In this document: one piece after another, positions 1 to 64,000 of the stretch
How the letters are laid out: each line of letters starts with the position of its first letter
Numbering within the stretch: position 1 is the stretch's first letter
Position numbers and translations under genes: made by a program
Source of the DNA: Escherichia phage cardinal
Sequence record: PQ567651.1
Reading direction: 5' to 3' (one strand)
Length of the DNA: 64,000 nucleotides
Notes under the pieces: generated by a model
What the model was told of the DNA's origin: nothing
Databases searched by the model: none
What the model saw: the letters and a program-made list of their open reading frames with translations, nothing else

Positions 1-472
1 TGTTGGCATTAGAATGGTCCCCATCATCAATTGTTTGCAAAACAATAGCAGTATCTGAACCAGAAACCATATTGTTATCAGAAATCAAGTGCCCCACATT
101 GGAACGCCACATAGTCACGTCACCAGCAGCCCCAGGAGATCCCAAAAATGTGCATCTCACAACATTACAATAACTTGAGTTATTTAGAAATACCGCCGAG
201 GCTTTATAGTTAGAAAACACACAATCTTCAATGCAACAATATGAGCATGTATCTAACCAAACACAAGAACCATTATATGTGTTGGTAGAACCTGAACTGG
301 AGGCAAGACGAGCATTAAAGATTTTGACACCTGTAACACCAGAACCATACAGCAAGGTAACTGTCGGTACATTGCACATCAAAGAAGACCCATTAATAAA
401 TTGTAGAGTCTGGTTATTAGTTTTCAAAGTTAAACGGGCTGATACTGTATATTTTTTAGAAAAATTACATCT
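1..472 (-). CDS. tailspike/tail fiber, C-terminal beta-helix portion (partial, runs off window start); same gene as 430..1023 but in the -1 frame
   Basis: My own translation of the minus strand of 1..472 gives an open frame reading ...KKYTVSARLTLKTNNQTLQFINGSSLMCNVPTVTLLYGSGVTGVKIFNARLASSSGSTNTYNGSCVWLDTCSYCC...SDTAIVLQTIDDGDHSNAN, a repetitive Gly/Asn/Ser/Thr-rich right-handed beta-helix-like sequence that follows the GDGVTDD motif of the upstream ORF. Confidence 0.5.
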
Positions 473-1023
473 TTACCTGAATCTAATGCCGCTTGTATCG
501 CGGTCAAGTCGTCAGTTACGCCATCACCCTTTGCACCATAAATTTCAGGGGTGACATAAGGTAGCTGGGTGGTGGCGTTCACCAAAACCCACGCACCCGA
601 CCCAACACCACCGGATGTTTCAGGGGTTGAGTCAGCGGGAACAGCTTTAGGGAAAGCACCACCCCATGTATAGCACTGTCCACCTGCAATATACCAAACA
701 GCATCCGTCTTATTATTTAATATAGCGCCATCTTCAAAGCTACCGTTGACAAGAGTTAACCCTGCCTCAGCAAGACTACGATGCCATAGTTCACGATCAT
801 TAAGAAGATTGTTATTCAACTCTTCCTGAACAGTATTACCATTTGAGGATTGTATTAAATCTGCTCCATTTGTATCTTTCAACTGGGTGGCTAAAACCAC
901 CCCAGTGTCAGCAAGAAAGTTGGAAACTGTGCTTTTAACAGTCTTATCAGGCTGGTCTAAAATCAGGTAATCAGAACCATTAACTTTTGATGTTTCGGGT
1001 AAATTAGTAATTGTAGTTGACAT
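430..1023 (-). CDS. tailspike/tail fiber, N-terminal portion with start of pectate-lyase-like beta-helix; interrupted by frameshift
   Basis: ORF track 197 aa; ends ...YGAKGDGVTDDLTAIQAALDSGKDVIFLKNIQYQPV*, carrying the GDGVTDDxxAIQAA signature of pectate-lyase-superfamily tailspikes, then stops 15 residues later. Confidence 0.6.
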   Translation of the reverse strand: MSTTITNLPETSKVNGSDYLILDQPDKTVKSTVSNFLADTGVVLATQLKDTNGADLIQSSNGNTVQEELNNNLLNDRELWHRSLAEAGLTLVNGSFEDGAILNNKTDAVWYIAGGQCYTWGGAFPKAVPADSTPETSGGVGSGAWVLVNATTQLPYVTPEIYGAKGDGVTDDLTAIQAALDSGKDVIFLKNIQYQPV

Positions 1024-1031
1024 TTTTACTC

Positions 1032-3191
1032 CTATATATAAAATTTTTGTGTTGTTACTAAATCTTCTCCAGATTTAGTGGCTAATGTAATTCCACTTAT
1101 GGTGGCAATCGTAACATTTACCTGTTTAAGAGTGATATCTTGCAAATAGCAATTCAAAGGCACATTACCCATATAAAAAACTTGGGATTTTGAATTAAGA
1201 ACAGTTATTGAATCATGCATTATTTGTGGATAAGCCCATATGTATTGATATAAACCAACAAACTTCTGGTCATTCAATACAATATTACCTATAATCATTT
1301 TCCACAAATATGTCCTATAGTTTGATTCAGGATCAAAGCCATATAATGGTGCTAGAGTTGCATCTGGAACAAACCCTGCAAGATAATGTATCTTATCATA
1401 ACTAAAACCTAGTTGCTCATTAGGTATTGTGATAGCGTCGAAAGATCTTTCCATCTTACCTTCCAACAACCAATCATAACATTCTGAACAATAAAAGTCA
1501 AAGTTTTCTGGGATATAATAATCTTTAGGGAAGTTAACAAATTCCATCATACCGTTACCTAAGATGGATGGTACAAATGGTAACAATGTAACTTTTGCTC
1601 CAGGATATGCTAATCTAGTATCTGTTGCAAATTTAGCAACACGCAGTCCTAATGTTTTAGACAGGAATGCATAATATTCATCATATGGTGTACCAGTTTT
1701 ATAATTCTTAACTGTACCAACATCTTGTGCATATAATCCAGTTTCATTATTAAATGCAACTTTGGTTGCATAATCATAAATACACGGGAGATTGGTAGCT
1801 GTGTTATACCACCACCACGGTTCACCAACCTGAATAATAACCGGAAGATCATTAGCAGCGGATATAGAAGCTATCTTATTTATTACACCTTGTAAATAAT
1901 TCATCCCTTCATCAATTGAAGGAGATAAAACATAACTTGGTGGCTCATAACCTGTAGCAGCCAGATTATCATTCCAAGTATGTTGTACCCATTCTACAGG
2001 ACACACTGTACTCATAAGTTCAAAACTTAAGGAGTTCATTACTGTGTAGCCCATAGCTTTTGCATTAGCGTGGAAATTATCAAACCAGGCTTCTGTTGCT
2101 GGGTTTAAATATTCTGTTCTGTTCAAAGTCCATTTATTAGATCCAGCATCCCAACTAAATTGATAATAGTGTGACATACCATTATAATGGTTAATCATAT
2201 CTCTATAACCTAATCTATAGGTGTTAGAAATAACTCGCTCCGGGGTTAGGTTATACATATCATCATAAGATGTACACATTCTTATGGTGTGTGCTGGAAC
2301 ATTTAAATTACCCATATTCATCATACTGTAACCAGTATCAGGCTCTAGTATGGTAAACTTAAAGGAAAGATCCATATTGTCTACAGGTATAACATCTTCA
2401 ATTTCTTGATACCTTGCGGAGATCAAGGAGAAGAACATATTATCTATCTGTGTAGTGTCAACAACAATATCATTTTCTGGCCCAGATTTTAAATTTGAGA
2501 AATCTAGTTTGATTGTTGCTGTCTTACCATCTTCTGAAACTTCTTCTGCATAAAAGTTTAGAGATACATAATGAACTGTTTCATCCTTCAGTGTCACTGT
2601 TAAGGATGGTATTAATTTTTCTTCTTTTAATCCAGGAACACCTTGACTAAGTTCCATTTTAAACCAAAGTTTCTCTTTACTTAAGTCAGAATGTTCTTGG
2701 TAGCCTAATCCTTTGTGATCATATTTATCGTAAGTTGACCAAATAATCCCAGCAAGACCAGCCACTGTCCTATTAACCATTCTTGCTGTGAAAGAATCAC
2801 CATTAGAGATAATAGAACAACTTTCTGTTGATTGAGAATCTATTGTCCAAAACTTAGGATCAAACATTCTAGACTTCACAACAGGCCAAGTTAGCGGGGT
2901 TGTATTCGATTGATCAGTCGTAATAACACAACGAATTTCTTCGTTGATCATCATGTTATTTTGACTTATGCTAGTAATCTCAAGAGTAAAATAAAGATCT
3001 AAAGAGTTTGCCGGACGTTCATATACATCAACCACTACAGTAGCAGAATCTGCATCAGAAGGGAACGTTACTGTTCCCTGTTTAGCTACATAATCTCTAC
3101 CAGCGACCGCCGTTCCATCGACGGTCTTATAGCTGAATGAACTGGCATTTACTCTCGTATTTCGAGTTACAGTAAAAATAGCCTGTTTCAT
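1032..3191 (-). CDS. tail fiber/receptor-binding-like structural protein with N-terminal Calx-beta-like domain
   Basis: 719 aa; N-terminus TVDGTAVAGRDYVAKQGTVTFPSDADSATVVVDV matches the Calx-beta pattern; lies between tailspike and baseplate genes. Confidence 0.45.
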   Translation of the reverse strand: MKQAIFTVTRNTRVNASSFSYKTVDGTAVAGRDYVAKQGTVTFPSDADSATVVVDVYERPANSLDLYFTLEITSISQNNMMINEEIRCVITTDQSNTTPLTWPVVKSRMFDPKFWTIDSQSTESCSIISNGDSFTARMVNRTVAGLAGIIWSTYDKYDHKGLGYQEHSDLSKEKLWFKMELSQGVPGLKEEKLIPSLTVTLKDETVHYVSLNFYAEEVSEDGKTATIKLDFSNLKSGPENDIVVDTTQIDNMFFSLISARYQEIEDVIPVDNMDLSFKFTILEPDTGYSMMNMGNLNVPAHTIRMCTSYDDMYNLTPERVISNTYRLGYRDMINHYNGMSHYYQFSWDAGSNKWTLNRTEYLNPATEAWFDNFHANAKAMGYTVMNSLSFELMSTVCPVEWVQHTWNDNLAATGYEPPSYVLSPSIDEGMNYLQGVINKIASISAANDLPVIIQVGEPWWWYNTATNLPCIYDYATKVAFNNETGLYAQDVGTVKNYKTGTPYDEYYAFLSKTLGLRVAKFATDTRLAYPGAKVTLLPFVPSILGNGMMEFVNFPKDYYIPENFDFYCSECYDWLLEGKMERSFDAITIPNEQLGFSYDKIHYLAGFVPDATLAPLYGFDPESNYRTYLWKMIIGNIVLNDQKFVGLYQYIWAYPQIMHDSITVLNSKSQVFYMGNVPLNCYLQDITLKQVNVTIATISGITLATKSGEDLVTTQKFYI

Positions 3192-3199
3192 TATTTTCC

Positions 3200-6076
3200 T
3201 TATTTGGTTACATCAACACTAATATCATTCATAGTTAGAACAGTTAGTGTTGGTATGTTACTATTATCCAAAATTGGTAAAGCGTTTTGAGGGTTTAGTT
3301 TACGATACAAGGCATATAAACCAAAACCACGTAATAGTTCTCCTGCATGGAAACCAAAGAACATTCCGTTATCTGAATCTGGGCGTGGTGCAACACTCCA
3401 GGAACCATTCATCGGATGGTTAGGGGAAAGCACAATATAGTTTTGCTGAATCAGATCAAAACATCTGTCTGCTACAATACCAATGTTTGGAATTTGTGAA
3501 TCATAACCTGCCAAGCCCATGATTGAACAACCCGCCATAAACAGTGCAGACATATGACTAGTAAAGTCATCTATAGGTGCAAGAACTGTACCATCTGGAT
3601 TAAAGATAGTTGGTGTTCTTCCATCATTATTGTCTTGGAACCATTTAAGGTAGTTGATCCAATTTTTACAAACGGTTACTAGTTTTTCAGGAGGTGTTTC
3701 TCCTCTTTGTACAAGTTCGTATACAGCATGACAAGCACAGTAGAATGCACGAGCTTCATAACCATCCCACGCTTTTTCATTCCAGTGTTTCATTGTGAAC
3801 GTATTTGGTTCACCGTATTTTCTTGCATCCCAACGATCCCACACATATGCTTGTGCCATAGGCCCAGGCATCACAGGATCAAACGTGTTATAAAACCACA
3901 TTTGAGCATCATACAAGAAATCAATACTGTTGTTTAAACGTGTCCAATCAATATCCCTACCTGCGAAACAGTATAAGGAAGGATACTGGTATCCTGGGTA
4001 TGGAATACCACGCCATCCATCGTATAATGCAGTGTTTGGGTCACTGATATTAGAGAATGGAATTATTCCTGGTGTGTAATTAAGACTATTTAACTTATAG
4101 TCAATAATAGTACAATCACCTAACTTAGCAGTATGAGGATTTGAAGCCTGTACAGTAATACGGAAGTACATGGTATAATCATCACCAGAAGATGACGAAT
4201 ATCTTTCAGGTACATCGTTAATACAATAGAAATCTATTGTTCCTGTTAAACCATTGACAGGAGCCGTATCAAGAACTAAATTTACCTGATCTACAGCAGT
4301 AAGATTTATTGCTGAAGGTTTAGGATCTGTTTCTGGATGATTAGGCTGGTAAGCACTTAACTTAAAATCAGAAGCTGATAAAGTCTTCGTACTCCATGCC
4401 CCTTGCGTTTTAGGCAGCATAGCCCACCATCTCCAACCTTGAGCATCCGTGATAGTCATGTTAAAGTCATCTTCATATGTTCTATATGTAATAGACTTAA
4501 CATTAGCTTTTGATGTAGGAGTTAACCAAAAACCAACAGTAACACCACCATCCGTATCCATTGATGCAGTAACAATCTGGTCATTATTAGTTCCAGCAAT
4601 ACCTGTTACATACTTATATTGTACCACAGTATTGTCACCCCAGTCAACAATAATTCGCGGATCTGCGATAATATATGTTCCACCACTTGGAGGGGTGCTT
4701 CTCATAAAGCTGGATAATGGAATATCCATGCTTGTCATATTAGCTGTACCCAGTGGTAAGCCACAGCGGTAAGTTACTGTGTTATTTTCATCTTTGGTCT
4801 TACTTAGTTCCAACTCTGGACGGAAAAGAATACCATGTCCTGCGTCATCTACACCTTGAAACTGAACTCGTAACTTAGAGTTCTGATCAACTTTAAACCA
4901 AATGGCTTGCTGTTCTAATGTTGTTTGAGCAGCAACATCTTGTCTAATAACAATATAGCCTAAAGTATCTCTTGAATATTTAGGTATTGCTGTAGATGGA
5001 TATGAATAATCGTAAGAGATGCCATCTGTAAACGGAATAGTTGCATATGTAGACTTACGGAAAAATTTATCAAACATATCAATGTTTGAGTAATCTTGAC
5101 ACACTAACAGTGAAGACTGCCAGCATAGCCAATATTTTCTTTCTCCTGTAATTTGGTACATCAGGTAATTAGCATCACACCACCAAGTTTCGGCATCTGA
5201 CGCATTATCCTGAAAGCCCATTTCTACCGGAACGTTAACTGGTCTGTTATGCCACATAGTGTTACGCTCCATTAAATAACCACCGTGCTCAACAGGGTTA
5301 CAAGTCGCGTAGTTAAATTTATATGTACCGTTTACAGAAGTATTTTTTAGTTGAACTGTTCCGTATTGAGATGTTGGAAAACCTTCTTCTAAGACATTTC
5401 CATCCCAGTCAACTTTACGTCCTAGACGATCAATGATCCAATCAACATCCCATTGATCTCCCTTCTTAGACCAATCTGTTGTACCATCTGCATTAACAGC
5501 ATATACTGTAGCGTTTACAGAGTTCCATCCTAGATTACCATTAAAAGCAAACCATGCTTTGTCAAGGTATTCTCCCCAATGAGGAGCACCATGAGGAATA
5601 ACTGTTCTACCGTTAGTCCACGTCATTAAGCTACCCTTAAAACCTCCGTGTGTAGGGTAGCCATCATCTGTAAGAGGATAGTGCGCAAGACGTGGTTCTT
5701 TACCGTTAATAATCCAGTTAGGGCGATATTTTGCTGGCGGATCGGGGATCGGTTGACCACCAAAGAAGTAATCTATATAGGCTTGCCAATATTTTTTAGC
5801 AGAGTCTAAATACTTTGTATCGCCGGAAGCCAGGTATGCATAAGCGCAACCAAGAATAAGCACGGATTGACCTTCTGTTGTAGCATCCCCGTTTGGTTGC
5901 CCTTCTTGAGCAGTCCAGTTTATAAAGTGTCTGTTATTAGCTAGAACGTTTTGTGGGTTTAATACATAGTGTTGCACTGTAGGATCTACAGTTAAACCTG
6001 TATTACGATCTAAGAACTGAATATGTCCATCGATCAGTTGAAAAACATTGTCAATTCTGTGCTTAATTCTTGACAT
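3200..6076 (-). CDS. large tail/baseplate-associated structural protein (possible tail fiber)
   Basis: 958-aa ORF in the tail module, no overlap conflicts; function inferred from position only. Confidence 0.45.
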   Translation of the reverse strand: MSRIKHRIDNVFQLIDGHIQFLDRNTGLTVDPTVQHYVLNPQNVLANNRHFINWTAQEGQPNGDATTEGQSVLILGCAYAYLASGDTKYLDSAKKYWQAYIDYFFGGQPIPDPPAKYRPNWIINGKEPRLAHYPLTDDGYPTHGGFKGSLMTWTNGRTVIPHGAPHWGEYLDKAWFAFNGNLGWNSVNATVYAVNADGTTDWSKKGDQWDVDWIIDRLGRKVDWDGNVLEEGFPTSQYGTVQLKNTSVNGTYKFNYATCNPVEHGGYLMERNTMWHNRPVNVPVEMGFQDNASDAETWWCDANYLMYQITGERKYWLCWQSSLLVCQDYSNIDMFDKFFRKSTYATIPFTDGISYDYSYPSTAIPKYSRDTLGYIVIRQDVAAQTTLEQQAIWFKVDQNSKLRVQFQGVDDAGHGILFRPELELSKTKDENNTVTYRCGLPLGTANMTSMDIPLSSFMRSTPPSGGTYIIADPRIIVDWGDNTVVQYKYVTGIAGTNNDQIVTASMDTDGGVTVGFWLTPTSKANVKSITYRTYEDDFNMTITDAQGWRWWAMLPKTQGAWSTKTLSASDFKLSAYQPNHPETDPKPSAINLTAVDQVNLVLDTAPVNGLTGTIDFYCINDVPERYSSSSGDDYTMYFRITVQASNPHTAKLGDCTIIDYKLNSLNYTPGIIPFSNISDPNTALYDGWRGIPYPGYQYPSLYCFAGRDIDWTRLNNSIDFLYDAQMWFYNTFDPVMPGPMAQAYVWDRWDARKYGEPNTFTMKHWNEKAWDGYEARAFYCACHAVYELVQRGETPPEKLVTVCKNWINYLKWFQDNNDGRTPTIFNPDGTVLAPIDDFTSHMSALFMAGCSIMGLAGYDSQIPNIGIVADRCFDLIQQNYIVLSPNHPMNGSWSVAPRPDSDNGMFFGFHAGELLRGFGLYALYRKLNPQNALPILDNSNIPTLTVLTMNDISVDVTK

Positions 6077-6549
6077 TAAATCACTCCTGCCATCACTAAA
6101 CTACCTATCCAGGTAGCTCCATTATCATAACTAACAAATTCAAAAATATCTGTAGCTCCCTGTTTATAACTCAAAACAGGAGCGCGACCAAAACTCCATT
6201 TAACAGATTGAGGCCACGTTACTTTATTTGCTCCACTGCCTTGACGTAGGGATAGAGTAAAGTTTTGAACAATGTTAGTTGTAACTGGAACATTACTAAA
6301 TGAAATACTGCAAGTTGGACTAGATAAAGTGGCAGAGAAATACTCTGCCGTGCTAATATCTAAAGCTAGGGTATTTGTAACAGTACCCCTTGCAGAAAGA
6401 CGATTTCGTGTAACACCAGCACCCGCAAGAAGAACACGTAGTGATGTTTTCTTAGTGATGCCTGATTGATCTGTTACAAAATAATCTGTGTCTGAAACAG
6501 ATGTTGTTACAGGTAGATCAGACACCTTGATTGTAGTTAAATCAGCCAT
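6076..6549 (-). CDS. tail/baseplate protein (hypothetical)
   Basis: 157-aa ORF translationally coupled to flanking tail genes. Confidence 0.4.
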   Translation of the reverse strand: MADLTTIKVSDLPVTTSVSDTDYFVTDQSGITKKTSLRVLLAGAGVTRNRLSARGTVTNTLALDISTAEYFSATLSSPTCSISFSNVPVTTNIVQNFTLSLRQGSGANKVTWPQSVKWSFGRAPVLSYKQGATDIFEFVSYDNGATWIGSLVMAGVI

Positions 6550-7177
6550 TATTTTTTGTAGCTCCCATTGTTGCTGTTATAGCATAGTTGTAATTGGTTG
6601 CAAGACCTTTATTGGCTTCGTTAACAAGGTATTTTTCAATCAATGCCTCGTTAGACCACTCATTCCACCAAGTAGAATAAGTATCTTTCGGAAGACCAAC
6701 AATGTTAATAAAGCGATAGAGTCTATTTGCAGATTCAACAATTTCAAATGCTTCACAAGTGATTGCTGCATTATCATCACCAGCTTCTGGATAGATATAT
6801 TCTTCAGACGGCTGCGTACTGAACAGTGCACTAACAACTTGTTCACCAACTGTAACAGTAACGTTCATTGAGTAATACCTATCATCTCTATCATAAGAGG
6901 ATGTGTAGGAATTAATATTATCTATATAAACATTACTTGCGATAGTTGATAAGAAAATGCGATCAACAATCTCTTTCTTCTTGGCAACACCAATAATCTC
7001 TTGCAGATATGGAACCCCAAAATTAGAATTGAGGAACCATTCTCCACGGAAAGTTCTAAGTGTTATTCCAAGCGTCTGTGCTGCAATTTCACTTTTAGTT
7101 GTGGTTAGTGTTAAATCACCATCCACCATTACTAAATCGTTAGAACCATCAAGTTTTAAATCAAATGGTATTCCCAT
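6542..7177 (-). CDS. baseplate protein
   Basis: 211 aa; N-terminus IPFDLKLDGSNDLVMVDGDLTLTTTKSEIAAQTLGITLRTFRGEWFLNSNFGVPY resembles baseplate wedge proteins; position in tail module. Confidence 0.45.
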   Translation of the reverse strand: MGIPFDLKLDGSNDLVMVDGDLTLTTTKSEIAAQTLGITLRTFRGEWFLNSNFGVPYLQEIIGVAKKKEIVDRIFLSTIASNVYIDNINSYTSSYDRDDRYYSMNVTVTVGEQVVSALFSTQPSEEYIYPEAGDDNAAITCEAFEIVESANRLYRFINIVGLPKDTYSTWWNEWSNEALIEKYLVNEANKGLATNYNYAITATMGATKNNG

Positions 7178-7180
7178 CTG

Positions 7181-7918
7181 TTAACCTCCATTTGGTTTGT
7201 CGGAAGTAACAGTGCTACCACCAGTTTCAACACCGCGTACAGGGTGTGTATGTGTGTGTAAACCAATGCCACCACTATCTTTCATACGACCGTCAGGTGT
7301 GATTGTTAAACCGTTTAAATTTACAGTACCACCTTTATATGTCATAGTCCCACCTTGCAGTGTAAGTTTTCCTCCTCCTGCATCAGTAAGAACGATACTG
7401 TTTGGTGTCATATCTATTTTCATACCTTGTGTGTTGTACACAGATATATTACCGTTAGGATCAAACGAAGCGTAAGTTTGCTTATTATTTGAGATAACAA
7501 CTTTTTCAGAATCTACTTCTTCAGAAGAATCTGTAGCTGTTGCTATCTTAGGAATAAAACAGGCTGGATACAAACCACAAGGTTGAATTAATGTCCCGCT
7601 GCTGGCTGTATCTCCATCTGTCTGGAAAGCATTCGACGGATCTCTTTCCGAAAAGACAACAACACCAATATCTCCTGCTTTAATTGGAAATGAAATTCTA
7701 CCTGTACCACCACCATTTACCATAAAAGGAACATCGTGGAATGTTGGGTAATCTATTTCATCTTCAGTAGATCTGGTATTTTTTACGATAGATTCTAAAG
7801 TTACTGTCTTAGATCCATAATCTACACCAATTACCCTTACAGGTAAAGATGTATGTACTTCCGCAACTTGTTCGTTGATTAATCCACGGATTGCTGTTAC
7901 AAAATTTAAAGCATCCAT
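7181..7918 (-). CDS. baseplate hub/central spike-like protein
   Basis: 245 aa, Gly-rich, with HTHTH near C-terminus; position next to baseplate genes. Confidence 0.45.
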   Translation of the reverse strand: MDALNFVTAIRGLINEQVAEVHTSLPVRVIGVDYGSKTVTLESIVKNTRSTEDEIDYPTFHDVPFMVNGGGTGRISFPIKAGDIGVVVFSERDPSNAFQTDGDTASSGTLIQPCGLYPACFIPKIATATDSSEEVDSEKVVISNNKQTYASFDPNGNISVYNTQGMKIDMTPNSIVLTDAGGGKLTLQGGTMTYKGGTVNLNGLTITPDGRMKDSGGIGLHTHTHPVRGVETGGSTVTSDKPNGG

Positions 7919-7920
7919 TT

Positions 7921-8931
7921 CTAGCCCTTCTTAATAATTGCAGATACAGATACAGACTCTACTTCAGTTGTCCAGTCTTTACCTTCCCTATCGCCTGTAT
8001 GAACAACAGACACCACCTTAAAACCACCATCGTAGTTATGGCTCTTGAGCCAAACAGTTTTTTCTGGTAAGATAGCACCGTTCATTTCACATCTGAACTT
8101 AACACCATCTGTAGGCTTTTTAGCTTTCTTAGAAGATTTGGTTACTTTTTGTGTCGGTTTAATATCATTGTGGAAAGGTTCTGGACTACCAATTAAACCT
8201 GTTTCTGCACTAATATATGCACATCTTGCACTAGACATTTGTGATCTTGGTGTTACGTAAACAGATCCGTCTTGTATTGACACATTATGATCAATACCTT
8301 TACAGATACTTTCTAAGTAATGTGATGTGTTCCCACACATAGCTGTTGCAGATGATAAAGTTTTCTCTGTGTCTACGTGAATATTACCTTCTGTAGTACC
8401 TAAATCTTTAACTAAATCTTTAACAACCTTACTTACTTTTGTACCTTTCGGATAACTTCGGCTTGTCCTTGCTTCGGAGATGTTAATACCACCATCCAGA
8501 CAATGTAACACTGTACGTCTGTCTGTATTGTTAAAAGTATCACTTACCCATTGCACCGTTCCCTTAAAGATCATAATTAACTCTTGACCTTCATAACCTA
8601 CCGCTAAAGCAACAGCCAAGTTGTTACGAATACCTTTGTTAATATAATTAACAGTATCATCACTTAGGTTATAAATAGTTATTTCGGCTTGATTAGGATC
8701 TTTATTATTATCTTTTCTTATTGTGAAAGATATTTGGTGCTCCGTAATAACATACAAATTAGGGGTTGATTTTTTAGCATCCCCTAGTTTAGTATCTAAG
8801 TCTACTGTAGATTTGAAAGAGGAATTTTTTGTCCTTTTTTCTTTAGTATTAGTAGCTGTACCTATTAACAGTTTGTATGCTCTGTTTAGATTGGGTGCAG
8901 GAGCTTTTGTATAATCTCTTTTTTCTGCCAT
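7921..8931 (-). CDS. tail/baseplate protein (hypothetical)
   Basis: 336-aa ORF in tail module. Confidence 0.4.
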   Translation of the reverse strand: MAEKRDYTKAPAPNLNRAYKLLIGTATNTKEKRTKNSSFKSTVDLDTKLGDAKKSTPNLYVITEHQISFTIRKDNNKDPNQAEITIYNLSDDTVNYINKGIRNNLAVALAVGYEGQELIMIFKGTVQWVSDTFNNTDRRTVLHCLDGGINISEARTSRSYPKGTKVSKVVKDLVKDLGTTEGNIHVDTEKTLSSATAMCGNTSHYLESICKGIDHNVSIQDGSVYVTPRSQMSSARCAYISAETGLIGSPEPFHNDIKPTQKVTKSSKKAKKPTDGVKFRCEMNGAILPEKTVWLKSHNYDGGFKVVSVVHTGDREGKDWTTEVESVSVSAIIKKG

Positions 8932-8946
8932 TTAAAACTCCTTTTA

Positions 8947-9366
8947 TCATGCTTGATATGGAAGAGCGTCGATATAAACCAAAGCAAATCTTTTATCTAC
9001 ACCTGTGTCATAGTAATTAGGTCTACCATTTATTTTAACAGTATCTACCAAATAAAGTTGACCATCCGGTACAGATTCTATATACTTATATGGTTCTAGA
9101 AGATCTAAACCATTGGTTACTTTAAAAGTTACACTAGGATTATCTCCTGATAATCCTAATTGCATTTGCCACGATTGATCTCTTGTATTCCACCTCAAAC
9201 GTATATCATAATCTACTCCATCGAGAGTTACTGTATATGTTTGATCTGGATACTGTTCTGTAGGTAAGTACCAAGAATAGTAGCCTAAAGTTCGATCAAT
9301 AAATACTGCATTGTAGCCACTATTAGATGTGCTTCTACTGATCTTTGAATAAGATGAAATAGCCAA
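8947..9366 (-). CDS. tail protein (hypothetical)
   Basis: 139-aa ORF in tail module. Confidence 0.4.
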   Translation of the reverse strand: MAISSYSKISRSTSNSGYNAVFIDRTLGYYSWYLPTEQYPDQTYTVTLDGVDYDIRLRWNTRDQSWQMQLGLSGDNPSVTFKVTNGLDLLEPYKYIESVPDGQLYLVDTVKINGRPNYYDTGVDKRFALVYIDALPYQA

Positions 9367-9377
9367 AAATTTTCTCC

Positions 9378-10088
9378 TTATTTTTTACCATCTGCACTGT
9401 GATCACTAAGATGTTCTGTACCAGTTGCTTTCCCTGTTCTTGCATCAAGATCAGCATCTGGACTAGTACCTTTCTTGTTTTTAACACCTGTATTCTTATT
9501 TGGTTTTGTCTTAAGTGCAATAGCATTTGTTTCCCCGTAAGAAACTAATCTTACTTGTTCAAATTCCAAGTCAAATTGCATTGCATATTCTGTTTGATAT
9601 TCATATGATATGCCTTTCAAAATAACATTCTCATACACCTTATGTTCTGTTATTAAAATAATAGGCTGTCTTTCATCAAATATTTTATCTAAGTAAGTAA
9701 TTGCTTGACTGATACGAGTACCGTTAACACCAGCACTATATAGCATATCTCGCATCAATCTCACAGGTGTCTCTGTAATCATTCCTGATAAAGAGAAAGT
9801 ATTATTTTTAACTTGAACGTGATCAGATACGTTAGCTCCATTTTCTACAGGATAACTAGTTACATCTGCTTGACGTTTTACACCGATATTTGGAACAGCA
9901 TCAAAAACTATAGCTTGGTAGTTTTGAATATATTGATCACTTGCACTATTGTAAACGCTTGCTAAAATACAAAAACCATTCTCCCCTTTCACAGTAGAGG
10001 CAGAGTTATTTGTGTTTTTTGTAGAGTTTATATCTTGTTCCGCTTTATAAACCGCTTGAACGTGTTGTTCTGGAGTGTTTGCTGCCAT
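9378..10088 (-). CDS. tail protein (hypothetical)
   Basis: 236-aa ORF; preceded on the minus strand by a promoter-like element and RBS AAGAGG. Confidence 0.45.
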   Translation of the reverse strand: MAANTPEQHVQAVYKAEQDINSTKNTNNSASTVKGENGFCILASVYNSASDQYIQNYQAIVFDAVPNIGVKRQADVTSYPVENGANVSDHVQVKNNTFSLSGMITETPVRLMRDMLYSAGVNGTRISQAITYLDKIFDERQPIILITEHKVYENVILKGISYEYQTEYAMQFDLEFEQVRLVSYGETNAIALKTKPNKNTGVKNKKGTSPDADLDARTGKATGTEHLSDHSADGKK

Positions 10089-10135
10089 ATAATTTTACCT
10101 CTTAATGTGATAAGAAACATTCTCCCTTATCACTC

Positions 10136-10165
10136 ATTTTATCACGAAAAACAACTCTTTGTCAA
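10136..10165 (-). promoter_or_regulatory. sigma70-like promoter TTGACA-N18-TAAAAT
   Basis: Minus-strand reading ...TTGACAaagagttgtttttcgtgaTAAAAT...; sits between the tape-measure terminator and the 10088 start codon. Coordinates +/-2. Confidence 0.45.
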
Positions 10166-10172
10166 GACAAAT

Positions 10173-10199
10173 AAAAAGCCCCGCCGAAGCGAGGCTTTA
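10173..10199 (-). terminator. rho-independent terminator after tape measure gene
   Basis: Minus strand AAAGCCTCGC-TTCG-GCGGGGCTTTTTATTTG: GC-rich hairpin with one mismatch followed by T-tract, directly after the 10204 stop. Confidence 0.55.
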
Positions 10200-10203
10200 T
10201 GCA

Positions 10204-12183
10204 TTAACCACCAGTAGAAGATTGTCCACTGCTTAACTGAAGAGTTAAACCTTGTGAGAAGTTACTAAAACTGGTATTCATTGTCGCATCTAGATAATTA
10301 CTAAAACCATAGCCATCTGGAATAACATTAATCTGGAATGCGTTGTCTGGGATAACAACCGTATTCTCTACACTTAACGGTACTGGAACACCTTGGCGTG
10401 GTGTTAGCATAGATGCTGTTAAATCAGGTCTATTGTAACCGATACTAGAAGCACTTGGGTTTAAGGCACTAGTTAAGAAACTACTATCAAAGTCACCTAA
10501 AGGTTGATTTTCAGGTTTATATTGATCTCTTCCAATAGGCCAATAAGCCCAAGGATTACCACCAACCTGTGCATCGTACCCATACTGCGTACCATTATAA
10601 TAATCTCTTACAGCTTCTTTAGTATTGTTTTTTGGCCCAACCTTATTTGAAAAATCAAGGAAATATTTCGCAATTTTTGCAAGGCTACTTACAATACTAC
10701 CAGACATTTCACCAAGACCACGAGCAGCTTCTTGGAAAGTTTTCATATTCTCTGCAAAATCTGGTGCAGATTTTAAACCATCCATGAAGCCTATAAGTAA
10801 GTTATTGGTAAAACCTTCTCCTGCTGCACTAATTTGTGCTCTTAGCTTAACAAAATCTTGTGCTGCTTTGATGTTTTCATCGTTAAGAGTTGCTCCTGAA
10901 TTTTTTAACATATCCAAGACTTTCATGTACTCTTTACCGTTATCCAAAAACATACGTTGGTAGTGCATTAAGTCATCACCAAGGTTTTCCATCAAACGAC
11001 CAATTTGCGCGGAGTTCATTCCTCTTTTTTGACCTTCATTAACAAGTGCTTGAACAAAGTCTAAAGGTCTGTTCTGGAATTTAGCAACGTCTTCTTTCGA
11101 CCAACCAAATTGGTTCATGATTTCATTAATACCACTATCTCCACCTTTCCATTTACCTGACTTTTCATCAAATTCAGAGTGGAGTACAGTATTACCTAAA
11201 CGTTCACGAACGTCTTTAATATTGTCAATGGCTTTAATAATGCTGGCAGAGTCTACACCGTTCATCTCACCCCAAGTACGCATTGTTAAAATTGCATTAG
11301 GGTTTACCTGTACGTTCTGACCACCTTTACTAACCATATTAATACGTTCTGCCGCAGTTGTGATACTTTCAGCTATTTTGCTTATACCTTGATATAAACC
11401 AGCACCTAAAAGAGCAGCACCAAACATAGCAGGGTTAAGAGCAATAGCAGCATTACCTACACCAGATAGCTTACGTTGTCTATCTCGTTGTCTTGCTTCT
11501 TTCTCTCTTCTTTGCTGACGTTCGAAATCCTTTCTTTCTCTTTCTCGGATACGCTGTCTTCTTTTATCTTCTGCTTCTTGCAGACGGGCAATTCTACGTC
11601 TAGCTCTCTCTTCATCAAGAAGTTGTGCATTCTTCTCTCTATGAGATCTGCGTAGTTCTTCTAACTGTCTAGCCAAAGTATTATTCATTTGTTGGCTAGT
11701 GATTACACCTTTACGATAAAGTTCAACAGTTTCTTCTACAATCTTTTTAGATTTTTCTAGAATTCTGCTGTCTGCTTTTGTAAAAGGCATAGCTTTAAAA
11801 CTAAAATCGTCTTGCTTCATATTAGCAAGTGCTGCACGTTTAGCGGCGGCTTCTGCGGCTCTTTCCTCTGGTGTCTTACGTCCTCCAGAAGATCCAGAAC
11901 CACCTCTACCACTTCCTCCTTTTCCACCACCACTTGAACCTCCGGTTGGTGGGATTGGTGGAGGATTACCGCCGCCAAGACCTGACATTTGCTGCCTTAT
12001 TCTTTTAGCATACTCTTCCATACTTTTAAACTGACGACGCATTTTAGTCATATTTAAAGATGGTTCAATAGATTCTGTAAAAGTTTTAAGGTTTTTAATT
12101 GCGTCTTTAGTATTTTTTAAACTGTCTTTATCTACAGTAAACGTTACTGTATTCTTAATCTTGGAAGTGTTAATTTCTAACAA
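10204..12183 (-). CDS. tail tape measure protein
   Basis: 659 aa; Gly-rich GGGNPPPIPPTGGSSGGGKGGSGRGGSGSSGG and highly charged coiled-coil segment RRRIARLQEAEDKRRQRIRERERKDFERQQRREKEARQRDRQRK; sits between chaperone and baseplate genes. Confidence 0.75.
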   Translation of the reverse strand: MLEINTSKIKNTVTFTVDKDSLKNTKDAIKNLKTFTESIEPSLNMTKMRRQFKSMEEYAKRIRQQMSGLGGGNPPPIPPTGGSSGGGKGGSGRGGSGSSGGRKTPEERAAEAAAKRAALANMKQDDFSFKAMPFTKADSRILEKSKKIVEETVELYRKGVITSQQMNNTLARQLEELRRSHREKNAQLLDEERARRRIARLQEAEDKRRQRIRERERKDFERQQRREKEARQRDRQRKLSGVGNAAIALNPAMFGAALLGAGLYQGISKIAESITTAAERINMVSKGGQNVQVNPNAILTMRTWGEMNGVDSASIIKAIDNIKDVRERLGNTVLHSEFDEKSGKWKGGDSGINEIMNQFGWSKEDVAKFQNRPLDFVQALVNEGQKRGMNSAQIGRLMENLGDDLMHYQRMFLDNGKEYMKVLDMLKNSGATLNDENIKAAQDFVKLRAQISAAGEGFTNNLLIGFMDGLKSAPDFAENMKTFQEAARGLGEMSGSIVSSLAKIAKYFLDFSNKVGPKNNTKEAVRDYYNGTQYGYDAQVGGNPWAYWPIGRDQYKPENQPLGDFDSSFLTSALNPSASSIGYNRPDLTASMLTPRQGVPVPLSVENTVVIPDNAFQINVIPDGYGFSNYLDATMNTSFSNFSQGLTLQLSSGQSSTGG

Positions 12184-12202
12184 GGGTAATCCTCCGTATT
12201 AC

Positions 12203-12547
12203 TTATGAATCTGGAATTAATTTTTTCATAGCCGTATCCAGTTCTCTTATTGTTCTCTGTTGACCACGTTTAATATCCGCATCTTTAACGTGAAGATCTT
12301 GTACATAGTCTTCAAATGTTAAATATTCATAAATTTTAAGTAGATAATCTACACCATAATTATCTAACGAGGACAAGGTTTCGGAGGTATTCTTAATTAC
12401 CTTACAAAGAATTACTTCATACCATGTCAAGCTAAGGGTTTGTGAGGCAATTTCAATTGCTGATTTAATTGCCGGACTTAACTCTTCGCTAGAGTCTCTA
12501 TTCCTTGAAATTGGGTCAACAGTTTTCCGAAACCTCGTTTGAAAAAA
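12203..12547 (-). CDS. tail assembly chaperone -1 frameshift extension (GT-like product when fused to 12478..12960)
   Basis: The -1 frame is open from 12562 to the stop at 12203 and overlaps the 3' end of the chaperone; T_TTT_TTC heptamer at 12541..12547. Confidence 0.5.
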   Translation of the reverse strand, partial: FFQTRFRKTVDPISRNRDSSEELSPAIKSAIEIASQTLSLTWYEVILCKVIKNTSETLSSLDNYGVDYLLKIYEYLTFEDYVQDLHVKDADIKRGQQRTIRELDTAMKKLIPDS

Positions 12548-12960
12548 GGGGCATAGTTCACCTCAAGAACTTTTGCAGCTAAGTCAACAACTAATTCTGG
12601 GTGAGCAAAAAACAATTCATCAAAATTATCGGAAACACTGTGTCCTGCTTCTGTGTAAACTTCATCTAAAATTTTACGTAAGAATGCAGCTAAGTTTTTT
12701 TCTTCCAGACCACTGAATAATTGGATCAGTGCCATAGCAATACGAGCTTCTAGATCTTCGTCTGCTGACATAAGAGCAGTATTATACATTGTCATAGGAA
12801 CAGCCAGTACACTACCTAGTTCTGGAATCCTTTCAAAAACTTTAGTCGGACTCCACTTGAGAACTCTAAATTTTACACTGCGTCCTTCATCCAGATCAAT
12901 TTCAACCATTACTTCTGGACGAGCAAATTTTGCAATAGTATTATCTTTTTGTTGTTCCAT
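12478..12960 (-). CDS. tail assembly chaperone (G-like)
   Basis: 160-aa acidic ORF immediately upstream of tape measure; contains slippery heptamer near its 3' end. Confidence 0.6.
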   Translation of the reverse strand: MEQQKDNTIAKFARPEVMVEIDLDEGRSVKFRVLKWSPTKVFERIPELGSVLAVPMTMYNTALMSADEDLEARIAMALIQLFSGLEEKNLAAFLRKILDEVYTEAGHSVSDNFDELFFAHPELVVDLAAKVLEVNYAPFFKRGFGKLLTQFQGIETLAKS

Positions 12961-13003
12961 TATTTCCTCTCTTTAAAAATAAAGGGCATTTCTGCCCTTT
13001 TTA

Positions 13004-13483
13004 TTACTGAATAGTTAGAGCACTAATAGAGTTAAGTGCGTTAACACCAACACCTACAGTAGAACGAAGTAGGCTTGCATCTTTAAGACCAATTACCCAT
13101 TGGTTTTCTTGAATAGTTTCACCAATAGTATCGTCCGGTTGGCTTTGAATCCAACCAATTGTGCTGATATAATATCCGCGAGGGTCTTCCAGATATACGC
13201 TAAATGCTACTTGACGAGTAGAATACATCGTTTGTGCATAAGCAGCAAGAACTTCGTTTGCTGGGGAAGTACGTTGCAGTGACATTGTTAGCGTACCTAA
13301 ACGGTTACGACTAAGCGCCAAGGAAACGTCACCATCAGTACCTGAATATGGGTTGATGATATCGTTAGTTTTGTTAATAACAATTTTGGTATCTGCGGCG
13401 AAACCCCAAGGTTCCCAACCACCCAAAGACAGGATTACTTGAGAAGGATCATAGGCCATTACGCCAGTAAGCATTTTATCCAA
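13004..13483 (-). CDS. tail tube protein
   Basis: 159 aa, immediately downstream of sheath gene; standard sheath-tube order. Confidence 0.65.
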   Translation of the reverse strand: MDKMLTGVMAYDPSQVILSLGGWEPWGFAADTKIVINKTNDIINPYSGTDGDVSLALSRNRLGTLTMSLQRTSPANEVLAAYAQTMYSTRQVAFSVYLEDPRGYYISTIGWIQSQPDDTIGETIQENQWVIGLKDASLLRSTVGVGVNALNSISALTIQ

Positions 13484-13515
13484 AGTGGATCTCCTTTTAT
13501 ACTACTTTTCATATA

Positions 13516-13533
13516 AGCGGGGTTTCCCCCGCT
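13516..13533 (-). other. GC-rich stem-loop between sheath and tube genes
   Basis: AGCGGGG-TTT-CCCCGCT perfect 7-bp stem; weak T-tract on the minus strand, so possibly an attenuator or processing site rather than a full terminator. Confidence 0.4.
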
Positions 13534-13541
13534 GCTTTTAA

Positions 13542-14948
13542 TTATGAAGATACAGTAGAGCTATTGGAATTCTGGCTATTTGCAGTGCGGTTCGTCAGAA
13601 CGTTTACCTGCACTTTAACATAGTGGAAGAATCCAGCATATACGTATTCAATAACCATACCATCAACCAAACGTGCATTGATTTGAGCATCAGTCATATC
13701 TGCACGAGATGGGATATAGATAGTAGGTTTAAGGCTTACCAGAAGTCCTGTTTCCTCTGAAGTTACTACCTCATTGGCAATAGAACCATTGTTAATACCT
13801 ACTTGGATTGGGTTTGCAGTAACAGCCTGACGAATCAAAGCAAGACCAGCAGAAGTTGCTCTAACACCACTACCAAGCATAGATTGCTGTTTAAATAGAG
13901 CGAACAGAGATTCTTCTACACGAGCTTTGAACCACAGAGCGTGTACCACATAGTCAACATAGAAACCACTAACCATGAAACCATCACGGTAGAACAGAAC
14001 ACCGTGTTCTTTACGGTAAATATTACCATTCTGTTGAACGATAAAGTTTTCTGCTGTCTGACCAAGTTTTTCAATCTCGATACCAACAAGGGTTTTACCA
14101 TGCAGGGTAGTAGTACCTGGTGTTGCAGAGCAGATAGAACCAACTACAGCAGCCTCTGGGAACACTGTATCAGCGTTAGTCATCCACAATGCCATACAAG
14201 TGTTATTGTAGCCCATATCACCTAAGCGTTCTAGAATGTTATCTTCTTCTTTAGTTAGAACACCTGGTTGCGAGGTAGAGAAGAAATACACTTTATCGTG
14301 CTCTTCTACATAACCTGCTAGATCGATAATATCTTGTTCTGCGTGAGAATCAGATAGTAACCAGAACCAACTGTTTTCATAATCTGCAATTTTAGCAATA
14401 TCTTCTAAGATATCATTTGCATATTCTACTTTAGTTGTGAATCCTGAACTATCCATAGTAGCGTATTTACCTGCAACTGGGGTTACAGTGATAACACTAC
14501 CATCGTTTGACACAGTGAAGAATTCTTTATACACCATGTCTGCGTTGATCATTTCTGTTAAACCAACAACAATCTCTTGAGCAGTTGCAGTATCATCGGC
14601 AACAAACTTGAAGTCCTTGCTTTTTGAATTTGCTTTAATAGTGATAACGTAAGTTGCACTATCTTCAACTACTGGAGTTAGAGTTGTTTTAGAAACATCA
14701 CGCTTACCGACGATAACTTGTTCTGGTGCGAACAGACCGTCAAATAGTAGTTTTGCCATTTTATAAGCTGGATCGGCAGTGCCAAAACCTGCTTGCAGAA
14801 GTGCGTCTGAAGAAGTGAAATAATCTACAAGATTGCCAGTAACGTTATGCCCTGTAAGAATTAGAGGGATATCAAACTGTGTTTCACTAATTGAAGTAGC
14901 ACCGTAGGTAAGGGTTACGGAAACTACCTTATCACGAAAAGTTGCCAT
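13542..14948 (-). CDS. tail sheath protein
   Basis: 468 aa, size and position typical of contractile tail sheath. Confidence 0.75.
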   Translation of the reverse strand: MATFRDKVVSVTLTYGATSISETQFDIPLILTGHNVTGNLVDYFTSSDALLQAGFGTADPAYKMAKLLFDGLFAPEQVIVGKRDVSKTTLTPVVEDSATYVITIKANSKSKDFKFVADDTATAQEIVVGLTEMINADMVYKEFFTVSNDGSVITVTPVAGKYATMDSSGFTTKVEYANDILEDIAKIADYENSWFWLLSDSHAEQDIIDLAGYVEEHDKVYFFSTSQPGVLTKEEDNILERLGDMGYNNTCMALWMTNADTVFPEAAVVGSICSATPGTTTLHGKTLVGIEIEKLGQTAENFIVQQNGNIYRKEHGVLFYRDGFMVSGFYVDYVVHALWFKARVEESLFALFKQQSMLGSGVRATSAGLALIRQAVTANPIQVGINNGSIANEVVTSEETGLLVSLKPTIYIPSRADMTDAQINARLVDGMVIEYVYAGFFHYVKVQVNVLTNRTANSQNSNSSTVSS

Positions 14949-14968
14949 TTATGCTCCTGTTAGAAACT

Positions 14969-15670
14969 TTATTCCAATGAATTATCCGTTGGGATATACT
15001 TAATTAATGATCCATCATCAGTCGTCGTAAAGTAATAAGTTTTACTTCTGTGAGCAACAATGTAAATCTTGTCCAAAGGAAGATCTATTGGAGTAGGATC
15101 ATCGTAATCATCTCTGAACGAATGAATGTTCATATTAATTGCTTCAATTTCGGTAGTTACTAAATCCTCAATAACCATCGTAGTATTGAATGTAAGAAAT
15201 ATTCTCGCTCTTTGTTCAGTTTTATCTCCATCCAGAACAGTGTTAGCCTGTGCAACATTTGTTGCAGACAAGAAGCTAATACCTTTGGAATAAAGATACT
15301 GGTATTTTAATTCATCTGCACCACGAAGTGCCGCAAGAACATAACTTAAAAGTGTCATTGGTCTTCCTCTAAAAGCCATAAGTTCTATTTCATACTTATT
15401 GTCCATTAGATATGAAAACGCATCTTCACTAAAAGAATATTTTTGTGACCAACCACCTGAATCATCAGATGATACAATACGTAATGTCAGATATGGGGTT
15501 GTTGGTTTAACAAATGGCTTATCCATAACATAAACCGGAAGCCCCACGAGTCTTTGTAAGAACTTAGCGATATTTAATAATATCGTATTTTCATACAATT
15601 CAATTTGTTCATAGATATTAGCCAAAATTACCACCCTCCTCAGAATAAGAATAGGTGTTATTCTGGTCAT
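14969..15670 (-). CDS. structural protein (hypothetical, tail completion/sheath-associated)
   Basis: 233-aa ORF between neck and sheath genes. Confidence 0.4.
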   Translation of the reverse strand: MTRITPILILRRVVILANIYEQIELYENTILLNIAKFLQRLVGLPVYVMDKPFVKPTTPYLTLRIVSSDDSGGWSQKYSFSEDAFSYLMDNKYEIELMAFRGRPMTLLSYVLAALRGADELKYQYLYSKGISFLSATNVAQANTVLDGDKTEQRARIFLTFNTTMVIEDLVTTEIEAINMNIHSFRDDYDDPTPIDLPLDKIYIVAHRSKTYYFTTTDDGSLIKYIPTDNSLE

Positions 15671-16034
15671 CTAGAATAGCAACACAATGTGTGTGTCTTA
15701 AGAAAGATGTTCTTGTCCAGTCTTTCAAAGAATAAATGGAAAACCATTGTCCATCTATTAGTATTTGATCAGATAGTTGATCTGATCCTTGCTGGATGCC
15801 TCTGATTTCTGTTTTTGTCCAGAAGCTATATTGTGCCTTAGATCTGTATCCTTCTGGCAGTGCTTGAAGTGTTCTACCTGATATTGGTTGCAAACTTGCA
15901 GCCTCTATTGTAAAGTCTTCGTATGCTACTGTATTACCCATATTGGAAATTGGCGAATCAGGATCTTGAACATAGGTTCTTTTACGACCCTGATACGTTG
16001 TAAGATCAAGGAGAGTAAATTGGTCTAATAGCAT
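15618..16034 (-). CDS. structural protein (hypothetical)
   Basis: 138-aa ORF; overlaps upstream gene by about 50 nt, so its start may be internal. Confidence 0.35.
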   Translation of the reverse strand: MLLDQFTLLDLTTYQGRKRTYVQDPDSPISNMGNTVAYEDFTIEAASLQPISGRTLQALPEGYRSKAQYSFWTKTEIRGIQQGSDQLSDQILIDGQWFSIYSLKDWTRTSFLRHTHCVAILDDQNNTYSYSEEGGNFG

Positions 16035-16078
16035 TGTATCTCCTTTTTAGTATACATCAAAAACAGACTTATTGCAAG

Positions 16079-16567
16079 TTATTTTTTAGAACGACCCTTC
16101 TTGATTTCTGATTCAATACTGTTAATTAAGTGTCCAGTATCAATAAGAATATGAGAAGAGTAGTTACCTTTATCTCTACGGATTTTAATAGTCACAGGAG
16201 ATAGTGGTCTATAACGTTGCAGAGCAATCGCTTTAGCAATAGATTCTCGTGAAACTTTTGCAATAGGTTCAAAGGCAGCTAAACCCCTTCCACGAAGTAA
16301 ATAATTTCTAAACACTTCATCAAAATGTTTAGGTATCTCTTTGCTGGCGTGGACTGCACCATCCGTTAAAAACGGACGTGCAGGAGTATTGTTTGTTTCA
16401 TTACCAAACTGTTGTATGGCAGCAATTGCAGGGATAGTGAGATCTGATTCTGGATGGCGAACAGCAGTAAGAAAACCAGCGTCTATTTCTATATTATCTA
16501 GAGCCAGCATTTTACTAAAGTATTCATCTAACGACATATCATCGCCACGTGTGATCTCACATTTCAT
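16079..16567 (-). CDS. neck/tail completion protein
   Basis: 162 aa; position between head and tail modules. Confidence 0.4.
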   Translation of the reverse strand: MKCEITRGDDMSLDEYFSKMLALDNIEIDAGFLTAVRHPESDLTIPAIAAIQQFGNETNNTPARPFLTDGAVHASKEIPKHFDEVFRNYLLRGRGLAAFEPIAKVSRESIAKAIALQRYRPLSPVTIKIRRDKGNYSSHILIDTGHLINSIESEIKKGRSKK

Positions 16568-17115
16568 TATTTATCCCTTCTGTAGTAACCAATGGGGCCA
16601 TAGTTTCTGGCATACTTGATATTTCTCGTATGTCGATCTACACTACCAACACCACCTAAACCATTTACTGAATTAGGATCACTGTTGACACGATCAATTT
16701 CACGAGCATCAACACCACCAACTAATACTTTACTCGTTACACCTCTACCAGAAGTACAACCAGGTATCATCATATCACCATCAAGATATCCTTTATAGAT
16801 ATTTTCCCAAGGTGAAATGTATTCTGTCTGTCCAGTACCAAAGGTTACTTCAACCTGTACTTCGCCAACTTTCTCTTTTCTAGAAAGAGCACCACCTGTC
16901 TGTGTATTATGATTTAGTACGTCTGTATTCCACAAGTATTCAAGTACAGAGATCAGACTGTTCCACAATACGGCACATTTATTGGCATCATCATTTCCTA
17001 GCACATCTATCCACGTTTGAATGATCTGTTCAATCATTGCATCAGGAAGTGTTTCTTGTGAAGGATTAAACACCAATATGCGGATCATAGGTACAAGGTC
17101 ACTAGCTACAAGCAT
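16567..17115 (-). CDS. head-tail joining protein (hypothetical)
   Basis: 182-aa ORF coupled to neighbours. Confidence 0.4.
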   Translation of the reverse strand: MLVASDLVPMIRILVFNPSQETLPDAMIEQIIQTWIDVLGNDDANKCAVLWNSLISVLEYLWNTDVLNHNTQTGGALSRKEKVGEVQVEVTFGTGQTEYISPWENIYKGYLDGDMMIPGCTSGRGVTSKVLVGGVDAREIDRVNSDPNSVNGLGGVGSVDRHTRNIKYARNYGPIGYYRRDK

Positions 17116-17127
17116 GTAAACCTCCTG

Positions 17128-17496
17128 TTACTTTTTAGTGCGCTGTGCACGTTTCTTTGCTGGTGTGTCTACTGCTTTAACTTCAATTTTATCTTGCGTT
17201 TTTAATTCTACAGGGGCATAATCTTCATAGCTAACGAGATAGTAGCCAGGATGTTCTTCACTTCCGAAAGGATGAACCTGAATTCCTGTCTCTTCACGTA
17301 GACGAACTAAGAAGTGAATAAAGTTACCGCCAAGGGCTACTCTACCATCTGTAGTATAGAATGACATAGGTGGAGCAACACTAAGTGTCTTACCTGCATC
17401 TAAGGCAGGAGATAGTGAAGCAAAATCCATAATCATTTCATGGTAGCTAAAATATGTTTTCAGTACAGCGTTACCCATAATCGTGTTTCCTCTCAT
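17128..17496 (-). CDS. head-tail adaptor-like protein (hypothetical)
   Basis: 122 aa, basic C-terminus PAKKRAQRTKK. Confidence 0.4.
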   Translation of the reverse strand: MRGNTIMGNAVLKTYFSYHEMIMDFASLSPALDAGKTLSVAPPMSFYTTDGRVALGGNFIHFLVRLREETGIQVHPFGSEEHPGYYLVSYEDYAPVELKTQDKIEVKAVDTPAKKRAQRTKK

Positions 17497-17513
17497 TGTT
17501 AGTGGGACACATA

Positions 17514-17549
17514 ATAAAAAAGCCCACCCGCAAGGGGCAGGCTTTTTAG
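17514..17549 (-). terminator. rho-independent terminator after major capsid gene (bidirectional-looking)
   Basis: AAAAAAGCCCACCCGCAAGGGGCAGGCTTTTT: hairpin flanked by an A-run and a T-run. Confidence 0.6.
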
Positions 17550-17563
17550 AATCCCGTTAAGGA

Positions 17564-18565
17564 TTAAGCAGTAGTCAGTTTAACTACCAGTTCTGGACGG
17601 GTATTAACCGCCAGCAGGGAGAATTCAGACTGTAGCTGTACAGTGCGGTGTTCAGATACCATAAAGGTATACAGATCACGAGCAACAGTGTTAGCCAGTT
17701 CTGGAGTATCCGCTGGAGCATAGTGCGCCTGGAACATATCTGGAATACCCATTGGCAGAACAAACGCTTCACCAGCAGGAATGTTACCGTGGATATCTTC
17801 GATGTAGGTTACACCATTCCATTCGAATACCTGAACGTCCATATTACCGCTTAGGCGGTCACGCAGAAGGTTCGGAGTACCTTGGAAGTATTGATAAGCC
17901 TGGCGAACAAACGGAGAGTTAACCAGAGAAGCAAAGAACTCACGAGAGCACAGAGCAACGATACGAGTAGCGGTAGAACCGTCTTGTTTCTGATCGATGA
18001 TGTATGCACGAGCTTCTTTCTCAATGGTAGCAGCCGGAGAAACAGTAGTAGAAGCGAAGTCTACAGATACTGATTTCTGGGTAGCACCCCATTCGGTGTA
18101 CCAGTTGTATGCAGAGTTAGCTGCACCACCAATACCATTGTATGCACGACCCATTACTGCTTCTGCAAAGATTTTTTCTTTAGTTTTTGCAACATCACGC
18201 AGGATTTGAGTCATATAGCGGTTAACAACTTCCGCTTCGGTACGCAGGTTATCATTGATGCCACCCATAGCGAAGCTACGGAAGGATTGAATATCCTGTG
18301 CCTTAATGTTCTTATCCAGAGGGAAGAACGGAATACGGAAGACTTTAACGCTTGGAGCGTCCATAGTCAGGAAGTTACGCTCACCACCACGTTCACGTGC
18401 TGGGATCAGACCATCTGCATTTTTCTGTCTGCCAATTTCGATAGCAGTGGTAGCATGATACTGAACATCAAACAGGTTCAGACTTGCGATAAGTGTATCA
18501 GGAGTTTCTTGTAGCTCAATCATTGGGCTAAAGTCAACAACCTGATCTAAGATAATAGCTGGCAT
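17564..18565 (-). CDS. major capsid protein
   Basis: 333 aa; follows decoration and scaffold genes in lambda-like order and is followed by a strong terminator; size and C-terminal region resemble the capsid protein E family. Confidence 0.8.
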   Translation of the reverse strand: MPAIILDQVVDFSPMIELQETPDTLIASLNLFDVQYHATTAIEIGRQKNADGLIPARERGGERNFLTMDAPSVKVFRIPFFPLDKNIKAQDIQSFRSFAMGGINDNLRTEAEVVNRYMTQILRDVAKTKEKIFAEAVMGRAYNGIGGAANSAYNWYTEWGATQKSVSVDFASTTVSPAATIEKEARAYIIDQKQDGSTATRIVALCSREFFASLVNSPFVRQAYQYFQGTPNLLRDRLSGNMDVQVFEWNGVTYIEDIHGNIPAGEAFVLPMGIPDMFQAHYAPADTPELANTVARDLYTFMVSEHRTVQLQSEFSLLAVNTRPELVVKLTTA

Positions 18566-18586
18566 GTATAAATCTCCTATTAAAAA

Positions 18587-18979
18587 TTAAGAAGTGAAAA
18601 CAACTTTTTCAGTCAGTTTCAGATCGTGAGTTTCCAGTGCTGCAACGCCAGCGTCATCAATCAGATCACCACTCTTGTAGTAAACTGCATAACGGTTGAG
18701 AGTCAGGTCACGTACACCAACAACTGCGGTGAAAGTGTCACCTACTGCAACATCATCGATCCCGAACAGTGCGTCAGTCCACAGCAGAACTTTAACAGCT
18801 TCACCAGCAGAAGCAGCTTCTGTGTTGTCAGCTTTCAGTACAGAACCAATTTTCATGGTTGCAGTTTTAACCAGGTTCACTTCACGAACACAGTGACCTA
18901 GGTCAGAACTAAATACTCCACCCAGAACAAGGTGTCCAAATTCCTGGCGGTAGTTTGATAAAGAAATTCCAGTTGCCAT
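18587..18979 (-). CDS. head decoration protein
   Basis: 130 aa, Gly/Ala/Val-rich, placed between scaffold and major capsid genes as lambda gpD is. Confidence 0.55.
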   Translation of the reverse strand: MATGISLSNYRQEFGHLVLGGVFSSDLGHCVREVNLVKTATMKIGSVLKADNTEAASAGEAVKVLLWTDALFGIDDVAVGDTFTAVVGVRDLTLNRYAVYYKSGDLIDDAGVAALETHDLKLTEKVVFTS

Positions 18980-18997
18980 TAATTAAATCTCCTTAGA

Positions 18998-20113
18998 TTA
19001 TTTCTGGGCTTTTTTAAGTTCAGCAGCTTTTTGACGAATCAGTTCAGAAGCAGATTTAGCAACAGGTTCTTTGTTTTCAACATCAACACCTACTTCTTTG
19101 CCAAATTCTTTCTTAACTGTTTCAACTTCTTCGCGAGCTTTTTCAAATGCAGTAACAACAGTTTCAGCAATTTCTTTGTTATCTACTAGGTATTTAACAA
19201 GTGCTTCAACTTTGTCTTCTTCAACATAGCCATAAGACTTAATTACATTGGTATAGTCTTCTTCGATACGAGCAATTTCTGCTTTACGAAGTTCTTCGGC
19301 TTCTGCCTTAGCTTTGTTGATTTCTTCCTGTGCTTTAGCTTCTGCCTCTGCACGAGCTTCAGCAGCAGCTTTTTCTACCGCTTCTGCAATCTGTGCTTTA
19401 ATAAGGTCTTGCACCTCAGCAGATTTCAGGAATTCTTCTTTGTTAATATTTTCCAAAGGGGTATCTCCTTTATTTATATCGGTTGTGTTTGCAGATTCAA
19501 GATCTGCTGGATTATCCTCTGCAATCACAGAGTCTTTATTAGTACGAGCTTCGTGAGCTTTTACTAAATAATCTTTTACGTGATCAAACTTAATTGCGCT
19601 CTTAACTAAATCACCTAGAGCATCATCAATCAAGTTATCAAAGAAATCCAGGGAAACTAAAACATCACCGTCTACTACTTCATAGTCCGTTGTTTGTACT
19701 ACTGGTTTTGCAACATCACCAACTTCAACAAGAAGTCCGTTAATGGTAAAATCAGTAGAGAACATTCCATAGTCAGAACAGAAAATAACAATGCCATTAT
19801 CAAAATCGGCATCGACTACATAAACCCAATCCCAACCAGATTCGTATTTTTCACGAACGGCATCAGATAATGATCCCATAAGTTGGTTCATATATGATTT
19901 ACGTAATTCAGTAACGTCTTCACCCATTTTTTCTAGAGCTTCTAATTTAGTGAAGCTAATGTCTGGGTTGTCACCAGATTTAAAAAGTAGAGGGGTATTA
20001 AAGCCAGAAGCAGCACCACCTTGAAATTCGAAGGTGTAAGCAATGTGTGCTCCGCAAGAATCTTCCGTAGCTTTACCCGAAAAGTCTACGTCAGCTAGAT
20101 ATGTATGTGCCAC
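18998..20113 (-). CDS. scaffolding protein
   Basis: 371 aa with long acidic/Ala/Lys-rich C-terminal coiled coil (AEAVEKAAAEARAEAEAKAQEEINKAKAEAEELRKAEIARIEE). Confidence 0.55.
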   Translation of the reverse strand: MAHTYLADVDFSGKATEDSCGAHIAYTFEFQGGAASGFNTPLLFKSGDNPDISFTKLEALEKMGEDVTELRKSYMNQLMGSLSDAVREKYESGWDWVYVVDADFDNGIVIFCSDYGMFSTDFTINGLLVEVGDVAKPVVQTTDYEVVDGDVLVSLDFFDNLIDDALGDLVKSAIKFDHVKDYLVKAHEARTNKDSVIAEDNPADLESANTTDINKGDTPLENINKEEFLKSAEVQDLIKAQIAEAVEKAAAEARAEAEAKAQEEINKAKAEAEELRKAEIARIEEDYTNVIKSYGYVEEDKVEALVKYLVDNKEIAETVVTAFEKAREEVETVKKEFGKEVGVDVENKEPVAKSASELIRQKAAELKKAQK

Positions 20114-20115
20114 AA

Positions 20116-20595
20116 TTAATCCTTCTTCACTTTACATCCTACTGCACCAATGCTTAAACCTTTAAGAACGCCGTTCTTTCTTGCTTCATACAGTTCAGGA
20201 TCATAGAATTGAATTTTAACGAGTGGTGTTCCTTCAACAACAAACTCGTCACCAATATAACAATCGACTTCATTAACCCAAGCCTTAACTGGTTTAAATT
20301 TATCGGTGTTTTTGATATGACCAAGATTACCACTTACGTTAGTAATATTTGCGTTGAAGTTGTCAACCATCTTTCTGATTTCAATTTCAGACATACGTTC
20401 ACCGTGGAGGTCATCGTGTTCTGGTGGACAATACATCACTTCAATCACTTGCATTTTTTCTTCGTCAAATTTATTTTGTTTGACGATAGTAGCAGGTGTT
20501 TCTTCTGGAGTGGAATTTTGTTGGGTTTGCTTTTTCTCTTTCGTTCCACTGAACGTTTTATAGAGTTCCCAAAGCGTGTCTTTATTAAGTTCCAT
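20116..20595 (-). CDS. head morphogenesis protein (possible prohead protease)
   Basis: ORF track start 20607; the second in-frame ATG at 20595 is preceded by AGGAAC. Function assigned by position only. Confidence 0.35.
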   Translation of the reverse strand: MELNKDTLWELYKTFSGTKEKKQTQQNSTPEETPATIVKQNKFDEEKMQVIEVMYCPPEHDDLHGERMSEIEIRKMVDNFNANITNVSGNLGHIKNTDKFKPVKAWVNEVDCYIGDEFVVEGTPLVKIQFYDPELYEARKNGVLKGLSIGAVGCKVKKD

Positions 20596-20631
20596 ACGGT
20601 TCCTCATAAAAACAAATATCCCATAAATCTT

Positions 20632-36148: not shown

Positions 36149-36699
36149 TGTTTATTACAAGTGATTTGCATTTTATGCACAAACGTATCCGAGAGTTTGC
36201 TCCTGAATATCGCCCGTGGGAAGATATGGAGCATATGACAGAAGCACTGATCGAAGCATGGAATAAATGTGCCACAACACCAGGAGTAAAGATGTACCAT
36301 CTTGGGGACTTCTGTTTCGGGACTGAAGAAGATACCCGTAAGATTGCTTCCCGTCTCCAAGGGGATATTACTTACTGTGTTGGGAACCATGATTATAGTA
36401 AACACAGAAAAGTGCTTGCAGAGTATGGAGAAGTTGTGTATTATGACGAAGTGAAATATCAGAAGCTGTTCTTCGTCTTAAGCCATTACCCTATGGCTGC
36501 CTGGAATAAACAAGGGCATGGATCAATCATGCTACACGGACACTCTCACGGATCATTCCCTGATCATTTGTATGGGAAAATGTTGGATGTTGGTTGGGAT
36601 GCACACGGGAAAATCTTGCATTTTGACGAAATCATCTCTATTATGGATAAGCGTGATATTGTTGTTGTAGACCATCATAAGATAATCAAAGGAGATTAA
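36148..36699 (+). CDS. calcineurin-like metallophosphoesterase (candidate RNA 2',3'-phosphate healing enzyme)
   Basis: 183 aa with SDLHF, GDFCFG, GNHD and HGHSHG, the canonical metallophosphoesterase motifs. Confidence 0.7.
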   Translation: MFITSDLHFMHKRIREFAPEYRPWEDMEHMTEALIEAWNKCATTPGVKMYHLGDFCFGTEEDTRKIASRLQGDITYCVGNHDYSKHRKVLAEYGEVVYYDEVKYQKLFFVLSHYPMAAWNKQGHGSIMLHGHSHGSFPDHLYGKMLDVGWDAHGKILHFDEIISIMDKRDIVVVDHHKIIKGD

Positions 36700-36700
36700 G

Positions 36701-37633
36701 GTGGCTAAGTTCAATTGTGATGACCTGATTGCAAAAGGTTTAGTGCATAAAAAAGAAGTTAAATCTGGAGAGTATGCTGGTCTTGCTGTGCTTAAATACA
36801 AAAACAATGTATTCTGGGATAATTTGTGGAACGTTGACAAACGACTTTTAGATTGTCGTGGGTTGGTTGTTGACTCAGAAGATAATGTTGTTATTTGGCC
36901 TTTTACTAAAATCTTTAATCGTTTTGAAAATGGTACAGATCTTCCAGCAGACGAAATTGTAGATGCTGTCCGTAAAGTAAACGGTTTTATGGCATCTGTA
37001 GGTGTGTACAAAGGGAAACTTGTTGTATCAACAACAGGGAGCCTAGAATCAGATTTCGCAATTATGGCAAAGAACCGTATTGTTTCCGAGTGTGACGACA
37101 TAGAGTATTTCATTAAGTGGACAGAGAGTGCAAAAGCAACTTTTCTTTTTGAAATCTGTGATCCTTCTGATCCACATATTGTCGAAGAAGAACCAGGCGC
37201 ATACTTAATTGGAGCAAGAATTCAAAATCTTGATGGAACAAGTTTCATGTTACCTGAAGGTGTTCTTGATGGGATTGCATCTATTACAAAGTTTAAACGT
37301 CCTGAAGTTTATCCGATGATTAAATTTTCAGATGTTGTTGAAATGTCTAAACATTGTAAACACGAAGGGTTTGTTGTTCGTGAAACAAACTATCCGTTTA
37401 ACTTACTCTTAAAGATTAAGTCACCATACTATCTTGCTAAGAAGTTCCTTATGCGTGGTGGCAATAAGAAGTGGGATATGATTTGGGACAACCCAAACAA
37501 TGCTAAACAAATTGTTGACGAAGAATATTATACTTTGTTAGAATGGCTTCGAAATAACTTTACGAAGGTTCAATGGGCTGCTCTAGATCCACAAGAGCGA
37601 CGTAAAGAAATAGAAAACTTCTTTGGAGGCTAA
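36701..37633 (+). CDS. ATP-dependent RNA ligase (Rnl-like nucleotidyltransferase)
   Basis: 310 aa; ligase motif I KVNG (RKVNGFM), motif III FLFEIC, motif IV EGFVVR, motif V LLLKIKSPYY. Confidence 0.55.
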   Translation: MAKFNCDDLIAKGLVHKKEVKSGEYAGLAVLKYKNNVFWDNLWNVDKRLLDCRGLVVDSEDNVVIWPFTKIFNRFENGTDLPADEIVDAVRKVNGFMASVGVYKGKLVVSTTGSLESDFAIMAKNRIVSECDDIEYFIKWTESAKATFLFEICDPSDPHIVEEEPGAYLIGARIQNLDGTSFMLPEGVLDGIASITKFKRPEVYPMIKFSDVVEMSKHCKHEGFVVRETNYPFNLLLKIKSPYYLAKKFLMRGGNKKWDMIWDNPNNAKQIVDEEYYTLLEWLRNNFTKVQWAALDPQERRKEIENFFGG

Positions 37634-38038
37634 ATGAAACAACTTATCATTTTACGTGGTGTTTCAGGCGCAGGTAAATCTACAGTAGCAGAAATTATTT
37701 CTGAAGGTTATTGGCCTATCTGTGAGGCAGATCAATATCATTACACAGAAAACGGTGTTTACGATTGGAAGCCAGAAAATGTAGGTAAAGCACACTCATG
37801 GTGTCAGAGTATTGTTCGTGATGCTATGGCATCTAATATTAAAAAGATTATTGTCTCTAACACTTCAACCACAGAGAAAGAACTTAAACCTTATTTTACT
37901 ATTGCTGAAGAGTTTGGTTATCAAGTTATCTCTTTAGTTGTTGAAAATAGGCACGGTAACGACTCAATTCATGAGGTTCCACAACATATTCGTGATCAGC
38001 AAGAGAAACGTCTTCGCAGTTCACTTAAGCTACAATAA
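37634..38038 (+). CDS. polynucleotide 5'-kinase (T4 Pnk kinase-domain-like P-loop protein)
   Basis: 134 aa; MKQLIILRGVSGAGKSTVAEII and KIIVSNTSTTEKELKPYFTIAEEFGYQVISLVVE recall the T4 Pnk kinase domain (MKKIILTIGCPGSGKST...GVIISDTNLNPERR...EYGWKVEHKVFD) as I remember it. Confidence 0.6.
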   Translation: MKQLIILRGVSGAGKSTVAEIISEGYWPICEADQYHYTENGVYDWKPENVGKAHSWCQSIVRDAMASNIKKIIVSNTSTTEKELKPYFTIAEEFGYQVISLVVENRHGNDSIHEVPQHIRDQQEKRLRSSLKLQ

Positions 38039-38047
38039 GGAGAGTGT

Positions 38048-38368
38048 ATGGAAATTTATTCTGGTGAAGGTAAGTATTTTACAGTAGTCGATAATGGTGA
38101 AATTATTATTTATCGCTACGGAAGTGAGTGGAGGAACGAGACAGGAGACGGCTATATCTTATCTTTGCTCAGTTTGATTAATGATCTTACGGAAGAACTT
38201 GAAGAAACAAAACGTTCGTATGATGATCAAGTAGATTCATTAGAAAACATTATTTCAGATCTAAACGAAGAAGTTTCTTGTTTGAATGAACAAGTTTCAG
38301 AATTAACACTGGAATGTGAAGATTTAGGTGATGTTATTGCAGATTTAAATGAACGTCTTAAGGATTAA
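38048..38368 (+). CDS. hypothetical acidic coiled-coil protein
   Basis: 106 aa. Confidence 0.4.
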   Translation: MEIYSGEGKYFTVVDNGEIIIYRYGSEWRNETGDGYILSLLSLINDLTEELEETKRSYDDQVDSLENIISDLNEEVSCLNEQVSELTLECEDLGDVIADLNERLKD

Positions 38369-38371
38369 TAT

Positions 38372-38596
38372 ATGAGTACAGCTATCTATGTTAAAGGTGT
38401 AAGCGAAGATCAACAAATGTTATTCTCATTTGGTGAGAATACTGAAATGGAAGATATGTTTAATGATATCCTTGATGCCCTTTCTTCGGAAGGGTTCACA
38501 ATGATTACATACTTTATGGCAACATCTTCTGAATACGTTGATACAGATCTTGAAGACTTAATGGAAGAAATTCAAACTCTTGTGTATAATTGGTAA
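38372..38596 (+). CDS. hypothetical protein
   Basis: 74 aa. Confidence 0.35.
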   Translation: MSTAIYVKGVSEDQQMLFSFGENTEMEDMFNDILDALSSEGFTMITYFMATSSEYVDTDLEDLMEEIQTLVYNW

Positions 38597-38793
38597 GGGT
38601 AACTATGACATTTATTGAAGAACTAACGAGAATTGCAAACGCACCTAACAGTAGCGAAGATCCTTACTTTATGGTGGATGATTACACTGGTGGTAATATT
38701 GATGATGCCTATGAACTAGGCAGACTACACGGTGAAATTGAAATGGCTAAATGGGTTCTTTCGCAACTGGAGGTTAAAGATGAAACAAACTAA
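38590..38793 (+). CDS. hypothetical protein
   Basis: 67 aa; start uncertain. Confidence 0.3.
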   Translation: MVRVTMTFIEELTRIANAPNSSEDPYFMVDDYTGGNIDDAYELGRLHGEIEMAKWVLSQLEVKDETN

Positions 38794-39895
38794 TCCTACA
38801 TTATACGGCAAAACTTCTACAGGTAAAATTAAACAATGGTCAGTCTATACCGAAGGTAGTGTTGTAACTGTTGCTCATGGTCAATTAGGTGGAAAGATTA
38901 CTAGCAAATCTTATACAGCAGAACCTAAAAATATTGGTCGCTCAAATGAAACAACAGCAGAAGAACAAGCTGAAATAGAAGCTCTTGCCAAATGGACAAA
39001 GCAACTTAAGAGTGGGTATTATAAAACAAAAGAGGAAGCTGAAAATCATGTTCCTTCCACACCCATGAAATGTCAGGATTATAAAGATTATGCTGATCGT
39101 GTTTTGTTCCCAGGTTATGCACAATATAAATTGAATGGTCTACGTTCAATGATTAACATGCAAGGTGAATGTTTATCTAAAGCTGGGGAGGTATATAAAC
39201 TTCCACCTCACTGGGAAGAAATTCCAACCTTCATTAAAGAAGTAGTTGGTCATCCTCTTGACGGTGAAGTTTTTGCTGGTTTGGGTGTCCTTAGCCTTCA
39301 ACAAATTAATAGTGCGTGGAAAAAGCATAATGCTAACACACCACTTCTTAAATACTATGTATATGATGTTCCTGTGGCATCTGTACCATTTGAGAAGAGG
39401 GTTCAAGTTTTGGCTGCGCTAAAAGAAGTTGTTGAAGATAAAGGTTTAGATGAACTTATTTGTGTAGTACATACAGAGTACATTGAAAACCAAGAACAGT
39501 TTGATGCTTTCTATGCAAAAGCTCTACGTGAGAAAGCGGAAGGTGTGGTGTATCGTAACGCACAAGGTGTTTACGAGTTTGATAAACGTTCTTATGATGT
39601 TATTAAACGTAAACCACGACAGACGCTTGAAGTTAAAGTGGTAAGTGCAAAGCGTGATAAAAATGGTGACGGGGTATTGACAGGCGAGATGGAAAATGGT
39701 AAAGTAGTCGAATTCCTGATGCGTAAGGATTCAGATGAAACCATTAACTATCGTAAAGCAGAAAATGCCGAAATGTTAATTGGTAAATTTGTTGAGATTG
39801 AGTATGAAGAGTTTTCCGATGGTGGAATACCTACGAAACCAACAGGTGTCCGTTTACGTAAGATGATTCCAGGTACTTGGGAACCAGCAGAGTAA
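38780..39895 (+). CDS. ATP-dependent DNA ligase
   Basis: ATG at 38780 after GGAGGT; motif I KLNGLR (KxNGxR), EGVVYR (motif IV), DVIKRKP (motif V). Confidence 0.75.
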   Translation: MKQTNPTLYGKTSTGKIKQWSVYTEGSVVTVAHGQLGGKITSKSYTAEPKNIGRSNETTAEEQAEIEALAKWTKQLKSGYYKTKEEAENHVPSTPMKCQDYKDYADRVLFPGYAQYKLNGLRSMINMQGECLSKAGEVYKLPPHWEEIPTFIKEVVGHPLDGEVFAGLGVLSLQQINSAWKKHNANTPLLKYYVYDVPVASVPFEKRVQVLAALKEVVEDKGLDELICVVHTEYIENQEQFDAFYAKALREKAEGVVYRNAQGVYEFDKRSYDVIKRKPRQTLEVKVVSAKRDKNGDGVLTGEMENGKVVEFLMRKDSDETINYRKAENAEMLIGKFVEIEYEEFSDGGIPTKPTGVRLRKMIPGTWEPAE

Positions 39896-39903
39896 GAGAT
39901 AAT

Positions 39904-40083
39904 ATGGTATTAGTAACAGTTCTTATGATGTTAATTGCTATTGCAATTATAATGTTAGCCTCGTTTCCAGTGGACAAATGGTACTGCAATTTTTGTAGAT
40001 TTGTTGTTTTCCTCTGTGCTGGGGTGTATATGGGCGAATCGGTAGTTCGCATTAGTGTTTTGTTAGAACAATATTTTAAATAA
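39904..40083 (+). CDS. small membrane protein
   Basis: Hydrophobic MVLVTVLMMLIAIAIIMLASF...; ORF track start 39877 is probably too far upstream. Confidence 0.4.
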   Translation: MVLVTVLMMLIAIAIIMLASFPVDKWYCNFCRFVVFLCAGVYMGESVVRISVLLEQYFK

Positions 40084-40092
40084 GGAGAAACA

Positions 40093-40815
40093 ATGATCGA
40101 GAATTTTTTCAAACAAGTAAAAGTGGACAATAGCTTCTTTATCAAAGCTGCCGATCAAATTGTTGCTTGGAATGCTAAGGCACGTGGTGGAGTAACCCCA
40201 GAATTTACTCAAGAGATGTTTGAAGCTCAACTTTCTTTTGTACGAGAAGAACTTAAAGAGTTTCAAGCAGCAGCACAGGAAAATGATCACGTTGAATTAC
40301 TTGATGCAGCAGCAGATATTTTTGTGGTAGCCTCCTACCTGGCATTTATGTTCTTTGGTAAAGAAGGTGTTGATAAAGCTCTGGAAATGCCGACAGGAGA
40401 TGTTCTGGCAGAAAACATTTACGATGTTATCATTGAATTTGATAAAATGGTAGAAAATGACTTGCAATTTGCCTTAATGTCTCTTACACTTACACGTATG
40501 GCACGAGATACTTTGGTGCGTTCTGTCTATAACGAGAAGAAGGTTATGCGTGAAGTGTTGAATAGCAATGAGTCCAAGTATCCTACCAAGAAGCAACTCC
40601 TGGCTATTTGGGAAACTAAGGATATTATTGAAGCTCTTGAAAAAGAGTGCGATGCTATCGAGATGCGAAGCAAAGATCGTGCAGAAGGTTCTTATACTGG
40701 GGTACATGCTGTATATAACGAAGTTCAAAAGGTGTACGTATTCTTTGATGACAAAGGTAAAATTATGAAACCATCTACCTTTGTTAAACCTAATATCGCA
40801 GCAATCATTGCTTAA
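40093..40815 (+). CDS. MazG-like nucleoside triphosphate pyrophosphohydrolase (tentative)
   Basis: 240 aa; EELKEFQAAAQENDHVELLDAAADIF resembles the all-alpha MazG/NTP-PPase EExxE...D pattern. Confidence 0.35.
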   Translation: MIENFFKQVKVDNSFFIKAADQIVAWNAKARGGVTPEFTQEMFEAQLSFVREELKEFQAAAQENDHVELLDAAADIFVVASYLAFMFFGKEGVDKALEMPTGDVLAENIYDVIIEFDKMVENDLQFALMSLTLTRMARDTLVRSVYNEKKVMREVLNSNESKYPTKKQLLAIWETKDIIEALEKECDAIEMRSKDRAEGSYTGVHAVYNEVQKVYVFFDDKGKIMKPSTFVKPNIAAIIA

Positions 40816-40832
40816 GAAATAAAGCCCCTTCG
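40811..40832 (+). terminator. rho-independent terminator
   Basis: AAAGCCCC-TTCG-GGGGCTTATT after the 40815 stop. Confidence 0.55.
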
Positions 40833-40851
40833 GGGGCTTATTGGAGGTATT

Positions 40852-41130
40852 ATGTTAACAGCAGAAGATATCTTTAAACACGGTTTGCGTCAGGTAATCA
40901 AATCCTTGAAGAATGCAGGTATTGAAGATATCACACAGGAAATTGTTGGTTTAGAAAAAGAAGGTAAGAGAACAGAGTTTAAGTTTTACACAGAAGAACA
41001 GTGGCTGAGTAATCCGCAAAACAAAGCTAATGAAGCTGTTAGTCTGTTTGGTAAATCTTATAAAGGATTTAAATATCCTGATCATATTGTCGAATATGAT
41101 GGTGTAAAATATTTTGTAGTTATTATTTGA
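40852..41130 (+). CDS. hypothetical protein
   Basis: 92 aa, RBS GGAGGT. Confidence 0.4.
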   Translation: MLTAEDIFKHGLRQVIKSLKNAGIEDITQEIVGLEKEGKRTEFKFYTEEQWLSNPQNKANEAVSLFGKSYKGFKYPDHIVEYDGVKYFVVII

Positions 41131-41140
41131 GGAGAAAACT

Positions 41141-42025
41141 ATGTTTGCTAAAAATTTCAAATCTTGCGTAACCCTGATTTCTGGTGATGGTCTGTCTATT
41201 TCCGCACTGAACACAGTAACAGACAAACCGCTGGATTTTGTTGTGGCACAGGGTCAACAAGCACATACCATTGGTCTTGTTCGTTTTGAAGATGATGGTT
41301 CCTATGTAAAAGTGTTCTCTGGTTTAGAGGTTATTAAAGTAGGGCAATCTGTTAAGAAAGTTAACAAGAAAAAAGTTAAACGCATTCTTAATGAAAAACT
41401 CCAAGAGATGGAACAAGAGTTTATTGCTGCAAATCCTACTAAAGAATTCTTCTTGGACAAAGAAAGTAAAAAAGCAATTGAGGCTGATATCGTGTTTTCT
41501 CTGCTCCCAGAAACAGAGGCAGATGATTTCTATAACTATGTTGTTGTAGACACTGAAAACAGTATTACCTACGTTCTTAATGGTTCTAAGAAAATTAGTG
41601 AAGATATTGCTGTATTTCTTCGTGAGGTGTTGGGTACTTTCCCAGTCCTGCCGTTTAGTGTACACGAAGAAGCCATTATTAAAGGTTTTGATACCATCTT
41701 AGAAGAACATGAGGCTGAACGACTGACCCTGGGTAATTATATTAAACTTGAAGATTCGGAAGGTGTGGTTGTATGGAGTAAAGAGTCCCTTTATGAATCT
41801 CGTGCAGTAGAACTTATGGAAGATGGTAAGCACGTCGTTGCCATTGGTCTGGAATATGACGGCTTCGTTAACTTTATTGTTGATAAAGAATTTAAGTTGA
41901 GTGGTATTAAATTCCCTAAATACTTTAATGATGAAGAAGGATCTTTTGAAGCATCTGTCCTTCTGTGCTTTAATGAAATCCGTGGTATTATGCAAGACCT
42001 TATCAAGTCAACTATTCAAAAATAA
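41141..42025 (+). CDS. RdgC-like recombination-associated protein
   Basis: 294 aa; IVFSLLPETEADDFYNYVVVDTENS and LGTFPVLPFSVHEE resemble E. coli RdgC segments as I remember them. Confidence 0.5.
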   Translation: MFAKNFKSCVTLISGDGLSISALNTVTDKPLDFVVAQGQQAHTIGLVRFEDDGSYVKVFSGLEVIKVGQSVKKVNKKKVKRILNEKLQEMEQEFIAANPTKEFFLDKESKKAIEADIVFSLLPETEADDFYNYVVVDTENSITYVLNGSKKISEDIAVFLREVLGTFPVLPFSVHEEAIIKGFDTILEEHEAERLTLGNYIKLEDSEGVVVWSKESLYESRAVELMEDGKHVVAIGLEYDGFVNFIVDKEFKLSGIKFPKYFNDEEGSFEASVLLCFNEIRGIMQDLIKSTIQK

Positions 42026-42028
42026 TAC

Positions 42029-42058
42029 TTGACTTACTAATTTAATATGTGTTAATAT
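42029..42058 (+). promoter_or_regulatory. sigma70-like promoter TTGACT-N18-TAATAT
   Basis: Read directly; followed by a strong hairpin and T-tract before the SD. Confidence 0.4.
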
Positions 42059-42086
42059 GCCTACCTACTCAGTTAGGTGGGCTTTT
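42059..42086 (+). terminator. rho-independent terminator/leader hairpin
   Basis: GCCTACCTA-CTCAGT-TAGGTGGGC followed by TTTT, immediately before AAGGAG and ATG at 42100. Confidence 0.5.
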
Positions 42087-42099
42087 AAGGAGACACACC

Positions 42100-42312
42100 A
42101 TGAAAAAACTTCTTGTCGGTTTACTTTTAGTAATCAGTTCTTATTCTTATGCTGGTCAAATAACTTTAATTAATTCTGGAGAACAAGTTTCTGGAAGTAC
42201 AAAATACTGTTTTTACTCTAACGGTATGTACGACAAGGTTATAGAGGTTTCTGCAAGTCGTCAGTGTCCCTACACACGAACATTCTCAACAGAGAGTTCA
42301 GATGATGAATAG
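42100..42312 (+). CDS. small secreted protein (signal peptide)
   Basis: MKKLLVGLLLVISSYSYAGQ... signal peptide; ORF track start 42049 lies upstream of the RBS. Confidence 0.45.
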   Translation: MKKLLVGLLLVISSYSYAGQITLINSGEQVSGSTKYCFYSNGMYDKVIEVSASRQCPYTRTFSTESSDDE

Positions 42313-42320
42313 GAGGTAAT

Positions 42321-43439
42321 ATTAGCGGTTACATTTTAATCCAACCGGAAGACCTGCACAAATATGTTGACGAGAACACAATTCTTGCAATAGACTACGA
42401 TCAAGTGGCGTTCCAAGCGGCTTCAGCTTTAGAACAAAGAAAAATCCACGCTGTACACAAGGCTTCCGGTAATGTAAAAGAGTTTGAAACAAGAACAGAT
42501 TTTTGGGGTAAATCTTCAAAAAATATTGGAGGATGGTTAGGAGCACTTAACGCGCAACGCGAAGCTGCTGGTAAGAAGTTGTTCTCCAAGGAAGATTTTG
42601 AAATAAAAGATGTTCAAATAGTCCCAGAGAATATTTCTTTTACGTTTCAAGCTGCAAAGACAAAAATAACCCAGATGGTGGATCACCTAAAACTTCAAAA
42701 GTATTGCGGTGTCATCGGGGTAGGAAAAACCTTCCGGCATTCTTTCAAAATGCCAAAAGAATATAAATCAGAACGATCAGATTTAAGACCAATCCAATTA
42801 TCAGATACTAAAGATTATCTAGTTGAAAAACATAACGGTGACGTTGTTACTGGTATTGAGGCAGATGATGCTTTAGAAATCTATGGATATGCAGGGTATA
42901 AAGCCTACAAGGAAACTGGTAAGTTTTCTCATATTGTAGCATCTATCGACAAAGATAGCTTACACACACCAAGTTTACTCTTTAACTTTTATAAAGAGGA
43001 TGGTGTTTATAAAAATCCTTGTGTTATTCTGATTGATGAATCTATCGGTGATATCTGGATCGTAGAAAAAGGTAAGAAAAAAGAAGTTAAGGGTTGGGGT
43101 AGTTACTGGTTAGCTTATCAAATGCTAATGGGCGATAAGACAGATAGTATTCGACCTTACCAAGATTTCGATGTTAAGTTTGGAGATATTACTTGCTTTA
43201 ATCTTATTTCCAAATGTAAAACACAGGCTGAACTTTTTCAGACAGTTAAAGATCAGTATTATGAATGGTTCCCAGATGGCGTTAAATTTACTTCTTGGGA
43301 TGGTGAAGAAGTAGAAATGACAACTGATGAATGGATAGAGACAATTTTTCAGTTGGTATATATGAAACGTTGGGCGAATGATGAAACAACTTTTGAAAGT
43401 ATGCTACAAGCATATATTTCAGAGCAGGAGGAACATTGA
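42321..43439 (+). CDS. rnh: RNase H / 5'-3' flap endonuclease (T4 rnh-like); start codon uncertain
   Basis: VTGIEADDALEIYGY is the GxEADD 5'-3' exonuclease motif; the conserved N-terminal TILAIDYDQVAFQAAS (compare T4 ICLIDFSQIALSTAL) lies upstream of the only canonical start, GTG 42405. Confidence 0.6.
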   Translation: MSGYILIQPEDLHKYVDENTILAIDYDQVAFQAASALEQRKIHAVHKASGNVKEFETRTDFWGKSSKNIGGWLGALNAQREAAGKKLFSKEDFEIKDVQIVPENISFTFQAAKTKITQMVDHLKLQKYCGVIGVGKTFRHSFKMPKEYKSERSDLRPIQLSDTKDYLVEKHNGDVVTGIEADDALEIYGYAGYKAYKETGKFSHIVASIDKDSLHTPSLLFNFYKEDGVYKNPCVILIDESIGDIWIVEKGKKKEVKGWGSYWLAYQMLMGDKTDSIRPYQDFDVKFGDITCFNLISKCKTQAELFQTVKDQYYEWFPDGVKFTSWDGEEVEMTTDEWIETIFQLVYMKRWANDETTFESMLQAYISEQEEH

Positions 43440-44398
43440 GTAAATTAACAGACGAACAGAAAGCCTTGATTGTATCTATGAAAGCACAAGGTTATTCTTC
43501 GCGTAAGATTGCACAAGAGGTGTTGGGAAGTTCTACTAAGAAGAGCACAGTAAATGATTACTTAGCTCGTGTAAATTCACCACATCGCGGTGCTCCGCAA
43601 GATAAAGGTGGGCCAGTAATTAAAATTATTGACGTAGAGACAGCACCGGAGATTGTGTATAGCTTCTCACGTTTCAAAGCCTTTATTGCACCTGAACAAG
43701 TTATTCGTCGAGGTTACTTGCTTTCCTATTCCTCTGCTGATTTAGAAACAGGGGAAGTAGAAGGTAAGAACCTTAGCAATTACCCTTTGTTTGACATAGA
43801 TCATACAGATGATTGGGAATTATGTCAAGATCTCTGGCACTTGCTTGATGATGCAGATATTGTGATCGCGCACAATGGTATTAAGTTTGATAAGGCTTAT
43901 ATTAACCAACGTTTTGCTTTTCACGGTATGGAGCCACCATCACATTACGTTGTAATTGATACACTCAAGGCAGCTAAGAAGCAGTTTGCACTACCTTCTA
44001 ATGCGATTAAAGAAATGTGTTTGTATTTTGATACAGAAAACTTTAAACTTGATAATGAAGGTTTTCCTTTGTGGAAAGCATGTTGTGAAGGAGATAGACA
44101 TGCCTTCTTCCGTATGCAAACATACAACGATGGTGATGTTGTTTCTCTTCGAGATCTTTACATCAAACTTCGTGCATGGATTCCACAACATCCTAACGTA
44201 TCTGCATTCTATGACGATGAAAAACTTCGTTGTCCTCGTTGCGGTAAAGAGCACCTTGAAGTTGTTCCTGGTAAGGTTTACACAACAGCGGTTAGTACAT
44301 TCCAAGTGCTAAGATGCACATCATGTAATAGCCTGTCTCGTGGACGTGTTAATTTGCGTAGCAAAGAGAAGCGTGTAAACACTGTTATTGGAATTTAA
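43436..44398 (+). CDS. DnaQ-like 3'-5' exonuclease with N-terminal helix-turn-helix and C-terminal zinc ribbon
   Basis: 320 aa; IIDVETAP (Exo I, DxE), HNGIKFD (Exo II), YNDGD (Exo III), CPRCG...CTSCN. Confidence 0.55.
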   Translation: MSKLTDEQKALIVSMKAQGYSSRKIAQEVLGSSTKKSTVNDYLARVNSPHRGAPQDKGGPVIKIIDVETAPEIVYSFSRFKAFIAPEQVIRRGYLLSYSSADLETGEVEGKNLSNYPLFDIDHTDDWELCQDLWHLLDDADIVIAHNGIKFDKAYINQRFAFHGMEPPSHYVVIDTLKAAKKQFALPSNAIKEMCLYFDTENFKLDNEGFPLWKACCEGDRHAFFRMQTYNDGDVVSLRDLYIKLRAWIPQHPNVSAFYDDEKLRCPRCGKEHLEVVPGKVYTTAVSTFQVLRCTSCNSLSRGRVNLRSKEKRVNTVIGI

Positions 44399-44402
44399 TA
44401 AA

Positions 44403-44428
44403 AAAGGGGCGAAAGCCCCTTTATTTTT
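44403..44428 (+). terminator. rho-independent terminator (repeated element AGGGGC-GAAA-GCCCCT)
   Basis: AAAAGGGGCGAAAGCCCCTTTATTTTT; same hairpin recurs at 55142. Confidence 0.6.
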
Positions 44429-44437
44429 GGAGGATTT

Positions 44438-44839
44438 ATGACTACAGCACTGGATATTCAAATTGATGGTGATCACTACAAACGTATGCGTATGCAACCT
44501 TTGGAACTTGCATATCTAATTGGTGCAACTCCTTGTTTCACTAAGTTAGCTAAGTATGCTTGTCGAAACAAAGGTGATCGTGTGATCAACCTAAACAAAG
44601 CGATTCACGTTATTCATATTGAAAAAGAATTAAGTGATAAGTATTACAATATGTTGTATGAAGCCTACCCTAACTTAAAAAATCCTGTAAAAATTGAGTT
44701 AGCTAATCAGCTAATTGATTTATACACAGACGATGATCTTGTTCGTAAGGCTTTAAAAGCAATGTACAAAGGTAAGTATATTGAAGCAGCAGATGCTATT
44801 GAAACATTGAAGGAGAGTGTAGATGGCTTCTCACGGTAA
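44438..44839 (+). CDS. hypothetical protein
   Basis: 133 aa, RBS GGAGGA. Confidence 0.4.
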   Translation: MTTALDIQIDGDHYKRMRMQPLELAYLIGATPCFTKLAKYACRNKGDRVINLNKAIHVIHIEKELSDKYYNMLYEAYPNLKNPVKIELANQLIDLYTDDDLVRKALKAMYKGKYIEAADAIETLKESVDGFSR

Positions 44840-45017
44840 ACAATACGGAGAGGGTGAAGTATATAAAATATACAATAAACGTGGAGATAAACTCCTATAT
44901 ACAATCACAATCCCAGAAAACATGTGTAAAGCTGGTTTAGACCGTATGCTTTTCTTTAAATATAACATTCCACCAGGAGATTATGTAGCTAAAAAGGTGA
45001 GCACTATTGGAAAATAA
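44823..45017 (+). CDS. hypothetical protein
   Basis: 64 aa. Confidence 0.3.
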   Translation: MASHGKQYGEGEVYKIYNKRGDKLLYTITIPENMCKAGLDRMLFFKYNIPPGDYVAKKVSTIGK

Positions 45018-45582
45018 AGAACCTAAAGTTATTTGGGGAGATGGAACACCTTGGAAAACTCAAGCAGCCTTTTATACATATTTAAGGGGTTGCTTAAGGA
45101 AAGCATGGGTGAGACACCCGAATAAAATAAAAAAGATCCAATCTGTACGATTTAAAGCGGATAGGTTGGATAAAGATGGAAATATAGTTTTAGATAAGAA
45201 AACAGGCAAACCGAAACAGGTTTGGAATTGTAAATGTGAATTGTGTGGACATACAGGAGGTATGAAAGACTTTCAAGTAGACCATATTAATGCAGCAGGT
45301 ACATTAACCTGTTATGAAGATATCCCAAGTTTTGTTTTACGCCTATTGTATGTAACAGAAGACGACCTGCGTGTAGTTTGTAAGCAGTGTAACGCTATCC
45401 TGGCTTATGCTGACAAGCACGATATGACATTCAGGGAAGCAAAAGCGGAGAAAGAAGCGATAGCTTTATGCCAATCTAAAAAGGATAAAAATTGGCTAAC
45501 GAAGCGCGGAATTTCACCAGAAAGTACAGTAAGTAAGCGAAGAAAACAAATAGTAAAAATTCTTCTTGACGAAGAGAAATAA
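45007..45582 (+). CDS. HNH endonuclease (free-standing)
   Basis: 191 aa; CKCELCGH...DHINAAG...CKQCN fits the HNH Cys/His/Asn pattern. Confidence 0.6.
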   Translation: MENKEPKVIWGDGTPWKTQAAFYTYLRGCLRKAWVRHPNKIKKIQSVRFKADRLDKDGNIVLDKKTGKPKQVWNCKCELCGHTGGMKDFQVDHINAAGTLTCYEDIPSFVLRLLYVTEDDLRVVCKQCNAILAYADKHDMTFREAKAEKEAIALCQSKKDKNWLTKRGISPESTVSKRRKQIVKILLDEEK

Positions 45583-45627
45583 TAAAGTATTATCGCTCCC
45601 ACAAATGGGAGCGTTAGAGGAGAAAAT

Positions 45628-46191
45628 ATGGCTAAACTTTATTTCCGATATAGTCCGATGAACAGTGGTAAAAGCACACATTTGCTACAAACAGCTTGGA
45701 ACTATAAAGAAAGAAATATGAAAGTTCTTCTTTTAACTTCAGCTTTAGATACCAGATCTGGTTGTGCTATTGCTTCTAGGATAGGTATTAAAGAGGAAGC
45801 AAAACCAGTTAAAACAAAAGAAGATATGCTGGAAATTTATACACAACTTAAAGAAAATCCAGTAGATGCAGTATTTGTGGACGAATCACAATTCCTAACT
45901 AAAGATATGGTTGACATTCTTGGAGATGTGGTAGATAATTACGATATTCCTGTATTCTGTTATGGGCTTAAAACAGATTTTGCTACAGAATTGTTTGAAG
46001 GTTCTGAACGGTTATTAGCCATAGCAGATTCAATTACAGAATTGAAAAGCATTTGTAAATGTGGAAGAAAAGCTATTTTCAATGCTAGACTTATCGACTC
46101 TAAAGAACAGATTGTTATTGGAGGAGAAGACATTTACGAAACAATGTGTAGAAAATGTTATAACAGGAGAAATAATGCGTCTAGTATGTGA
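45628..46191 (+). CDS. tdk: thymidine kinase
   Basis: 187 aa; P-loop SPMNSGKST, DESQF, C-terminal zinc ribbon CKCG...CRKCY. Confidence 0.8.
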   Translation: MAKLYFRYSPMNSGKSTHLLQTAWNYKERNMKVLLLTSALDTRSGCAIASRIGIKEEAKPVKTKEDMLEIYTQLKENPVDAVFVDESQFLTKDMVDILGDVVDNYDIPVFCYGLKTDFATELFEGSERLLAIADSITELKSICKCGRKAIFNARLIDSKEQIVIGGEDIYETMCRKCYNRRNNASSM

Positions 46192-46765
46192 TTGGGATTT
46201 AGTAATAGCTCCTGCCGATGTAGAATGGTTGAGTTGGTTAAATGCGGTAAGTAGATCTAATATCAAATTTGATAAGACACATAAGACTGTGCATTATGAT
46301 ATTACGAAATATTTTCCTGATTTTAAAAAGCAATTTGGTGTAGATCCTTACTCTTTTTGGGATAACCAACATCTATATGATACTATGGGAGTAGTACCTA
46401 ATAGTACAGATGTTGTTCATCGTATAATTGCAAATGGAGCTAATATATCTATAGCAAGCCACACTAAAGGTGGACACCTTAGTTCTAAATATAGACACGT
46501 AACACGATCTTTAGATAAAGTGGACTTTAGTAGAACATCTGGTAATGGCTTTTTTGCAACAAAAGAAAAATACTTATTACCTTGCGACGTAACTATTGAC
46601 GATAGGGCTGAAAATCTTGTCCTATTTCCAGATGAAACGTTGAAAATATATTTCAACACTATTTACGAAGATCCATACTTGGAAGAGTTAAAGAAACTTC
46701 CTAATGTAATTATCACTGGTTTAGATAATCAGTGGGAAGAAATTGAAAGTATTTTACTACCTTAA
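46175..46765 (+). CDS. HAD-family phosphatase (possible 5'-deoxynucleotidase)
   Basis: ATG at 46175 after AGGAGA; begins MRLVCDWDLVIAPA (HAD motif I DxD); overlaps tdk 3' end. Confidence 0.45.
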   Translation: MRLVCDWDLVIAPADVEWLSWLNAVSRSNIKFDKTHKTVHYDITKYFPDFKKQFGVDPYSFWDNQHLYDTMGVVPNSTDVVHRIIANGANISIASHTKGGHLSSKYRHVTRSLDKVDFSRTSGNGFFATKEKYLLPCDVTIDDRAENLVLFPDETLKIYFNTIYEDPYLEELKKLPNVIITGLDNQWEEIESILLP

Positions 46766-46774
46766 GGAGAAATA

Positions 46775-47746
46775 ATGACAAACTCTATTTCAGCAAAAAT
46801 TATTGCACACTCTCAAACATCTGAAGGTAAGGATATTGTTACCTTTGAACTTGAATATCCTCGAATCATTCACTCTGAATTGATGACGCATCGTTTGTTT
46901 TCTCGTAATGCCGCATCAAGTCGAGCTATCCCTGTTAAAACTCTAATTGAAATGGTACGGCAATCTCCAGCACGTCCTTATCGTTTTGGTGCTAACCAAC
47001 CAGGTATGCAAGATAAAGGCACAGATCACGATGCCCTGATTGATGCAGGTTACACTGCAAAAGAATGGTGGGACTTGGCTGCACTAAGTGCTGCACGTTT
47101 TGCAGAAGAGTTTGCCCTTGCTGGTTATCATAAACAGGTTGCAAACCGCCTACTAGAACCATTCCAGCGTATGAAGACTGTAGTAACCACTACAGAGCTA
47201 GAAAACTTCTTGTGGTTGCGCGTAGATGCTGATGCAGATCCTACTATTGAGGCTCTTGCTAAAGAAATTAAAAAACTGTATGAATCTTCTGAACCATATC
47301 TTCTTTTCCCAGGGGAATGGCATACACCTTACGTTAATCGTGATCGAGATCCAGAAACTGGCATGATCCGTTATTTCTTGGGTGAAACCTTCTCCAACGA
47401 GAAAATGTTGACAGAAGAGGAAGCAAAAGCTATTTCAGCTTCTTGTTGCGCTCAGGTAAGTTATCGTAAATTGAATGATACTAAAGATAAAGCATTGGAC
47501 ATCTATTCTCGTTTGCTGTCTGGACAAAAGGTACATGCATCTCCGTTTGAACACCAGGCAACGCCAATGAAAGAAATGGATTTGTCAGGATTAAAACAAC
47601 AGAAAGGTGGTATTAATATTCCTCCGTTCCCTACTTCTTGGGAAGAAGGTATTACACACATGGATCGTAAACATCGTTTGTGGAGTGGAAACTTCTGTGG
47701 TTGGATTCAACATCGTCAACTTTTGACTAACCATACAAAATGGTGA
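46775..47746 (+). CDS. thyX: flavin-dependent thymidylate synthase ThyX
   Basis: 323 aa; ELMTHRLFSRNAASSRAIP carries the ThyX RHRxxxxxxxSxR signature. Confidence 0.8.
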   Translation: MTNSISAKIIAHSQTSEGKDIVTFELEYPRIIHSELMTHRLFSRNAASSRAIPVKTLIEMVRQSPARPYRFGANQPGMQDKGTDHDALIDAGYTAKEWWDLAALSAARFAEEFALAGYHKQVANRLLEPFQRMKTVVTTTELENFLWLRVDADADPTIEALAKEIKKLYESSEPYLLFPGEWHTPYVNRDRDPETGMIRYFLGETFSNEKMLTEEEAKAISASCCAQVSYRKLNDTKDKALDIYSRLLSGQKVHASPFEHQATPMKEMDLSGLKQQKGGINIPPFPTSWEEGITHMDRKHRLWSGNFCGWIQHRQLLTNHTKW

Positions 47747-47763
47747 TCAACTTAAAATTATAG

Positions 47764-47792
47764 TTGACTTTTAATTGAGATTCGTGTAGTAT
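47764..47792 (+). promoter_or_regulatory. sigma70-like promoter TTGACT-N17-TAGTAT
   Basis: Read directly; followed by leader hairpin GGAGAGC-TATG-CTCTCC and SD GAAGGAG. Confidence 0.4.
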
Positions 47793-47843
47793 AGGCTAAC
47801 GTTAGGAGAGCTATGCTCTCCTTAAAAGAGAGAAGGAGAATTT

Positions 47844-48254
47844 ATGTCACTAATTAATACAACCATTTGGGCGACCGTAAGTATGTCTACCATTAAGGCT
47901 ACACCGATCTGGAAAGAAATGGCTAAAAAACACGGAGGAAAAATTCCTCACGAGTATCATAACACTACATTGCGAGCAGCATTAGTAATGCTTGGTATGT
48001 CTACCGATGGACATTATACAGTAGAACGTGGTGTTAATATTCGTAGTAACAACAATCGACGTGTGGTGTTTGCAAATACTACATTGTATACTTTCCCAGT
48101 TCGACAAGACTATAAATATAAGCGAATCTATCAAGGTGTAGATATTTTGCACTTTGGAGAAGAAGATTTTACAGGTTGGGGTAGCTCTCATATCAAAATG
48201 GAAGACTTCGGAAATGAACATGATCCATCACGAGATGATGATTCTGAATTCTAA
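47844..48254 (+). CDS. hypothetical protein
   Basis: 136 aa. Confidence 0.4.
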   Translation: MSLINTTIWATVSMSTIKATPIWKEMAKKHGGKIPHEYHNTTLRAALVMLGMSTDGHYTVERGVNIRSNNNRRVVFANTTLYTFPVRQDYKYKRIYQGVDILHFGEEDFTGWGSSHIKMEDFGNEHDPSRDDDSEF

Positions 48255-48515
48255 TTGAGAGGCCAAATGACAGAAAGTAATAAATATGAAGGCTGTGAAA
48301 TTGAAGTCTATTTTGATGAAACATTAGGTTGCAATGTAACAGTTATTCTTGATACATCTAAAAGATTATCCCCAAAAAGACAAGAAGCAGACCGCAAAGC
48401 AAAGGCAAAAGGTTTTGAAGGTATAGATCATTTTGAAGGTTTTCTATACGCAAATGGCTTATATAATGAGATGCGTGGCGGTTATGATGTAGATGTTCTA
48501 AACATGCACAATTAA
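48255..48515 (+). CDS. hypothetical protein
   Basis: 86 aa. Confidence 0.4.
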   Translation: MRGQMTESNKYEGCEIEVYFDETLGCNVTVILDTSKRLSPKRQEADRKAKAKGFEGIDHFEGFLYANGLYNEMRGGYDVDVLNMHN

Positions 48516-48526
48516 TAGGAGAGGAA

Positions 48527-50791
48527 GTGACTCAGTATCTAAGCAAATCTATCCGTTATGTAACAAAAACAAACGGCAAGAAAGAAGAATTTAATCCAGA
48601 AAAACTTCGTAAATGGTCAGAGTTTGCTGCTGGTAAATTAAATTGGTCTGAAATTGAACTCGAAGCTGTTAAACGTTGTTACGACGGTGTGCCTACTCGT
48701 GATTTACATAAAGCTATGATAGCAGCATGTATTGATAAGAAAGATCAGGCATATAGTGATATGGCAGGTCGGTTACTTCTTGGTATGATTTATAAACAGG
48801 CTCATGGGGGATATCACAATATCCCCTCCCTCCTGGATTTCTACAATATGTCTGTAAGTAAAGGCTATTGGGGAAAAATGGATTATACAGAAGAAGAAAT
48901 TATTGAGATTGGTAAAATTGTCAATCATGATAAAAACCTAACTTATGGTTATTCCGTACTGCGCCAGATGGTTGATAAGTATCTTGTGAAAGATGCGATC
49001 AATGATGTGGTTTTTGAATCACCACAATTTTTATTCATTGGTGTAGCAATGAAGGTAATGGAAATTCAACCAAAAGATCGCAGAGTAGAAGACATTAAAC
49101 GTCTATATACCTACGTAAGTGATCTTAAGATTAATTTACCATCACCTTATTTAACAACGTTGCGTACTAAGATTAAAGGTAGTGCTTCTTGTTGTCTGTT
49201 TAGAGCAGATGATACAGCAGAATCTTTAGCAATTGCTAACTATCTTGCTCATGAATATACATTGAATAATGCAGGTATTGGTGTTAACCTCCAAACCCGT
49301 GCTACAGGACAAGGTGTTAAGAACAACCGTATCGTTCACGGTGGTCTTTTACCATATCTGAAATGGATGGAAACAAGTGTTGGAGCATCAAAACAAGCAA
49401 GCCGTGGTGGAAGTGCAACAGTAACGTTTACAATATTAGAACCTGATTTTGAAGATCTGGTACGTTTGAAAAACCCAACTACTGTTAGTGAAAAACGAGT
49501 AGATAAACTTGATTACTCTATTGTAGTAAACAATGCTTTCCTGCGCCGTGCAGCAAAAGGTAAAGATTGGATGCTAGTCAGTTATGACGAAGCACCAGAA
49601 CTCTATGAGGCGCTTTATAAAAGCGAGGAAGAGTTTGAAGAAGTATATGAAAAAGTTAGTCGCAAACGAATTAAGAAGAAGTTTGTAAAAGCACGAGATC
49701 TTCTGGCAGAAATTATTACACAAAGAGCAGAGACAGGACGTATTTATATGTTCTTTGCGGATAATGCTAATAAGCATACTCCGTTTAAGGATGTTATTTA
49801 TCAGTCCAACTTGTGCCAAGAAATTTTCTTACCTACGAAAGCATTTCACAGTATGACTGATCTTTTCACAGGTGAGAATACAGAAGACCAAGAATTGGCA
49901 TTATGCTTCCTGTCTTCTATTGTAGCTGGTCGTGTTACACCAGAAGAATATGAAGATGTTGCATATTATACCGTTCTAACTATTGATAATGTTATTGAAA
50001 CAATGCAGTATCCGTTTAAACATAACGAAATCACTGCTAAAGCACGTAGGTCTATCGGTGTAGGTATTACAAACCTGGCACATTATCTGGCAAGTAATTT
50101 TGTTACTTATTCAGATCCTTACGGCAAAAAACTAATTCACGAATTAGCAGAAAGACATTATTACTGGTTAGCAAGAGCTTCTCTTCGTTTGGCAAAAGAG
50201 AAAGGTAATGCAGAATGGATGCATAAAACCAAGTGGCCTGAAGGATGGTTGCCTATTGATACCTACGCTAAAGCTGTAGACGATATTGGCAATTTTAAAC
50301 TTAAAATGGATTGGGAAGGTTTACGACAAGATATCATTGCACAAGGTGGTATCCGAAATAGCGTATTAGCAGCTATTGCTCCAAATGAGTCCAGTAGTCT
50401 TGTAAGTAATACGACTAACTCTGTGTATCCTGTACGTGATACTATAGTTTATAAACAAAGCCAAAAGGGTAATGTTCTGTTTATTGTGCCAGACTACGAT
50501 AAACTAAAAGATATTTACCAATCGGCTTGGGATACACCAGATAAAGATATGGCTGAAGCATATGGACTGTTGACTAAATTCTTAGATCAAGGTGCATCAT
50601 GTGATAAGTGGATTGACTATTCTAAGATGGAAGGTGGTCGTTTATCCATTAAATCAGAAATGCAATATATTCTTCAGTTTGCAAAACTTGGTGGTAAATC
50701 TTTGTACTACCTAAATAGCAGAACAAAATCGGCATCCTCACTCGCTCAAGAAGATTCTGAAGACGAGGGGTGTAGCGCCTGTAAAATGTAA
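48527..50791 (+). CDS. nrdA: ribonucleotide reductase large subunit (class I)
   Basis: 754 aa; NLCQEIFLPT (class I active-site Cys-Glu region) and C-terminal CSACKM. Confidence 0.85.
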   Translation: MTQYLSKSIRYVTKTNGKKEEFNPEKLRKWSEFAAGKLNWSEIELEAVKRCYDGVPTRDLHKAMIAACIDKKDQAYSDMAGRLLLGMIYKQAHGGYHNIPSLLDFYNMSVSKGYWGKMDYTEEEIIEIGKIVNHDKNLTYGYSVLRQMVDKYLVKDAINDVVFESPQFLFIGVAMKVMEIQPKDRRVEDIKRLYTYVSDLKINLPSPYLTTLRTKIKGSASCCLFRADDTAESLAIANYLAHEYTLNNAGIGVNLQTRATGQGVKNNRIVHGGLLPYLKWMETSVGASKQASRGGSATVTFTILEPDFEDLVRLKNPTTVSEKRVDKLDYSIVVNNAFLRRAAKGKDWMLVSYDEAPELYEALYKSEEEFEEVYEKVSRKRIKKKFVKARDLLAEIITQRAETGRIYMFFADNANKHTPFKDVIYQSNLCQEIFLPTKAFHSMTDLFTGENTEDQELALCFLSSIVAGRVTPEEYEDVAYYTVLTIDNVIETMQYPFKHNEITAKARRSIGVGITNLAHYLASNFVTYSDPYGKKLIHELAERHYYWLARASLRLAKEKGNAEWMHKTKWPEGWLPIDTYAKAVDDIGNFKLKMDWEGLRQDIIAQGGIRNSVLAAIAPNESSSLVSNTTNSVYPVRDTIVYKQSQKGNVLFIVPDYDKLKDIYQSAWDTPDKDMAEAYGLLTKFLDQGASCDKWIDYSKMEGGRLSIKSEMQYILQFAKLGGKSLYYLNSRTKSASSLAQEDSEDEGCSACKM

Positions 50792-50797
50792 TGAAAC

Positions 50798-50822
50798 TAG
50801 GGGGCTTTGTCCCCCTTTCTTA
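50798..50822 (+). terminator. rho-independent terminator after nrdA
   Basis: AGGGGGCTTTGTCCCCCTTTCTT. Confidence 0.55.
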
Positions 50823-50831
50823 AGGAGGAAT

Positions 50832-51167
50832 ATGCCTACATTAGTTGTATTACCTGGAGCAACACCACAAAGACATTGGGGAAATTATACACTGGTAGAT
50901 AGTAAAGATTTTACATTCGATTGGTGTTGCCATTATATTGCAGGTTTTCAATTTTCCAGTGTTGAAATATGGGCTTCCAATGATCCAGAAGCTACCTGGT
51001 ATGCTTTAACCAGGGCAAGATATGATGGAGAGGTTACTGTACTACTCACAAAGAGTGTATGGAACGCATTAGAGAAGGCTTACATAGAGAATGGTATGGA
51101 GAGAAAACACATTGATACAATAAAAGCAATGTGTGATATTGTGGAGGATTTAAATGGCAGCGATTAA
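50832..51167 (+). CDS. hypothetical protein between nrdA and nrdB
   Basis: 111 aa. Confidence 0.4.
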   Translation: MPTLVVLPGATPQRHWGNYTLVDSKDFTFDWCCHYIAGFQFSSVEIWASNDPEATWYALTRARYDGEVTVLLTKSVWNALEKAYIENGMERKHIDTIKAMCDIVEDLNGSD

Positions 51168-52239
51168 TTTATACAACGACACTTACAAAGAAGGTTTCTA
51201 CCCTGTATTTTTGGGAGAACAGTTAGGTATTTTTGATTCTATTAACGTAACATACCCAGAAATGCATCGTCTGTACAAACTACAAAAACAGCAAGATTGG
51301 GATGAAAACGAAGTAAACTTAGATCAGACACGAAAAGATTTCGTAGCTTGTTCTAAAAGCAACTATGATGTTATGATCAAAAACCTATCCTTCCAATGGG
51401 AAAATGATTCACTTGCTAAATCAATCATCACTTTGTTTGCACCATTTTTAAGCAACAACGAAGCATGTGCAATGATGATGAAGCAATCAGAAATGGAAGT
51501 TTTACACGCTTTGACATATTCTGAAATTATTCGTCAGTGTATCCCTAATCCAAATGAAGTTATCGATCAGATTATGGAGAACGAAAGAATCTTCCAGAGG
51601 ATGGGTATAGTTGAAGAGATAATGAGTGATCTGGCAGAGGCAGGGCATAAATATGCTCTAGGTCTGATTGAGAAGGATGATAACCTTCGTCTACTGATTC
51701 TGAAAGGAATGATTGCACTTATCGGTCTGGAAGGCATTCAATTCATATCATCTTTTGCTGCAACATTTGCCTTAGCAGAGCAGCAATTGTTTGTAGGTGC
51801 AGCTAAACTCATTCAAAAAATTATGTTGGATGAACTATTGCACGTTAAAATGGATTATGCTATTATTGATGCACTGCTGAAAGATCCTGTTTGGAGAAAA
51901 GTATACGAAGACAATATCGACGTTCTGACAGAAATTCTTGACACGGTAGTTGGACAAGAGGAAGATTGGTGTGACTATCTGTTTAGTGAAGGAAGGGTTA
52001 TCGTTGGTGGTAACGCAGAGTTGTTCAAACTTTGGGTTTACTTCAATGCCGCGCCTATCTATCGCAGACTGAAAATGAAACACAAATTCCGTGCACCGAA
52101 GAAAAGTCCACTGCCTTGGATGGATGTTTGGTTAAATCCAGATCAAATTCAAGCAGCAGCACAGGAGATCCAAATTACAGCTTACAAACTGAATTCAGCA
52201 AATAAAGATGTAAGTGATGACGAGGAGTTAGACTTCTAA
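51154..52239 (+). CDS. nrdB: ribonucleotide reductase small subunit (class I)
   Basis: 361 aa; EMEVLHALTYS (iron ligands and radical Tyr), LEGIQFISSFA, LDELLHV, acidic C-terminus DDEELDF. Confidence 0.85.
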   Translation: MAAINLYNDTYKEGFYPVFLGEQLGIFDSINVTYPEMHRLYKLQKQQDWDENEVNLDQTRKDFVACSKSNYDVMIKNLSFQWENDSLAKSIITLFAPFLSNNEACAMMMKQSEMEVLHALTYSEIIRQCIPNPNEVIDQIMENERIFQRMGIVEEIMSDLAEAGHKYALGLIEKDDNLRLLILKGMIALIGLEGIQFISSFAATFALAEQQLFVGAAKLIQKIMLDELLHVKMDYAIIDALLKDPVWRKVYEDNIDVLTEILDTVVGQEEDWCDYLFSEGRVIVGGNAELFKLWVYFNAAPIYRRLKMKHKFRAPKKSPLPWMDVWLNPDQIQAAAQEIQITAYKLNSANKDVSDDEELDF

Positions 52240-52457
52240 TGAAACTACTTTGTGTTGGATTAATTTCTGACTTCAAAGACGTTTTCGAAAAGGGAGCCTC
52301 TTATGAGGCTTCCGAATTACAGAATGGTTTCTGTGATGTTTACGGCAAACGTTTAAAAAAGAATGGTGATCATTGGCTAGGAGTTATGTCTTGCGGTCAT
52401 ATTATAGTTAATGGTGTAGCCAAGTTTGAAATTATCAAAGGAGAAAAAGATGATTGA
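52239..52457 (+). CDS. hypothetical protein
   Basis: 72 aa. Confidence 0.35.
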   Translation: MKLLCVGLISDFKDVFEKGASYEASELQNGFCDVYGKRLKKNGDHWLGVMSCGHIIVNGVAKFEIIKGEKDD

Positions 52458-52632
52458 TTTTGTTGATGTAGATATTAATTCTGACTTAACAGAAGATGAA
52501 GGTGGTGCTTTTGTGTGTTCAGATGGAGAGAAATGTTTTACTCTGATGGTAGAAACTTATGATGGTATCACAGAAATTCTGTTAACAGAGAATGAGTTAA
52601 AACAGATGTTAGAAAAGATTGAGGAGCTTTAA
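52426..52632 (+). CDS. hypothetical acidic protein
   Basis: 68 aa. Confidence 0.35.
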   Translation: MKLSKEKKMIDFVDVDINSDLTEDEGGAFVCSDGEKCFTLMVETYDGITEILLTENELKQMLEKIEEL

Positions 52633-52634
52633 TA

Positions 52635-52781
52635 ATGGACGATGTAAGTATTTGTCCTATCTGCGGCGGCACTGGGAATTTTATTGTTAGTATGGAACAA
52701 TTTATTCCTTGTTGGAATTGTAACGGTTTAGGTTTCGTTCATACGGAAGAAAAAGAAGAGGAGGAAGATAATGGGAACTAA
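52635..52781 (+). CDS. small zinc-ribbon protein (48 aa)
   Basis: Not in ORF track; my translation MDDVSICPICGGTGNFIVSMEQFIPCWNCNGLGFVHTEEKEEEEDNGN has two CxxC pairs. Confidence 0.3.
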   Translation: MDDVSICPICGGTGNFIVSMEQFIPCWNCNGLGFVHTEEKEEEEDNGN

Positions 52782-53097
52782 TATTGAATGGCGTATGTTA
52801 CAGGGTGCGCCTTTTAATAAATGGGAAGAGGCTGTAGGAGAAGATCCTAGAATTGAAGAAGAATTTGATGGAGATTTTAACTGGTTCTTACAAGAAGGTC
52901 TTGATTTAAGTCGTATCTCTCCTTTCTATGACGCTGATGAATCTTACTGCATATATGGCATTTATTTAGAAGGTGGCGAAGGAAGTATAGCTGTAGATCT
53001 TGAGCAACTAAATAAGAATGCAAAAGAAGCCTATGCACAACTTCTTGAAAAATATAACATTGAAACGGAAACTATTATTTCTCAACACGTTTGGTAA
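52771..53097 (+). CDS. hypothetical acidic protein
   Basis: 108 aa. Confidence 0.4.
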   Translation: MGTNIEWRMLQGAPFNKWEEAVGEDPRIEEEFDGDFNWFLQEGLDLSRISPFYDADESYCIYGIYLEGGEGSIAVDLEQLNKNAKEAYAQLLEKYNIETETIISQHVW

Positions 53098-53110
53098 GGA
53101 GGATAGTAGA

Positions 53111-53308
53111 ATGATGCTAGATCAACTGATCAATGCTCCTCGCGTAACAGTAAGTCCAAAAACATTTGCATCACTTTTAGAAGATGCTAGAGAGGTTTAT
53201 AACTTTACTGAAGAAGAGATTCCTGTTCCTGTTGAAAAAGGTTCCAGATGGTTGTTTTATGAAGGTATTATTTTTACTGAAGGGAATAATTGGAAGGAGA
53301 CTAAATGA
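53111..53308 (+). CDS. hypothetical protein
   Basis: ATG at 53111 after GGAGGA; ORF track start 53018 overlaps the upstream gene. Confidence 0.35.
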   Translation: MMLDQLINAPRVTVSPKTFASLLEDAREVYNFTEEEIPVPVEKGSRWLFYEGIIFTEGNNWKETK

Positions 53309-54213
53309 AATACTTAGTAACAGGTGGTTTAGGCTTTATTGGAAGTGCGGTAGTTCGTTTCCTGGCTAAAAACACTAAGAATGATATTTACGTTATAGAT
53401 AAATGGAGTTACGCTTCAGACCCTAGAAATTTATCAGAAACACCTAATGTAAAGTTTTGTCGTGTTGACTTGACAAATGCTCAGTTAACTGCTAAGATTG
53501 TGGCAGATGTTAATCCAGATTATATAATGCATCTTGCAGCAGAAAGTCACGTAGATAACTCAATAGCATCACCGAGTGTTTTTATAAATTCAAATATTGT
53601 TGGAACATTTAATCTTCTAGAAGCTGTTCGTTTAATGGGAGATAAATCAAATCTTAAAATGTTTCATCATATTTCAACAGACTATGTTTTTGATGGGCAT
53701 GTTGCTGGCACAGAAGATAGTAAAACAAACCCCTTGAACACCTACGGTTACAGTAAACAATTAGGTGAAACTTTAGTACAAACAGTTTGTCCTACAGCAC
53801 TTATTATCAGAACAGCTTCTGTTTATAGTGAATTTGGACATAACTTTTTGAAAACTATGTTGGAACGCTACAACGGTGGTCAAAAAGAATTTAATGTAGT
53901 ATGTGATCATTTATCATGTCCTACTTATGCACCTGATCTTGCAGAAACAATTTTTAAACTTGTAAAAGATGGTGTAAATAGTAAAATTGTACACTATGCA
54001 GGTGCAGATTATATTTCTTGGTATGATTTTGCACGAAAGATATTTCTTGTTATAGATTTATCTGTTACAGTTAATCCTGTATCTGCTTCAACCTATAATT
54101 CCAAAGCAGTCAGACCAGCAACATCTTATTTAAGAACAGATCCTACTTTAAATCCGCGAAGTGTTGATAGCGGTATTGTAAGAGCTTTAACTATACTTTT
54201 AAACAAGGAGTGA
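53305..54213 (+). CDS. NAD(P)-dependent epimerase/reductase of the extended SDR family (RmlD-like)
   Basis: 302 aa; Rossmann VTGGLGFIGS and catalytic YGYSK (YxxxK). Confidence 0.6.
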   Translation: MKYLVTGGLGFIGSAVVRFLAKNTKNDIYVIDKWSYASDPRNLSETPNVKFCRVDLTNAQLTAKIVADVNPDYIMHLAAESHVDNSIASPSVFINSNIVGTFNLLEAVRLMGDKSNLKMFHHISTDYVFDGHVAGTEDSKTNPLNTYGYSKQLGETLVQTVCPTALIIRTASVYSEFGHNFLKTMLERYNGGQKEFNVVCDHLSCPTYAPDLAETIFKLVKDGVNSKIVHYAGADYISWYDFARKIFLVIDLSVTVNPVSASTYNSKAVRPATSYLRTDPTLNPRSVDSGIVRALTILLNKE

Positions 54214-54476
54214 AAATGAATTTTATTATCTACGGTAAACCAAATTGTCCTTTCTGCACTAACGCTAAGATTCTACTAGAACAGCGTGAACAGGATTTTA
54301 AATACCTTACCTTAGATGAAGACTATTCTTTAGATCAGATTCAGAATCTGGTTTTAGAGAAAACAGGTGTTCTACCACGCACATTTCCTCAGATTTTTGT
54401 GGAAGATGGTGAACAGCTAACCCACGTAGGAGGTTTTTCTGAACTACGTGAATTCATGGCTCAGATTGCGGAGTAA
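54210..54476 (+). CDS. glutaredoxin (NrdH/Grx-like)
   Basis: 88 aa; active site CPFC. Confidence 0.75.
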   Translation: MKMNFIIYGKPNCPFCTNAKILLEQREQDFKYLTLDEDYSLDQIQNLVLEKTGVLPRTFPQIFVEDGEQLTHVGGFSELREFMAQIAE

Positions 54477-54480
54477 CAAT

Positions 54481-54624
54481 ATGAAAGGTAAACAGAAACG
54501 TAAAATCTTTTCTCGTGCTTTGGCAACAGAGCTTAAGTCCCAAACTAAAAAGACGAAGCCTAAACGTGAAATGTCTCCTGAACACCTACTGTTTCAAGAG
54601 TTAGATCATGGGGAGGGCGACTGA
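54481..54624 (+). CDS. small basic protein (47 aa)
   Basis: Not in ORF track; my translation MKGKQKRKIFSRALATELKSQTKKTKPKREMSPEHLLFQELDHGEGD. Confidence 0.25.
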   Translation: MKGKQKRKIFSRALATELKSQTKKTKPKREMSPEHLLFQELDHGEGD

Positions 54625-54636
54625 TATAAGGAAAAC

Positions 54637-55137
54637 ATGGCTAAAGTAGTTGATGTGTTTGATATGTTACGTTTTGATGAAGGACTAAAGCTAACTGTGT
54701 ATCCTGATACCGAAGGGTATTGGACAGTTGGTATTGGACACCTTCTGACAAAACTCAAAGATAAAGCAGAAGCTATACGTATTCTTGATAACTTAGTAGG
54801 TAGAAAAACCAATGGGGTTATTACTGAAGCGGAAGCTAGAAGAATCTTTGAGAGTGACGTAAAGAAAGCGATACAACAAATCCATTCAAGTGCCATATTA
54901 TCTCCTATTTACGATAAAGTAAGTCCTAATCGTAAAATGGCTATTATTAATATGGTATTTCAAATGGGATTGAAAGGTGCAGAATCTTTCAAAAATAGCT
55001 TGACTTTAGTGAGTAATTCATATTATACTCAAGCCTCTATAAATTTACGTAAAAGTAAATGGTATCGCCAAACACCTAATCGCGCAGAGCGTGTAATTCA
55101 GGTACTTAAAACTGGAACATTAGACGCTTATAACTAA
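54637..55137 (+). CDS. endolysin (T4 lysozyme-like muramidase)
   Basis: 166 aa; DEGLKLTVYPDTEGYWTVGIGH matches the T4-lysozyme catalytic region (Glu, Asp, Thr). Confidence 0.8.
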   Translation: MAKVVDVFDMLRFDEGLKLTVYPDTEGYWTVGIGHLLTKLKDKAEAIRILDNLVGRKTNGVITEAEARRIFESDVKKAIQQIHSSAILSPIYDKVSPNRKMAIINMVFQMGLKGAESFKNSLTLVSNSYYTQASINLRKSKWYRQTPNRAERVIQVLKTGTLDAYN

Positions 55138-55139
55138 AC

Positions 55140-55163
55140 AAAGGGGCGAAAGCCCCTTTTATA
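55140..55163 (+). terminator. rho-independent terminator (same hairpin as 44403..44428)
   Basis: AAAGGGGCGAAAGCCCCTTTTAT. Confidence 0.6.
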
Positions 55164-55175
55164 AGGAGTGCAAAC

Positions 55176-55928
55176 ATGGGAAATAAAACCGCAAAGGCTC
55201 GTCGTCAATCAGCAGCCAATGATGACAAACGTGCCAGTCGTTATGCGGCTAAAGCAGTAGGAAATGATGATTACCGTCTTGATGAATTTACCCCTGTTGG
55301 GAATCAAGAAGCTATTGTAAGAAGCATGGTTTGGAATGATTTAACCATTGTTAATGCCCCAGCAGGAACAGGAAAAACGACAACAGCACTATGGAAAGCA
55401 TTGCAAATGCTTAAAGCTGGTGATTTCAGAAAGTTGATTTTCCTTAAAAACCCGACAGAAGTAGGTGATGATCAAATTGGTTTCTTATCTGGAGATAAGA
55501 CTGATAAACTAGCAGCACATTACGAATCAACTAAAAGAATTTTCCAACAGTTTATGACTGCAAATAAATTGGAAAACGATATTGCAAGTGGCAAAATTGA
55601 ACTTAATATTCCAAACTATGCACTAGGTGCTACGTGGGATAACAGCATTATTCTTATTGATGAAGTTCAACTTATGTCACCAAATACAGTAAAACTTCTC
55701 CTTGAGCGAGCAGGTCTTAATACACGTATTGTCATTATGGGTGATGTTAATCAAACATATGCAATTAAACGAAGAGCTAATGGGTTAGGTGATTTGTTAG
55801 ATCGTGTTGTTCCTATTAACGAAGAAGGAGAAAGGGAAGCTATTGTAGATTTTATTGGTTATGTTGAAATGACAACTGCTGATAACCAACGTTCCCGTTT
55901 GTCTCAGTTCATCACGGAAGTATATTAA
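55176..55928 (+). CDS. phoH: PhoH-like ATPase
   Basis: 250 aa; Walker A NAPAGTGKTTTAL and DEVQ Walker B. Confidence 0.75.
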   Translation: MGNKTAKARRQSAANDDKRASRYAAKAVGNDDYRLDEFTPVGNQEAIVRSMVWNDLTIVNAPAGTGKTTTALWKALQMLKAGDFRKLIFLKNPTEVGDDQIGFLSGDKTDKLAAHYESTKRIFQQFMTANKLENDIASGKIELNIPNYALGATWDNSIILIDEVQLMSPNTVKLLLERAGLNTRIVIMGDVNQTYAIKRRANGLGDLLDRVVPINEEGEREAIVDFIGYVEMTTADNQRSRLSQFITEVY

Positions 55929-55964
55929 TAATTACAAGGCAAGGATGCCTGTTATGGAGGTTAA

Positions 55965-56456
55965 ATGACGCTAATTGAGATTGATCGCAATGGTATTGAT
56001 GAATGCTATCAAGCTGGCTTAGTTAAGCCGAATGAGTTTAGACAGATTTATATTGACAAGATTGAAAAAGAAATATCTCTTCGTTTAGAGAACATGACAA
56101 CTTTGCAAAAAGTTCAGATGTTTTTTAGTTGGTTGAAAGGAGAGGATTGGCTAACTAAATATTACCAGGAATTATCTGATAGTCAAGAAGGCTTGTTTGA
56201 GTGTATAATAAATGTAGCTGGGTCTAATTCAGAGTTACTCCTGATTGATGAAGAAGATTCTAAACTTCTTTTTCTTAGCAGTATTTTTCACAAGAAATCT
56301 ATGTTAGTAAGAAATTGCAGTGATTTACTAAATCATCCACTAACAAGAACTAATAAAATTCTTGTGGATAAAGAAACACTAAGAGCTATTGATTACCTCC
56401 GTAAATATGTAAGCGGTGGTAAAGCAGTCCTTAAAACACTACAGGAGGAAGTATAA
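55965..56456 (+). CDS. hypothetical protein
   Basis: 163 aa. Confidence 0.4.
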   Translation: MTLIEIDRNGIDECYQAGLVKPNEFRQIYIDKIEKEISLRLENMTTLQKVQMFFSWLKGEDWLTKYYQELSDSQEGLFECIINVAGSNSELLLIDEEDSKLLFLSSIFHKKSMLVRNCSDLLNHPLTRTNKILVDKETLRAIDYLRKYVSGGKAVLKTLQEEV

Positions 56457-57109
56457 TGACAACAATTATTGCAACACGTAACAAAATTTTGTCTGACGGT
56501 AAGGTAACAGTAGGTAGTCGTGTAGACACTTTAAACTTCAAGAAAGTGCGTAAAATTGGGGACTACCTTGTTGGTGGTGCAGGACGTCTGTCTTCTATCC
56601 TGACTTTCTTTTCTTGGTTTGAACAAAACTTACAATGCCAGGCAGCACAAGAGACAATCCCAGGTTTGGTGATCCAGTCAGATCCCGATAAAGAAGATGA
56701 AGAGTTTGTGGCATTGGTTGTTCATCCAGATGGTAAAATTTATATGCACGAGGGTAATAATCCAACGCGAGCATATCCTTTAACTGAAGATTATTATGCT
56801 GTTGGTAGTGGGGCAGATTTTGCTTTAGCAGCTTTAGATGCAGGGGCAACTCCAGAAGAAGCGATGGAAGTTGCAAAACTGCGAGATGCTTTTTCCGGCG
56901 GTGAAACTTTTATCGAAGAGATCGAAGAACAACTGGAGTTAACAGCGGAAGATATTCTGAACTTCAGCAAGGAGCAACTAATTAGTATGCTGTTGACTGG
57001 TGATCCTGATAGCGATGAAGCTGAAAGTATTTTAGCAGAAATGAAAGAATCACAAGAAAAAGTATTGACAGTCTCTGAAAAACTTGATAAAGTGTCCTCT
57101 GATAATTAA
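56456..57109 (+). CDS. HslV-like N-terminal-nucleophile peptidase (proteasome beta-subunit homologue) with acidic C-terminal extension
   Basis: 217 aa; MTTIIATRNK...KKVRKIGDYLVGGAG...AVGSGADFALAALDAG aligns with E. coli HslV MTTIVSVRRN...KKVRRL...GFAGG...AIGSGGPYAQAAARAL as I remember it, including Thr2. Confidence 0.55.
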   Translation: MTTIIATRNKILSDGKVTVGSRVDTLNFKKVRKIGDYLVGGAGRLSSILTFFSWFEQNLQCQAAQETIPGLVIQSDPDKEDEEFVALVVHPDGKIYMHEGNNPTRAYPLTEDYYAVGSGADFALAALDAGATPEEAMEVAKLRDAFSGGETFIEEIEEQLELTAEDILNFSKEQLISMLLTGDPDSDEAESILAEMKESQEKVLTVSEKLDKVSSDN

Positions 57110-57117
57110 TCTAGTAT

Positions 57118-57139
57118 AAACCCCCTCAAGGGGGTTATT
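57118..57139 (+). terminator. rho-independent terminator
   Basis: AACCCCCT-CAA-GGGGGTTATT. Confidence 0.5.
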
Positions 57140-57149
57140 AGGAGGAGAT

Positions 57150-57578
57150 ATGTTACCAGTACCTGTAACCTTTGTAGAAAAAGCCTACTACTCTTTAGAA
57201 CAAAACTGTAAAAGAGCTAAAAATTTTATTGAAAGTTTAGCAGAACAGCGTTACACTGTATCTAAAAAGGGATGGTTCAGAACTTCACAATATTCAGTCA
57301 ACCCTTTCGGAGAAGTTCGTGTGTTGTACGGCAACACAGAAAATATCTTAGAAAGAATGTTAGAACTAGATAGGATCTCCTCCTGTGATTATCAACTGTT
57401 GAAATTTTACGATTTGTCAGAAAACTTTAAAAACTTTCTTGACGATTTATGTAAACGAAAAACAGAAGAAGATACAATACCAGTATCTATGGAAGAATTA
57501 ACGTTCTTAAGAGATATTATGGTTTTTGAAGAAGACCCTGAAATCACAAAAGAGGAGATTTTAAGTAGTGGCAAATAA
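57150..57578 (+). CDS. hypothetical protein
   Basis: 142 aa. Confidence 0.4.
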   Translation: MLPVPVTFVEKAYYSLEQNCKRAKNFIESLAEQRYTVSKKGWFRTSQYSVNPFGEVRVLYGNTENILERMLELDRISSCDYQLLKFYDLSENFKNFLDDLCKRKTEEDTIPVSMEELTFLRDIMVFEEDPEITKEEILSSGK

Positions 57579-58077
57579 GTATGATCGTCCACCAACTGAT
57601 TACTATCCTACTCCACAAAAATGTATAAATGCATTATTTAGTGTAATAGATTTTAATAACCTTAAAGAAGAAGGTTTTATTTTTGCAGAACCGTGTAAAG
57701 GCGCTGCTGCTGCAATTTATCAACATTTTCCAGAAGGATCAGAATATTGTGAGTTAGAAGAAGGGAAAGATTATTTTAACCACGAATGGCATACTAAGCC
57801 GGATATTATAATCACAAATCCCCCATTCAAACTTGCACTTGAGTTCTTGCAAAAGAGCTTAAAAGAAGCAGACGTTTGCATATACTTGTTGCGTCTTGGG
57901 TTCCTAGAGTCTATTAAACGAAGGGAATTCCATAAACAGAATCCACCAACAAATTTGATTGTTCTTTCTGAACGACCATCTTTTGTTGCAGGTGGTACTG
58001 ATAAGACAGCATATGCTTGGTACGTCTACGACCCAAAAAACAGGCTGGGTTTAACTCAACCTTTCTATTTTGTTTAA
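57568..58077 (+). CDS. small N6-adenine DNA methyltransferase-like protein (gamma-class motifs)
   Basis: 169 aa; DYYPTPQ...FAEPCKGAAA and IITNPPF (motif IV NPPF). Confidence 0.4.
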   Translation: MANKYDRPPTDYYPTPQKCINALFSVIDFNNLKEEGFIFAEPCKGAAAAIYQHFPEGSEYCELEEGKDYFNHEWHTKPDIIITNPPFKLALEFLQKSLKEADVCIYLLRLGFLESIKRREFHKQNPPTNLIVLSERPSFVAGGTDKTAYAWYVYDPKNRLGLTQPFYFV

Positions 58078-58321
58078 GAGGAGCATTTTTATGACCGAGA
58101 AATTTATTGTTACTATGGAACTCACCTTTGATGAAGAAGATTTTGATCTTCATGTATCAACTAAAGCAGATAACATTCACACAACACAGAGTGTTGCAAT
58201 CGCTATGTTCTTTAAACAAGCTATTGCAAAACAAGCTGAAGTATGTGCTGGTTTAGCTGTAGAGTATGCAGAAGTTGTCAAGGTTCTTGAAAGTGCTCGT
58301 AACGGCGATTGGGATGAATAG
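58070..58321 (+). CDS. hypothetical protein (frame stays open 67 codons past its TAG stop)
   Basis: 83 aa. Confidence 0.4.
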   Translation: MFKRSIFMTEKFIVTMELTFDEEDFDLHVSTKADNIHTTQSVAIAMFFKQAIAKQAEVCAGLAVEYAEVVKVLESARNGDWDE

Positions 58322-58528
58322 TGGCATACAATTACTATCTGGTATATTTTTAACGAAACTAAGAAAAAAGACACAGGAACTAATGTTTATGCGGAATCCG
58401 AAGAACACGCAAAAGCTATTGGTTCAGTGCTTCTTTCTAGAATAGCAGGTGAAGAAATTCCTGTAGAGGCTATCTTTGCAGAAGTTGACCCTAGTATTCA
58501 AGAGGATGGTATTACCACTACTTAACTG

Positions 58529-58557
58529 TTGACTTTAACATTAAGGTAGTGCATACT
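58529..58557 (+). promoter_or_regulatory. sigma70-like promoter TTGACT-N17-CATACT (weak -10)
   Basis: Read directly; followed by hairpin CCTGT-AACAGA-ACAGG whose 3' arm overlaps the SD AGGAGGG of the recombinase gene. Confidence 0.35.
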
Positions 58558-58582
58558 TCCTGTAACAGAACAGGAGGGTATT

Positions 58583-59245
58583 ATGAAGTTTGTACTATAT
58601 CATCGACTTTCTAAGAAGAAACAACAAGGCAACCAGTATGGTATAGAATCACAGGAAGCAGATATTCAACGCTTCCTGGATTCACAAGAAAATTATACTA
58701 TTGTAGGTAGCTTTGCAGAGTTTTATTCGGGTAAAGGCGATTGGAAGCAACGTAGAGAGCTTGTAAAAGCTGTTAATCTTTGCAAAGAAACAGGTGCTAC
58801 ACTTGTTGTTGCTAAGGTTGACCGTCTTGGACGTAACACAGCTTCTGTTGCAACCTTGTTAGAGATGATCAATGTACGAATAGCAACTATGCCCTCCGCT
58901 GAAAATATGATAATAAATATTTTAGCAGTTCTGGCAGAAGAAGAGGCTCGTGCAATATCTGATCGTGTTAAGAAGAGCCTTAAGGTAGCAAAAGCGAAGG
59001 GAACGCTTCTTGGTGCAGCAAACCCTAAATACAAAAGAACAGATTATAAGAAAACGGAAGAAGCAAAACGCTCAAGAGAGTTTGCGCTTTCTTTAAAAGA
59101 TTCTTTAGTTGCATACAGAGCTTGTAAAACGCCATATATGACGATTGCAAAGCATCTGAATGAATCAGGAAAGAGAACTATTCGTGGGAGTTTGTTCGAT
59201 GCCAAAGCGGTACAACGTCTTTGTGCAAAATTGAATATTAAATAA
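58583..59245 (+). CDS. serine recombinase (resolvase/invertase family)
   Basis: 220 aa; LYHRLSKKKQ (catalytic Ser region), VVAKVDRLGRN, C-terminal HTH. Confidence 0.7.
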   Translation: MKFVLYHRLSKKKQQGNQYGIESQEADIQRFLDSQENYTIVGSFAEFYSGKGDWKQRRELVKAVNLCKETGATLVVAKVDRLGRNTASVATLLEMINVRIATMPSAENMIINILAVLAEEEARAISDRVKKSLKVAKAKGTLLGAANPKYKRTDYKKTEEAKRSREFALSLKDSLVAYRACKTPYMTIAKHLNESGKRTIRGSLFDAKAVQRLCAKLNIK

Positions 59246-59254
59246 GGAGGAAAC

Positions 59255-59458
59255 ATGGCAGTTCAATCTTTTGAGGAGACTGTTAAAAAACAATTCCTAT
59301 CGAAGCGAGCGATGGTTGAATTTTTGCATTTTCTCGAAGTAGATAGGGTACTTATTGAGACTACACCAGATGGTAACTGGCAAGTCTCGTATATTGCCAC
59401 CAGGCATATCGTAGACAGTACGAAAGAAGAAAGTTCGGAAGTTACGGTTGCTAGTTAA
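59255..59458 (+). CDS. hypothetical protein
   Basis: 67 aa. Confidence 0.35.
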   Translation: MAVQSFEETVKKQFLSKRAMVEFLHFLEVDRVLIETTPDGNWQVSYIATRHIVDSTKEESSEVTVAS

Positions 59459-59469
59459 AGGAGTTAAGT

Positions 59470-60042
59470 ATGCGTTTAGCTTTTAACGGGAAGATAAGCA
59501 CAGCAAACATATTATCAGCCATAGGATTATTAGGTAAAAAATTCACACCTTTCAGTTTACCTGTTTGTGTAGATTTTGATCATGTATTTGATATTAATAA
59601 TCCTTCACGTTGTATCGCCAGAAGTAATATTGATAACCCAAGTGAAAATCTGTTTTATATTACTAAACCATCCCAGGCAATTTTGAATCAATGGGAAGCA
59701 GGTCTGATTAAACCAGGTAAATATTTTGCATTACTACCTTGTAAATCATTGGCTATAGAGGACAGTCTAAACTATGCAAACAATCTTGTTGTTACAGCAT
59801 TCATTGTCTCAGAAAAAGAAGAAACTGCGGCACTTGCAAACACTGTTAAATCTTTGTATGATGCTTTGGGTGTTACTTACACTACCTTCGTTTGTGAAGA
59901 TATTCCACATTGCGTTGAATTCGTGGTGAATGGTGTAACTGTATGTCGTGTAGAAACAACTCAAGACGAAGACGTTTTTATTACTGTAGCCGATGTAATA
60001 TCTGAACCTGTGTTTAGTTATGCAGTTTCATTAACACATTAA
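59470..60042 (+). CDS. hypothetical protein
   Basis: 190 aa. Confidence 0.4.
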   Translation: MRLAFNGKISTANILSAIGLLGKKFTPFSLPVCVDFDHVFDINNPSRCIARSNIDNPSENLFYITKPSQAILNQWEAGLIKPGKYFALLPCKSLAIEDSLNYANNLVVTAFIVSEKEETAALANTVKSLYDALGVTYTTFVCEDIPHCVEFVVNGVTVCRVETTQDEDVFITVADVISEPVFSYAVSLTH

Positions 60043-60052
60043 GGAGAAGGGG

Positions 60053-60379
60053 ATGAAAATAACGACAGAACAGGCTTTAATAGACAAAGGAAGGGAAATC
60101 TTAGAAAGTCATTTGGAGGATATTCAAAGGACTCCAGGGTATCTCGGCTGGCGTATACAAGAAGCCGTCGATTTTCTACCCCGTAAAAATAAAGAGATTG
60201 AAGTAAGATCTCTATTCCTCCTTGTTAAAGTAGATGGTGACGCTATATACAAAGATGTAGCGTCTCACATTGAACAAATAGAAGAAAAAGCCTACAAAGA
60301 ATTTGCAGATCTTGTTGTAGAACATAATATAGAAGGTAAAGTTAATATCTTTATACTTATGGATTTTGAGGAGAGTTGA
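60053..60379 (+). CDS. hypothetical protein
   Basis: 108 aa. Confidence 0.4.
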   Translation: MKITTEQALIDKGREILESHLEDIQRTPGYLGWRIQEAVDFLPRKNKEIEVRSLFLLVKVDGDAIYKDVASHIEQIEEKAYKEFADLVVEHNIEGKVNIFILMDFEES

Positions 60380-61121
60380 TGCTAGTATATCAAGAAATTA
60401 GTGTAAAAGATGATCAAGACCTGTTTATTATTGGTGATTTACATGGTTGCTTTGATTGTACCAGAAAGGTGTTAATACTTTAGGTATCCGAGATCAAGAT
60501 GTTGTTGTATCTTTAGGAGATCTTACAGATCGCGGCAAGCAGAATTTTCGTTGTGTTGTTGAATTCACCAGAAAGCTAAATCGTTATGGTATTCGTGGAA
60601 ACCATGAAGATATGATGATTAAAGGGTTGCTAGAAGGTGATAGACGATATTACGAATGTTGGTTTCAGAACGGAGGCCATACAGTTCTAGACGAGTGTGG
60701 AGAAGAGGGTGCAACTGCTCTTGCTTCGATGCTAGAAGATTTACCTGTTGTACTTGTTGTCAATTATCGTAATATGAAACTAGGCTTTATTCACGGTGGG
60801 TATCCTTCAGTTTTGGAACATTTGCCAATAACAGAAGTTTTGCCATTTTGTTTGAATATGAATAAAGAGCAAGTTTCTCGATTCACAGAATCTTTAATGT
60901 GGGATCGTGATATGATAGATTGCGCACTTGAAGGGATTCTTCTTCCTAGAGTTTCAGGAGTAGATTATGTATTTCACGGGCATTCTTATGTTCCTAAACC
61001 TGTGATTAGCAGTAATAGGGTATATATGGACACAGGATCTTGCTTCAATGGTAATTTAACCTTTGCATATTTTGATGATTCAAATACGTTACAATTTTAT
61101 TCTACTTTAGAGGAGGACTAA
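60379..61121 (+). pseudogene. Ser/Thr protein phosphatase (lambda PPase-like metallophosphatase) split by a frameshift near 60453-60483
   Basis: Frame 1 from ATG 60379 gives MLVYQEISVKDDQDLFIIGDLHGCFDCTRKVLIL* (GDxHG motif); the -1 frame continues ...YQKGVNTLGIRDQDVVVSLGDLTDRG...GIRGNHE... (GDxxDRG and GNHE motifs). Confidence 0.55.
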
Positions 61122-61441
61122 TGTATAAAATCACAATTAAAGAAACAGTAGGAGAACTTACGAAAGAAACTACTATTGAGACGGAAGATGTTGAGTTAGT
61201 CAAAGAGCTTTTATTTCCAAAACCAGAAATAAAAGATAATGATGAACAGTTGGATGAAGATAATGAGACAGCAAGGGATAAATGGAAGAAACAACTAGCG
61301 GAGATTTGGAAAAAGCCTGAAGTAACTCCTCCATTTGATCCTCGTAGACCTTATAATCCTTGGGAAATTGGAAGCCCTTGGTTTACGTACCCTATTACTC
61401 CAATTGTTAATCCAATTGTTACTCCCAATATTACTTGTTAA
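61121..61441 (+). CDS. hypothetical protein with Pro-rich C-terminus
   Basis: 106 aa. Confidence 0.4.
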   Translation: MYKITIKETVGELTKETTIETEDVELVKELLFPKPEIKDNDEQLDEDNETARDKWKKQLAEIWKKPEVTPPFDPRRPYNPWEIGSPWFTYPITPIVNPIVTPNITC

Positions 61442-61451
61442 GGAGAAAACC

Positions 61452-62030
61452 ATGAGCGATTTATTCTACACAGGTGTTGGTAGCAGAGATATTACAGACG
61501 AAGAATGGGATACTATGGTATCTGTTGCAAAATGGCTATCTACATGGTTCATTTTGCGATCTGGTAAAGCAGAAGGTGCAGATTCCGCATTTGAATGCGG
61601 GGTATATGATAGTGGGAACAATACAAAGAAAGAAATATACATCCCTTGGCTCTCGTTTAAAGGTAATGAAATAGAGGGAGAGGTTATTGTTCTTGACAGA
61701 CCAGATAGTGTAAACTATGCTCTAACCTTGCAATATGCAAAAGAATTGCATCCAGCTTGGGACAGATTATCTCAAGGTGCTAAAAAATTACATCAAAGAA
61801 ATATCCACCAAGTTCTTGGAAGAGACCTTGAGAATCCAAAACCATCTTGTTTTCTTTTAGCTTGTGCAAATACAGATAAAAATGGAGATCCTTTAGGTGG
61901 TACAAGAACAGCTTGGATGTTGGCTAAAAAGTTTAATGTCCCTTGTTTTAATATTCGAGGTAAAAGTAAAAAACAAATTTTCGAATTTATTAAGCCTATT
62001 TTAGAGGAGAATGGTCTTGTCCAGAAATAA
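61452..62030 (+). CDS. DprA/Smf-like Rossmann-fold (SLOG-type) protein, tentative
   Basis: ATG at 61452 after AAGGAG; YTGVGSRD...RSGKAEGADSAFECG resembles the DprA VGTR...SGxAxGIDxAAH pattern. Confidence 0.35.
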   Translation: MSDLFYTGVGSRDITDEEWDTMVSVAKWLSTWFILRSGKAEGADSAFECGVYDSGNNTKKEIYIPWLSFKGNEIEGEVIVLDRPDSVNYALTLQYAKELHPAWDRLSQGAKKLHQRNIHQVLGRDLENPKPSCFLLACANTDKNGDPLGGTRTAWMLAKKFNVPCFNIRGKSKKQIFEFIKPILEENGLVQK

Positions 62031-62535
62031 TATAAGCGTCATTAAAGATAGTTTTATTGATGTAACAAACGATATTGTACCTACAATACAATATATAGTT
62101 GAGGCACAAGGTTTAAACTTTATACGTGATAAAGTTAAGATTGTTTTTCATAACACTCCAGGTTTTGTAACAGTAGGTTCAACAAAAACGCCGTGCTCTA
62201 CAGATCTGATTACTTTAGACAAAAACTTAACACAAGAAGAAGTAGAAATTCTTAACCTCTATTGGCTAGGTTTTAAAAGATATGAGGATACAGCTTTATC
62301 CCGAATGTCAACTATTTTAGCTAACATTCTGGTTCGGAAAATTTCTAAACTATGGGATGAAGAAAACCCAGATGAAATAGTTTTACACTTTGCTAAACCG
62401 GAAGACGGGGCATATGATATAGACACATCTGAAATGGCTTATGGGTTTATTATTTCTGGTAATGTATTACAGATGGAATCTTTATTGTATGTTGAGACAG
62501 TAAAACACAATAACAATTACGAGGAGGTTGTATGA
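62011..62535 (+). CDS. hypothetical protein
   Basis: 174 aa. Confidence 0.4.
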   Translation: MVLSRNNISVIKDSFIDVTNDIVPTIQYIVEAQGLNFIRDKVKIVFHNTPGFVTVGSTKTPCSTDLITLDKNLTQEEVEILNLYWLGFKRYEDTALSRMSTILANILVRKISKLWDEENPDEIVLHFAKPEDGAYDIDTSEMAYGFIISGNVLQMESLLYVETVKHNNNYEEVV

Positions 62536-62789
62536 AAGGTTTAGAGTTTAACTTTGTAGATGCGTGGGAAGGATGGGATGAACTAGGAGTAGGGGATTTA
62601 TGTTTTTATGATGTTACCTTGAAGGAAGAATACAAACATCTAGCTCCTAGTGAAGATTGCGATGTGATTCTAACTATCCTATTAAGTCAGTCTATAGTGC
62701 AATTTGATTTTCTAAAAGGTAGTGAGTGTATTGAAAGTAAAGCATTCCGTTTAGAAGTTTCTCTTGGTGAAGAAGTTCCTGTAGAATAA
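62532..62789 (+). CDS. hypothetical protein
   Basis: 85 aa. Confidence 0.4.
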   Translation: MKGLEFNFVDAWEGWDELGVGDLCFYDVTLKEEYKHLAPSEDCDVILTILLSQSIVQFDFLKGSECIESKAFRLEVSLGEEVPVE

Positions 62790-62792
62790 TAT

Positions 62793-62816
62793 AAACCCGC
62801 TTCGGCGGGTTTTTTG
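62793..62816 (+). terminator. rho-independent terminator
   Basis: AAACCCGC-TTCG-GCGGGTTTTTTG. Confidence 0.65.
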
Positions 62817-62845
62817 TTGACAACACCAGTTTTTTCGAATAAACT
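62817..62845 (+). promoter_or_regulatory. sigma70-like promoter TTGACA-N17-TAAACT
   Basis: Immediately after the terminator; then AGAGGAG and ATG at 62872. Confidence 0.4.
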
Positions 62846-62871
62846 ACAGAAAAACAGAAGAGGAGTTTAGC

Positions 62872-63282
62872 ATGTATTATAGTGATTATTTTGTAAACCC
62901 AACAAAAGAACAACTTCAATCAGCAGTGGATAAGATGCAGATTGTAGTTAAAGAATGTGAAAAAATAAGAAAACAACTACAAGAAGAGACTGTTGTTGTT
63001 AATAAATGGTTTGGTCTTAGGAAGAAAGTTGTTAGTAAACACAATATCATCCTTGAAAAAGCAAAAACGACAGGAACTAGTTACGCCTTACAAGCCTTGT
63101 TACTAAATTACATTGATATAGAACAACATTCTCTTCTGCACTGTTGGCTTAACAGTCCTGGTATTGAGGATCTCTTGTTCTGGTTATCGTGTGAATCTGT
63201 ACTTTTAAATGAGAATGAGGCTTACCGTTTAAACTTCTGCCTCAAGGCAGAATTACCAGCTAGTGTTAAGGAGAAGAAGTAA
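62872..63282 (+). CDS. hypothetical protein
   Basis: 136 aa. Confidence 0.4.
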   Translation: MYYSDYFVNPTKEQLQSAVDKMQIVVKECEKIRKQLQEETVVVNKWFGLRKKVVSKHNIILEKAKTTGTSYALQALLLNYIDIEQHSLLHCWLNSPGIEDLLFWLSCESVLLNENEAYRLNFCLKAELPASVKEKK

Positions 63283-63284
63283 TA

Positions 63285-64000
63285 ATGAAAGTTTTAAGTC
63301 TTTTTGATGGTATGTCAGGAGGAATGCTTGCGCTAAAAAGTGCAGGTATTGAAGTAGATACATATTATGCTTCAGAATTAGACAAATTCGCCATAGCTGA
63401 AAGCCAAGCAAATTTTCCAGATATTATTCAGTTAGGTGATGTTACAAAATGGAGAGAATGGGATATCCCGTGGGGAGAAATTGATCTTTTGTTAGGTGGT
63501 AGTCCGTGTCAAGGCTTCTCTTCTTCTGGTAAGGGTTTGAACTTTCAAGATCCGCGATCTAAGCTATTCTTCGAATATGTTGAGATTCTTGAACATATTA
63601 AAAAGTTTAACCCTAATGTTAAGTTCATGCTTGAAAACGTTAAGATGAAAGTGGAGTGGGAAAACGTGATCACAAGTTACTTAGGTGTTGATCCCGTATT
63701 CATTAACTCCGCAGATTTCACGGCACAGAATAGACAACGTTTATACTGGTGCAACTGGGAAATAAAGCCTTGGGATATTACCAATGCAGTGCTGCAAGAT
63801 ATCATTGAAGATGATAGTATTGTAGACAGAGATAAGGCTTATTGCATAGATGCAAATTATGCCAAAGGTGGTAATATAGAACAGTATTTTGAAAAGAGTC
63901 GCAGACAACTGGTTTTTTATCCGGCAGCAATATATGGGCGTAGAATTAATGAAAATGGCAAACGTAGTACATCTAAAACTGATCGTTTGGTACATTGTTT
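63285..64000 (+). CDS. DNA (cytosine-5)-methyltransferase, partial (runs off window end)
   Basis: My translation from ATG 63285 gives MKVLSLFDGMSGGMLAL (motif I), GGSPCQGFS (motif IV, PCQ), ENV (motif VI). Confidence 0.7.
   Translation, partial: MKVLSLFDGMSGGMLALKSAGIEVDTYYASELDKFAIAESQANFPDIIQLGDVTKWREWDIPWGEIDLLLGGSPCQGFSSSGKGLNFQDPRSKLFFEYVEILEHIKKFNPNVKFMLENVKMKVEWENVITSYLGVDPVFINSADFTAQNRQRLYWCNWEIKPWDITNAVLQDIIEDDSIVDRDKAYCIDANYAKGGNIEQYFEKSRRQLVFYPAAIYGRRINENGKRSTSKTDRLVHC

Follow-up and report, generated by a model that had tools for sequence, protein, structure and literature searches.

A tailspike gene divided between two reading frames

At the left edge of the sequence analysed here, a 64,000-nt window of the Escherichia phage cardinal genome (PQ567651.1), a tailspike gene on the minus strand begins in one reading frame and continues in another. 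A preliminary description of the locus had offered four explanations, namely a sequencing error, a pseudogenised gene, a phase-variable receptor-binding protein and a programmed ribosomal frameshift, and the question is which of them accounts for the break. The first two survived comparison with related phages, and no support was found for phase variation or a programmed shift. As judged from these comparisons, the split tailspike is an unprogrammed loss of a single base, either a recent mutation or a base-calling error, and not a programmed frameshift.

A 197-aa reading frame on the minus strand (ORF1, 1023..430) starts with the ATG at 1023 and ends in GAKGDGVTDDLTAIQAALDSGKDVIFLKNIQYQPV at a TAA (432-430). 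From 472 onwards, the -1 frame has no stop before the window edge; its translation includes FSKKYTVSARLTLKTNNQ, and in the adjoining sequence it stays open up to a natural stop 1.17 kb past the edge (Table 1). Between the two lie, in order on the minus strand, T5 (464-460), CT (459-458) and A6 (457-452), and a shift could rescue the protein only within 40 nt (472-433). The point at which the frames switch is ~16-18 codons past the GDGVTDD motif. The preliminary description had placed the frameshift correctly, and had rightly traced the helix as far as the window edge in the -1 frame, where the fragment matches a beta-helix profile; the distance from GDGVTDD to the stop of ORF1, given there as 15 codons, is 25 codons.

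Tail_spike_N (PF18668) matches aa 92-148 of the 197-aa ORF with 67.3 bits (cut-off 25), and PDB entries 8x8m and 4oj5 match the same stretch. Beta_helix (PF13229) matches the -1-frame fragment with 26.4 bits (cut-off 25.9) and full-length AV125 with 76.7 bits. Anchor and helix lie on one polypeptide in 7/7 homologues and are split at 460-464 in the window, where the sequence as deposited specifies a stub of 197 aa (anchor, Tail_spike_N and the first part of the helix) and a remainder without an anchor. Initiation at an internal ATG, giving a 516-aa remainder as a functional product, was considered and rejected, this product being without an anchor and its start without a Shine-Dalgarno sequence.

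Table 1. Positions of the features at the tailspike break and at the two companion lesions, in window coordinates
Feature	Position	Strand	Remarks
ORF1, N-terminal tailspike fragment	430..1023	-	Anchor region, Tail_spike_N (aa 92-148) and first ~45 beta-helix-domain residues, including GDGVTDD
Tailspike beta-helix continuation, -1 frame	1..463	-	Residues 188-341 of the 731-aa protein
T5 run (lesion site)	460..464	-	T6 (TTT TCT = Phe-Ser) in 7 homologues
A_AAA_AAT heptamer	451..457	-	In register with the zero frame (CTA AAA AAT)
Two-frame overlap region	433..475	-	-1 frame closed by TAA at 475-473; ORF1 TAA at 432-430
RNA-structure test segment	370..451	-	82 nt, from the last heptamer base (451) to 370; no frameshift-stimulating structure
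T4 to T5 insertion	58347..58351	+	Stops a conserved 67-aa gene (Phi92_gp054 homologue) at codon 11
T3 to T2 deletion	60456..60458	+	Splits a NinI-like Ser/Thr phosphatase between the GDLHG and GDLTDRG motifs

The broken gene is an accessory receptor-binding module

The phage in the window is Justusliebigvirus-like (phi92-like, Stephanstirmvirinae) and 98-99% identical to AV123, EmilieFrey and phi92. Two lateral fibre genes, of 958 aa and 719 aa, precede the broken gene. Many relatives have the first ~146 codons in common and then a different C-terminal module, and EmilieFrey has no gene in the tailspike slot. Because most relatives swap the C-terminal module and EmilieFrey is without the gene, the tailspike is an accessory, exchangeable receptor-binding protein that is dispensable in the group. 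This agrees with a published comparison in which AV125 and AV126 differ by one putative receptor-binding protein in the tailspike region (PMC10844046).

The tailspikes of AV125 (WPK37822.1) and AV123 (WPK37331.1), each 731 aa long, lie at the equivalent position behind the lateral fibre gene (719 aa) but have T6 and one open frame where the window has T5 and two ORFs. The nearest characterised relatives of the helix are tailspikes of Klebsiella przondoviruses, including a K16-typed phage. In the capsule-depolymerase tailspikes of vB_Kpn_K16PH164C3 (CAK6604641.1) and Whistle, the entire beta-helix and C-terminal part are 50% identical, but the N-terminal anchor and the host are different. The tailspike of the window may be a depolymerase that acts on the capsule or the O-antigen of E. 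coli.

Over its C-terminal 1.77 kb (positions 1-590 in the window), the tailspike gene differs by one synonymous base among the window, AV123 (Justusliebigvirus) and AV125 (Phapecoctavirus). This near-identity across genera, when many other relatives have just the first ~146 codons in common, speaks for a recent horizontal exchange of the receptor-binding module, with a putative junction just after Tail_spike_N. In Klebsiella phage Kpn17 (OQ790080), the 50%-identical homologue at 20165-21909 aligns as two separate pieces. Three features are annotated there, a tail fibre protein and two hypothetical proteins, and the homologue may be another split tailspike.

Relatives identify the lost base as a T

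When AV125 and AV123 were aligned with the window, the T run was the sole local difference: both relatives have T6 where the window has T5, and A6 is common to all three sequences. All 7/7 independent homologues, down to ~90% identity, read AATTTTTTCTAAAAAAT (Phe-Ser), and T5 occurs in the window alone. The seven are AV125, AV123, SRR29133548, SRR31228211, ERZ8974715, ERZ28629329 and SRR12217738, the last five having been drawn from a large protein collection; two of these five are ~9-11% diverged, three have different N-termini, and all five read AATTTTTTCT, again Phe-Ser. The A6 run is kept in 6/7 intact homologues, where it is decoded in frame as Lys-Lys, and is AAAACA in SRR12217738.

These comparisons bear on the suggestion in the preliminary description that one extra A would restore the protein. 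The frame arithmetic holds, but the relatives, all of them with T6 and nearly all with A6, show that the lost base is a T, so the intact protein reads DVIFSKKYTV and not DVIFLKKYTV, and the ancestral state does not have A7. Adding one T back yields a 731-aa tailspike identical to that of AV125 at 725/731 positions, with all 6 differences before residue 143. Over the 1,636 nt 3' of the break, there is one synonymous difference from AV125 and no second lesion, and a sequence so flawless after the break means that the break is either very recent or not real. More distantly, the tailspikes of K16PH164C3 (50% identity) and Whistle are both continuous across the break site, with Ser in the former and Tyr in the latter aligned with Ser190.

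Exact-pattern scans of IMG/VR, JGI metagenomes and GTDB genomes, with T5 or T6 and A6 or A7 allowed, returned no match, and the tailspike module is rare outside the protein collection. A ~90%-identical tailspike broken by a different one-base deletion was observed at ~3400-3410 of SRR12217738_2786 (Logan; a 153-kb phage contig). There, TTTAAAAAATATT has become TTTAAAAATATT (A6 to A5) at gene nt ~1406, giving products of 498 and 187 aa. A copy 99.3% identical to it, ERZ28629329 (ENA), is intact.

Run lengths and companion lesions in the window

A/T runs of 4, 5 and 6 nt occur 669, 213 and 70 times in the window, against 677, 228 and 77 expected under a first-order Markov model. Runs of at least 7 nt occur once (T7 at 12695) against ~39 expected, a ~40-fold depletion that is also found in AV123 and EmilieFrey. 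This cliff in run length is therefore a property of the phage group and suggests strong selection against slippage-prone tracts. Since runs of at least 7 nt are almost absent, T6 and A6 are the most slippage-prone sites that the genome allows, and this proneness explains the position of the lesion, not any programming. Of the 70 six-base runs in the window, 68 are concordant with relatives.

The whole window was then compared with AV123 and EmilieFrey for single-base indels private to it. Six were found, all in homopolymers and 5/6 of them deletions. Three are non-coding (8938, 29473 and 42101), and three break conserved genes (465 in the tailspike, 58351 and 60458). The Phi92_gp054 homologue disrupted at 58351 has a second private change, an ATG to GTG start at 58321, 30 nt upstream of the lesion. 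The NinI-like phosphatase disrupted at 60458 is divided between ORFs 60376-60483 and 60456-61121, which parts metallophosphatase motifs I and II. At these two sites, 0/55 related phage records match the window allele exactly; among the matches listed, the relatives have the intact length, one base longer at 60458 and one base shorter at 58351. In all three broken genes (3/3), the downstream frames are perfectly intact.

In a four-genome comparison over 46-48 kb, AV123, EmilieFrey and phi92 each had 1-2 private, uncompensated indels of 1-2 nt; by context and annotation these were intergenic or in the tRNA region, and 0 broke a gene. The window genome is therefore an outlier. Its three coding lesions all fall in accessory-type genes, with none in the remaining ~25-kb structural module inside the window and no such lesion in 8 kb of structural genes past the window edge.

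Recent mutation or base-calling error

We put the chances that T5 is a genuine, very recent null allele at about even. One T would have been lost from the conserved T6 (TTT TCT, Phe189-Ser190) of an accessory, horizontally exchanged tailspike/depolymerase gene by replication slippage in one of the longest homopolymers that the genome tolerates. Further slippage could revert the lesion, either by +1 in T5 or in A6, the latter with Leu for Ser. Translation would end at the stub, the tailspike would not be made at useful levels, and one of the several receptor specificities of the phage would thus be lost. The contrast of T6 in 7/7 homologues with T5 in the window, with Ser even in the 50%-identical K16-type tailspike, would favour a real allele, and the other private change, 30 nt away from the lesion at 58351, also counts for it. 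Counting against it, three private frameshifts within 64 kb mark an outlier, and intact downstream frames also resemble sequencing errors.

The main competitor, which we rate at somewhat under an even chance, is a read-level artefact. The phage would truly have T6 and an intact 731-aa tailspike, and the sequencing chemistry would have under-called the T run and mis-called the two other runs in most reads, so that every assembler reproduces the error. Errors of this kind are familiar from flow-based and nanopore platforms, where single-base errors in A/T runs split otherwise intact genes at several places per genome. Several features of the window fit such a source: three private 1-nt homopolymer indels with the window allele in 0/55 relatives at two sites and 0/7 at the third, zero such lesions in the curated relatives AV123, EmilieFrey and phi92, a predominance of deletions with per-run rates that climb steeply with run length, and flawless frames downstream. 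The Logan copy in SRR12217738, with an A6 to A5 frameshift that its 99.3%-identical ENA counterpart does not share, also fits. The window departs from typical platform errors, however, in that a k-mer assembly is identical to it over 24.8 kb, which suits accurate reads better than noisy ones, and in that two of its lesions are in runs of just 3-4 nt. The agreement of 68/70 six-base runs with relatives and the sparing of essential genes also speak against an artefact. Homopolymer length was dropped as a discriminator between platform error and slippage, as per-run rates rise with length under either model.

The exact 197-aa protein was found only in the Logan contig SRR33749226_0 (72 kb), and other proteins of the window on SRR33749226_1 (63 kb). 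Over 24.8 kb, three pieces of these k-mer contigs match the window at every base (100% identity). They include all three frameshift alleles and probably derive from the same reads as the window. The window bridges a 2.6-kb gap between the contigs and therefore stems from a separate and more complete assembly made from the same material; because the two assemblies agree, T5 represents the majority of reads and is not an assembler quirk. The contigs end at ~13722 and 16354, so that the gap falls on the region of the sheath gene. Across 73.5 kb, there is no repeated 25-mer to explain the contig breaks, and breaks without a repeat could reflect coverage, noisy reads or a mixed sample. A look-up with the sheath protein for the missing piece of SRR33749226 returned matches from other samples only, and a literature search for SRR33749226 gave no match. 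Because the allele is in two assemblies and the three lesions are only in dispensable-type genes, we lean slightly towards a real mutation.

If the mutation is real, virions would carry at most the 197-aa stub and would be without that tailspike specificity, leaving the phage short of a receptor specificity present in AV123 and AV125, a point relevant to host-range work and biocontrol. The consequence is chiefly one of annotation, in which the locus should appear as a frameshifted tailspike (T6 to T5) and neither as a pair of genes nor as a site of recoding. The lesion is a frameshift of an ordinary sort in a gene of known type and raises no new recoding question.

Slippage switching and recoding

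Phase variation, which the preliminary description had listed, would make the locus a contingency locus in which the pair of T and A runs toggles the tailspike by replication slippage and yields mixed virion populations. We consider this very improbable. It is in line with a lesion in the longest homopolymer class that the genome tolerates and with a second member of the gene family (SRR12217738) broken at a different A6 run, and receptor-binding genes are known targets of such switching. In the account given in PMC10877375, receptor-binding genes of Campylobacter phages contain hypermutable poly-G tracts (Sorensen et al. 2021, Cell Rep 35:109214). In both systems, a change in run length puts a receptor-binding gene out of frame, but the tracts described for Campylobacter phages are long G runs that vary within stocks, whereas the window has a T run of 5/6 nt at ordinary frequency. 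Neither T5/T6 nor A6 is an unusually long hypermutable tract, and the tract is one of ~70 such runs in 64 kb (70 six-base runs against 77 expected) and far shorter than known hypermutable ones. At the T run, 1/8 sequences differs, with the ON length in 7/8 genomes; SRR12217738 is broken at a different tract. Equivalent lesions are found in two unrelated non-receptor genes of the same genome, so no mechanism specific to receptor-binding proteins is needed.

A compound arrangement, in which T6-CT-A6 is a low-frequency slippage switch and the OFF allele is supplemented by leaky -1 ribosomal slippage on A_AAA_AAT, is less probable still. Were switching true, a stock would mix virions with and without the receptor specificity of the tailspike.

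A programmed or leaky -1 ribosomal frameshift at A_AAA_AAT, yielding a full-length tailspike (…DVIFLKN/YTVSAR…), is the least credible reading. The heptamer (457-451) is a canonical X_XXY_YYZ site in register within the 40-nt overlap, and the phage group encodes its own tRNA-Lys(UUU) and tRNA-Asn. AAU in the A site is, however, a weak shifter in E. coli. A two-frame layout was found in 0/7 homologues, the tailspikes of the Klebsiella relatives are also single-frame and continuous, and the heptamer with near-identical flanks occurs in six intact single-frame relatives. Folding of the 82 nt from the heptamer onwards gave a minimum free energy of -8.2 kcal/mol against -9.64 +/- 2.31 kcal/mol for shuffled sequences (z = +0.62; 146/200 shuffles fold as well), indicating no stimulatory structure, and no Shine-Dalgarno or AGGAGG-like element is present in the 20 nt upstream. 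Known -1 sites such as E. coli dnaX (A_AAA_AAG) and the phage tail chaperone genes (G/GT) likewise have an in-register heptamer and a short two-frame overlap; the window differs in having no stimulator, a layout that is not conserved and a shift that is needed in 1/8 genomes. The predicted junction peptides are DVIFLKNYTVSAR or DVIFLKKYTVSAR for a frameshift and DVIFSK for the T6 allele.

Other features of the window and its relatives

The large terminase gene (minus strand) is also interrupted, with aa 1-410 in one ORF (25411..24173) and aa 427-694 in another (23164..22358). The ~1-kb insert between them (23165-24172) is absent from AV123, EmilieFrey and phi92. It contains an ORF for a 226-aa HNH_3 endonuclease (24057..23377) and, at 23265-23453, a match to the Rfam family Intron_gpI whose 47 bits (E = 1.5e-10) fall slightly short of the 50-bit cut-off; a mobile group I intron is the probable identity of the insert. 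On the minus strand, 14 tRNA genes cluster at 26931-29689, and compared with AV123, EmilieFrey and phi92 the stretch at 28380-28910 shows local rearrangement or divergence. Five records described as Campylobacter phages A150, A145, C3, A110a and B15, with host Campylobacter jejuni (MG065639, MG065645, MG065656, MG065689 and MG065650), are 97-99% identical to the E. coli phage group of the window over matched stretches of up to ~24 kb, and are probably mislabelled or contaminant coliphages.

What the first reader, a model, noticed from the sequence alone, without database searches (positions are those of the whole stretch)
12541..12547. Programmed -1 frameshift site (U_UUU_UUC) in the tail assembly chaperone gene
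Twenty-one codons before the chaperone stop there is a perfect slippery heptamer T_TTT_TTC. The -1 frame is open from this point for 112 codons to 12203, which would give a G/GT-type fusion product, as conserved upstream of tape measure genes in tailed phages.
Basis: partly seen in the sequence, partly recalled or inferred. Interest (0 to 1): 0.5.

Follow-up and report, generated by a model that had tools for sequence, protein, structure and literature searches.

The report
Tail chaperone frameshift site in phi92-like phage
This is the ordinary "G/GT" programmed -1 ribosomal frameshift that long-tailed phages use to make a short and a long tail-assembly chaperone from one gene; it looks real and is conserved across phi92/rV5-like phages, but none of the 16 GenBank records I inspected annotates it.

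Summary
TTTTTTC lies at 12547..12541 on the minus strand, in X_XXY_YYZ phase (CCT TTT TTC), 21 codons before the stop of a 160-aa tail assembly chaperone gene (12960..12478; Pfam Phage_TAC_15). The -1 frame then runs 112 codons to TAA at 12205..12203, 19 nt before the tape measure gene.

The window is a phi92-like myophage. The genes correspond to phi92 gp132 (chaperone), gp133 (small ORF) and gp134 (tape measure).

The heptamer alone is not rare. The case rests on four points:
- **Synteny:** sheath, tube, chaperone, small ORF, tape measure.
- **Conservation:** all 16 GenBank relatives and all 49 IMG/VR loci carry an in-phase slippery heptamer at or next to the homologous spot, with a -1 extension of 79-128 codons. 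TAC identity falls to about 23%.
- **Heptamer turnover:** T_TTT_TTC, T_TTT_TTG, C_CCT_TTT, A_AAT_TTT or G_GGA_AAG. This fits ribosomal slippage and argues against RNA polymerase slippage.
- **No independent start:** the small ORF has no ribosome-binding site, and its conserved residues and coding signature extend upstream of its TTG.

No conserved downstream RNA structure was found. A Shine-Dalgarno-like GAGGUGA ends 10 nt upstream and may stimulate the shift.

Verdict: a new, unannotated member of a well-known kind. Interest is low to moderate.

The parts
12478..12960 (-). Tail assembly chaperone gene, short product 'G' (160 aa); homologue of phi92 gp132.
   Evidence: The ORF is. It matches Pfam PF21822 Phage_TAC_15 at 1.6e-22 and phrog_3840 'tail assembly chaperone' at 4.4e-54. 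Over window 12100-13100 the DNA is 99.2% identical to phi92, where gp132 is annotated. GAGAGGA lies upstream of the ATG.
12541..12547 (-). Slippery heptamer T_TTT_TTC, with P-site codon TTT (139) and A-site codon TTC (140).
   Evidence: The heptamer is unchanged at the homologous position in 14 of 16 GenBank relatives and in 44 of 49 IMG/VR loci; the others carry a different canonical heptamer there.
12544..12550 (-). Overlapping second in-phase heptamer C_CCT_TTT. Together the two form the decamer C_CCU_UUU_UUC, and a slip on either gives the same trans-frame protein.
   Evidence: It accompanies T_TTT_TTC in the Stephanstirmvirinae-like loci. It is the only slippery heptamer in L042 and L047.
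12203..12541 (-). -1 frame extension 'T': 112 codons plus the TAA stop. The long product GT is join(12960..12541, 12541..12203) on the minus strand, 252 aa, with base 12541 read twice.
   Evidence: Searches give the reading frame. Homologous -1 peptides align across 13 phages, with an RFR motif right after the slip and conserved A28, A32, S37, L38 and W40.
12203..12430 (-). The small ORF as usually annotated (75 aa from TTG; homologue of phi92 gp133). Here it is read as the C-terminal two-thirds of the T segment, not as a separate gene.
   Evidence: One search lists the ORF; it matches phrog_16039 at 3.4e-45. phi92 annotates gp133 without an RBS feature. No SD lies upstream of the TTG. First start codons in the -1 frame sit at non-homologous positions in relatives.
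12563..12565 (-). TGA stop in the -1 frame, 6 codons upstream of the heptamer. It sets the 5' limit of the region where a productive shift can occur.
   Evidence: In the 12 other relatives with correctly placed coordinates the equivalent stop lies 4-13 codons upstream of the heptamer.
12558..12564 (-). Shine-Dalgarno-like GAGGUGA inside the coding sequence, ending 10 nt before the heptamer. It is a candidate 5' stimulator; this role is inferred.
   Evidence: The duplex with the 16S 3' end scores -9.9 kcal/mol, and only 1.3% of random 30-nt windows in the same gene module are as strong. An SD-like element of -8 kcal/mol or better occurs in 26 of 34 distinct upstream contexts, 19 of them at 10-11 nt spacing. 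The element overlaps the conserved codons Leu-Glu-Val.
10204..12183 (-). Tape measure protein gene (659 aa; homologue of phi92 gp134). It starts 19 nt after the T stop.
   Evidence: It matches phrog_16051 with E = 0. phi92 gp134 is annotated as potential tape measure protein and is resolved as trimeric TMP in the virion. GGAGG precedes the TTG start.
13004..13483 (-). Tail tube gene (homologue of phi92 gp131), immediately upstream of the chaperone gene.
   Evidence: It matches PF11681 and phrog_280. phi92 gp131 is the tube protein in the cryo-EM study.
13542..14948 (-). Tail sheath gene (homologue of phi92 gp130).
   Evidence: It matches phrog_205 'tail sheath' at 3e-104. phi92 gp130 is the sheath protein.

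Best explanation
This is a programmed -1 ribosomal frameshift in the tail assembly chaperone gene of a phi92-like myophage.

Most ribosomes translate 12960..12478 and release the 160-aa chaperone, 'G'. A minority slip back one base when tRNA-Phe molecules occupy UUU (P site) and UUC (A site) of U_UUU_UUC at 12547..12541. Slippage one codon earlier on C_CCU_UUU gives the same result. Both tRNAs re-pair with UUU UUU, and translation continues from CAA (12541) for 112 more codons to TAA 12205..12203. The result is a 252-aa 'GT' protein: G residues 1-140 fused to a T segment that includes all of the ORF annotated elsewhere as a separate hypothetical protein (phi92 gp133).

By analogy with lambda gpG/gpGT and P2 gpE/gpE+E' (my own knowledge of that literature), G and GT would coat the tape measure protein encoded just downstream. 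They would recruit tube subunits and be absent from the finished virion.

**Shown here:** the heptamer, its phase, the open -1 frame, the TAC homology, the synteny, the conservation, and the lack of initiation signals.

**Inferred:** that slippage actually occurs, its efficiency, the G/GT function, and a stimulatory role for the SD-like GAGGUGA that ends 10 nt upstream.
For: 1. **Anatomy.** The heptamer is in phase and the -1 frame is open for 112 codons, ending 19 nt before the TMP start.

2. **Identity and context.** The gene is a TAC (PF21822, phrog_3840). Sheath and tube genes lie upstream and the TMP gene downstream.

3. **Conservation.** All 16 GenBank relatives have an in-phase slippery heptamer at or within a few codons of the ...NY[GAS][PC]FF... 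position, with a -1 extension of 93-128 codons. They include phi92, phAPEC8, Klebsiella and Citrobacter phages, rV5, Av-05, 4MG, phiTE, and Erwinia, Vibrio, Aeromonas and Rheinheimera phages, with TAC identity down to about 23%. All 49 IMG/VR loci do too, with extensions of 79-127 codons.

4. **Heptamer turnover.** The heptamer changes but stays canonical and in phase. It is T_TTT_TTG in L059, L060 and L063. It is C_CCT_TTT, with only a T4 run, in L042 and L047. It is A_AAT_TTT in Vibrio phage S4-7 and G_GGA_AAG in Rheinheimera phage Barba18A.

5. **Narrow shift window.** A -1 frame stop lies 4-13 codons upstream of the heptamer in the 13 loci with correctly placed coordinates.

6. **No independent start.** The first start codon in the -1 frame of the window is TTG, 39 codons after the slip. 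It has no SD, whereas the seven neighbouring gene starts checked all have one. phi92 annotates no RBS for gp133. Start codons in relatives are not at homologous positions.

7. **Coding signal upstream of the annotated start.** Conserved RFR, A28, A32 and S37 lie 5' of the TTG. In the 45 nt between the G stop and the TTG, variable columns by -1 codon position are 11/15, 8/15 and 15/15. This matches the annotated ORF (43/63, 34/63, 61/63).

8. **Motif class.** E. coli experiments find UUN A-site codons and all-pyrimidine heptamers to be generally more shift-prone (PMC4066793).

9. **Sister clades.** A conserved -1 PRF at a GTTTTT motif in the TAC gene has been argued for Vandenendeviridae and Andersonviridae (PMC12846349).

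10. **Virion content.** gp132 and gp133 are not among the virion proteins identified in the phi92 cryo-EM study, as expected for assembly chaperones.
Against: - There is no experimental evidence for the 252-aa product in any member of this clade that I could find.
- No conserved downstream stem-loop or pseudoknot was detected. The single-sequence fold has z = -1.54, and the alignment-fold energies are -0.93 and -0.09 kcal/mol.
- In E. coli reporter assays, heptamers without a stimulator raise frameshifting only 2- to 10-fold over a background of about 0.05%. The efficiency here could therefore be low unless the SD-like element or something else helps.
- The SD-like element overlaps conserved Leu-Glu-Val codons, so its conservation may be purely protein-level. 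It is weak or displaced in some lineages.
- Part of the IMG/VR set was retrieved with a peptide pattern adjacent to the slip site, which biases that set toward conservation of this region. The GenBank set was found by tblastn and does not share this bias.
Confidence: 0.88

Rival explanations
1. Transcriptional slippage gives the same GT protein. RNA polymerase would stutter on the T6 run (A6 in the template) and add one extra U to a fraction of the mRNAs. Those mRNAs would then be translated normally into the fusion.
For: The site is a homopolymer (T6, preceded by C4) and is conserved as a T-run in most relatives. [quoted passage not shown] The protein product would be identical to that of ribosomal slippage, so sequence analysis alone cannot fully exclude this.
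Against: A run of six is short for bacterial RNA polymerase slippage; from my own knowledge, productive cases usually need about 8-9 or more identical bases. Relatives keep the shift with no long homopolymer: C_CCT_TTT with T4 (L042, L047), A_AAT_TTT (Vibrio S4-7) and G_GGA_AAG (Barba18A). What is conserved is the codon phase of a tandem-slippage heptamer, which matters to the ribosome and not to the polymerase.
Confidence: 0.05
2. There are two separate genes. The 75-aa ORF 12430..12203 would be translated on its own from the TTG, by de novo initiation or by re-initiation after the chaperone stop, as it is annotated in GenBank relatives. No fusion protein would be made.
For: Every annotated relative inspected lists it as an independent CDS. 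PHROGs has a 72-aa family for it, phrog_16039. No database protein spans both halves: 45 hits to the fused query all cover only 55-60% of it.
Against: There is no SD before the TTG, whereas the seven neighbouring gene starts checked all have AGGAG or GGAGG-like sites. phi92 annotators found no RBS for gp133. The first start codon in the -1 frame falls at different, non-homologous positions in relatives, and rV5 gp050 had to be annotated from a CTG touching the heptamer. Conserved residues and a third-position variability pattern extend upstream of the TTG. The -1 frame is open from the heptamer in all 65 loci.
Confidence: 0.05
3. The heptamer and the open -1 frame are a coincidence, or the apparent frameshift is a sequencing error or pseudogene.
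For: TTTTTTC is common in this 37% GC window: 22 copies against 33 expected. A few other in-phase heptamers also have long -1 extensions. The same window does contain one gene split by a 1-nt homopolymer difference.
Against: The arrangement is the same in dozens of independently sequenced genomes, across several viral subfamilies and host genera. Both the short stop-terminated G form and the -1 T frame are preserved, and no relative has the two halves fused in one frame.
Confidence: 0.02

Closest known systems
Phage lambda gpG/gpGT tail assembly chaperones (Levin et al. 1993; Xu, Hendrix and Duda 2004, Mol Cell 16:11, cited in PMC8785237)
   Same: Two overlapping ORFs lie between the major tail (tube) gene and the tape measure gene. 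[quoted passage not shown] The downstream ORF has no initiation signals of its own. No strong RNA structure is evident.
   Different: Lambda is a siphovirus and uses G_GGA_AAG; this site uses U_UUU_UUC, with C_CCU_UUU overlapping. I detected no sequence similarity to a lambda-type family: the gene matches Phage_TAC_15 instead. One distant relative of this family, Rheinheimera phage Barba18A, does use the lambda-type G_GGA_AAG.
Phage P2 gpE / gpE+E' (Christie et al. 2002, J Bacteriol; recalled from memory, not re-read here)
   Same: It is a contractile-tailed phage with the order sheath, tube, E/E', tape measure. It has a -1 frameshift near the end of E on a T-rich heptamer; as I recall, T_TTT_TTG, the variant seen here in L059, L060 and L063.
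   Different: The protein family is different, and P2 is a small temperate phage. The P2 frameshift was shown experimentally (about 10% as I recall). Here nothing has been measured.
TAC-N/TAC-NC frameshift proposed for Vandenendeviridae (Pakpunavirus) and Andersonviridae (Felix O1-like, Mooglevirus) (PMC12846349)
   Same: The virion modules are related; that paper links these clades to Vequintavirinae. In all of them the downstream ORF is routinely annotated as a hypothetical protein. A poly-T slip motif (GTTTTT) lies near the 3' end of TAC-N. The -1 frame is open in all genomes of the clade.
   Different: The TAC section of that paper (section 3.8.3) does not cover Stephanstirmvirinae or Vequintavirinae. 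I could not link the proteins by tblastn, so homology of the sites themselves is not shown here.
Phage T7 gene 10A/10B frameshift (Condron et al. 1991, cited in PMC8785237)
   Same: It is a -1 slip on a U-rich motif ending in UUUUC in an E. coli phage structural gene, producing a minor C-terminally extended form.
   Different: It concerns the capsid protein rather than a tail chaperone. As I recall the motif is G_GUU_UUC. The functional logic is different.
E. coli dnaX and IS911/IS3 -1 frameshift signals with an upstream Shine-Dalgarno-like stimulator (PMC4066793, for IS911 and IS3; dnaX spacing from memory)
   Same: An internal SD-like sequence lies about 10-14 nt 5' of the heptamer. Here GAGGUGA ends 10 nt before U_UUU_UUC.
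   Different: dnaX and the IS elements also use a 3' hairpin or pseudoknot, and none is detectable here. The stimulatory role of the SD-like element here is untested, and its conservation is confounded with coding.

Membership tests
G/GT-type tail assembly chaperone with programmed -1 frameshift (Xu, Hendrix and Duda 2004 criteria) | A pair of overlapping ORFs lies directly between the major tail/tube gene and the tape measure gene. | tested here: met
   The order on the minus strand is tube (13483..13004), TAC (12960..12478), -1 ORF (to 12203) and TMP (12183..10204).
G/GT-type tail assembly chaperone with programmed -1 frameshift (Xu, Hendrix and Duda 2004 criteria) | The upstream ORF is a tail assembly chaperone. 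| tested here: met
   It matches PF21822 Phage_TAC_15 at 1.6e-22 (80.8 bits against a cut-off of 22) and phrog_3840 at 4.4e-54. The assignment rests on homology and family name only; no biochemical test exists.
G/GT-type tail assembly chaperone with programmed -1 frameshift (Xu, Hendrix and Duda 2004 criteria) | A canonical X_XXY_YYZ slippery heptamer lies in the zero-frame phase, inside the region where both frames are open. | tested here: met
   T_TTT_TTC is at 12547..12541 and C_CCT_TTT at 12550..12544. Both lie within the 85-nt window between the -1 frame TGA (12565..12563) and the G stop.
G/GT-type tail assembly chaperone with programmed -1 frameshift (Xu, Hendrix and Duda 2004 criteria) | The downstream ORF lacks its own translation initiation signals. 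| tested here: met
   The first start codon is TTG, 39 codons after the slip, and it has no SD. The seven neighbouring gene starts checked all have SD sequences. phi92 has no RBS feature for gp133.
G/GT-type tail assembly chaperone with programmed -1 frameshift (Xu, Hendrix and Duda 2004 criteria) | The arrangement (slip site, phase and -1 extension) is conserved in divergent relatives. | tested here: met
   It holds in 16 of 16 GenBank loci and 49 of 49 IMG/VR loci. Five different canonical heptamers are used.
G/GT-type tail assembly chaperone with programmed -1 frameshift (Xu, Hendrix and Duda 2004 criteria) | Both a short and a long protein are made at a fixed ratio, and both are needed for tail assembly. 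| not testable with these tools
   This needs proteomics, western blots and genetics. I found no such data for this clade.
G/GT-type tail assembly chaperone with programmed -1 frameshift (Xu, Hendrix and Duda 2004 criteria) | The chaperones are absent from mature virions. | tested here: inconclusive
   The phi92 cryo-EM study identifies gp120-gp147 components, and gp132 and gp133 never occur in its text (0 occurrences each). This is absence from one structural study, not a dedicated proteomic test.
-1 PRF signals with a 3' RNA stimulator (IS3/IS911, dnaX, coronavirus type) | A stable stem-loop or pseudoknot lies 5-9 nt downstream of the heptamer and is conserved with covariation. | tested here: not met
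   The single-sequence fold has z = -1.54. Alignment-fold consensus energies are -0.93 and -0.09 kcal/mol, with no helix near the heptamer. No Rfam family reached threshold.
-1 PRF signals with a 5' Shine-Dalgarno-like stimulator (dnaX, IS911 type) | An internal SD-like sequence lies about 10-14 nt upstream of the heptamer. | tested here: inconclusive
   GAGGUGA ends 10 nt upstream, scores -9.9 kcal/mol and falls in the top 1.3% of random windows. A comparable element at 10-11 nt is present in 19 of 34 distinct contexts, but it overlaps conserved Leu-Glu-Val codons and is weak or displaced in other lineages.

The most novel reading that the evidence does not exclude
The rV5/phi92 supergroup may carry a frameshift cassette with no 3' RNA structure. 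It would instead rely on a 5' internal Shine-Dalgarno-like element (GAGGUGA or GGAGGU, 10-11 nt upstream) together with a tandem decamer (C_CCU_UUU_UUC). Lineages that lose the proximal SD-like element appear to gain another one 18-21 nt upstream. If confirmed, this would be an SD-tuned G:GT ratio in a phage tail chaperone gene, setting chaperone stoichiometry by the dnaX-type route.
Probability: 0.25. Interest if true: 0.4.

Novelty: new member of a known kind. Interest (0 to 1): 0.25.

Why it matters
The G/GT frameshift is textbook phage biology, so its presence here would not surprise a specialist.

The practical value lies in annotation. phi92-, phAPEC8- and rV5-like phages are widely isolated and studied as therapy candidates. 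TAC homologues occur in 362-495 GenBank phage records. All 16 records I inspected list the T segment as a separate hypothetical protein or leave it unannotated, and none joins it to the chaperone. rV5 even starts it at a CTG. No database protein spans the fusion.

Correct annotation would add an essential 252-aa assembly protein to these genomes. It also gives a clean set of natural heptamer variants (U_UUU_UUC, U_UUU_UUG, C_CCU_UUU, A_AAU_UUU, G_GGA_AAG) in homologous contexts, which could be used to study what sets frameshift efficiency without a 3' structure.

Tried and rejected
- **Downstream RNA stimulator.** The single-sequence fold was not significant. The two alignment folds, one for Stephanstirmvirinae-like and one for Vequintavirinae-like loci, had essentially zero consensus energy and no helix near the heptamer. 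I rejected this. The conserved CGGTTTCG 6-9 nt downstream is better explained by dual coding (GFG/GFA in frame 0, RFR in frame -1). It is absent in the Aeromonas phage.
- **Rfam scan of 12150-13050.** It gave only two sub-threshold plus-strand matches.
- **Search for an annotated or natural full-length fusion.** I searched with the 252-aa product. All 45 hits are proteins of about 160 aa covering only the G part.
- **PDB sequence search with G and with T.** Nothing meaningful came back.
- **Structure prediction.** The T segment alone, without an alignment, gave pLDDT 44.5, which is unusable, so I ran no fold search.
- **Literature.** I found no statement of this frameshift for phi92, rV5, Vequintavirinae or Stephanstirmvirinae. 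Only the sister-clade paper addresses it. The Vladimirov et al. 2022 paper on T4-like TACs could not be read.
- **Coordinate error.** In one search I mis-entered the heptamer coordinates for L023-L056, off by one. Those six rows are invalid and are not used.
- **Chance statistics on the heptamer alone.** These do not support significance, so I did not use them as evidence.
Full report
**What is in the sequence**

On the minus strand the window reads ...GTT CTT GAG GTG AAC TAT GCC CCT TTT TTC AAA CGA GGT TTC GGA.... The ORF from ATG 12960 to TAA 12480..12478 encodes 160 aa. TTTTTTC occupies 12547..12541. The zero-frame codons are CCT (138), TTT (139) and TTC (140), so the heptamer is in the T_TTT_TTC phase needed for tandem tRNA slippage.

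After a -1 slip the next codon is CAA (12541..12539). The frame stays open for 112 codons to TAA 12205..12203. The predicted long product is 140 + 112 = 252 aa.

Three details go beyond the finding:
- A second in-phase heptamer, C_CCT_TTT (12550..12544), overlaps the first and would give the same protein.
- The -1 frame is closed by TGA at 12565..12563, six codons upstream. A productive shift is therefore confined to about 85 nt.
- The first possible start codon in the -1 frame is the TTG at 12430, 39 codons after the heptamer.

**Is it more than chance?**

The heptamer alone is not. TTTTTTC occurs 22 times in this 37% GC window against 33 expected. Among 110 in-phase XXXYYYZ heptamers in ORFs of at least 100 aa, 81 have -1 extensions under 10 codons. 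Four reach 100 or more, and two of those are this site. The argument has to rest on context and comparison.

**Context**

The window is a phi92-like myophage (Justusliebigvirus, Stephanstirmvirinae). Positions 12100-13100 are 100% identical to Escherichia phages PD114 and PD06, and 99.2% identical to phi92.

The neighbouring genes on the minus strand are:

| Window coordinates | Product | Evidence |
|---|---|---|
| 14948..13542 | Tail sheath | phrog_205, 3e-104 |
| 13483..13004 | Tail tube | PF11681, phrog_280 |
| 12960..12478 | Tail assembly chaperone | PF21822 Phage_TAC_15, 1.6e-22; phrog_3840, 4e-54 |
| 12430..12203 | Small ORF | phrog_16039, unknown function |
| 12183..10204 | Tape measure protein | phrog_16051 |
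| 10088..9378 | Dit-like tube initiator | PF21821 |

They correspond to phi92 gp130-gp135. A 2026 cryo-EM study of phi92 assigns gp130 as sheath, gp131 as tube, gp134 as trimeric tape measure protein and gp135 as tube initiator. It does not find gp132 or gp133 in the virion (PMC13450770). This is the classical position of the G/GT chaperone pair.

**Comparative test**

I fetched the locus from 16 GenBank phages found by blastn or tblastn (loci). I also fetched 49 IMG/VR loci. Chaperone identity to the window falls to about 23%.

In every one of these 65 loci an in-phase canonical slippery heptamer lies at or within a few codons of the ...NY[GAS][PC]FF... position. In every one the -1 frame runs 79-128 codons, to just before the tape measure gene or to a short insertion before it.

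The heptamer is T_TTT_TTC in nearly all loci. The exceptions are:
- T_TTT_TTG in L059, L060 and L063.
- C_CCT_TTT alone, with only a T4 run, in L042 and L047.
- A_AAT_TTT in Vibrio phage S4-7.
- G_GGA_AAG, the lambda heptamer, in Rheinheimera phage Barba18A. There the T-run is gone (...HYGCLTSGKSF...) and the new heptamer lies a few codons downstream.

Replacement of one canonical heptamer by another, with codon phase preserved, is the signature of selection for ribosomal slippage.

One caveat applies. One of the two peptide patterns used to retrieve the IMG/VR loci abuts the slip site, so that set is biased toward conservation there. The GenBank set is not biased in this way.

**Is the small ORF an independent gene?**

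The evidence says no.
- The seven neighbouring gene starts checked (sheath, tube, TAC, TMP and three baseplate genes downstream) all have AGGAG, GGAGG or GAGG-type sites upstream. The 25 nt before TTG 12430 (tgaaattgcctcacaaacccttagc) have none.
- The phi92 record annotates ribosome-binding sites for gp128-130, gp132 and gp134-136 but none for gp133.
- In relatives, the first start codon in the -1 frame falls at different, non-homologous positions.
- The rV5 RefSeq record starts gp050 at a CTG that touches the heptamer.

Aligned -1 peptides show an RFR motif directly after the slip. A variable linker follows, Gly/Ser-rich in Vequintavirinae, and then a conserved block. Within that block, A28, A32 and S37 lie upstream of the TTG, which is itself the conserved Leu38.

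Among ten Stephanstirmvirinae-like sequences I examined the 45 nt between the G stop and the TTG. Variable columns by -1 codon position are 11/15, 8/15 and 15/15. This is the same pattern as inside the annotated ORF (43/63, 34/63, 61/63). The numbers are small but consistent with translation in that frame.

**Mechanism**

The best-supported mechanism is tandem -1 slippage of two tRNA-Phe on U_UUU_UUC, or of tRNA-Pro and tRNA-Phe on C_CCU_UUU.

Systematic E. coli reporter work found UUN and AAN A-site codons more shift-prone on average. It also found that motifs are more shift-prone when X and Z are all purines or all pyrimidines. Without stimulators, however, the gain was only 2- to 10-fold over a background of about 0.05% (PMC4066793).

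I found no conserved 3' structure and no Rfam match above threshold.

Upstream, GAGGUGA (12564..12558) ends 10 nt before the heptamer. It pairs with the 16S 3' end at -9.9 kcal/mol, and only 1.3% of random 30-nt windows from the same gene module are as strong. Of 34 distinct upstream contexts, 26 have an SD-like element of -8 kcal/mol or better: 19 at 10-11 nt and 7 at 18-21 nt. The spacing resembles that of the dnaX and IS911 5' stimulators. The element overlaps conserved Leu-Glu-Val codons, though, so I treat a stimulatory role as a hypothesis only.

**Rivals**

- **Transcriptional slippage** on the T6 run would give the same protein. It is disfavoured by the short run and by relatives that keep the arrangement with T4, A3T4 or G3A3G.
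- **Independent initiation or re-initiation** at the TTG is disfavoured for the reasons given above.
- **Sequencing error or pseudogene** is excluded by conservation in dozens of independently sequenced, divergent genomes. No relative has the two halves fused in one frame: all 45 hits to the fused query are proteins of about 160 aa covering 55-60% of it.

**Comparison with known systems and novelty**

This meets every sequence-level criterion of the conserved tail-chaperone frameshift of Xu, Hendrix and Duda (2004), exemplified by lambda G/GT and P2 E/E+E'.

A 2025 paper argues for the same kind of frameshift, at a GTTTTT motif, in the TAC genes of Vandenendeviridae and Andersonviridae. It relates those clades to Vequintavirinae (PMC12846349).

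I found no publication making the claim for phi92, rV5, Stephanstirmvirinae or Vequintavirinae. None of the 16 inspected GenBank records joins the two CDSs.

I therefore rate it a new, unannotated member of a well-known kind. The main value is correcting the annotation of several hundred genomes of therapy-relevant phages. A smaller mechanistic question remains about what sets efficiency when there is no 3' structure.

**What led nowhere**

- Structure prediction failed to help.
- PDB sequence searches found nothing.
- Six rows used mis-entered coordinates and are ignored.

Noticed in passing
window 430..1023 (minus strand), indel near 464..469: A tailspike gene appears to be split by a one-base difference in a homopolymer. 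The 197-aa ORF ends ...GKDVIFLKNIQYQPV*, and the -1 frame continues as a beta-helix-like sequence to the window edge. Escherichia phage AV125 is 99.1% identical over window 1..1100 and has one continuous 731-aa tailspike CDS there, with T6 (AATTTTTTCT) where the window has T5. This could be a sequencing error, a real inactivating mutation or a phase-variable run.
   Followed up: partly
window 1..1100 compared with 12100..13100: The genome is mosaic. The chaperone region is 100% identical to Justusliebigvirus phages PD114 and PD06. The tailspike region matches those phages over only about 48% of its length, at 93-94% identity. Its best match is the Phapecoctavirus AV125 at 99.1%, which suggests exchange of a receptor-binding module between genera.
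   Followed up: no
window 12981..13000 (either strand): A terminator-like hairpin, AAAGGGCAGAAATGCCCTTT followed by ATTTTT, lies between the tube gene and the chaperone gene. It is readable on both strands. phAPEC8 annotates a terminator at the equivalent spot. It could lower chaperone and TMP expression relative to tube.
   Followed up: no
window 10136..10198 (minus strand): A strong terminator-like hairpin (10198..10175; 10 pairs, 6 GC, T-rich tail) lies directly after the tape measure gene. It is followed by a near-consensus sigma-70-like promoter (TTGACA, 18 nt spacer, TAAAAT with an upstream TG; 11 of 12 matches) at 10165..10136, ahead of the tube-initiator gene.
   Followed up: no
window 12878..13003 and 12494..12528 (plus strand): There are two sub-threshold Rfam matches antisense to the chaperone gene. 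SraG scores 36.3 bits against a gathering score of 50 (E = 2.4e-4) and spans the bidirectional hairpin and the 5' end of the TAC gene. CRISPR-DR35 scores 25 bits against 35. Both are probably chance matches.
   Followed up: no
L007 (rV5, NC_011041) 1851..2219: RefSeq annotates rV5 gp050 as a 122-aa CDS that overlaps gp051 and starts at a CTG codon immediately 5' of the TTTTTTC heptamer. The annotators evidently stretched the ORF as far upstream as it would go, without invoking a frameshift.
   Followed up: yes
L001 (phi92, FR775895) 2104..2196: The phi92 GenBank record annotates a 'hypothetical tRNA' inside the tail sheath gene gp130. This is most likely a spurious prediction.
   Followed up: no
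GenBank records MG0656xx, hits: More than 20 records named 'Campylobacter phage' with host C. jejuni match E. coli phi92-like or rV5-like phages in this region. Four are 99.4% identical to the window's DNA over 12100-13100, and the chaperone protein is 100% identical to the window's or to rV5's in other records. The host labels look doubtful, through contamination or mislabelling.
   Followed up: no
L066 (Rheinheimera phage Barba18A) 2132..2770; L012 (phiTE) 2246..3346: The otherwise tight junction between the T ORF and the tape measure gene is interrupted in some relatives. Barba18A has an HNH endonuclease on the opposite strand there. phiTE has two extra ORFs there.
   Followed up: no
window 44042..44048 (+), 54198..54204 (+), 30699..30705 (+), 34628..34634 (-): Other in-phase slippery heptamers (T_TTA_AAC, T_TTA_AAA, A_AAT_TTA) have -1 extensions of 80-116 codons. 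They are most likely ordinary overlaps with the next gene or shadow ORFs. I did not examine them.
   Followed up: no

Follow-up and report, generated by a model that had tools for sequence, protein, structure and literature searches.

A putative AUU initiation codon for a flap-endonuclease-like gene of Escherichia phage cardinal and its relatives

Confirmed non-canonical start codons listed for Escherichia coli are those of infC and pcnB only, and no natural AUC or AUA start is among them (bioRxiv 10.1101/063800). In infC (IF3), the AUU codon follows the thrS stop after 3 nt (UAA GGU AUU); at this junction AUU gives a quarter of the yield of AUG, in about equal parts from re-initiation and from de novo initiation (PMC3592434). 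Since IF3 itself discriminates against AUU, the gene regulates its own expression. For pcnB, encoding poly(A) polymerase I, the AUU start is reported to limit yield (Binns & Masters 2002, as cited in PMC3592434 and bioRxiv 10.1101/063800). AUU, AUC and AUA initiate in E. coli at about 1-2% of AUG, and an N-terminal Met was detected by mass spectrometry on the AUC construct analysed (bioRxiv 10.1101/063800).

Here we present a gene of the FEN family which is very probably translated from AUU at position 42321 to a product of 372 residues. It lies in a stretch of 64,000 nt from Escherichia phage cardinal (PQ567651.1), further referred to as the window, which represents a Justusliebigvirus (phi92-like) genome. 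The gene is a homologue of phi92 gp085. Features of the locus are as follows:

42100..42312, plus strand: homologue of phi92 gp086, small signal-peptide protein (from the annotation of phi92, ESCO32 and PaulScherrer, and from sequence)
42311..42317, plus strand: Shine-Dalgarno (SD) sequence AGGAGGT, 7 nt complementary to the 16S rRNA 3' end, followed by AAT and then ATT
42321..42323, plus strand: proposed initiation codon ATT (AUU), 3 nt after AGGAGGT and 4 nt after GGAGG
42321..43439, plus strand: revised coding sequence of the 5'-3' exonuclease / flap-endonuclease-like protein, 372 codons and TGA
42324..42404, plus strand: 27 codons missing from database annotations, with the predicted first core beta-strand (residues 21-25) and invariant D25 and D27
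42405..42407, plus strand: GTG, the start in public annotations, here read as internal Val29
43436..44398, plus strand: DnaQ-like 3'-5' exonuclease gene, whose TTG start overlaps the nuclease stop (aTTGA), with AGGAGGA 3 nt upstream

The nuclease frame opens at 42309, after an in-frame TGA (42306-08), and reads ATA GGA GGT AAT ATT AGC GGT TAC ATT TTA ATC CAA CCG GAA GAC CTG CAC AAA TAT GTT GAC GAG AAC ACA ATT CTT GCA ATA GAC TAC GAT CAA GTG. As the first-pass annotation had stated, ATG, GTG and TTG are absent from this frame between the TGA and GTG 42405. The same annotation had placed a conserved N-terminal Asp motif upstream of that GTG and a perfect SD AGGAGGT 3 nt before ATT 42321. Both are found in the sequence: the segment ILAIDYDQVAF is encoded at 42381-42413, its D25 (42393-95) and D27 (42399-401) precede 42405, and the SD occupies 42311-42317.

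Position of the ATT with respect to the SD is ordinary, 4 nt after GGAGG being the commonest spacing for ordinary genes of the window (10/31). The nuclease SD is the window's only GGAGG site without a canonical start that opens an ORF of full gene length, 372 codons, at a near-cognate codon; other combinations of GGAGG and a near-cognate codon are few and open ORFs of just 52-103 codons. An ATT located 4 nt after GGAGG at 47934, for example, opens 103 codons only. Further, among window ORFs of at least 100 codons, only the nuclease has an SD and a near-cognate codon before its first canonical start, with the exception of 32327-30543 on the minus strand, where a normal ATG follows the near-cognate codon after 2 codons. 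No other AUH-initiated gene was found when GGAGG sites and ORFs of at least 100 codons were scanned throughout the window.

The gene product is a predicted nuclease, which structure prediction and profile comparison place in the 5'-3' exonuclease / flap endonuclease (FEN) family as a divergent member. Neither PF02739 nor PF01367 in Pfam matches the window protein even at E<=1, and a phmmer search of PDB yielded no match either. Because direct sequence searches gave no match, the assignment rests on profile, hhalign and fold searches. The protein matches PHROG 107 'exonuclease' at 6e-61. Its AF2 model (372 residues, mean pLDDT 91.7, lower for residues 1-10 at 82) has residues 21-25 as the first core strand. 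In Foldseek against PDB the model reaches probability 1.0 to 9l55, 3zdc (ExoIX) and 5hmm/1xo1 (T5 D15), with E down to 8.6e-5; matches of the FEN-family fold include plastid exonuclease 1, ExoIX and T5 D15, and T4 RNase H itself is outside the top fold matches. In hhalign, AIDYD pairs with LVDGD, which stands at the very N-terminus of a PF02739/PF01367 protein (probability 99.8). The earlier description of the product as a FEN-like enzyme is thus borne out by fold matches and hhalign. Pfam scores of two homologues (P0039 and P0040) also stay below threshold, which is exceeded by the distant P0091 only. Absence of a Pfam match combined with profile-profile and fold links therefore points to a divergent FEN subfamily.

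The protein shares the predicted fold with FEN 5' nucleases (T5 D15, T4 RNase H, E. coli ExoIX, 5'-nuclease domain of Pol I), and like them it possesses E180-x-D182, D210-x-D212, G271-D272-xx-D275 and an N-terminal Asp ending strand 1. Unlike them, it carries an insertion of roughly 100 residues that separates the first Asp motif from the remaining domain; it belongs to PHROG 107 and has no significant Pfam match. Residues D25, D27, E180, D182, D210, D212, G271, D272 and D275 are invariant in an alignment of 12 sequences down to 23% identity. Motifs EADD, DKD and GDxxDN align to plastid exonuclease 1 (by profile) and, via P0091, to Taq polymerase. From topology and known motifs, D25 is the probable equivalent of the first catalytic Asp of the T5, T4 and Taq enzymes.

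To follow the start codon across relatives, we compared 23 lineage representatives (L numbers below) taken from genomes of phages and from metagenomes, with protein identity as low as about 47%. A scan of viral contigs with a single protein returned only 6 loci, and alignment-based scans were needed for more. The codon aligned with ATT 42321 is ATT in 8 representatives, ATC in 9, ATA in 5 and TTG in 1; ATG or GTG occurs in 0/23. On the tree this corresponds to at least 8 changes, none of them to ATG or GTG, and ATT, ATC and ATA take each other's place at least 7 times. Every lineage has a strong SD 3-4 nt before the aligned start (AGGAGGA, AGGGGGA, AAGGAGGT, GGGAGG). The arrangement of SD and ATH (ATT, ATC or ATA) recurs in 22/23 representatives, which argues that it is more than chance. 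ATT, ATC and ATA all encode Ile, therefore their interchange would also be expected of an ordinary elongation codon. This ambiguity between start and elongation is broken only by lineages with a flanking stop: in four lineages (L101, L103, L012/L024 and L107) an in-frame TAA stands directly before the aligned ATC, so no in-frame translation is possible upstream.

Other orthologues start canonically in the same region. Vequintavirinae have TTG, GTG or occasionally ATG at the same aligned place, and canonical N-termini read MGYP in Seunavirus and related lineages, MSREYP in rV5-like phages and MNYE in L117. An aromatic residue at position 3-5 is common to them and to ATH-start members. The first Asp follows the aligned start at a constant 23-24 codons. 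The 22 codons before the first Asp vary mainly as coding triplets do, at third positions (pN/pS 0.30), and column entropy by codon position over the 26 extension codons is 13.9/10.8/31.8. Judged by this pattern, codons after the aligned start evolve as coding sequence. Alignment of orthologues, which the first-pass annotation had named as a check, thus supports a start at the ATT-aligned codon, and on this comparative evidence AUU, AUC and AUA are very probably in use as starts across the whole clade.

These data also bear on the published annotation, according to which GTG 42405 is the start and the 96 nt upstream represent an untranslated leader that is open by chance. GTG 42405 is indeed the first canonical start, and all examined Justusliebigvirus records except PATM use it. 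However, no SD precedes it, as the phi92 record itself remarks ('No RBS identified; weak Prodigal statistics'), and in related lineages its position is taken by ATC, ATT, ATA or GTT, the GTG being absent in the sister genus. The supposed leader, moreover, shows coding-type substitutions and encodes the first core strand with two family-invariant Asp residues. In 14 of the 23 distinct 5' regions, window included, the first canonical in-frame start lies beyond the first Asp, by 4 to 119 codons. We consider a start at GTG 42405 highly improbable.

A start at another near-cognate codon of the extension, i.e. ATT 42333, ATC 42339 or CTG 42354, is in our opinion unlikely as well. Codon 7 (42339) reads ATH in almost every lineage, with ATG in L116, and in L166 and L167 an ATG 9 codons after the ATH would fit a later start. 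On the other hand, none of the three codons has an SD, the only one being 3 nt before 42321, and CTG 42354 is replaced by CTT, CTA or TTA in relatives. Residues 2-6 stay conserved through synonymous changes, and their aromatic residue matches N-termini of the canonically starting orthologues. Since an in-frame ATG follows the ATH after 6-9 codons in L116, L166 and L167, the first few residues are perhaps dispensable.

Sequence error, the other option offered by the first-pass annotation, is excluded: 48 independent phage records share the same 60 nt of the region with 100% identity. It is ruled out also by the arrangement being kept, with compensating variation, in more than 20 diverged lineages. 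Initiation at AUU, by contrast, is supported by SD geometry, the TAA-flanked relatives, coding-type substitutions, invariant D25 and D27, and loss of the GTG.

The surroundings of the start were inspected too. The nuclease gene and the DnaQ-like gene belong to one tightly packed string of genes. TAG of the gp086 homologue (42310-12) overlaps the nuclease SD, leaving 8 nt between TAG and ATT 42321. No terminator was found between the gp086 homologue and the nuclease gene, and promoter-like matches between them are no more numerous than in shuffles. RNA folding around the nuclease start is unremarkable (z = -0.91; 38/200 shuffles fold as well), and a structure-based initiation mechanism was dropped for this reason.

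The upstream stop lying only 8 nt before ATT 42321 might also indicate that upstream ORF and nuclease are translated into one fused product, via programmed frameshifting or stop read-through; in L010/L022 the two are even in the same frame, with one TAG between them. Yet their frame relation changes among lineages: the frames differ in the window, coincide in L010, and are separated by two in-frame stops in L012, L101, L103 and L107. Nor is the upstream gene constant, being a DNA methyltransferase in L166 and a signal-peptide protein in the window. With no constant frame relation, double in-frame stops and different upstream genes, the fusion was rejected; its probability is next to nil.

The probable mechanism of initiation at AUU is the following. 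The strong SD AGGAGGU would position the 30S subunit with the AUU 4 nt after GGAGG. Initiator fMet-tRNA would pair with AUU in spite of a third-position mismatch, and the product would begin Met-Ser-Gly-Tyr-Ile-Leu. Ribosomes that end translation of the upstream ORF at the UAG overlapping the SD probably add to this by re-initiating. The yield reported for AUH codons is low, and its sufficiency for the nuclease is an assumption of the AUU reading.

The analogy with infC, drawn in the first-pass annotation, extends to the codon and to the stop close upstream: an SD and AUU follow a close stop, which is TAG, 8 nt, AUU in the window and TAA AUC in relatives. It fails for the regulatory loop. Unlike infC, the phage nuclease closes no autoregulatory circuit and would at most respond passively to IF3 activity. 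With pcnB it shares a near-cognate AUU start and an enzyme acting on nucleic acids. However, pcnB is a host gene with one known codon, whereas the codon of the phage nuclease drifts among AUU, AUC and AUA across the clade. Limited dosage is a feature of pcnB, and for the phage nuclease we propose it by analogy: selection probably maintains the weak codon so that a potentially harmful nuclease stays at a low and/or IF3-sensitive level.

Could the AUU/AUC/AUA initiation need a phage component? The window harbors 16 tRNA genes, including three tRNA(CAU), and the one at 27150-27228 is unusual, with a C1.C72 mismatch; it starts 5'-CGCGGGA like E. coli tRNAfMet and its 1:72 positions are unpaired. 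Initiator tRNAs are characterized by three G:C pairs in the anticodon stem and by an A11:U24 pair. The phage tRNA lacks the former and, by our own reading of the sequence, the latter; its anticodon is still CAU and no link to the nuclease gene is apparent. Moreover, E. coli by itself is known to initiate at AUH codons (bioRxiv 10.1101/063800). Dependence on such a component has, in our estimate, a very slim probability. A related thought is that the AUH start works as an infection-specific switch or timer, with efficient nuclease translation only once initiation fidelity is altered; this could proceed through titration of IF3 or through the phage initiator-like tRNA(CAU) with its unpaired 1:72 and non-canonical anticodon stem. 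We regard such a switch as very unlikely.

As to database annotations, an ATT start is already present for one orthologue, and the other records examined are truncated. In GenBank KX552041.2 (ESCO13, Phapecoctavirus) the orthologue ESCO13_00118 / AQM50955.1 is annotated from the same ATT together with an RBS feature. It is orthologous to the window gene and has the same ATT start, being one record from a sister genus; the ESCO13 genome paper is silent on the ATT start (PMC5374246). Among the 54 annotated records listed, no nuclease CDS other than that of ESCO13 covers the start region. In PATM, the start is placed still further downstream than the GTG, and a spurious antisense CDS lies over the missing part. 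Phi92-like phages lose 28 residues by truncation and phAPEC8-like ones about 143, and across relatives the proteins predicted by gene callers, with their ragged N-termini, range from 229 to 373 aa. The phage collection contains about 130 Stephanstirmvirinae genomes with the nuclease gene (55 at >=95%, 77 at 60-90%). With a start at ATT instead of ATG, GTG or TTG, nearly all records therefore list a shortened protein without part of the active site. We found no description of an ATT/AUU start in the literature on phi92, ESCO13 or phage exonucleases, and literature searches on the gene turned up neither proteomic nor profiling data.

Practical consequences would follow. Expression of the annotated ORF is predicted to give a protein without its first strand and without one invariant active-site Asp, and gene callers restricted to ATG, GTG and TTG would produce misleading, ragged N-termini for ATH-start genes in general. 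Interchange of AUU, AUC and AUA without ever reaching ATG would be an exceptionally clear case, in nature, of selection favouring a weak start. The clade would add natural AUC and AUA starts, and as these phages grow on E. coli K-12, this would be easily tested.

We propose that translation of the nuclease gene very probably starts at AUU 42321, as judged from sequence comparison. The first-pass annotation had described this region exactly. Following TGA 42306-08, the nuclease frame is open from 42309 and contains no ATG, GTG or TTG ahead of GTG 42405, the start used in public annotations; the Shine-Dalgarno (SD) sequence AGGAGGT (42311-17) is followed by AAT and then by ATT 42321. The segment ILAIDYDQVAF, noted as lying upstream of the GTG, is encoded at 42381-42413, and D25 (42393) and D27 (42399), counted from the ATT, precede GTG 42405. 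We surveyed the 72 GGAGG sites of the window, counting canonical starts within 14 nt whose ORF runs for 50 codons or more. Such a start follows 31 of them, with a modal spacing of 4 nt (10 of 31), which is also the spacing of ATT 42321. Among sites without a canonical start, only GGAGG 42312 opens a near-cognate ORF of full gene length (372 codons); the few others open 52-103 codons. No other window ORF of at least 100 codons has an SD and near-cognate codon ahead of the earliest canonical start, except 32327-30543 (-), where an ordinary ATG comes two codons after the near-cognate codon. RNA folding around the start revealed nothing unusual (z = -0.91). At 47934-47945 (+), an ATT 4 nt beyond GGAGG opens 103 codons, an ORF probably internal to a longer gene.

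The earlier assignment of the product to FEN-type nucleases was right, and several kinds of evidence lead to it. The extended protein matches PHROG 107 "exonuclease" (6e-61); it has no direct Pfam match and no PDB sequence match by phmmer. A profile of 12 homologues matches plastid exonuclease 1 across the EADD/DKD and GDxxDN motifs. In hhalign, P0091, a homologue carrying PF02739 and PF01367, is matched with 99.8% probability, AIDYD being aligned with LVDGD (residues 3-8 of P0091), and P0091 aligns in turn with the 5'-nuclease domain of Taq polymerase. An AlphaFold model from 27 sequences (mean pLDDT 91.7) places the first core strand at residues 21-25, with D25 at its end, and the top Foldseek matches in PDB are all of the FEN family (plastid exonuclease 1, E. 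coli ExoIX, M. smegmatis Pol I, T5 D15). Invariant residues D25, D27, E180, D182, D210, D212, G271, D272 and D275 are spaced as in FEN carboxylate clusters, T5 serving as the comparison. A product begun at GTG 42405 would miss an invariant Asp as well as the first strand.

Orthologous loci were taken from annotated phage genomes, IMG/VR and metagenome contigs and three contig look-ups, and the 5' region of each was inspected. The window-related clade (23 lineage representatives) extends to about 47% protein identity and takes in Phapecoctavirus and many uncultured lineages. This alignment, suggested beforehand as a check, places the start at the ATH codon (ATT, ATC or ATA) beside the SD and supports the AUU initiation envisaged in the first-pass annotation. 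The codon aligned to ATT 42321 is ATT in 8 representatives, ATC in 9, ATA in 5 and TTG in one. Every clade lineage has a strong SD (AGGAGGT, AGGAGGA, AGGGGGA, AAGGAGGT or GGGAGG) 3-4 nt before it, and the first Asp follows 23-24 codons after the start throughout. In lineages L101, L103, L012/L024 and L107 (AGGAGGAxTAA ATC GGY TAC) an in-frame stop lies directly upstream of the ATC, so no upstream sequence can be part of the protein. Past the start, the residues are kept with synonymous changes: close lineages read I-(S)-G-Y-I-L-I, and distant ones I-[ST]-x-x-F-x-T-I-[SP]. An aromatic residue at position 3-5 is common to the clade and to canonically started orthologues, which begin with MGYP (Seunavirus and related lineages), MSREYP (rV5-like phages) or MNYE (L117). 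Over the 26 codons around the first Asp, column entropy summed for each codon position gives 13.9/10.8/31.8, and pooled pN/pS is 0.30 over the 22 codons preceding it. The position of GTG 42405 is ATC, ATT, ATA or GTT in other lineages, and 14 of 23 distinct 5' regions reach the first Asp before any canonical in-frame start, the earliest one coming 4 to 119 codons beyond that Asp. Taken together, the protein-family, comparative and within-window evidence contradicts a start at GTG 42405.

On a neighbour-joining tree the ancestral clade state is ATT, with at least 8 start-codon changes: 7 among ATT, ATC and ATA, one to TTG and none to ATG or GTG. Outside the clade, Vequintavirinae orthologues have TTG (rV5-like, Henunavirus), GTG (Seunavirus) or occasionally ATG at the aligned start, the spacer being just as short; homologues further removed start with ATG.

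A sequence error, the other possibility raised at first, is refuted, because 48 records are 100% identical over the 60 nt surrounding the start, and these nucleotides are conserved in 128. Fusion of the nuclease to the product of gp086, the gene directly upstream, by frameshift or read-through is excluded as well: the two frames differ in the window and coincide in L010, L012 and others have double stops, and the gene upstream in L166 encodes a methyltransferase. Less probably, initiation may instead take place at the next Ile codons, 42333 or 42339, as might be supposed from L116, L166 (274-303) and L167, which have an in-frame ATG 6-9 codons beyond the ATH; however, neither Ile codon has an SD, and residues 2-6 show conservation at the protein level. 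These three distant lineages retain the SD and ATH, their ATG lacks an SD, and gene callers choose it. They may represent dual initiation or transition back to a canonical start.

Across 42000-43500 the window shares 99.1-99.8% identity with the phi92-like E. coli phages ESCO32, muut, PaulScherrer and phi92 (Justusliebigvirus, Stephanstirmvirinae), and the gene corresponds to phi92 gp085, annotated "putative 5'-exonuclease". It belongs to a string of four co-directional genes:

41141-42025, RdgC-like gene, first
42100-42312, gp086, small signal-peptide protein, second, upstream of the nuclease
42321-43439 (+), nuclease gene (phi92 gp085) from the proposed ATT start, third
43436-44398, DnaQ-like 3'-5' exonuclease, fourth

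No terminator was found between gp086 and the nuclease gene. In almost every Stephanstirmvirinae-like lineage the gp086 protein has an acidic C-terminal tail (..SSDDE, ..DEDDE), and in the window (42100-42312) and relatives its stop codon is usually formed with the T of tAGGAGG. The DnaQ-like gene provides a second weak start in the string: in the stretch 43425-43445, its TTG 43436 overlaps the nuclease stop (aTTGA), with AGGAGGA 3 nt upstream, within the final nuclease codons. Directly 3' of this gene, a perfect 8-bp GC-rich hairpin (44403-44422, AAAGGGGC GAAA GCCCCTTT) has a terminator-like score on either strand and is probably where the rdgC-gp086-nuclease-dnaQ-like unit ends.

Most Justusliebigvirus records examined start the CDS at GTG 42405, for which the phi92 record itself remarks "No RBS identified; weak Prodigal statistics". 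In vB_Eco_PATM (OX090893.1) the start is still further downstream, and a 74-aa antisense ORF (window 42322-42546 (-), L164 423-647), covering the unannotated N-terminal part, is a CDS named "putative exonuclease [ESCO13]". It is evidently spurious, a blastx artefact arising because the nuclease start is missing from the annotation. Gene-caller N-termini are ragged (MHLYV, MIKPED, MVIDYDQ, MEKR, MAFQ, MPxEYKSER; 229-373 residues). Phapecoctavirus records (anhysbys, UP17 and clusters P0027/P0032 of 229 aa; L004 842-1531, L161 742-1431) typically start 143 codons late, at an ATG after the ATT, which costs some 40% of the protein. The ATT start is not wholly unrecognised: the ESCO13 record KX552041.2 (Phapecoctavirus) begins the orthologue at ATT and gives it an RBS feature; of the 54 annotated records listed, it alone has a nuclease CDS that covers the start region. 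The ESCO13 paper (PMC5374246) does not mention it, and we found no published description of this start codon.

In E. coli, AUU, AUC and AUA initiate at roughly 1-2% of AUG, an AUC construct carried N-terminal Met by mass spectrometry, and the only confirmed natural cases given are infC and pcnB, both AUU (bioRxiv 10.1101/063800). In another reporter AUU and UUG yielded 6-8 times below AUG; at the infC junction (UAA GGU AUU) AUU reached one quarter of the level given by AUG, about equal shares coming from re-initiation and de novo initiation (PMC3592434). IF3 is reported to discriminate against non-canonical start codons (PMC9723500).

In the orthologues, the upstream ORF terminates 0-21 nt before the ATH, its UAG often overlapping the SD. 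We suggest that the strong SD and this termination would deliver ribosomes to a deliberately weak codon, which would keep the nuclease scarce and possibly IF3-sensitive. Low yield through a weak start was proposed for pcnB, and we infer, by analogy, the same purpose here. Weak canonical starts of the Vequintavirinae orthologues and the TTG of the DnaQ-like gene are consistent with such low-dosage logic.

More speculatively, a phage-encoded helper might serve ATT initiation. The window carries 16 tRNA genes (cluster 26928-29796 (-)), including tRNA-Ile(GAT) and three tRNA(CAT), one of which is:

27150-27228 (-), tRNA(CAU), 79 nt, T at position 73

Its unpaired C1.C72, and its 5' end, which is CGCGGGA like that of E. 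coli tRNAfMet, favour a helper. Against this, initiator tRNAs have three G:C pairs in the anticodon stem, and this one has 1 of 3. It may be a candidate initiator, an elongator Met or an Ile2 tRNA.

Near-cognate initiation is already known, and the phage nuclease adds a well-supported case, the mechanism being of a known kind and the start placed here by comparing sequences. The unusual feature is the clade-wide drift among AUU, AUC and AUA. The nuclease offers a clean natural case, with practical consequences for annotation, that lends itself to testing in phages of E. coli K-12.

Follow-up and report, generated by a model that had tools for sequence, protein, structure and literature searches.

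What does a coliphage do with a proteasome-type peptidase when no gene for an HslU-type ATPase lies beside it? The question is raised by a gene in the 64-kb stretch of DNA analysed here (64,000 nucleotides, hereafter the window), the source of which is a phi92-like coliphage (Justusliebigvirus). Using profile and sequence searches, structure prediction and comparison of gene neighbourhoods, we find support for its product, the orthologue of Phi92_gp058 (hereafter gp058), as a proteasome-beta/HslV-type N-terminal-threonine peptidase, as predicted from its fold and catalytic residues. We think it reasonably probable that gp058 is a phage-lineage peptidase of the PPH/RPC type, derived from the HslV branch, that works without an unfoldase and employs its C-terminal tail as a docking or assembly element.

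The ORF with an MTTII start reported by an earlier, sequence-only reading of this DNA is present on the + strand (Table 1), and its translation, which opens MTTIIATRNK, is 100% identical to proteins from several Justusliebigvirus phages. The phi92 annotation gives the same ribosome-binding site for its copy of the gene, and the ATG overlaps by one base with the TAA that ends the upstream ORF (TAATG, 56454-56458). The GC content of the gene (40%, vs 37% for the window) is unremarkable, and recent horizontal transfer was rejected on this account. We also rejected the hairpin downstream of the gene as a terminator, as its folding energy of -14.8 kcal/mol (z = -1.3) is not significant against shuffled sequences and the + strand lacks a clear T-tract. 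Public records name Phi92_gp058 "peptidase HslV family / putative 20S proteasome" (GenBank, RefSeq, PHROG 1040); the annotation of gp058 and of its phage family is already published, and the sequence finding is not new.

Table 1. Features of the gp058 locus (positions in the window).
Feature	Position	Strand	Remarks
PhoH-like P-loop ATPase	55176..55928	+	PF02562, 1.4e-35; two genes upstream of gp058
Upstream ORF, Phi92_gp059 orthologue	55965..56456	+	163 aa; phrog_14834; abuts gp058 gene
Ribosome-binding site, AGGAGG	56443..56448	+	7 nt 5' of ATG; read from sequence
Whole ORF, Phi92_gp058 orthologue	56456..57109	+	217 aa plus stop; ATG start
Ntn-hydrolase (proteasome beta-type) core, residues 1-157	56456..56926	+	HslV alignment, conservation, AlphaFold2, Foldseek
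Thr2 codon	56459..56461	+	Predicted N-terminal nucleophile (HslV Thr1) after Met1 removal
Acidic loop QSDPDKEDEE, residues 74-83	56675..56704	+	Immediately N-terminal to strand 84-89; aligns with HslV pore loop
Conserved part of tail, residues 158-187	56927..57016	+	E-rich linker, then LELTAEDILNF-SKEQLISMLL
Variable acidic C-terminal end, residues 188-217	57017..57106	+	Low-confidence predicted helix
GC-rich hairpin, ACCCCC-TCAA-GGGGGT	57120..57135	+	Between gp058 stop and ribosome-binding site of next ORF

The similarity of gp058 to the proteasome-beta/HslV family is confirmed and lies far above chance. The sequence-only reading had named profile search and structure prediction as checks on its proposal of an HslV-like peptidase, and both bear it out at the level of the fold. 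The Pfam Proteasome profile (PF00227) matches gp058 at E=1.6e-5 and 25.1 bits, exceeding its gathering score of 22.4 bits; PHROG 1040 ("peptidase HslV family") matches at E=1.3e-61, with residues 1-212 on positions 14-214 of the 277 in the profile; and the 13 best matches among PDB sequences (phmmer, gp058 query) are all HslV, the first being 1m4y (5e-8). The AlphaFold2 model, which is that of a monomer, has an overall pLDDT of 84.6, and its core exceeds 90. Compared with the PDB by Foldseek, it matches HslV, BPH and 20S beta subunits with a probability of 1.0 and E values of ~1e-10, at TM scores of 0.64-0.68 when normalised to the target chain.

The catalytic set is complete, and Thr2 directly follows the initiator methionine, at the position where the nucleophile had been expected. 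Removal of the initiator methionine by methionine aminopeptidase is expected where the second residue is small, and gp058, which starts MTT, has no propeptide. Asp14 is equivalent to HslV D17 and Lys30 to K33, the oxyanion region Gly40-Gly41-Ala42-Gly43 aligns with HslV G45-48, and Gly117-Ser118-Gly119 covers S124-G125. The KKVR and GSG segments that had been noticed in the sequence (K29-K30-V31-R32 and G117-S118-G119) do align with their HslV counterparts (K32-K33-V34-R35 and G123-S124-G125). The equivalents of T1, D17, K33, G48 and S124-G125 (HslV numbering) hardly vary among 222 aligned relatives, and the full catalytic set is retained in more than 200, down to ~30% identity. Position 2 is threonine in 75/76 of the close relatives; among the long representatives the count is 61/64 and among the short ones 71/82, with Ser in 4 more. 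Furthermore, 132 of the 150 cluster representatives that scored best among 2034 relatives start with (M/L/V)-T.

How close is gp058 to HslV itself? With HslV (ClpQ) it has in common the fold, the predicted N-terminal threonine mechanism, the aligned T1/D17/K33/G45-48/S124-G125 set with KKVR and GSG, and a last core strand that aligns with the HslV C-terminus. However, identity is only 28% over 127 residues, and gp058 differs by a deletion between H3 and H4 and by a C-terminal extension of 60 residues. Against the two NCBIfam HslV equivalogs, NF003964 and TIGR03692, gp058 scores 34.0 and 31.6 bits, whereas the cut-offs are 137 and 157.75 bits and the control, E. coli HslV, reaches 302.4 and 288.3 bits. 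With a shortfall of over 100 bits on both cut-offs, gp058 is not an HslV orthologue, and the earlier label "HslV-like" stands for the HslV/20S-beta fold and the active site but not for orthology.

With E<=1e-3 as the threshold, a full HMMER scan of 1.84 billion representatives with gp058 as the query identified 2034 relatives; the 150 that scored best lie at 54.6-260 bits (E down to ~1e-9). Within these best 150, the nearest relatives, above approximately rank 57, are of the long type like gp058, and from there down (80 bits or less) the list consists mostly of proteins of 130-160 residues that start MTT; these score 55-80 bits, whereas solved HslV chains reach only 21-36 bits. Relatives range from 130 to 380 residues without a break in similarity. 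The gp058 type is carried by 166 phage records and 19 IMG/VR loci, and a search of 185,579 bacterial and archaeal genomes with patterns specific for the long type returned one 425-bp contig only.

Two groups of compact proteasome homologues, PPH and RPC, were named by Fuchs, Alva and Lupas in 2021 (Bioinformatics, PMC8665760), with WP_042125023.1 and WP_140207863 as the respective reference sequences given there. The 130-160-residue MTT proteins in the lower part of our list fit the PPH description, and gp058 itself, placed by description and by indirect scores, fits among these compact phage homologues. Like PPH and RPC as that survey describes them, it is phage-borne, starts MTT without a propeptide and conserves the catalytic Thr, Asp and Lys and the oxyanion Gly; its modelled core is likewise compact, apparently without helix H2, and ends where HslV ends. 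The C-terminal extension recalls RPC, which the survey defines by an extension or domain of unknown structure (PMC8665760). Unlike PPH (~140 residues), gp058 has 217 residues, made up of a 157-residue core and the 60-residue extension, and in its core an acidic loop of ~20 additional residues stands at the place of H2. Unlike RPC, which in the survey's listing occurs in Proteobacteria only and not in phages (PMC8665760), the long type of gp058 was phage-restricted in our scans. The conserved tail motif, the acidic loop and the pairing with gp059 discussed below are absent from the description of PPH and RPC in the parts of PMC8665760 consulted here.

If gp058 is a peptidase of this kind, which ATPase, if any, would serve it? 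The sequence-only reading had noted no HslU-like ATPase in the window, and our searches agree: tblastn with E. coli HslU gave nothing better than E=0.08, and Pfam and PHROG scans identified the candidate ATPase ORFs of the window as PhoH-like and polynucleotide-kinase-like, with no unfoldase among them. Nor was HslU found by tblastn in the regions that sample the remainder of the genome (VivaForever 71-146 kb and phi92 1-50 kb) or within 6 kb of the peptidase gene in 26 related loci; gp058 thus differs from HslV in having hslU neither beside it nor in the genome parts searched. Across the phage collection, jumbo phages are the main carriers of HslU-like genes, and only 4 Escherichia-named records match HslU. 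Two ATPases of the window were considered as partners and set aside. The annotated "ATPase" at 37634-38038 is a polynucleotide-kinase-like AAA_33 protein adjoining RNA ligase; PhoH is a PhoH-type P-loop protein and not an AAA+ unfoldase, and its conserved position may simply be inherited.

The peptidase might instead pair with a phage AAA ATPase encoded elsewhere, namely the two phrog_2376 paralogues of phi92-like genomes (374 and 386 residues), which lie outside the window. The Pfam AAA profile PF00004 recognises both (E=1.4e-9 and 1.2e-6), one of them also shows a weak match to PDB domains of p97/Cdc48, and some records call these proteins "ATPase or Zn metalloprotease". They score equally well, however, against clamp-loader and DnaC-like helicase-loader families, and their C-termini (…TLASVF and …GGRSY) are neither an HbYX motif nor an HslU-like tail. 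Their genes are ~40-55 kb away from the peptidase gene, within 6 kb of which no AAA gene was found in 26 loci. Furthermore, phrog_2376 is widespread in large Lactococcus, Bacillus and Staphylococcus phages and in crAss-like phages, and since none of the phages of these groups is named among the peptidase matches, specific co-occurrence of the two families is not seen. We therefore regard such a pairing as very unlikely.

A jumbo-phage parallel exists for a solitary half of the HslUV system: HslU-like ATPases such as gp116 of Erwinia phage RAY, which localises to the phage nucleus, are likewise phage-borne and lack an adjacent partner gene. What they supply, however, is the other half, the ATPase with the peptidase missing, and they belong to unrelated jumbo phages. 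There is no evidence that the orphan peptidases and the orphan HslU-like ATPases meet.

A partner may also be borrowed from the host. Docking of gp058 on the host HslU hexamer could retarget the unfoldase to substrates chosen by the phage, or withdraw HslU from the HslV of the host. The known hosts of these phages (Escherichia, Klebsiella, Vibrio and Aeromonas) all belong to the Gammaproteobacteria, in which hslVU is generally present. By sequence, no solved protein is closer to gp058 than HslV, and HslV alone is only a weak peptidase that depends on HslU or the HslU C-terminal peptide for its activation. The pocket of HslV that receives the HslU C-tail consists of F54, F57, A79, K80 and Q114 (PMC6429459). 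Judged on the monomer, the H1 residues lining this pocket are hydrophobic and conserved in gp058 (Phe52, itself conserved, for F57, and Leu49 for F54), and Arg35 (HslV numbering) is kept in close relatives, both of which would be compatible with docking.

The remainder of the interface argues against it. In the gp058 model a single long helix (residues 45-67) is followed by a loop (68-83, pLDDT 72-81) and no H2 is predicted, so that A79 and K80, which belong to the H2 region of HslV, align to the loop; the model is of moderate confidence in this segment, and in lacking H2 it agrees with PPH and RPC as described in the survey (PMC8665760). Tyr, Phe or Leu stands in for Gln114. Where HslV has Lys28, which we take to be the residue that binds the HslU C-terminal carboxylate, the aligned residue is Gln, Ser, Thr or Asp, and Lys in 0 of 222 relatives. 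In HslV, Arg86, Arg89 and Lys90 form a basic pore cluster, and a role of the pore loop has been described for HslV and BPH (PMC5777263); this cluster, needed for HslV activity and remodelled by HslU binding, is acidic in gp058, where K79, D81 and E82 take its place in the alignment. Asp81 is invariant and Glu82 and Phe84 nearly so, and the acidic loop carries a mean net charge of -4.8 among close relatives, compared with -3.3 among the distant long ones. From this alignment we infer that residues 74-83 may correspond to a "pore" loop. Two comparisons with relatives point the same way: BPH co-occurs with HslU yet does not bind it (PMC5777263), and the wider PPH family is listed in Table 1 of the survey in Actinobacteria, for which HslV is not listed there (PMC8665760). 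Recruitment of host HslU thus seems unlikely to us. The sequence-only reading had offered the host unfoldase and independent action side by side; the absence of H2, the acidic loop and the missing Lys28 give better support to action alone, and the host-HslU option has become the weaker.

The best analogue for how gp058 may act on its own is BPH, the betaproteobacterial proteasome homologue (PDB 5ovs/5ovt). BPH and gp058 are alike in their descent from the HslV branch, their conserved active site and their lack of a propeptide, and also in a very acidic pore loop, a non-conserved HslU interface and the want of a known partner unfoldase (for BPH: PMC5777263). They differ in that identity is only 18%, that BPH is encoded on the chromosome in association with operons related to stress, and that no counterpart of the C-terminal T-x-E...SKEELL extension has been reported in BPH. 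BPH forms tetradecamers; gp058 was modelled as a monomer. Epoxomicin labels Thr1 of BPH, yet BPH is inactive on model substrates (PMC5777263), and because this nearest mechanistic analogue showed no such activity, action alone has no positive precedent.

The C-terminal extension is the second distinguishing feature of gp058. The sequence-only reading had described an acidic tail of roughly 70 residues; acidic it is, with 16 Asp/Glu against 5 Lys/Arg and a net charge of -11, but its length is 60 residues (158-217). This tail is more than acidic filler, as the alignments reveal a conserved, predicted helical motif: (L/I/P)T-x-E-5 aa-(L/M)[ST]K[ED][EQ][LI][LI]-xx-[LI][FL][GP], or T-x-E...[ST]K[ED][EQ]LL in short form, with modelled helices at 164-169 and 172-181 (pLDDT 73-80). 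The consensus T.E......KEEL emerges from 84 aligned long members, and the helix motif is common to relatives at only 30-40% identity. In strict form, at residues 154-188, the motif was found in 35 of the best 150 representatives (of 2034) and in none of those shorter than 160 residues. Ten tail segments searched against Pfam at E<=10 gave no recurring family, and a SAP/HeH-like helix is accordingly unsupported. Beyond the motif, at the variable end, relatives carry other tails or extra domains, yielding proteins of up to 379 residues.

Where in the infection cycle gp058 may act is suggested by its surroundings. Phage-encoded proteases are most often maturation proteases, and the structural module also lies within the window, which would fit a head or tail maturation protease of virion assembly. 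The gp058 gene, however, is ~30 kb from the head genes and on the opposite strand, and a separate head-maturation-protease candidate is found at 20116-20607, between the portal and the scaffold/major-head genes (phrog_3017, 1e-12); the prohead proteases known to us use other folds. We consider a role in virion maturation highly improbable. Since the gene lies outside the virion module, within a series of nucleotide-metabolism and auxiliary genes that all point the same way, gp058 probably does its work in the infected cell while the phage replicates.

The closest neighbour is gp059, an all-helical protein of unknown function, the gene of which is located immediately upstream of the peptidase gene in all closer relatives. 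We infer that gp059 is the most likely phage partner of gp058, as a candidate. The arrangement lysin-PhoH-small ORF(s)-peptidase recurs in distant phages, and PhoH stays two genes upstream even in Vibrio and Aeromonas phages; gp059 and the ~155-residue ORFs upstream of the Vibrio-type genes have in common only a short VDKETLRAL-like motif (hhalign probability 7.9%). Gene order around gp058 could reflect the common descent of these myoviruses and not a functional link with gp059 or PhoH. Defence and counter-defence models of PADLOC-DB gave no match to gp058, gp059 or gp057 at E<=1.

Does gp058 degrade proteins at all? It could instead be a non-degradative enzyme, a processing enzyme or a transpeptidase/ligase that acts on one defined protein (gp059 or another phage protein), comparable to connectase. 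All proteasome-like homologues, the ligase connectase included, have the same catalytic residues according to the survey (PMC8665760), and because connectase has them too, catalytic residues alone do not prove degradation. The tight coupling of the peptidase gene to one partner gene, the variability of the C-terminal recognition end and the inactivity of BPH on generic substrates (PMC5777263) would also be in keeping with such a role. Against it, the similarity between gp058 and connectase is limited to the common fold, its model is matched best by HslV, BPH and 20S beta subunits, and a recognisable substrate motif was not found; moreover, connectase is described in the survey as lacking both H1 and H2 (PMC8665760), whereas gp058 keeps H1 in its model. 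On balance we judge a processing or ligase function to be quite unlikely.

An ATPase-independent peptidase with its tail as a docking module is the most likely reading of gp058. In the mechanism that we propose, host methionine aminopeptidase would strip Met1 and thereby expose the Thr2 nucleophile, and the protein would assemble into rings, like its relatives. It would work without an unfoldase, as has been proposed for the partner-less BPH, and its targets may be peptides, unfolded chains or a limited group of proteins able to reach the acidic entrance. The 60-residue extension would face outward, its conserved helix serving as a docking or assembly element, and the variable end, which is swapped for other domains in relatives, may choose the partner or substrate; gp059 would be a partner of gp058. 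A bolder version, to which we give little credence, is that gp058 and gp059 form a phage-specific ATP-independent module. In this version the tail helix would be a built-in activator or adaptor that replaces the HslU C-terminal tail and docks at the subunit interface in the place of the lost H2, and the variable tail end, with the strongly acidic entrance loop, would pick out basic host proteins (such as nucleoid-associated, regulatory or defence proteins) to be destroyed in the course of infection.

What would an activity of gp058 mean for phage biology? As a sequence finding the present one is ordinary, and the sequence of gp058 points to no specific target; the host defence or regulatory proteins suggested as targets by the sequence-only reading are purely speculative. 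In the literature searched, we found genome notes and the 2021 survey only, and no functional study of PPH, RPC or phage HslV/proteasome homologues, those of phi92 included. gp058 nevertheless offers a convenient entry point: it is encoded by well-studied, easily grown phages of E. coli K-12 (phi92 and several isolates of the BASEL collection) and recurs as a conserved protein throughout the phi92-like and phAPEC8-like records that we recovered, and its fixed neighbour gene adds to its usefulness. If ATPase-free degradation of particular host proteins were shown, it would constitute a new kind of phage take-over tool, and the "orphan" peptidases derived from HslV (BPH, PPH and RPC) would have their first activity.

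By its sequence, gp058, the peptidase orthologous to Phi92_gp058, appears to be a catalytically intact, phage-lineage proteasome homologue of the PPH/RPC type, and not an HslV orthologue. Its similarity to proteasome and HslV proteins is real. Pfam PF00227 (Proteasome) scores 25.1 bits against a gathering score of 22.4, PHROG 1040 ('peptidase HslV family') matches at 1.3e-61, and in a PDB sequence search HslV takes each of the top 13 places, with Thermotoga 1m4y first (5e-8) and an E. coli chain at 1.2e-5. An AlphaFold2 model built with 49 homologues has a mean pLDDT of 84.6, above 90 throughout the core, and Foldseek matches it at probability 1.0 to HslV (6kui, 1g3i, 1m4y), to the betaproteobacterial homologue BPH (5ovt) and likewise to archaeal and eukaryotic 20S beta subunits.

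The sequence-only reading had pointed to a Thr right after Met1 and to KKVR (29-32) and GSG (117-119) segments, all of which are present. Thr2, Asp14 and Lys30 align with E. coli HslV Thr1, Asp17 and Lys33, and Gly40-Gly43 and Ser118-Gly119 with Gly45-Gly48 and Ser124-Gly125. A family-profile alignment of 222 relatives shows the catalytic positions to be essentially invariant. Thr stands at the nucleophile position in 75/76 close relatives and in 61/64 long and 71/82 short representatives, 4 further short ones having Ser there; among the 150 best cluster representatives, 132 begin with (M/L/V)-T. Methionine aminopeptidase removes Met1 when the second residue is small, and exposure of the gp058 Thr is predicted to follow from this rule. 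Retention of the catalytic residues at as little as about 30% identity speaks for an active enzyme and against a decoy. Judged from these residues alone, gp058 may have a connectase-like role in specific processing or ligation. That gp058 serves as the head-maturation protease is unlikely, as another candidate for that function is encoded between the portal gene and the scaffold/major-head genes, and the peptidase gene is on the other strand, amid nucleotide-metabolism and auxiliary genes. The terminase large subunit is split in two ORFs, matching PHROG 979 positions 1-373 and 391-636, with an HNH homing endonuclease (PDB 1u3e, I-HmuI-like, 1.8e-10) between them, so that an essential gene seems to be interrupted by an insertion or intron that carries an endonuclease.

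Where does gp058 belong among proteasome-type proteins? Membership of HslV proper was rejected, since gp058 scores 34.0 and 31.6 bits against NCBIfam equivalogs with cut-offs of 137 and 157.75, for which E. coli HslV as a control scores 302 and 288 bits. The reading as an HslV-like peptidase holds for the catalytic set and the proteasome-type fold, but not for orthology. When 1.84 billion cluster representatives were scanned in full with HMMER, 2034 relatives emerged at E<=1e-3, of which the best 150 span 260 to 54.6 bits; at ranks below about 57 (80 bits and less) proteins of 130-160 aa starting MTT dominate these 150, and solved HslV chains reach only 21-36 bits against gp058 as query. The pattern matches the survey by Fuchs, Alva and Lupas (2021, PMC8665760). 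The model is in agreement with it: a single long helix (45-67) is followed by a loop (68-83, pLDDT 72-81) in place of H2 of the HslV helix pair. By published descriptions gp058 falls in the PPH/RPC sector and may be of either type: its build, 157 aa of core followed by an extension, is closer to what is described for RPC than for PPH, but RPC is listed in Proteobacteria only and the long gp058 type looks phage-restricted.

In the alignment (ETFIEEI with HTIEEL), the C-terminus of HslV coincides with the end of the final core strand in gp058, so residues 158-217 are an addition. The acidic tail remarked on earlier is indeed acidic (16 Asp/Glu vs 5 Lys/Arg, net charge -11) but comprises 60 rather than about 70 residues, and it is more than random acidic filler. 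An E-rich linker is followed by the motif (L/I/P)T-x-E-5 aa-(L/M)[ST]K[ED][EQ][LI][LI]-xx-[LI][FL][GP], which is kept in relatives at 30-40% identity. Of the 150 best representatives, 35 have it in a strict form at residues 154-188, all of them at least 160 aa long. A Pfam search with the motif found no matching family; the model folds the region into two short helices (pLDDT 73-80), and gp058 appears to carry a conserved C-terminal helical module. Past the motif, sequences vary, and 100-200 additional residues in some relatives include CxxC pairs and lack a Pfam match. According to Fuchs et al. (PMC8665760), the C-termini of such homologues should point away from the presumed rings as possible interaction sites, and we infer that the extension may combine a docking or assembly helix with a variable recognition end.

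Does gp058 require HslU? No HslU homologue was found in the 64-kb window, in agreement with the sequence-only reading, in VivaForever 71-146 kb and phi92 1-50 kb, which with the window make up nearly the whole genome, or within 6 kb of the peptidase gene in 26 related loci. HslU-like genes in the phage collection are mostly from jumbo phages, and only 4 Escherichia-named records match. In sequence and model, several HslU-linked features of HslV appear altered or absent. HslV Lys28 binds the HslU C-terminal carboxylate; its position is never Lys among the 222 relatives. Gln114 is replaced in the family by an aromatic or aliphatic residue, and the pocket residues Ala79/Lys80 (H2 region) align to a loop. 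The pore cluster Arg86/Arg89/Lys90, required for activity and remodelled by HslU (PMC5777263), gives way to an acidic loop, QSDPDKEDEE, which is conserved, has an invariant Asp81 and carries a mean net charge of -4.8 in close and -3.3 in distant long relatives. In BPH, as described in PMC5777263, the pore loop is acidic as well, the HslU interface is not conserved and a partner ATPase is lacking, yet Thr1 binds epoxomicin. Against independence, two H1 pocket residues are still hydrophobic (Phe52 for HslV F57, Leu49 for F54), HslV by itself is a poor enzyme, and BPH gave no activity with model substrates (PMC5777263). Of a host unfoldase and action alone, both raised earlier, we consider it the more likely that gp058 works independently of HslU.

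Other ATPases were also considered. The annotated 'ATPase' of the window was rejected as polynucleotide-kinase-like and adjoining an RNA ligase, and PhoH as a PhoH-type P-loop protein. The RNA ligase (PF09511) and the P-loop protein directly after it (AAA_33; phrog_2071/505) look like a T4-like pair for tRNA repair. Two paralogous AAA-family proteins that phi92-like genomes encode outside the window (PF00004 at 1e-9 and 1e-6, both phrog_2376) could in principle serve gp058. This has a low probability: the family is widespread in large Lactococcus, Bacillus and Staphylococcus phages and crAss-like phages, none of which is named among the peptidase matches, and it scores equally well against clamp-loader and DnaC-like helicase-loader families. 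One paralogue adjoins a CapR/T5orf172 endonuclease-like gene and the other comes after anaerobic ribonucleotide reductase genes.

Coordinates of gp058 and of the other features discussed (window positions unless a sequence is named; L005, L006 and L008 are our handles for the compared phage sequences)
Feature	Coordinates	Strand	Remark
gp058 ORF	56456..57109	+	217 codons; start MTTIIATRNKILSDGK
gp058 ribosome-binding site	56443-56448		AGGAGG
Hairpin	57120-57135		GC-rich, ACCCCC-TCAA-GGGGGT, -14.8 kcal/mol; between peptidase stop codon and next RBS
gp059	55965-56456		
PhoH	55176-55928		
dTDP-rhamnose set and glutaredoxin	53305-54476; phi92 24261-27785		RmlD-like gene 53305-54213
RNA ligase and kinase-like gene	36701-38038		annotated 'ATPase' 37634-38038
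Split terminase	22358-25411	-	PHROG 979 1-373: 24173-25411; 391-636: 22358-23164
HNH endonuclease ORF	23377-24057		
Head-maturation protease candidate	20116-20607		
phrog_2376 AAA ATPase paralogues	VivaForever PP925843.1 101622-102749, 116729-117889		L008 30623-31750, 45730-46890
TnpB	L005 2767-3867		Vibrio phage 1.193.O._10N.286.52.C6
Gene 210	L006 3432-3983		Aeromonas phage 2L372D

The gp058 ATG and the TAA of the upstream 163-codon ORF share one base (TAATG), so gp059 and gp058 adjoin each other directly in the same orientation. Enterobacterial, Vibrio and Aeromonas phages as well as metagenomic contigs have in common the gene order ribonucleotide reductase, glutaredoxin, cell-wall hydrolase, PhoH, small ORF(s), peptidase. 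A gp059 homologue (phrog_14834) abuts the peptidase gene in 22/22 loci with a peptidase at least 47% identical over the aligned segment, its own identity dropping to 32-38% in the most distant of them. The gp059 model is all-helical (pLDDT 94.5), a PDB search found no structural relatives of it, and the motifs CYQxGLVKPNEFRQI, VR(D/E/N)CSD and VDKETLRA are invariant. We regard gp059 as the best candidate phage partner of gp058; inherited synteny is an equally simple account of their adjacency, and a search for a relation between the two proteins found none. Vibrio-type phages have a different ORF of about 155 aa in its place, with a short C-terminal motif alone in common (hhalign probability 7.9%). 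The downstream gp057 is less conserved, and none of gp058, gp059 and gp057 matched the defence-system models. The hairpin was rejected as a terminator, being terminator-like on the minus strand only and not significant against shuffles.

The dTDP-rhamnose biosynthesis genes and glutaredoxin sit just upstream of the lysozyme-PhoH-peptidase block. The Vibrio phage has, between PhoH and its HslV-like gene, an inserted TnpB RNA-guided nuclease (PDB 8bf8, 5e-47) whose only annotation is 'coil containing protein'. In 2L372D, gene 210, directly upstream of the HslV-like gene, is a very divergent second proteasome-like gene (183 aa, start (M)TCIIA). Its full-length match to PF00227, at E=0.013, does not reach the cut-off, and the gp058-family HMM matches it at 2.5e-6. 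Adjacent genes for two different proteasome-type subunits may thus occur in some phages; the window has no counterpart of gene 210.

The region is 98-99.7% nucleotide-identical to 55 phi92-like coliphage records (Justusliebigvirus, Stephanstirmvirinae), including phi92, muut, EmilieFrey and VivaForever. A tblastn search with gp058 matched 166 phage records, with identities of 98-100% in phi92-like, 70-80% in Klebsiella and phAPEC8-like phages and 34-41% in Vibrio, Aeromonas and Shewanella myoviruses. Three matching records named 'Campylobacter phage C3/A145/B15' (MG065656.1, MG065645.1, MG065650.1), with Campylobacter jejuni as the stated host, are about 99% identical to E. coli phi92-like/phAPEC8-like phages and are probably mislabelled or from contaminated preparations. 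The 267-aa database protein P0043 (Escherichia phage VEcB, vecB_055) joins a PhoH Pfam domain to a segment 100% identical to gp058 over 71% of the length of gp058; faulty gene calling or assembly in that record is the probable cause.

A phage HslV-like peptidase without HslU is already present in public annotation. The original record names Phi92_gp058 'putative 20S proteasome', RefSeq has 'peptidase HslV family', other records use 'putative proteasome component', 'nucleophile aminohydrolase' or 'ATP-dependent protease subunit', and a jumbo-phage genome note likewise remarks on its own HslV genes without HslU. The annotation of the gene in these K-12 phages and the description of its family both predate the present analysis. 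The initial sequence observation is confirmed and its interpretation partly supported.

Follow-up and report, generated by a model that had tools for sequence, protein, structure and literature searches.

When a strictly lytic phage carries a gene for a site-specific recombinase, the gene is usually passed over or, in screens for phage therapy, taken as a warning of lysogeny. One such gene lies in the window analyzed here, a stretch of 64,000 nucleotides from Escherichia phage cardinal (PQ567651.1), and it raises two questions: on what DNA does the enzyme act, and how is its synthesis controlled within a long run of genes that all read the same way? An earlier note on this DNA had pointed out the recombinase and a hairpin over its Shine-Dalgarno (SD) sequence, had suggested translational control, and had offered genome dimer resolution, a DNA inversion switch or a mobile-element remnant as possible roles. 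The reading favored here, to which we would give an even chance, is that the gene is insulated from read-through transcription by a fold-back hairpin, and that the enzyme, on a weaker inference, acts on phage DNA at a single site.

Identity of the gene and its phage

The window comes from a phi92-like coliphage of the genus Justusliebigvirus, subfamily Stephanstirmvirinae. It is about 99% identical to the phi92-like coliphages of that genus, and for bases 57000-61000 the identity to 55 phage records ranges from 95 to 99.5%. The recombinase gene is already annotated and is ordinary in kind. Its counterpart in phi92, gp053 (YP_009012384.1, the RefSeq 'DNA invertase'), encodes a 99% identical protein, likewise lies between gp054 and gp052, and is preceded by a promoter and hairpin as in the window; the two are the same gene, with no difference of substance. 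No experimental study of gp053 or its orthologues was found in the literature, and two genome papers on related phages deny the presence of any recombinase, though the gene is there (PMC5374246; PMC10269720). The features discussed below are collected in Table 1.

Table 1. Features at the recombinase locus, in window coordinates
Feature	Position	Strand	Remarks
Upstream small gene, phi92 gp054 family	58322-58525	+	67 aa, ends ...ITTT; PHROG 15892
Sigma-70-type promoter, predicted	58529-58557	+	-35 TTGACT 58529-58534, 17-nt spacer, -10 CATACT 58552-58557
Fold-back hairpin	58556-58577	+	5' arm CUUCCUGU 58556-58563, loop AACAGA 58564-58569, 3' arm ACAGGAGG 58570-58577
Shine-Dalgarno AGGAGG	58572-58577	+	5 nt before ATG, wholly within the 3' arm; phi92 RBS annotated at the equivalent place
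Serine recombinase CDS	58583-59245	+	220 aa, ATG start, phi92 gp053 orthologue
Recombinase catalytic domain	~aa 1-141 (58583-59005)	+	
Helical C-terminal DNA-binding domain of recombinase	~aa 159-216	+	
Downstream small gene, phi92 gp052 family	59255-59458	+	67 aa; conserved neighbor

The recombinase and its family

The protein matches the Pfam Resolvase domain (PF00239) over residues 4-141 with an E value of 8e-22 (78.3 bits against a cut-off of 23.3), as do all 53 of the 53 family members, and its PHROG match is PHROG 125, 'DNA invertase'. Members of the superfamily are recognized by a nucleophilic serine in a Y-x-R-x-S motif together with a cluster of arginine and aspartate residues (R8, S10, R45, D67, R68 and R71 in gamma-delta resolvase), and both are present in the phage protein. 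In an alignment with gamma-delta resolvase and Gin, residues Y6, R8, S10, R57, D80, R81, R84, E121 and R128 show little or no variation, and the first seven of these are conserved in at least 90% of sequences. The Pfam match and the catalytic residues agree with the earlier description of the enzyme as a recombinase of the resolvase/invertase type. The AlphaFold model of the protein has a pLDDT of 88.8.

The gene is kept across the Stephanstirmvirinae and further, with homologues in phages of Escherichia, Klebsiella, Vibrio, Shewanella and Cellulophaga. Pairwise comparison of lineages whose proteins are 78-88% identical gives dN/dS values of 0.03-0.10, with dS above 1.7 or saturated. Taken together, these comparisons clearly indicate that the small serine recombinase encoded by the ORF is intact and evolves under purifying selection. 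The copy of the gene in phage Schickermooser contains many frameshifts which, if real, would make it dispensable in that phage.

The C-terminal part of the protein is matched by PF07508 ('Recombinase') in 33 of the 53 family members, and a search of the recombinase for the Hin-type HTH_7 domain gave no match at E ≤ 1. In the protein of Klebsiella phage 05F01, the same C-terminal domain is fused to another catalytic domain, one of canonical type. Given that the catalytic domain has been swapped and the C-terminal domain kept, catalysis and that DNA-binding module have been retained together, which argues that the combination of the two may be what selection keeps. On sequence grounds the protein can be firmly assigned to a phage- and plasmid-borne subfamily with a slightly shortened Resolvase domain and a short C-terminal domain of PF07508 type. 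It is read as a short catalytic domain joined to the first helical part of the DNA-binding domain of large serine recombinases, without the zinc ribbon or coiled coil.

The catalytic fold, the Ser/Arg/Asp residues, a size of about 200 aa and the presence of a C-terminal DNA-binding domain are held in common with gamma-delta/Tn3 resolvase, Sin and Hin/Gin, but the phage protein is only 26% identical to these enzymes. It is also about 10 residues shorter than gamma-delta resolvase and Gin between helix D and helix E, and its C-terminal domain is of PF07508 type, whereas that of Hin/Gin and the resolvases is HTH_7. Unlike the genes for Tn3/gamma-delta and Hin/Gin, the phage gene has no res region, transposase or invertible segment beside it. 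The best structural matches are to Bxb1, phiC31, TP901-1 and SPbeta SprA, and they reach past the catalytic domain into the early part of the recombinase domain. However, these large serine recombinases are 450-600 aa in length rather than 220 aa, they possess the zinc-ribbon and coiled-coil elements that are missing from the phage protein, and no attP or prophage state accompanies the phage gene. The same two-domain layout, with about 35% identity over the full length, is found in uncharacterized 'recombinase family proteins' of small plasmids (such as WP_102906889.1 on pP18_i and WP_338431979.1 on pIITB3_2). These homologues adjoin rep/ParA on plasmids of 6-7 kb, whereas the phage gene resides on the replicon of a lytic phage.

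Genomic neighborhood and mobility

The recombinase gene is part of a long co-directional block of early and nucleotide-metabolism genes, preceded by genes for PhoH, an HslV-like peptidase and a Dam-type methylase and followed by a phosphatase gene and a DprA-like gene. Homologues of gp054 precede the recombinase in FKP3, L008, L011, KP13-16, L012 and 05F01, homologues of gp052 come after it in FKP3, L008, L011 and KP13-16, and the recombinase lies between members of the two families in Justusliebigvirus, L008, L011 and KP13-16. Searches of Pfam and PHROGs with the two flanking small proteins returned no function for either, and the gp052 family is without a family annotation.

In the near-identical genome of KMB37 the recombinase gene is found at 18.8-19.5 kb and the tail-fiber genes at 73-92 kb. 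When the KMB37 coordinates are transferred to the window, the nearest tail-fiber gene would map to about bases 1-4,900, some 53 kb away. The earlier note had placed the recombinase far from any tail fibers in a lytic gene set, and this is borne out by the separation of more than 50 kb in KMB37 and by the fact that no E. coli genome searched carries the DNA; we also agree that no repressor or attachment-site context can be recognized.

Overall, the genomes of Justusliebigvirus are collinear with those of Phapecoctavirus, in which the gp054-like gene directly adjoins the gp052-like gene and the recombinase gene lies 16 kb away on the other strand with a promoter of its own. This relocation together with the promoter means that the gene has moved as a promoter-plus-ORF unit. 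No att-like sequences were found at the empty and filled junctions in Phapecoctavirus, where the only shared elements are similar RBS motifs. A scan of 55 related genomes for inverted segments with 25-kb queries gave summary counts in which other genera are mixed in, and small inversions could have escaped it.

A predicted promoter and a hairpin that overlap

The predicted promoter lies 25 nt ahead of the recombinase ATG. RNA normally begins about 7 nt past the -10 hexamer, and from this geometry the transcript is predicted to start at about 58564-58565 (A58564 or A58565). A search of the literature found no transcription start data for these phages. The relatives compared for the promoter include Phapecoctavirus, KP13-16, 05F01, a number of metagenomic lineages and 17 distinct sequences of Justusliebigvirus type. 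Almost all of these lineages have the pattern TTGAC(A/T)-17/18-xAxxxT at a distance of 24-34 nt from the ATG; in L011 the distance is 66 nt and the -35 hexamer is degenerate (TTGATT). The position of the promoter is kept despite saturated synonymous sites, while spacers and surrounding bases have freely diverged. The genome of the related phage rV5 has been described as studded with sigma-70 consensus promoters (PMC3606486).

No terminator is predicted on the + strand between a promoter-like site at 57065 and the recombinase gene, so that RNAs reading through into the gene are expected. Downstream of the recombinase promoter none is predicted before 62793. The promoter probably also serves the downstream genes, so that its conservation cannot be credited to the recombinase alone.

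The stem of the hairpin, in which C58556-U58563 pairs with A58570-G58577, consists of 8 bp with one G.U pair and is closed by a 6-nt loop; its centroid structure has an energy of -11.5 kcal/mol. The hairpin of the earlier note, a 5-bp pairing of CCTGT with ACAGG, is thus real and does bury the SD, but it is the mere core of this longer stem. The 5' arm is made up of the last 2 nt of the -10 hexamer and six bases of the discriminator. Therefore, transcripts from the gene's own promoter should lack the arm, and only read-through RNAs should fold. Folding predictions give -11.8 kcal/mol for RNA that includes the -10 region against -2.0 kcal/mol, with the SD free, for RNA begun at the gene's own predicted promoter. 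Translational control by a leader hairpin, as the earlier note had it, is retained here as far as the burial of the SD goes; to judge from promoter geometry, however, the 5' arm would not be in the leader of the gene's own mRNA.

Several comparisons suggest that the pairing is unusual. The local fold has a z of -2.1, and 5 of 200 shuffled sequences fold as well. When the 6 nt after the -10 hexamer are swapped for random hexamers weighted by genome composition, the energy found in the window is reached with P = 0.005. Among 31 promoter-gene pairs predicted in the KMB37 genome, the SD pairs with the 6 nt after the -10 hexamer in one, which is that of the recombinase, and a general property of the promoters of this phage was rejected as an explanation on this count. 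A terminator was rejected as well, given that no run of U follows the stem, and an Rfam search of the hairpin region gave no match. Selection on the dyad as DNA, as an operator or crossover site, is less likely than selection on RNA pairing, as T opposite G is tolerated, no C opposite A is seen, and the arms track the SD of each lineage. One lead to a crossover site came from TTCCTGTAAC (58557-58566), which we take to resemble a gix half-site of Gin. It was dropped, given that no second half-site is present and that relatives whose proteins are 72-88% identical do not share the sequence.

The hairpin and its substitutes across lineages

The duplex formed by the -10 hexamer plus 7 nt with the RBS was compared with that of random 13-mers from the same locus. 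Of 24 lineage rows, 11 reach P ≤ 0.05, with values of P = 0.0015-0.04, against an expectation of about 1.2 rows. In the hexamer replacement test, P falls below 0.05 in 10 of 16 distinct Justusliebigvirus-like sequences. The register of the helix shifts between lineages, which bars a single consensus helix or a count of covariations, and the support is that of the thermodynamic energy tests. Given that dS is saturated, shared ancestry alone should not preserve the complementarity.

The paired arms differ from lineage to lineage. The arms of the window, CUUCCUGU and ACAGGAGG, are replaced in L008 and L099 by CUCCUCU and AGAGGAG, a helix that is followed by U6 and so is terminator-like too. The helix of L020, AUACUCUCCUA with UAGGAGGGUAU, is 11 bp in length and extends into the -10 hexamer, and that of 05F01, GACACUUCUA with UAGGAGUGUC, has a z of -4.2. 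In L011 the arm AUCCUCUA pairs with an unusual RBS, UAGGGGAU, and an additional hairpin within the leader, which would be present on all transcripts, also buries the SD. Bases of the -10 hexamer are taken into the 5' arm in L009, L020, L023, 05F01 and L008. The helices of the various lineages hold G.U pairs, and a C-A mismatch was seen inside none of them, which fits selection on RNA pairing and not on a DNA palindrome.

Roughly one lineage row in two shows weak complementarity or none. KP13-16 and L012 are without it, but have an intrinsic terminator directly ahead of the promoter. The promoter of Shewanella phage 1/40 sits within a terminator-like hairpin of 14 bp with a z of -4.8. Neither complementarity nor a substitute terminator was found in Phapecoctavirus (L002, L018) or in a subclade of Justusliebigvirus-like sequences (L005, L015, L021, L024).

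Proposed insulation from read-through transcription

These observations suggest that the recombinase gene could be an insulated unit of expression within co-directional genes. RNA begun at its own promoter (at about 58564) would be without the 5' arm and would leave the SD free, whereas read-through RNA from the co-directional genes upstream would carry the arm and bury the SD. The recombinase would then be made only from its own promoter, which would set its dose. In short, the hairpin seems to be one that would block translation on read-through transcripts only.

Such an arrangement has parallels among insertion sequences. Fold-back inhibition of transcripts begun outside the element has reportedly been described for IS10 and IS50 (Davis, Simons & Kleckner 1985; Krebs & Reznikoff 1986), in which the RBS pairs with sequence upstream of the element's own start site, as is predicted here, and externally started transcripts are silenced. 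IS200 shields its transposase from impinging transcription with a terminator and an SD-sequestering stem-loop (PMC4513863), and some relatives of the phage studied here have an upstream terminator as an alternative device. The protected gene would here be that of a serine recombinase within a long phage operon and not that of a DDE transposase at the end of an element. As a regulatory reading, the promoter-embedded anti-SD sequence, backed by the alternative devices of relatives, is new to a modest degree and can be put to a direct test. It amounts to a simple rule, that one gene in a long operon is blind to read-through, and the rule would be useful for transcription maps of phages and for the engineering of these phages in particular.

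The hairpin might instead be a plain translational attenuator, present on all recombinase mRNAs either because they start upstream of 58556 or because they are mostly read-through RNAs, such that translation is low or conditional. The stability of the hairpin and the burial of the SD would suit such a device, and the additional leader hairpin of L011 would bury the SD on every transcript. However, the -10 bases that form part of the 5' arm in L009, L020, L023, 05F01 and L008 cannot be in RNA begun at that promoter, and an attenuator leaves unexplained the terminator just before the promoter in lineages without the arm. We consider it rather unlikely. It is also conceivable, although less so, that the hairpin is a neutral by-product in which a pyrimidine-rich discriminator happens to match a purine-rich SD and regulates nothing. 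The stems are short, an SD of low complexity pairs with any CU-rich stretch, and roughly half of the lineages do without the hairpin. Chance matching is nevertheless difficult to reconcile with the P values obtained in 11 lineage rows at saturated synonymous sites, with the fit of different arms to different SD variants in L008, L011 and 05F01, or with the single occurrence among the 31 promoters, and we regard it as quite unlikely.

Search for a DNA target

The genome-wide search for inverted repeats and res sites that the earlier note had put forward as a check was run, and it found none that is usable. No inverted or direct repeat pair that could provide recombination sites was found in the window (seed of 11), in the whole KMB37 genome with 13-mer seeds, or in the whole genome at 23 or more matches in 26. 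The repeats that were found are T-arms of tRNAs, stem-loop modules of early promoters, terminators, Fur-box-like palindromes and two coding-region matches, which are inverted and are read as paralogous segments. In the 148.6-kb genome, no inverted pair of at least 23/26 exists beyond terminators, Fur-box-like palindromes and these two matches, a threshold below which sites of weaker similarity would go undetected.

The gaps beside the gene are too small for a res region. The gap of 57 nt between the upstream gene and the ATG, which begins at 58526, the first base past the upstream stop codon, is taken up by the promoter and RBS, and the gap downstream is 9 nt. No transposase gene lies nearby. 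Phages of this genus are reported to have a direct terminal repeat of 342 bp (PMC12210895). The repeat maps about 20 kb from the recombinase gene, outside the window, and as a candidate site its region offers Fur-box-like palindromes and little else that is conserved. A search of 5,426 complete E. coli genomes, in both near and distant DNA modes, gave no match to the recombinase gene or to its 4-kb surroundings.

The absence of a repeat pair and of a prophage copy argues against an inversion switch and against integration, but not against a single-site system, which needs one site per genome and is therefore compatible with the absence of repeat pairs.

Readings of the role of the enzyme

Resolution or cyclization of phage DNA at a single site is the best guess for the role of the enzyme; it is a weak one, reached by exclusion and by analogy, possible but put clearly below an even chance. 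A neighborhood of rep/ParA on small plasmids is the usual setting of multimer resolvases, and the plasmid homologues with 35% identity adjoin those genes. By this analogy alone, dimer resolution is the most plausible of the three roles in the earlier note. Segment inversion and integration appear, weakly, less likely than action at a single site on phage DNA.

The names in RefSeq and PHROG 125 imply a DNA invertase that flips a segment elsewhere in the phage, for example as a switch of host range or expression, and the catalytic domain is indeed distantly similar to that of Gin. This role is nonetheless very improbable: the C-terminal domain is of PF07508 type and not the HTH_7 of Hin/Gin, the tail-fiber genes are more than 50 kb distant, the genomes of Justusliebigvirus and Phapecoctavirus are collinear, and the 23/26 search left no inverted pair apart from the terminators, palindromes and coding-region matches already listed, a result that also tells against the inversion switch of the earlier note. 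Scarcely credible are two further readings, an integrase for cryptic lysogeny or pseudolysogeny and a mobile element in decay. Small serine recombinases can serve as integrases in some filamentous phages, and the frameshifted copy in Schickermooser might be taken as a sign of decay. Against this, neither the gene nor its 4-kb surroundings occur in the complete E. coli genomes searched, the active site is intact with dN/dS at 0.03-0.10, and the phages are described as strictly lytic (PMC12210895; PMC5374246). The conserved catalytic residues, the same dN/dS values and the retention of the gene across the subfamily and beyond contradict the mobile-element remnant proposed earlier. With the gene intact, strongly constrained and without a link to a prophage state, 'DNA invertase' is a homology label without support, and 'integrase' is likewise unsupported.

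The main alternative to resolution or cyclization is a target in host or competitor DNA. The enzyme could act on the host chromosome, plasmids, prophages or satellites, for example to disable a defense locus or to excise an element in the early phase of infection. The search of the phage genome yielded no site, an early promoter of sigma-70 type is predicted to drive expression, the C-terminal domain stays in place when the catalytic domain is swapped, and the gene has relocated between genera with its promoter in the manner of an accessory 'moron' (a self-contained accessory gene unit). Yet the related phages infect genera as different as Escherichia, Klebsiella, Vibrio, Shewanella and Cellulophaga, and a host target common to these is not obvious. 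We hold a target outside the phage to be improbable. If the site of the enzyme were found, it would show of what use a resolvase-like enzyme is to a lytic genome with short terminal repeats, and the toolbox could gain a serine recombinase of very small size.

A more elaborate proposal, which is unlikely, joins the recombinase and its gp054-like and gp052-like neighbors into a dedicated genome-processing module of large virulent phages, which would cyclize or resolve the genome early and at a critical dose or would rearrange host or competitor DNA. The recombinase would be a 'mini large-serine-recombinase' that acts at one site of the terminally repeated genome early in infection. Its expression would be made promoter-autonomous by at least three convergent devices, namely the anti-SD arm, the upstream terminator and the promoter nested in a terminator.

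Recombinase variants, neighbourhoods and plasmid homologues

The recombinase of Klebsiella phage 05F01 is a chimera, in which a canonical Hin/resolvase-like catalytic domain (YKRVSTDQQ...) is joined to the same C-terminal domain as that of the window protein, and its gene has a fold-back helix of its own that pairs the -10 region with the ribosome-binding site (RBS). Compared with phAPEC8, phage Schickermooser shows numerous single-base indels in the 5' 300 nt of its recombinase gene, of which only the 3' part is annotated. The gene is either a pseudogene or the site of a run of sequencing errors.

The neighbourhood of the gene also varies. In the Phapecoctavirus 536P1, the gp054-like and gp052-like genes are direct neighbours: the terminator-like hairpin ATACTCCCTTTTCGGAGGGAGTAT separates the two, and the recombinase is not found there but 16 kb away on the opposite strand. 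In the metagenomic contig L012, a tailspike gene (Tail_spike_N/beta-helix) is followed directly by a gp054-like gene and the recombinase; this is the sole case seen in which a receptor-binding gene adjoins the recombinase.

Full-length recombinase homologues of about 35% identity are also encoded by pP18_i (7.3 kb) and pIITB3_2 (6.4 kb), both small, non-mobilisable plasmids. In pP18_i, replication and ParA genes adjoin the homologue.

Promoter-associated hairpins

Three further predicted promoters in the window are followed by strong hairpins, which, in contrast to the recombinase hairpin, leave the Shine-Dalgarno sequence unburied. The KMB37 record contains a repeated module, in at least six copies located 5' of small immediate-early genes, that consists of promoter-like sequence and then the stem-loop GGGCGGGAAATGGTTTCCCGCC. 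In Shewanella phage 1/40, a 14-bp hairpin encloses the recombinase promoter itself (TTGACA-17-TAATAT), and a U-rich tract comes next. This hairpin would terminate read-through RNA but not RNA that starts at the recombinase's own promoter.

Coordinates of features in the window and in related sequences
Sequence	Position	Strand	Feature	Remark
Window	~42059-42081	+	hairpin GCCTACCTA...TAGGTGGGC, then TTTT	starts directly after -10
Window	~45594-45613	+	hairpin CGCTCCCACAAATGGGAGCG	starts directly after -10
Window	~47804-47822	+	hairpin AGGAGAGCTATGCTCTCCT	starts ~11 nt after -10
Window	27848-27867; 61440-61459		AAGGAGAAAACCATGAGCGA	
Window	26900-29700	-	tRNA gene cluster	
KMB37	~136000-145200		repeated module	
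KMB37	135015-135091; 146132; 147097; 147292		Fur-box-like palindromes	
536P1	82.5 and 93-94 kb		Fur-box-like palindromes	
536P1	119390-119797	-	gp054-like and gp052-like genes	
536P1	103510-104175	+	recombinase	
L012 (SRR7533044)	676-2673		locus with tailspike gene, gp054-like gene and recombinase	
05F01 (LC483177.1)	1408-2079		recombinase	
Schickermooser (NC_048196.1)	~1390-1700		indels	
Shewanella phage 1/40	1150-1185		promoter-enclosing hairpin	

Other repeats and palindromes

Clustered palindromes AATGATAATCATTATC, near-perfect and resembling the E. coli Fur box, are present in the non-coding early region of KMB37 and also occur in 536P1; none were found in the 64-kb window. Some of the palindromes fall inside a stretch that, according to a report on phage BME3, forms a direct terminal repeat of 342 bp.

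Within the window, the 20-nt sequence AAGGAGAAAACCATGAGCGA, which comprises an RBS and start codon, is present in two copies with zero mismatches, far above the chance expectation for 64 kb. The repeat search also surfaced a tRNA gene cluster, as recurrent T-arm sequences, and tRNAs are annotated at the equivalent position in near-identical genomes.

Follow-up and report, generated by a model that had tools for sequence, protein, structure and literature searches.

The gene for a lambda-type serine/threonine phosphatase in Escherichia phage cardinal (sequence record PQ567651.1) is written in two reading frames, and a first-pass annotation of this DNA had left three options for it: the enzyme is inactivated, it is made by frameshifting, or the assembly carries a one-base indel. 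We asked which of these applies, using the whole 64,000-nt stretch that was analysed (the window), in which the phosphatase locus is read on the plus strand. Sequence comparison places the phage among the phi92-like myoviruses (Stephanstirmvirinae, Justusliebigvirus) and identifies the split gene as the orthologue of phi92 gp049, which encodes a NinI-like Ser/Thr phosphatase of 247 aa.

Layout of the split gene

The locus comprises the following features:
60369..60373, plus strand: Shine-Dalgarno sequence AGGAG, read from the sequence; the phi92 annotation has a ribosome-binding site and CDS start at the equivalent positions
60379..60483, plus strand: 5' fragment of the phosphatase gene, frame 1, 34 codons and TAG (60481-60483)
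60454..60458, plus strand: lesion, one T of a T3 run missing (GATTG against GATTTG), from the alignment with KMB37, phi92, muut and PHB05
60456..61121, plus strand: 3' fragment of the phosphatase gene, -1 frame, 221 codons and TAA (61119-61121)

The start codon, ATG 60379-60381, overlaps by one base the TGA of the upstream gp050 homologue, and translation from it reads MLVYQEISVKDDQDLFIIGDLHGCFD, then CTRKVLIL, then TAG, so that the 34-aa product ends ...GDLHGCFDCTRKVLIL*. Delimited from 60376 or 60379 to 60483 (plus strand, frame 1), the ORF is M(M)LVYQEISVKDDQDLFIIGDLHGCFD, then CTRKVLIL, then TAG, exactly as in the first-pass reading, in which frame 1 stops eight codons past GDLHGCFD. The only metal-binding motif in this fragment is motif I, GDLHG (60433-60447), and its final eight codons, CTRKVLIL, are out of frame. 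The -1 frame has a TGA at 60453-60455 and is open from 60456 onward; the 221-codon ORF, which a gene caller has annotated, opens at a TTG that lies 25 nt ahead of the first ORF's stop codon, and inspection of the sequence found no Shine-Dalgarno sequence upstream of this TTG. It contains GDLTDRG (60516-60536), GNHE (60597-60608) and the histidine motifs HGG and GHS. The gene is thus divided between motifs I and II, with GDLHG in the 34-aa piece and the rest, GDLTDRG and GNHE included, in the 221 codons of the -1 frame open from 60456 to 61121, as had been claimed on both points. The two frames overlap by 28 nt (60456-60483), (GA)T TGT ACC AGA AAG GTG TTA ATA CTT TAG. Downstream, the start of the gp048 homologue overlaps the phosphatase stop (TAATG, 61119-61123) and has a strong GGAGG of its own. 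To judge from the relatives, in which the same DNA is a continuous 744-nt CDS one T apart, the split pattern is not due to chance.

When the missing T is restored, the 247-aa protein matches Pfam Metallophos PF00149 with 51.8 bits (cut-off 21.5), PHROG 246 'NinI-like serine-threonine phosphatase' with 1.2e-75, and lambda phosphatase 1G5B with E = 1.1e-29 (residues 3-230 against 3-214), every motif being aligned. GDLHG of the window is placed on GDLHG of 1G5B, GDLTDRG and GNHE on GDLVDRG and GNHE, and the histidine motifs 'fiHGGyp' and 'fhGHsy' on 'icHADyp' and 'ifGHtp', respectively; we take the downstream histidine ligands to be the equivalents of lambda His139 and His186. The likeness to lambda phosphatase with the expected motif spacing, noticed at first from the letters alone, is borne out by this alignment, in which the homology is unambiguous. 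By itself, the 221-aa fragment covers only profile positions 30-190 of Pfam Metallophos and keeps motifs II-V. All sequence features of the family are present except that the motifs do not stand on one uninterrupted polypeptide, the split lying after codon 26. By descent, the gene belongs to the lambda NinI-type members of the PPP family; as written, it is a pseudogene.

The lesion is confined to this isolate

Phage records in GenBank that match the 1.39 kb around the site number 55, with 96.5-99.6% DNA identity in the 40 listed, and over its last 25 kb the window is 98.5-98.8% identical to the best 12 records. In these relatives the locus is a single 744-nt CDS of 247 aa, annotated as serine/threonine protein phosphatase or NinI-like. 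The lesion falls on codons 26-27 (Asp-Leu) of the intact gene. Across the 173 aligned columns at the site, GATTG against GATTTG is the only difference between the window and four relatives, and all 55 GenBank records span 87 bases around the lesion for 86 bases of query and so carry the extra T. A called 247-aa Metallophos gene was found at each of 20 places in ENA, Logan and NCBI assemblies that share the exact neighbouring proteins, and the 22 distinct metagenome and SRA contigs (duplicates removed, aligned) all read TTT and have the gene intact. No hit was obtained in IMG/VR, JGI metagenomes or GTDB genomes for an exact 30-mer across the deletion; a search of IMG/VR for more relatives added only two further close ones. 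Comparison with orthologues, a check proposed in the first-pass annotation, has thus found the gene intact in every relative examined, that is, in 55 GenBank phages and 22 contigs, and the lesion in none of them. Among the 22 contigs, 39 synonymous and 17 non-synonymous variant codons (crude omega ~0.12) indicate purifying selection. The comparison points to an ordinary event, an isolate-specific broken copy of a known, annotated accessory gene.

Four of the public records, MG065639, MG065645, MG065656 and MG065689, are labelled 'Campylobacter phage' (host C. jejuni) and are 97.6% identical across the locus, which suggests that they are mislabelled or contaminant sequences in a public collection.

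Other private lesions in the same genome

The window carries two further unique lesions, and private base changes are found in the same region:
53305..54213, plus strand: in-frame chimera of RmlB (N-terminal) and RmlD (C-terminal), 302 aa, from alignment blocks
58321..58525, plus strand: broken homologue of phi92 gp054 (67 aa, PHROG 15892), from comparison with relatives
58321, 58347 and 58509, plus strand: private variants in the gp054 homologue, from the alignment with 22 relatives
60455, 60727 (L117S), 60828 and 60830 (together V151I), plus strand: private variants in the phosphatase gene, from the same alignment

In the gp054 homologue, a T4 run has become T5 (58347-58351), so that a TAA stop follows codon 10; the start codon has changed from ATG to GTG at 58321, and a private A to G at 58509 replaces Asp by Gly near the C-terminus. 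The T4 run is kept in 55 of 55 GenBank records and the gene is intact in all 22 contigs. The chimera arose from a 2.3-kb deletion at a 14-nt identity, CATATTTCAACAGA (53668-53681), which joined the paralogous SDR genes rmlB and rmlD at their common ISTD motif and removed rmlA and rmlC; no GenBank relative spans this junction. With rmlA and rmlC removed and rmlB fused to rmlD, the dTDP-rhamnose pathway of the phage is gone.

When the whole window is compared with inny and KMB37, the phosphatase gene and the gp054 homologue each hold one private coding indel that breaks the frame, and no other gene was found to have one; the remaining indels are in tRNA or intergenic sequence or net multiples of 3. 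Terminase with its intron aside, these two short-run frameshifts mark the only genes found interrupted in the 64 kb, by a screen that is blind to genes deleted outright or matching at <85% identity; the rml deletion came from the alignment blocks.

Other differences from the comparators were also recorded. The large terminase gene has an insert of ~975 nt (23213-24188, minus strand) between codons 414 and 415, which scores 47 bits against the group I intron model RF00028 (gathering score 50; E = 1.9e-10) and contains an ORF (23377-24057) for a 226-aa HNH homing endonuclease (PHROG 59, 3.4e-49). Since the insert is present in 8 of 57 GenBank records (e.g. nepoznato, UAB_1 and PD114; absent from inny and KMB37), it is a known mobile element. 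At 26757-26849, ~93 unalignable bases stand in the place of ~380 nt in inny (L006, 6275-6654) and KMB37 (L008, 6555-6932), where an 89-aa hypothetical gene (inny_87) is annotated, and this small accessory gene is missing or replaced in the window. Small indels against both comparators lie at 28769, 28896-28905, 29481-29493 and 30085, in the tRNA-gene cluster and intergenic sequence; they are two shortened runs (C4 to C3 and T5 to T4) and the absence of an AT and of a C.

Between 57100 and 63300, nine variants of the window are seen in none of the 22 relatives, and seven of the nine lie in the two frameshifted genes; short searches showed the private variants to be absent from all 55 GenBank records as well. 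Frameshifts aside, the two broken genes, which make up 15-17% of the sequence, hold five of the seven private substitutions (binomial p 0.0013-0.0024, or 0.006-0.010 if the pair in codon 151 is one event; Fisher 0.003-0.012, for 7 events of which two are in one codon). The private changes of the relatives themselves fall in these two genes in 31 of 179 cases, matching their share of the length. Such clustering, in small counts, would be expected for genes drifting after inactivation and would not be expected from read error; L117S and V151I alone are too few to show relaxed constraint.

Mutation or sequencing error

Among ~15 billion proteins, the 34-aa product and the 221-aa product each have a single exact match, and both matches are on the Logan contig SRR33749226_1 (63,127 nt), which is 100% identical to positions 50456-64000 of the window (13.5 kb), both frameshifts included. 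Its ends differ from those of the window: it runs on for ~15 kb past the window end and stops ~16 kb short of the window start. This contig is a separate assembly, probably of the same sample; a literature search found no paper citing SRR33749226. An intact 247-aa protein with the private substitutions of the window was not found in the same collection of ~15 billion proteins.

If the missing T were a homopolymer miscall in the consensus, the true phage would have TTT and an intact 247-aa phosphatase. The change is indeed one of T-run length, and 2.1 kb away a conserved gene is broken by another private change of this kind (T4 to T5), both being singletons among >75 relatives; moreover, the only other source of the allele is a single SRA run, possibly the data of the window itself, and a systematic miscall would appear in both assemblies if window and contig came from the same reads. 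Against this stands the same sequence in a contig with different boundaries, from a different assembly. The private 2.3-kb deletion in the same genome cannot be a base-calling artefact, and error gives no reason for private substitutions to gather in just the two genes that are frameshifted. The window assembly is otherwise clean: it contains no N, and window-private length changes are absent from all 71 of its homopolymer runs of at least 6 bases. The argument from run length is weak, as long runs are favoured by natural slippage as well as by sequencing error. A generally error-ridden assembly was considered separately and ruled out by the count of only two frame-breaking private coding indels against inny and KMB37. 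Altogether we judge a consensus error to be unlikely, though with a share of the probability that deserves to be kept in mind. Because of the second assembly, the co-occurring private lesions and the clustered private substitutions, we infer instead, on indirect grounds, that the lesion is probably a real mutation, which inactivates an accessory gene that the phage can do without.

Recoding and independent translation

In principle, the split gene could still yield a full-length enzyme, through -1 ribosomal frameshifting within the 28-nt overlap or through transcriptional slippage; restoration of the frame would need a -1 slip between 60456 and 60480. The overlap contains a single -1 shift-prone motif:
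60465..60468, plus strand: A_AAG tetramer

This tetramer is the most shift-prone one in E. coli (PMC4066793) and stands in the right frame inside the overlap, where a slip (of tRNA-Lys) would give 247 aa that are three residues off the wild type (CTR for LYQ) and contain the junction peptide FDCTRKGVNTLG. However, in the measurements of Sharma et al. 2014 (PMC4066793), tetramers that lacked a stimulator frameshifted at background level (~0.15% against a background of 0.11%), and it took a strong pseudoknot to bring A_AAG to a few per cent. The overlap (60456-60483) has no X_XXY_YYZ heptamer, no AGGAG-like sequence is present in 60445-60462, and the predicted fold of the 72 nt 60469-60540 is as weak as that of shuffled sequences (-13.2 kcal/mol against -12.85, z = -0.15). 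Transcriptional slippage needs T or A runs much longer than the 2-3 bases present here. The two-frame arrangement is found in 0 of 55 GenBank relatives and 0 of 22 distinct contigs. Relatives whose gene requires no frameshift have the very same flanking sequence, so no part of the site has evolved to serve recoding. Programmed -1 frameshifting was rejected, with heptamer, upstream Shine-Dalgarno sequence, downstream structure and conservation all negative. We therefore hold any recoding to full length to be very improbable; slippage at A_AAG could yield at most a trace of 247-aa protein with CTR for LYQ. That the 221-aa ORF is translated alone, from TTG 60456 or by reinitiation after TAG 60481, and is active by itself or with the 34-aa peptide, is scarcely credible even though it is open from a TTG 25 nt before the first stop, is annotated by a gene caller and keeps motifs II-V, as there is no Shine-Dalgarno sequence before the TTG, GDLHG is placed by the alignment in the 34-aa piece, and such a split gene occurs in no relative examined.

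Among the three options of the first-pass annotation, inactivation is accordingly favoured, by the second assembly and the private lesions, frameshifting is effectively excluded, and error retains a minor part of the probability.

Consequences of a loss of the phosphatase

In the loss of function that we favour, one T has gone from a T3 run (GATTTG to GATTG) in the orthologue of phi92 gp049, a lambda NinI-type Mn-dependent Ser/Thr/Tyr phosphatase. Translation from the normal start therefore ends at 34 residues, with motif I only, and the other 221 codons, which specify the remaining metal and phosphate ligands, lie in the -1 frame without a ribosome-binding site of their own. The lesion, its uniqueness and the intact gene of the relatives are observed; that the mutation is real, that it leaves no active enzyme and that the phage tolerates it is inferred from them. 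In lambda phosphatase and the PPP family, catalysis depends on the Asp and His of GDxHG, which are metal ligands. Because the 221-aa ORF lacks both a ribosome-binding site and this Asp and His, no active enzyme would be expected beyond background slippage. That the loss is tolerated, the phosphatase being a dispensable accessory function, is plausible by analogy, because neither lambda ninI nor P1 ppp is essential for plaque formation (PMC10695390). The losses of gp054 and of the dTDP-rhamnose cluster fit a lineage that is shedding accessory genes. For the gp048 homologue, translational coupling would be lost and ~640 nt of untranslated mRNA would lie ahead of it, so that a mild polar effect is possible.

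It might be argued that the loss was adaptive and not neutral, given that three accessory functions (phosphatase, gp054 and the dTDP-rhamnose genes) have been privately inactivated, perhaps under host-specific selection; we consider this improbable. Such an adaptation could consist, e.g., in evading a defence system that detects one of the proteins or requires it or, alternatively, in dropping functions that burden the phage on a laboratory strain, and it would give the phosphatase of phi92-like phages its first link to a phenotype.

The importance of the lesion beyond annotation is small. The two ORFs should be entered together as a single frameshifted pseudogene, the orthologue of phi92 gp049, rather than as separate genes or as a recoding site, and the isolate should count as a natural variant that is null for the phosphatase, gp054 and rml. 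If reads confirm the mutation, the phage would be a ready-made knockout for the role of the NinI-like phosphatase, which is widely conserved, in Justusliebigvirus infection, with near-identical intact relatives such as KMB37 as partners for comparison.

Comparison with known systems

Overlapping 0 and -1 ORFs with A_AAG in the overlap are also found in programmed -1 frameshift genes of phages and IS elements, such as dnaX, the lambda G/GT tail chaperone gene and IS3/IS911. In contrast to these, the window has neither heptamer nor stimulator, its split is not conserved, and its upstream ORF is a 34-aa stub rather than a functional product. With lambda NinI (ORF221; 1G5B), to which it is homologous over the full length, the phi92-type protein shares GDLHG, GDLxDRG, GNHE and the two histidine motifs in the same order and spacing; the similarity is moderate, with an insertion of ~15 residues near 145-165 and a longer C-terminus in the phi92-type protein, and the gene lies here in an early-gene block of a large virulent myovirus, whereas that of lambda lies in the nin region of a lambdoid phage. 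The closest counterparts are phi92 gp049 (YP_009012380.1) and its Justusliebigvirus orthologues (KMB37, inny, arall, VEcB, EmilieFrey and others), which are likewise flanked at this position by the gp050 and gp048 homologues, have ribosome-binding site, start and stop as in the window, and are >98% identical to the repaired window protein. From these the window differs by one T fewer at codons 26/27, which turns a single 247-aa ORF into ORFs of 34 and 221 aa, and by the private changes L117S and V151I.
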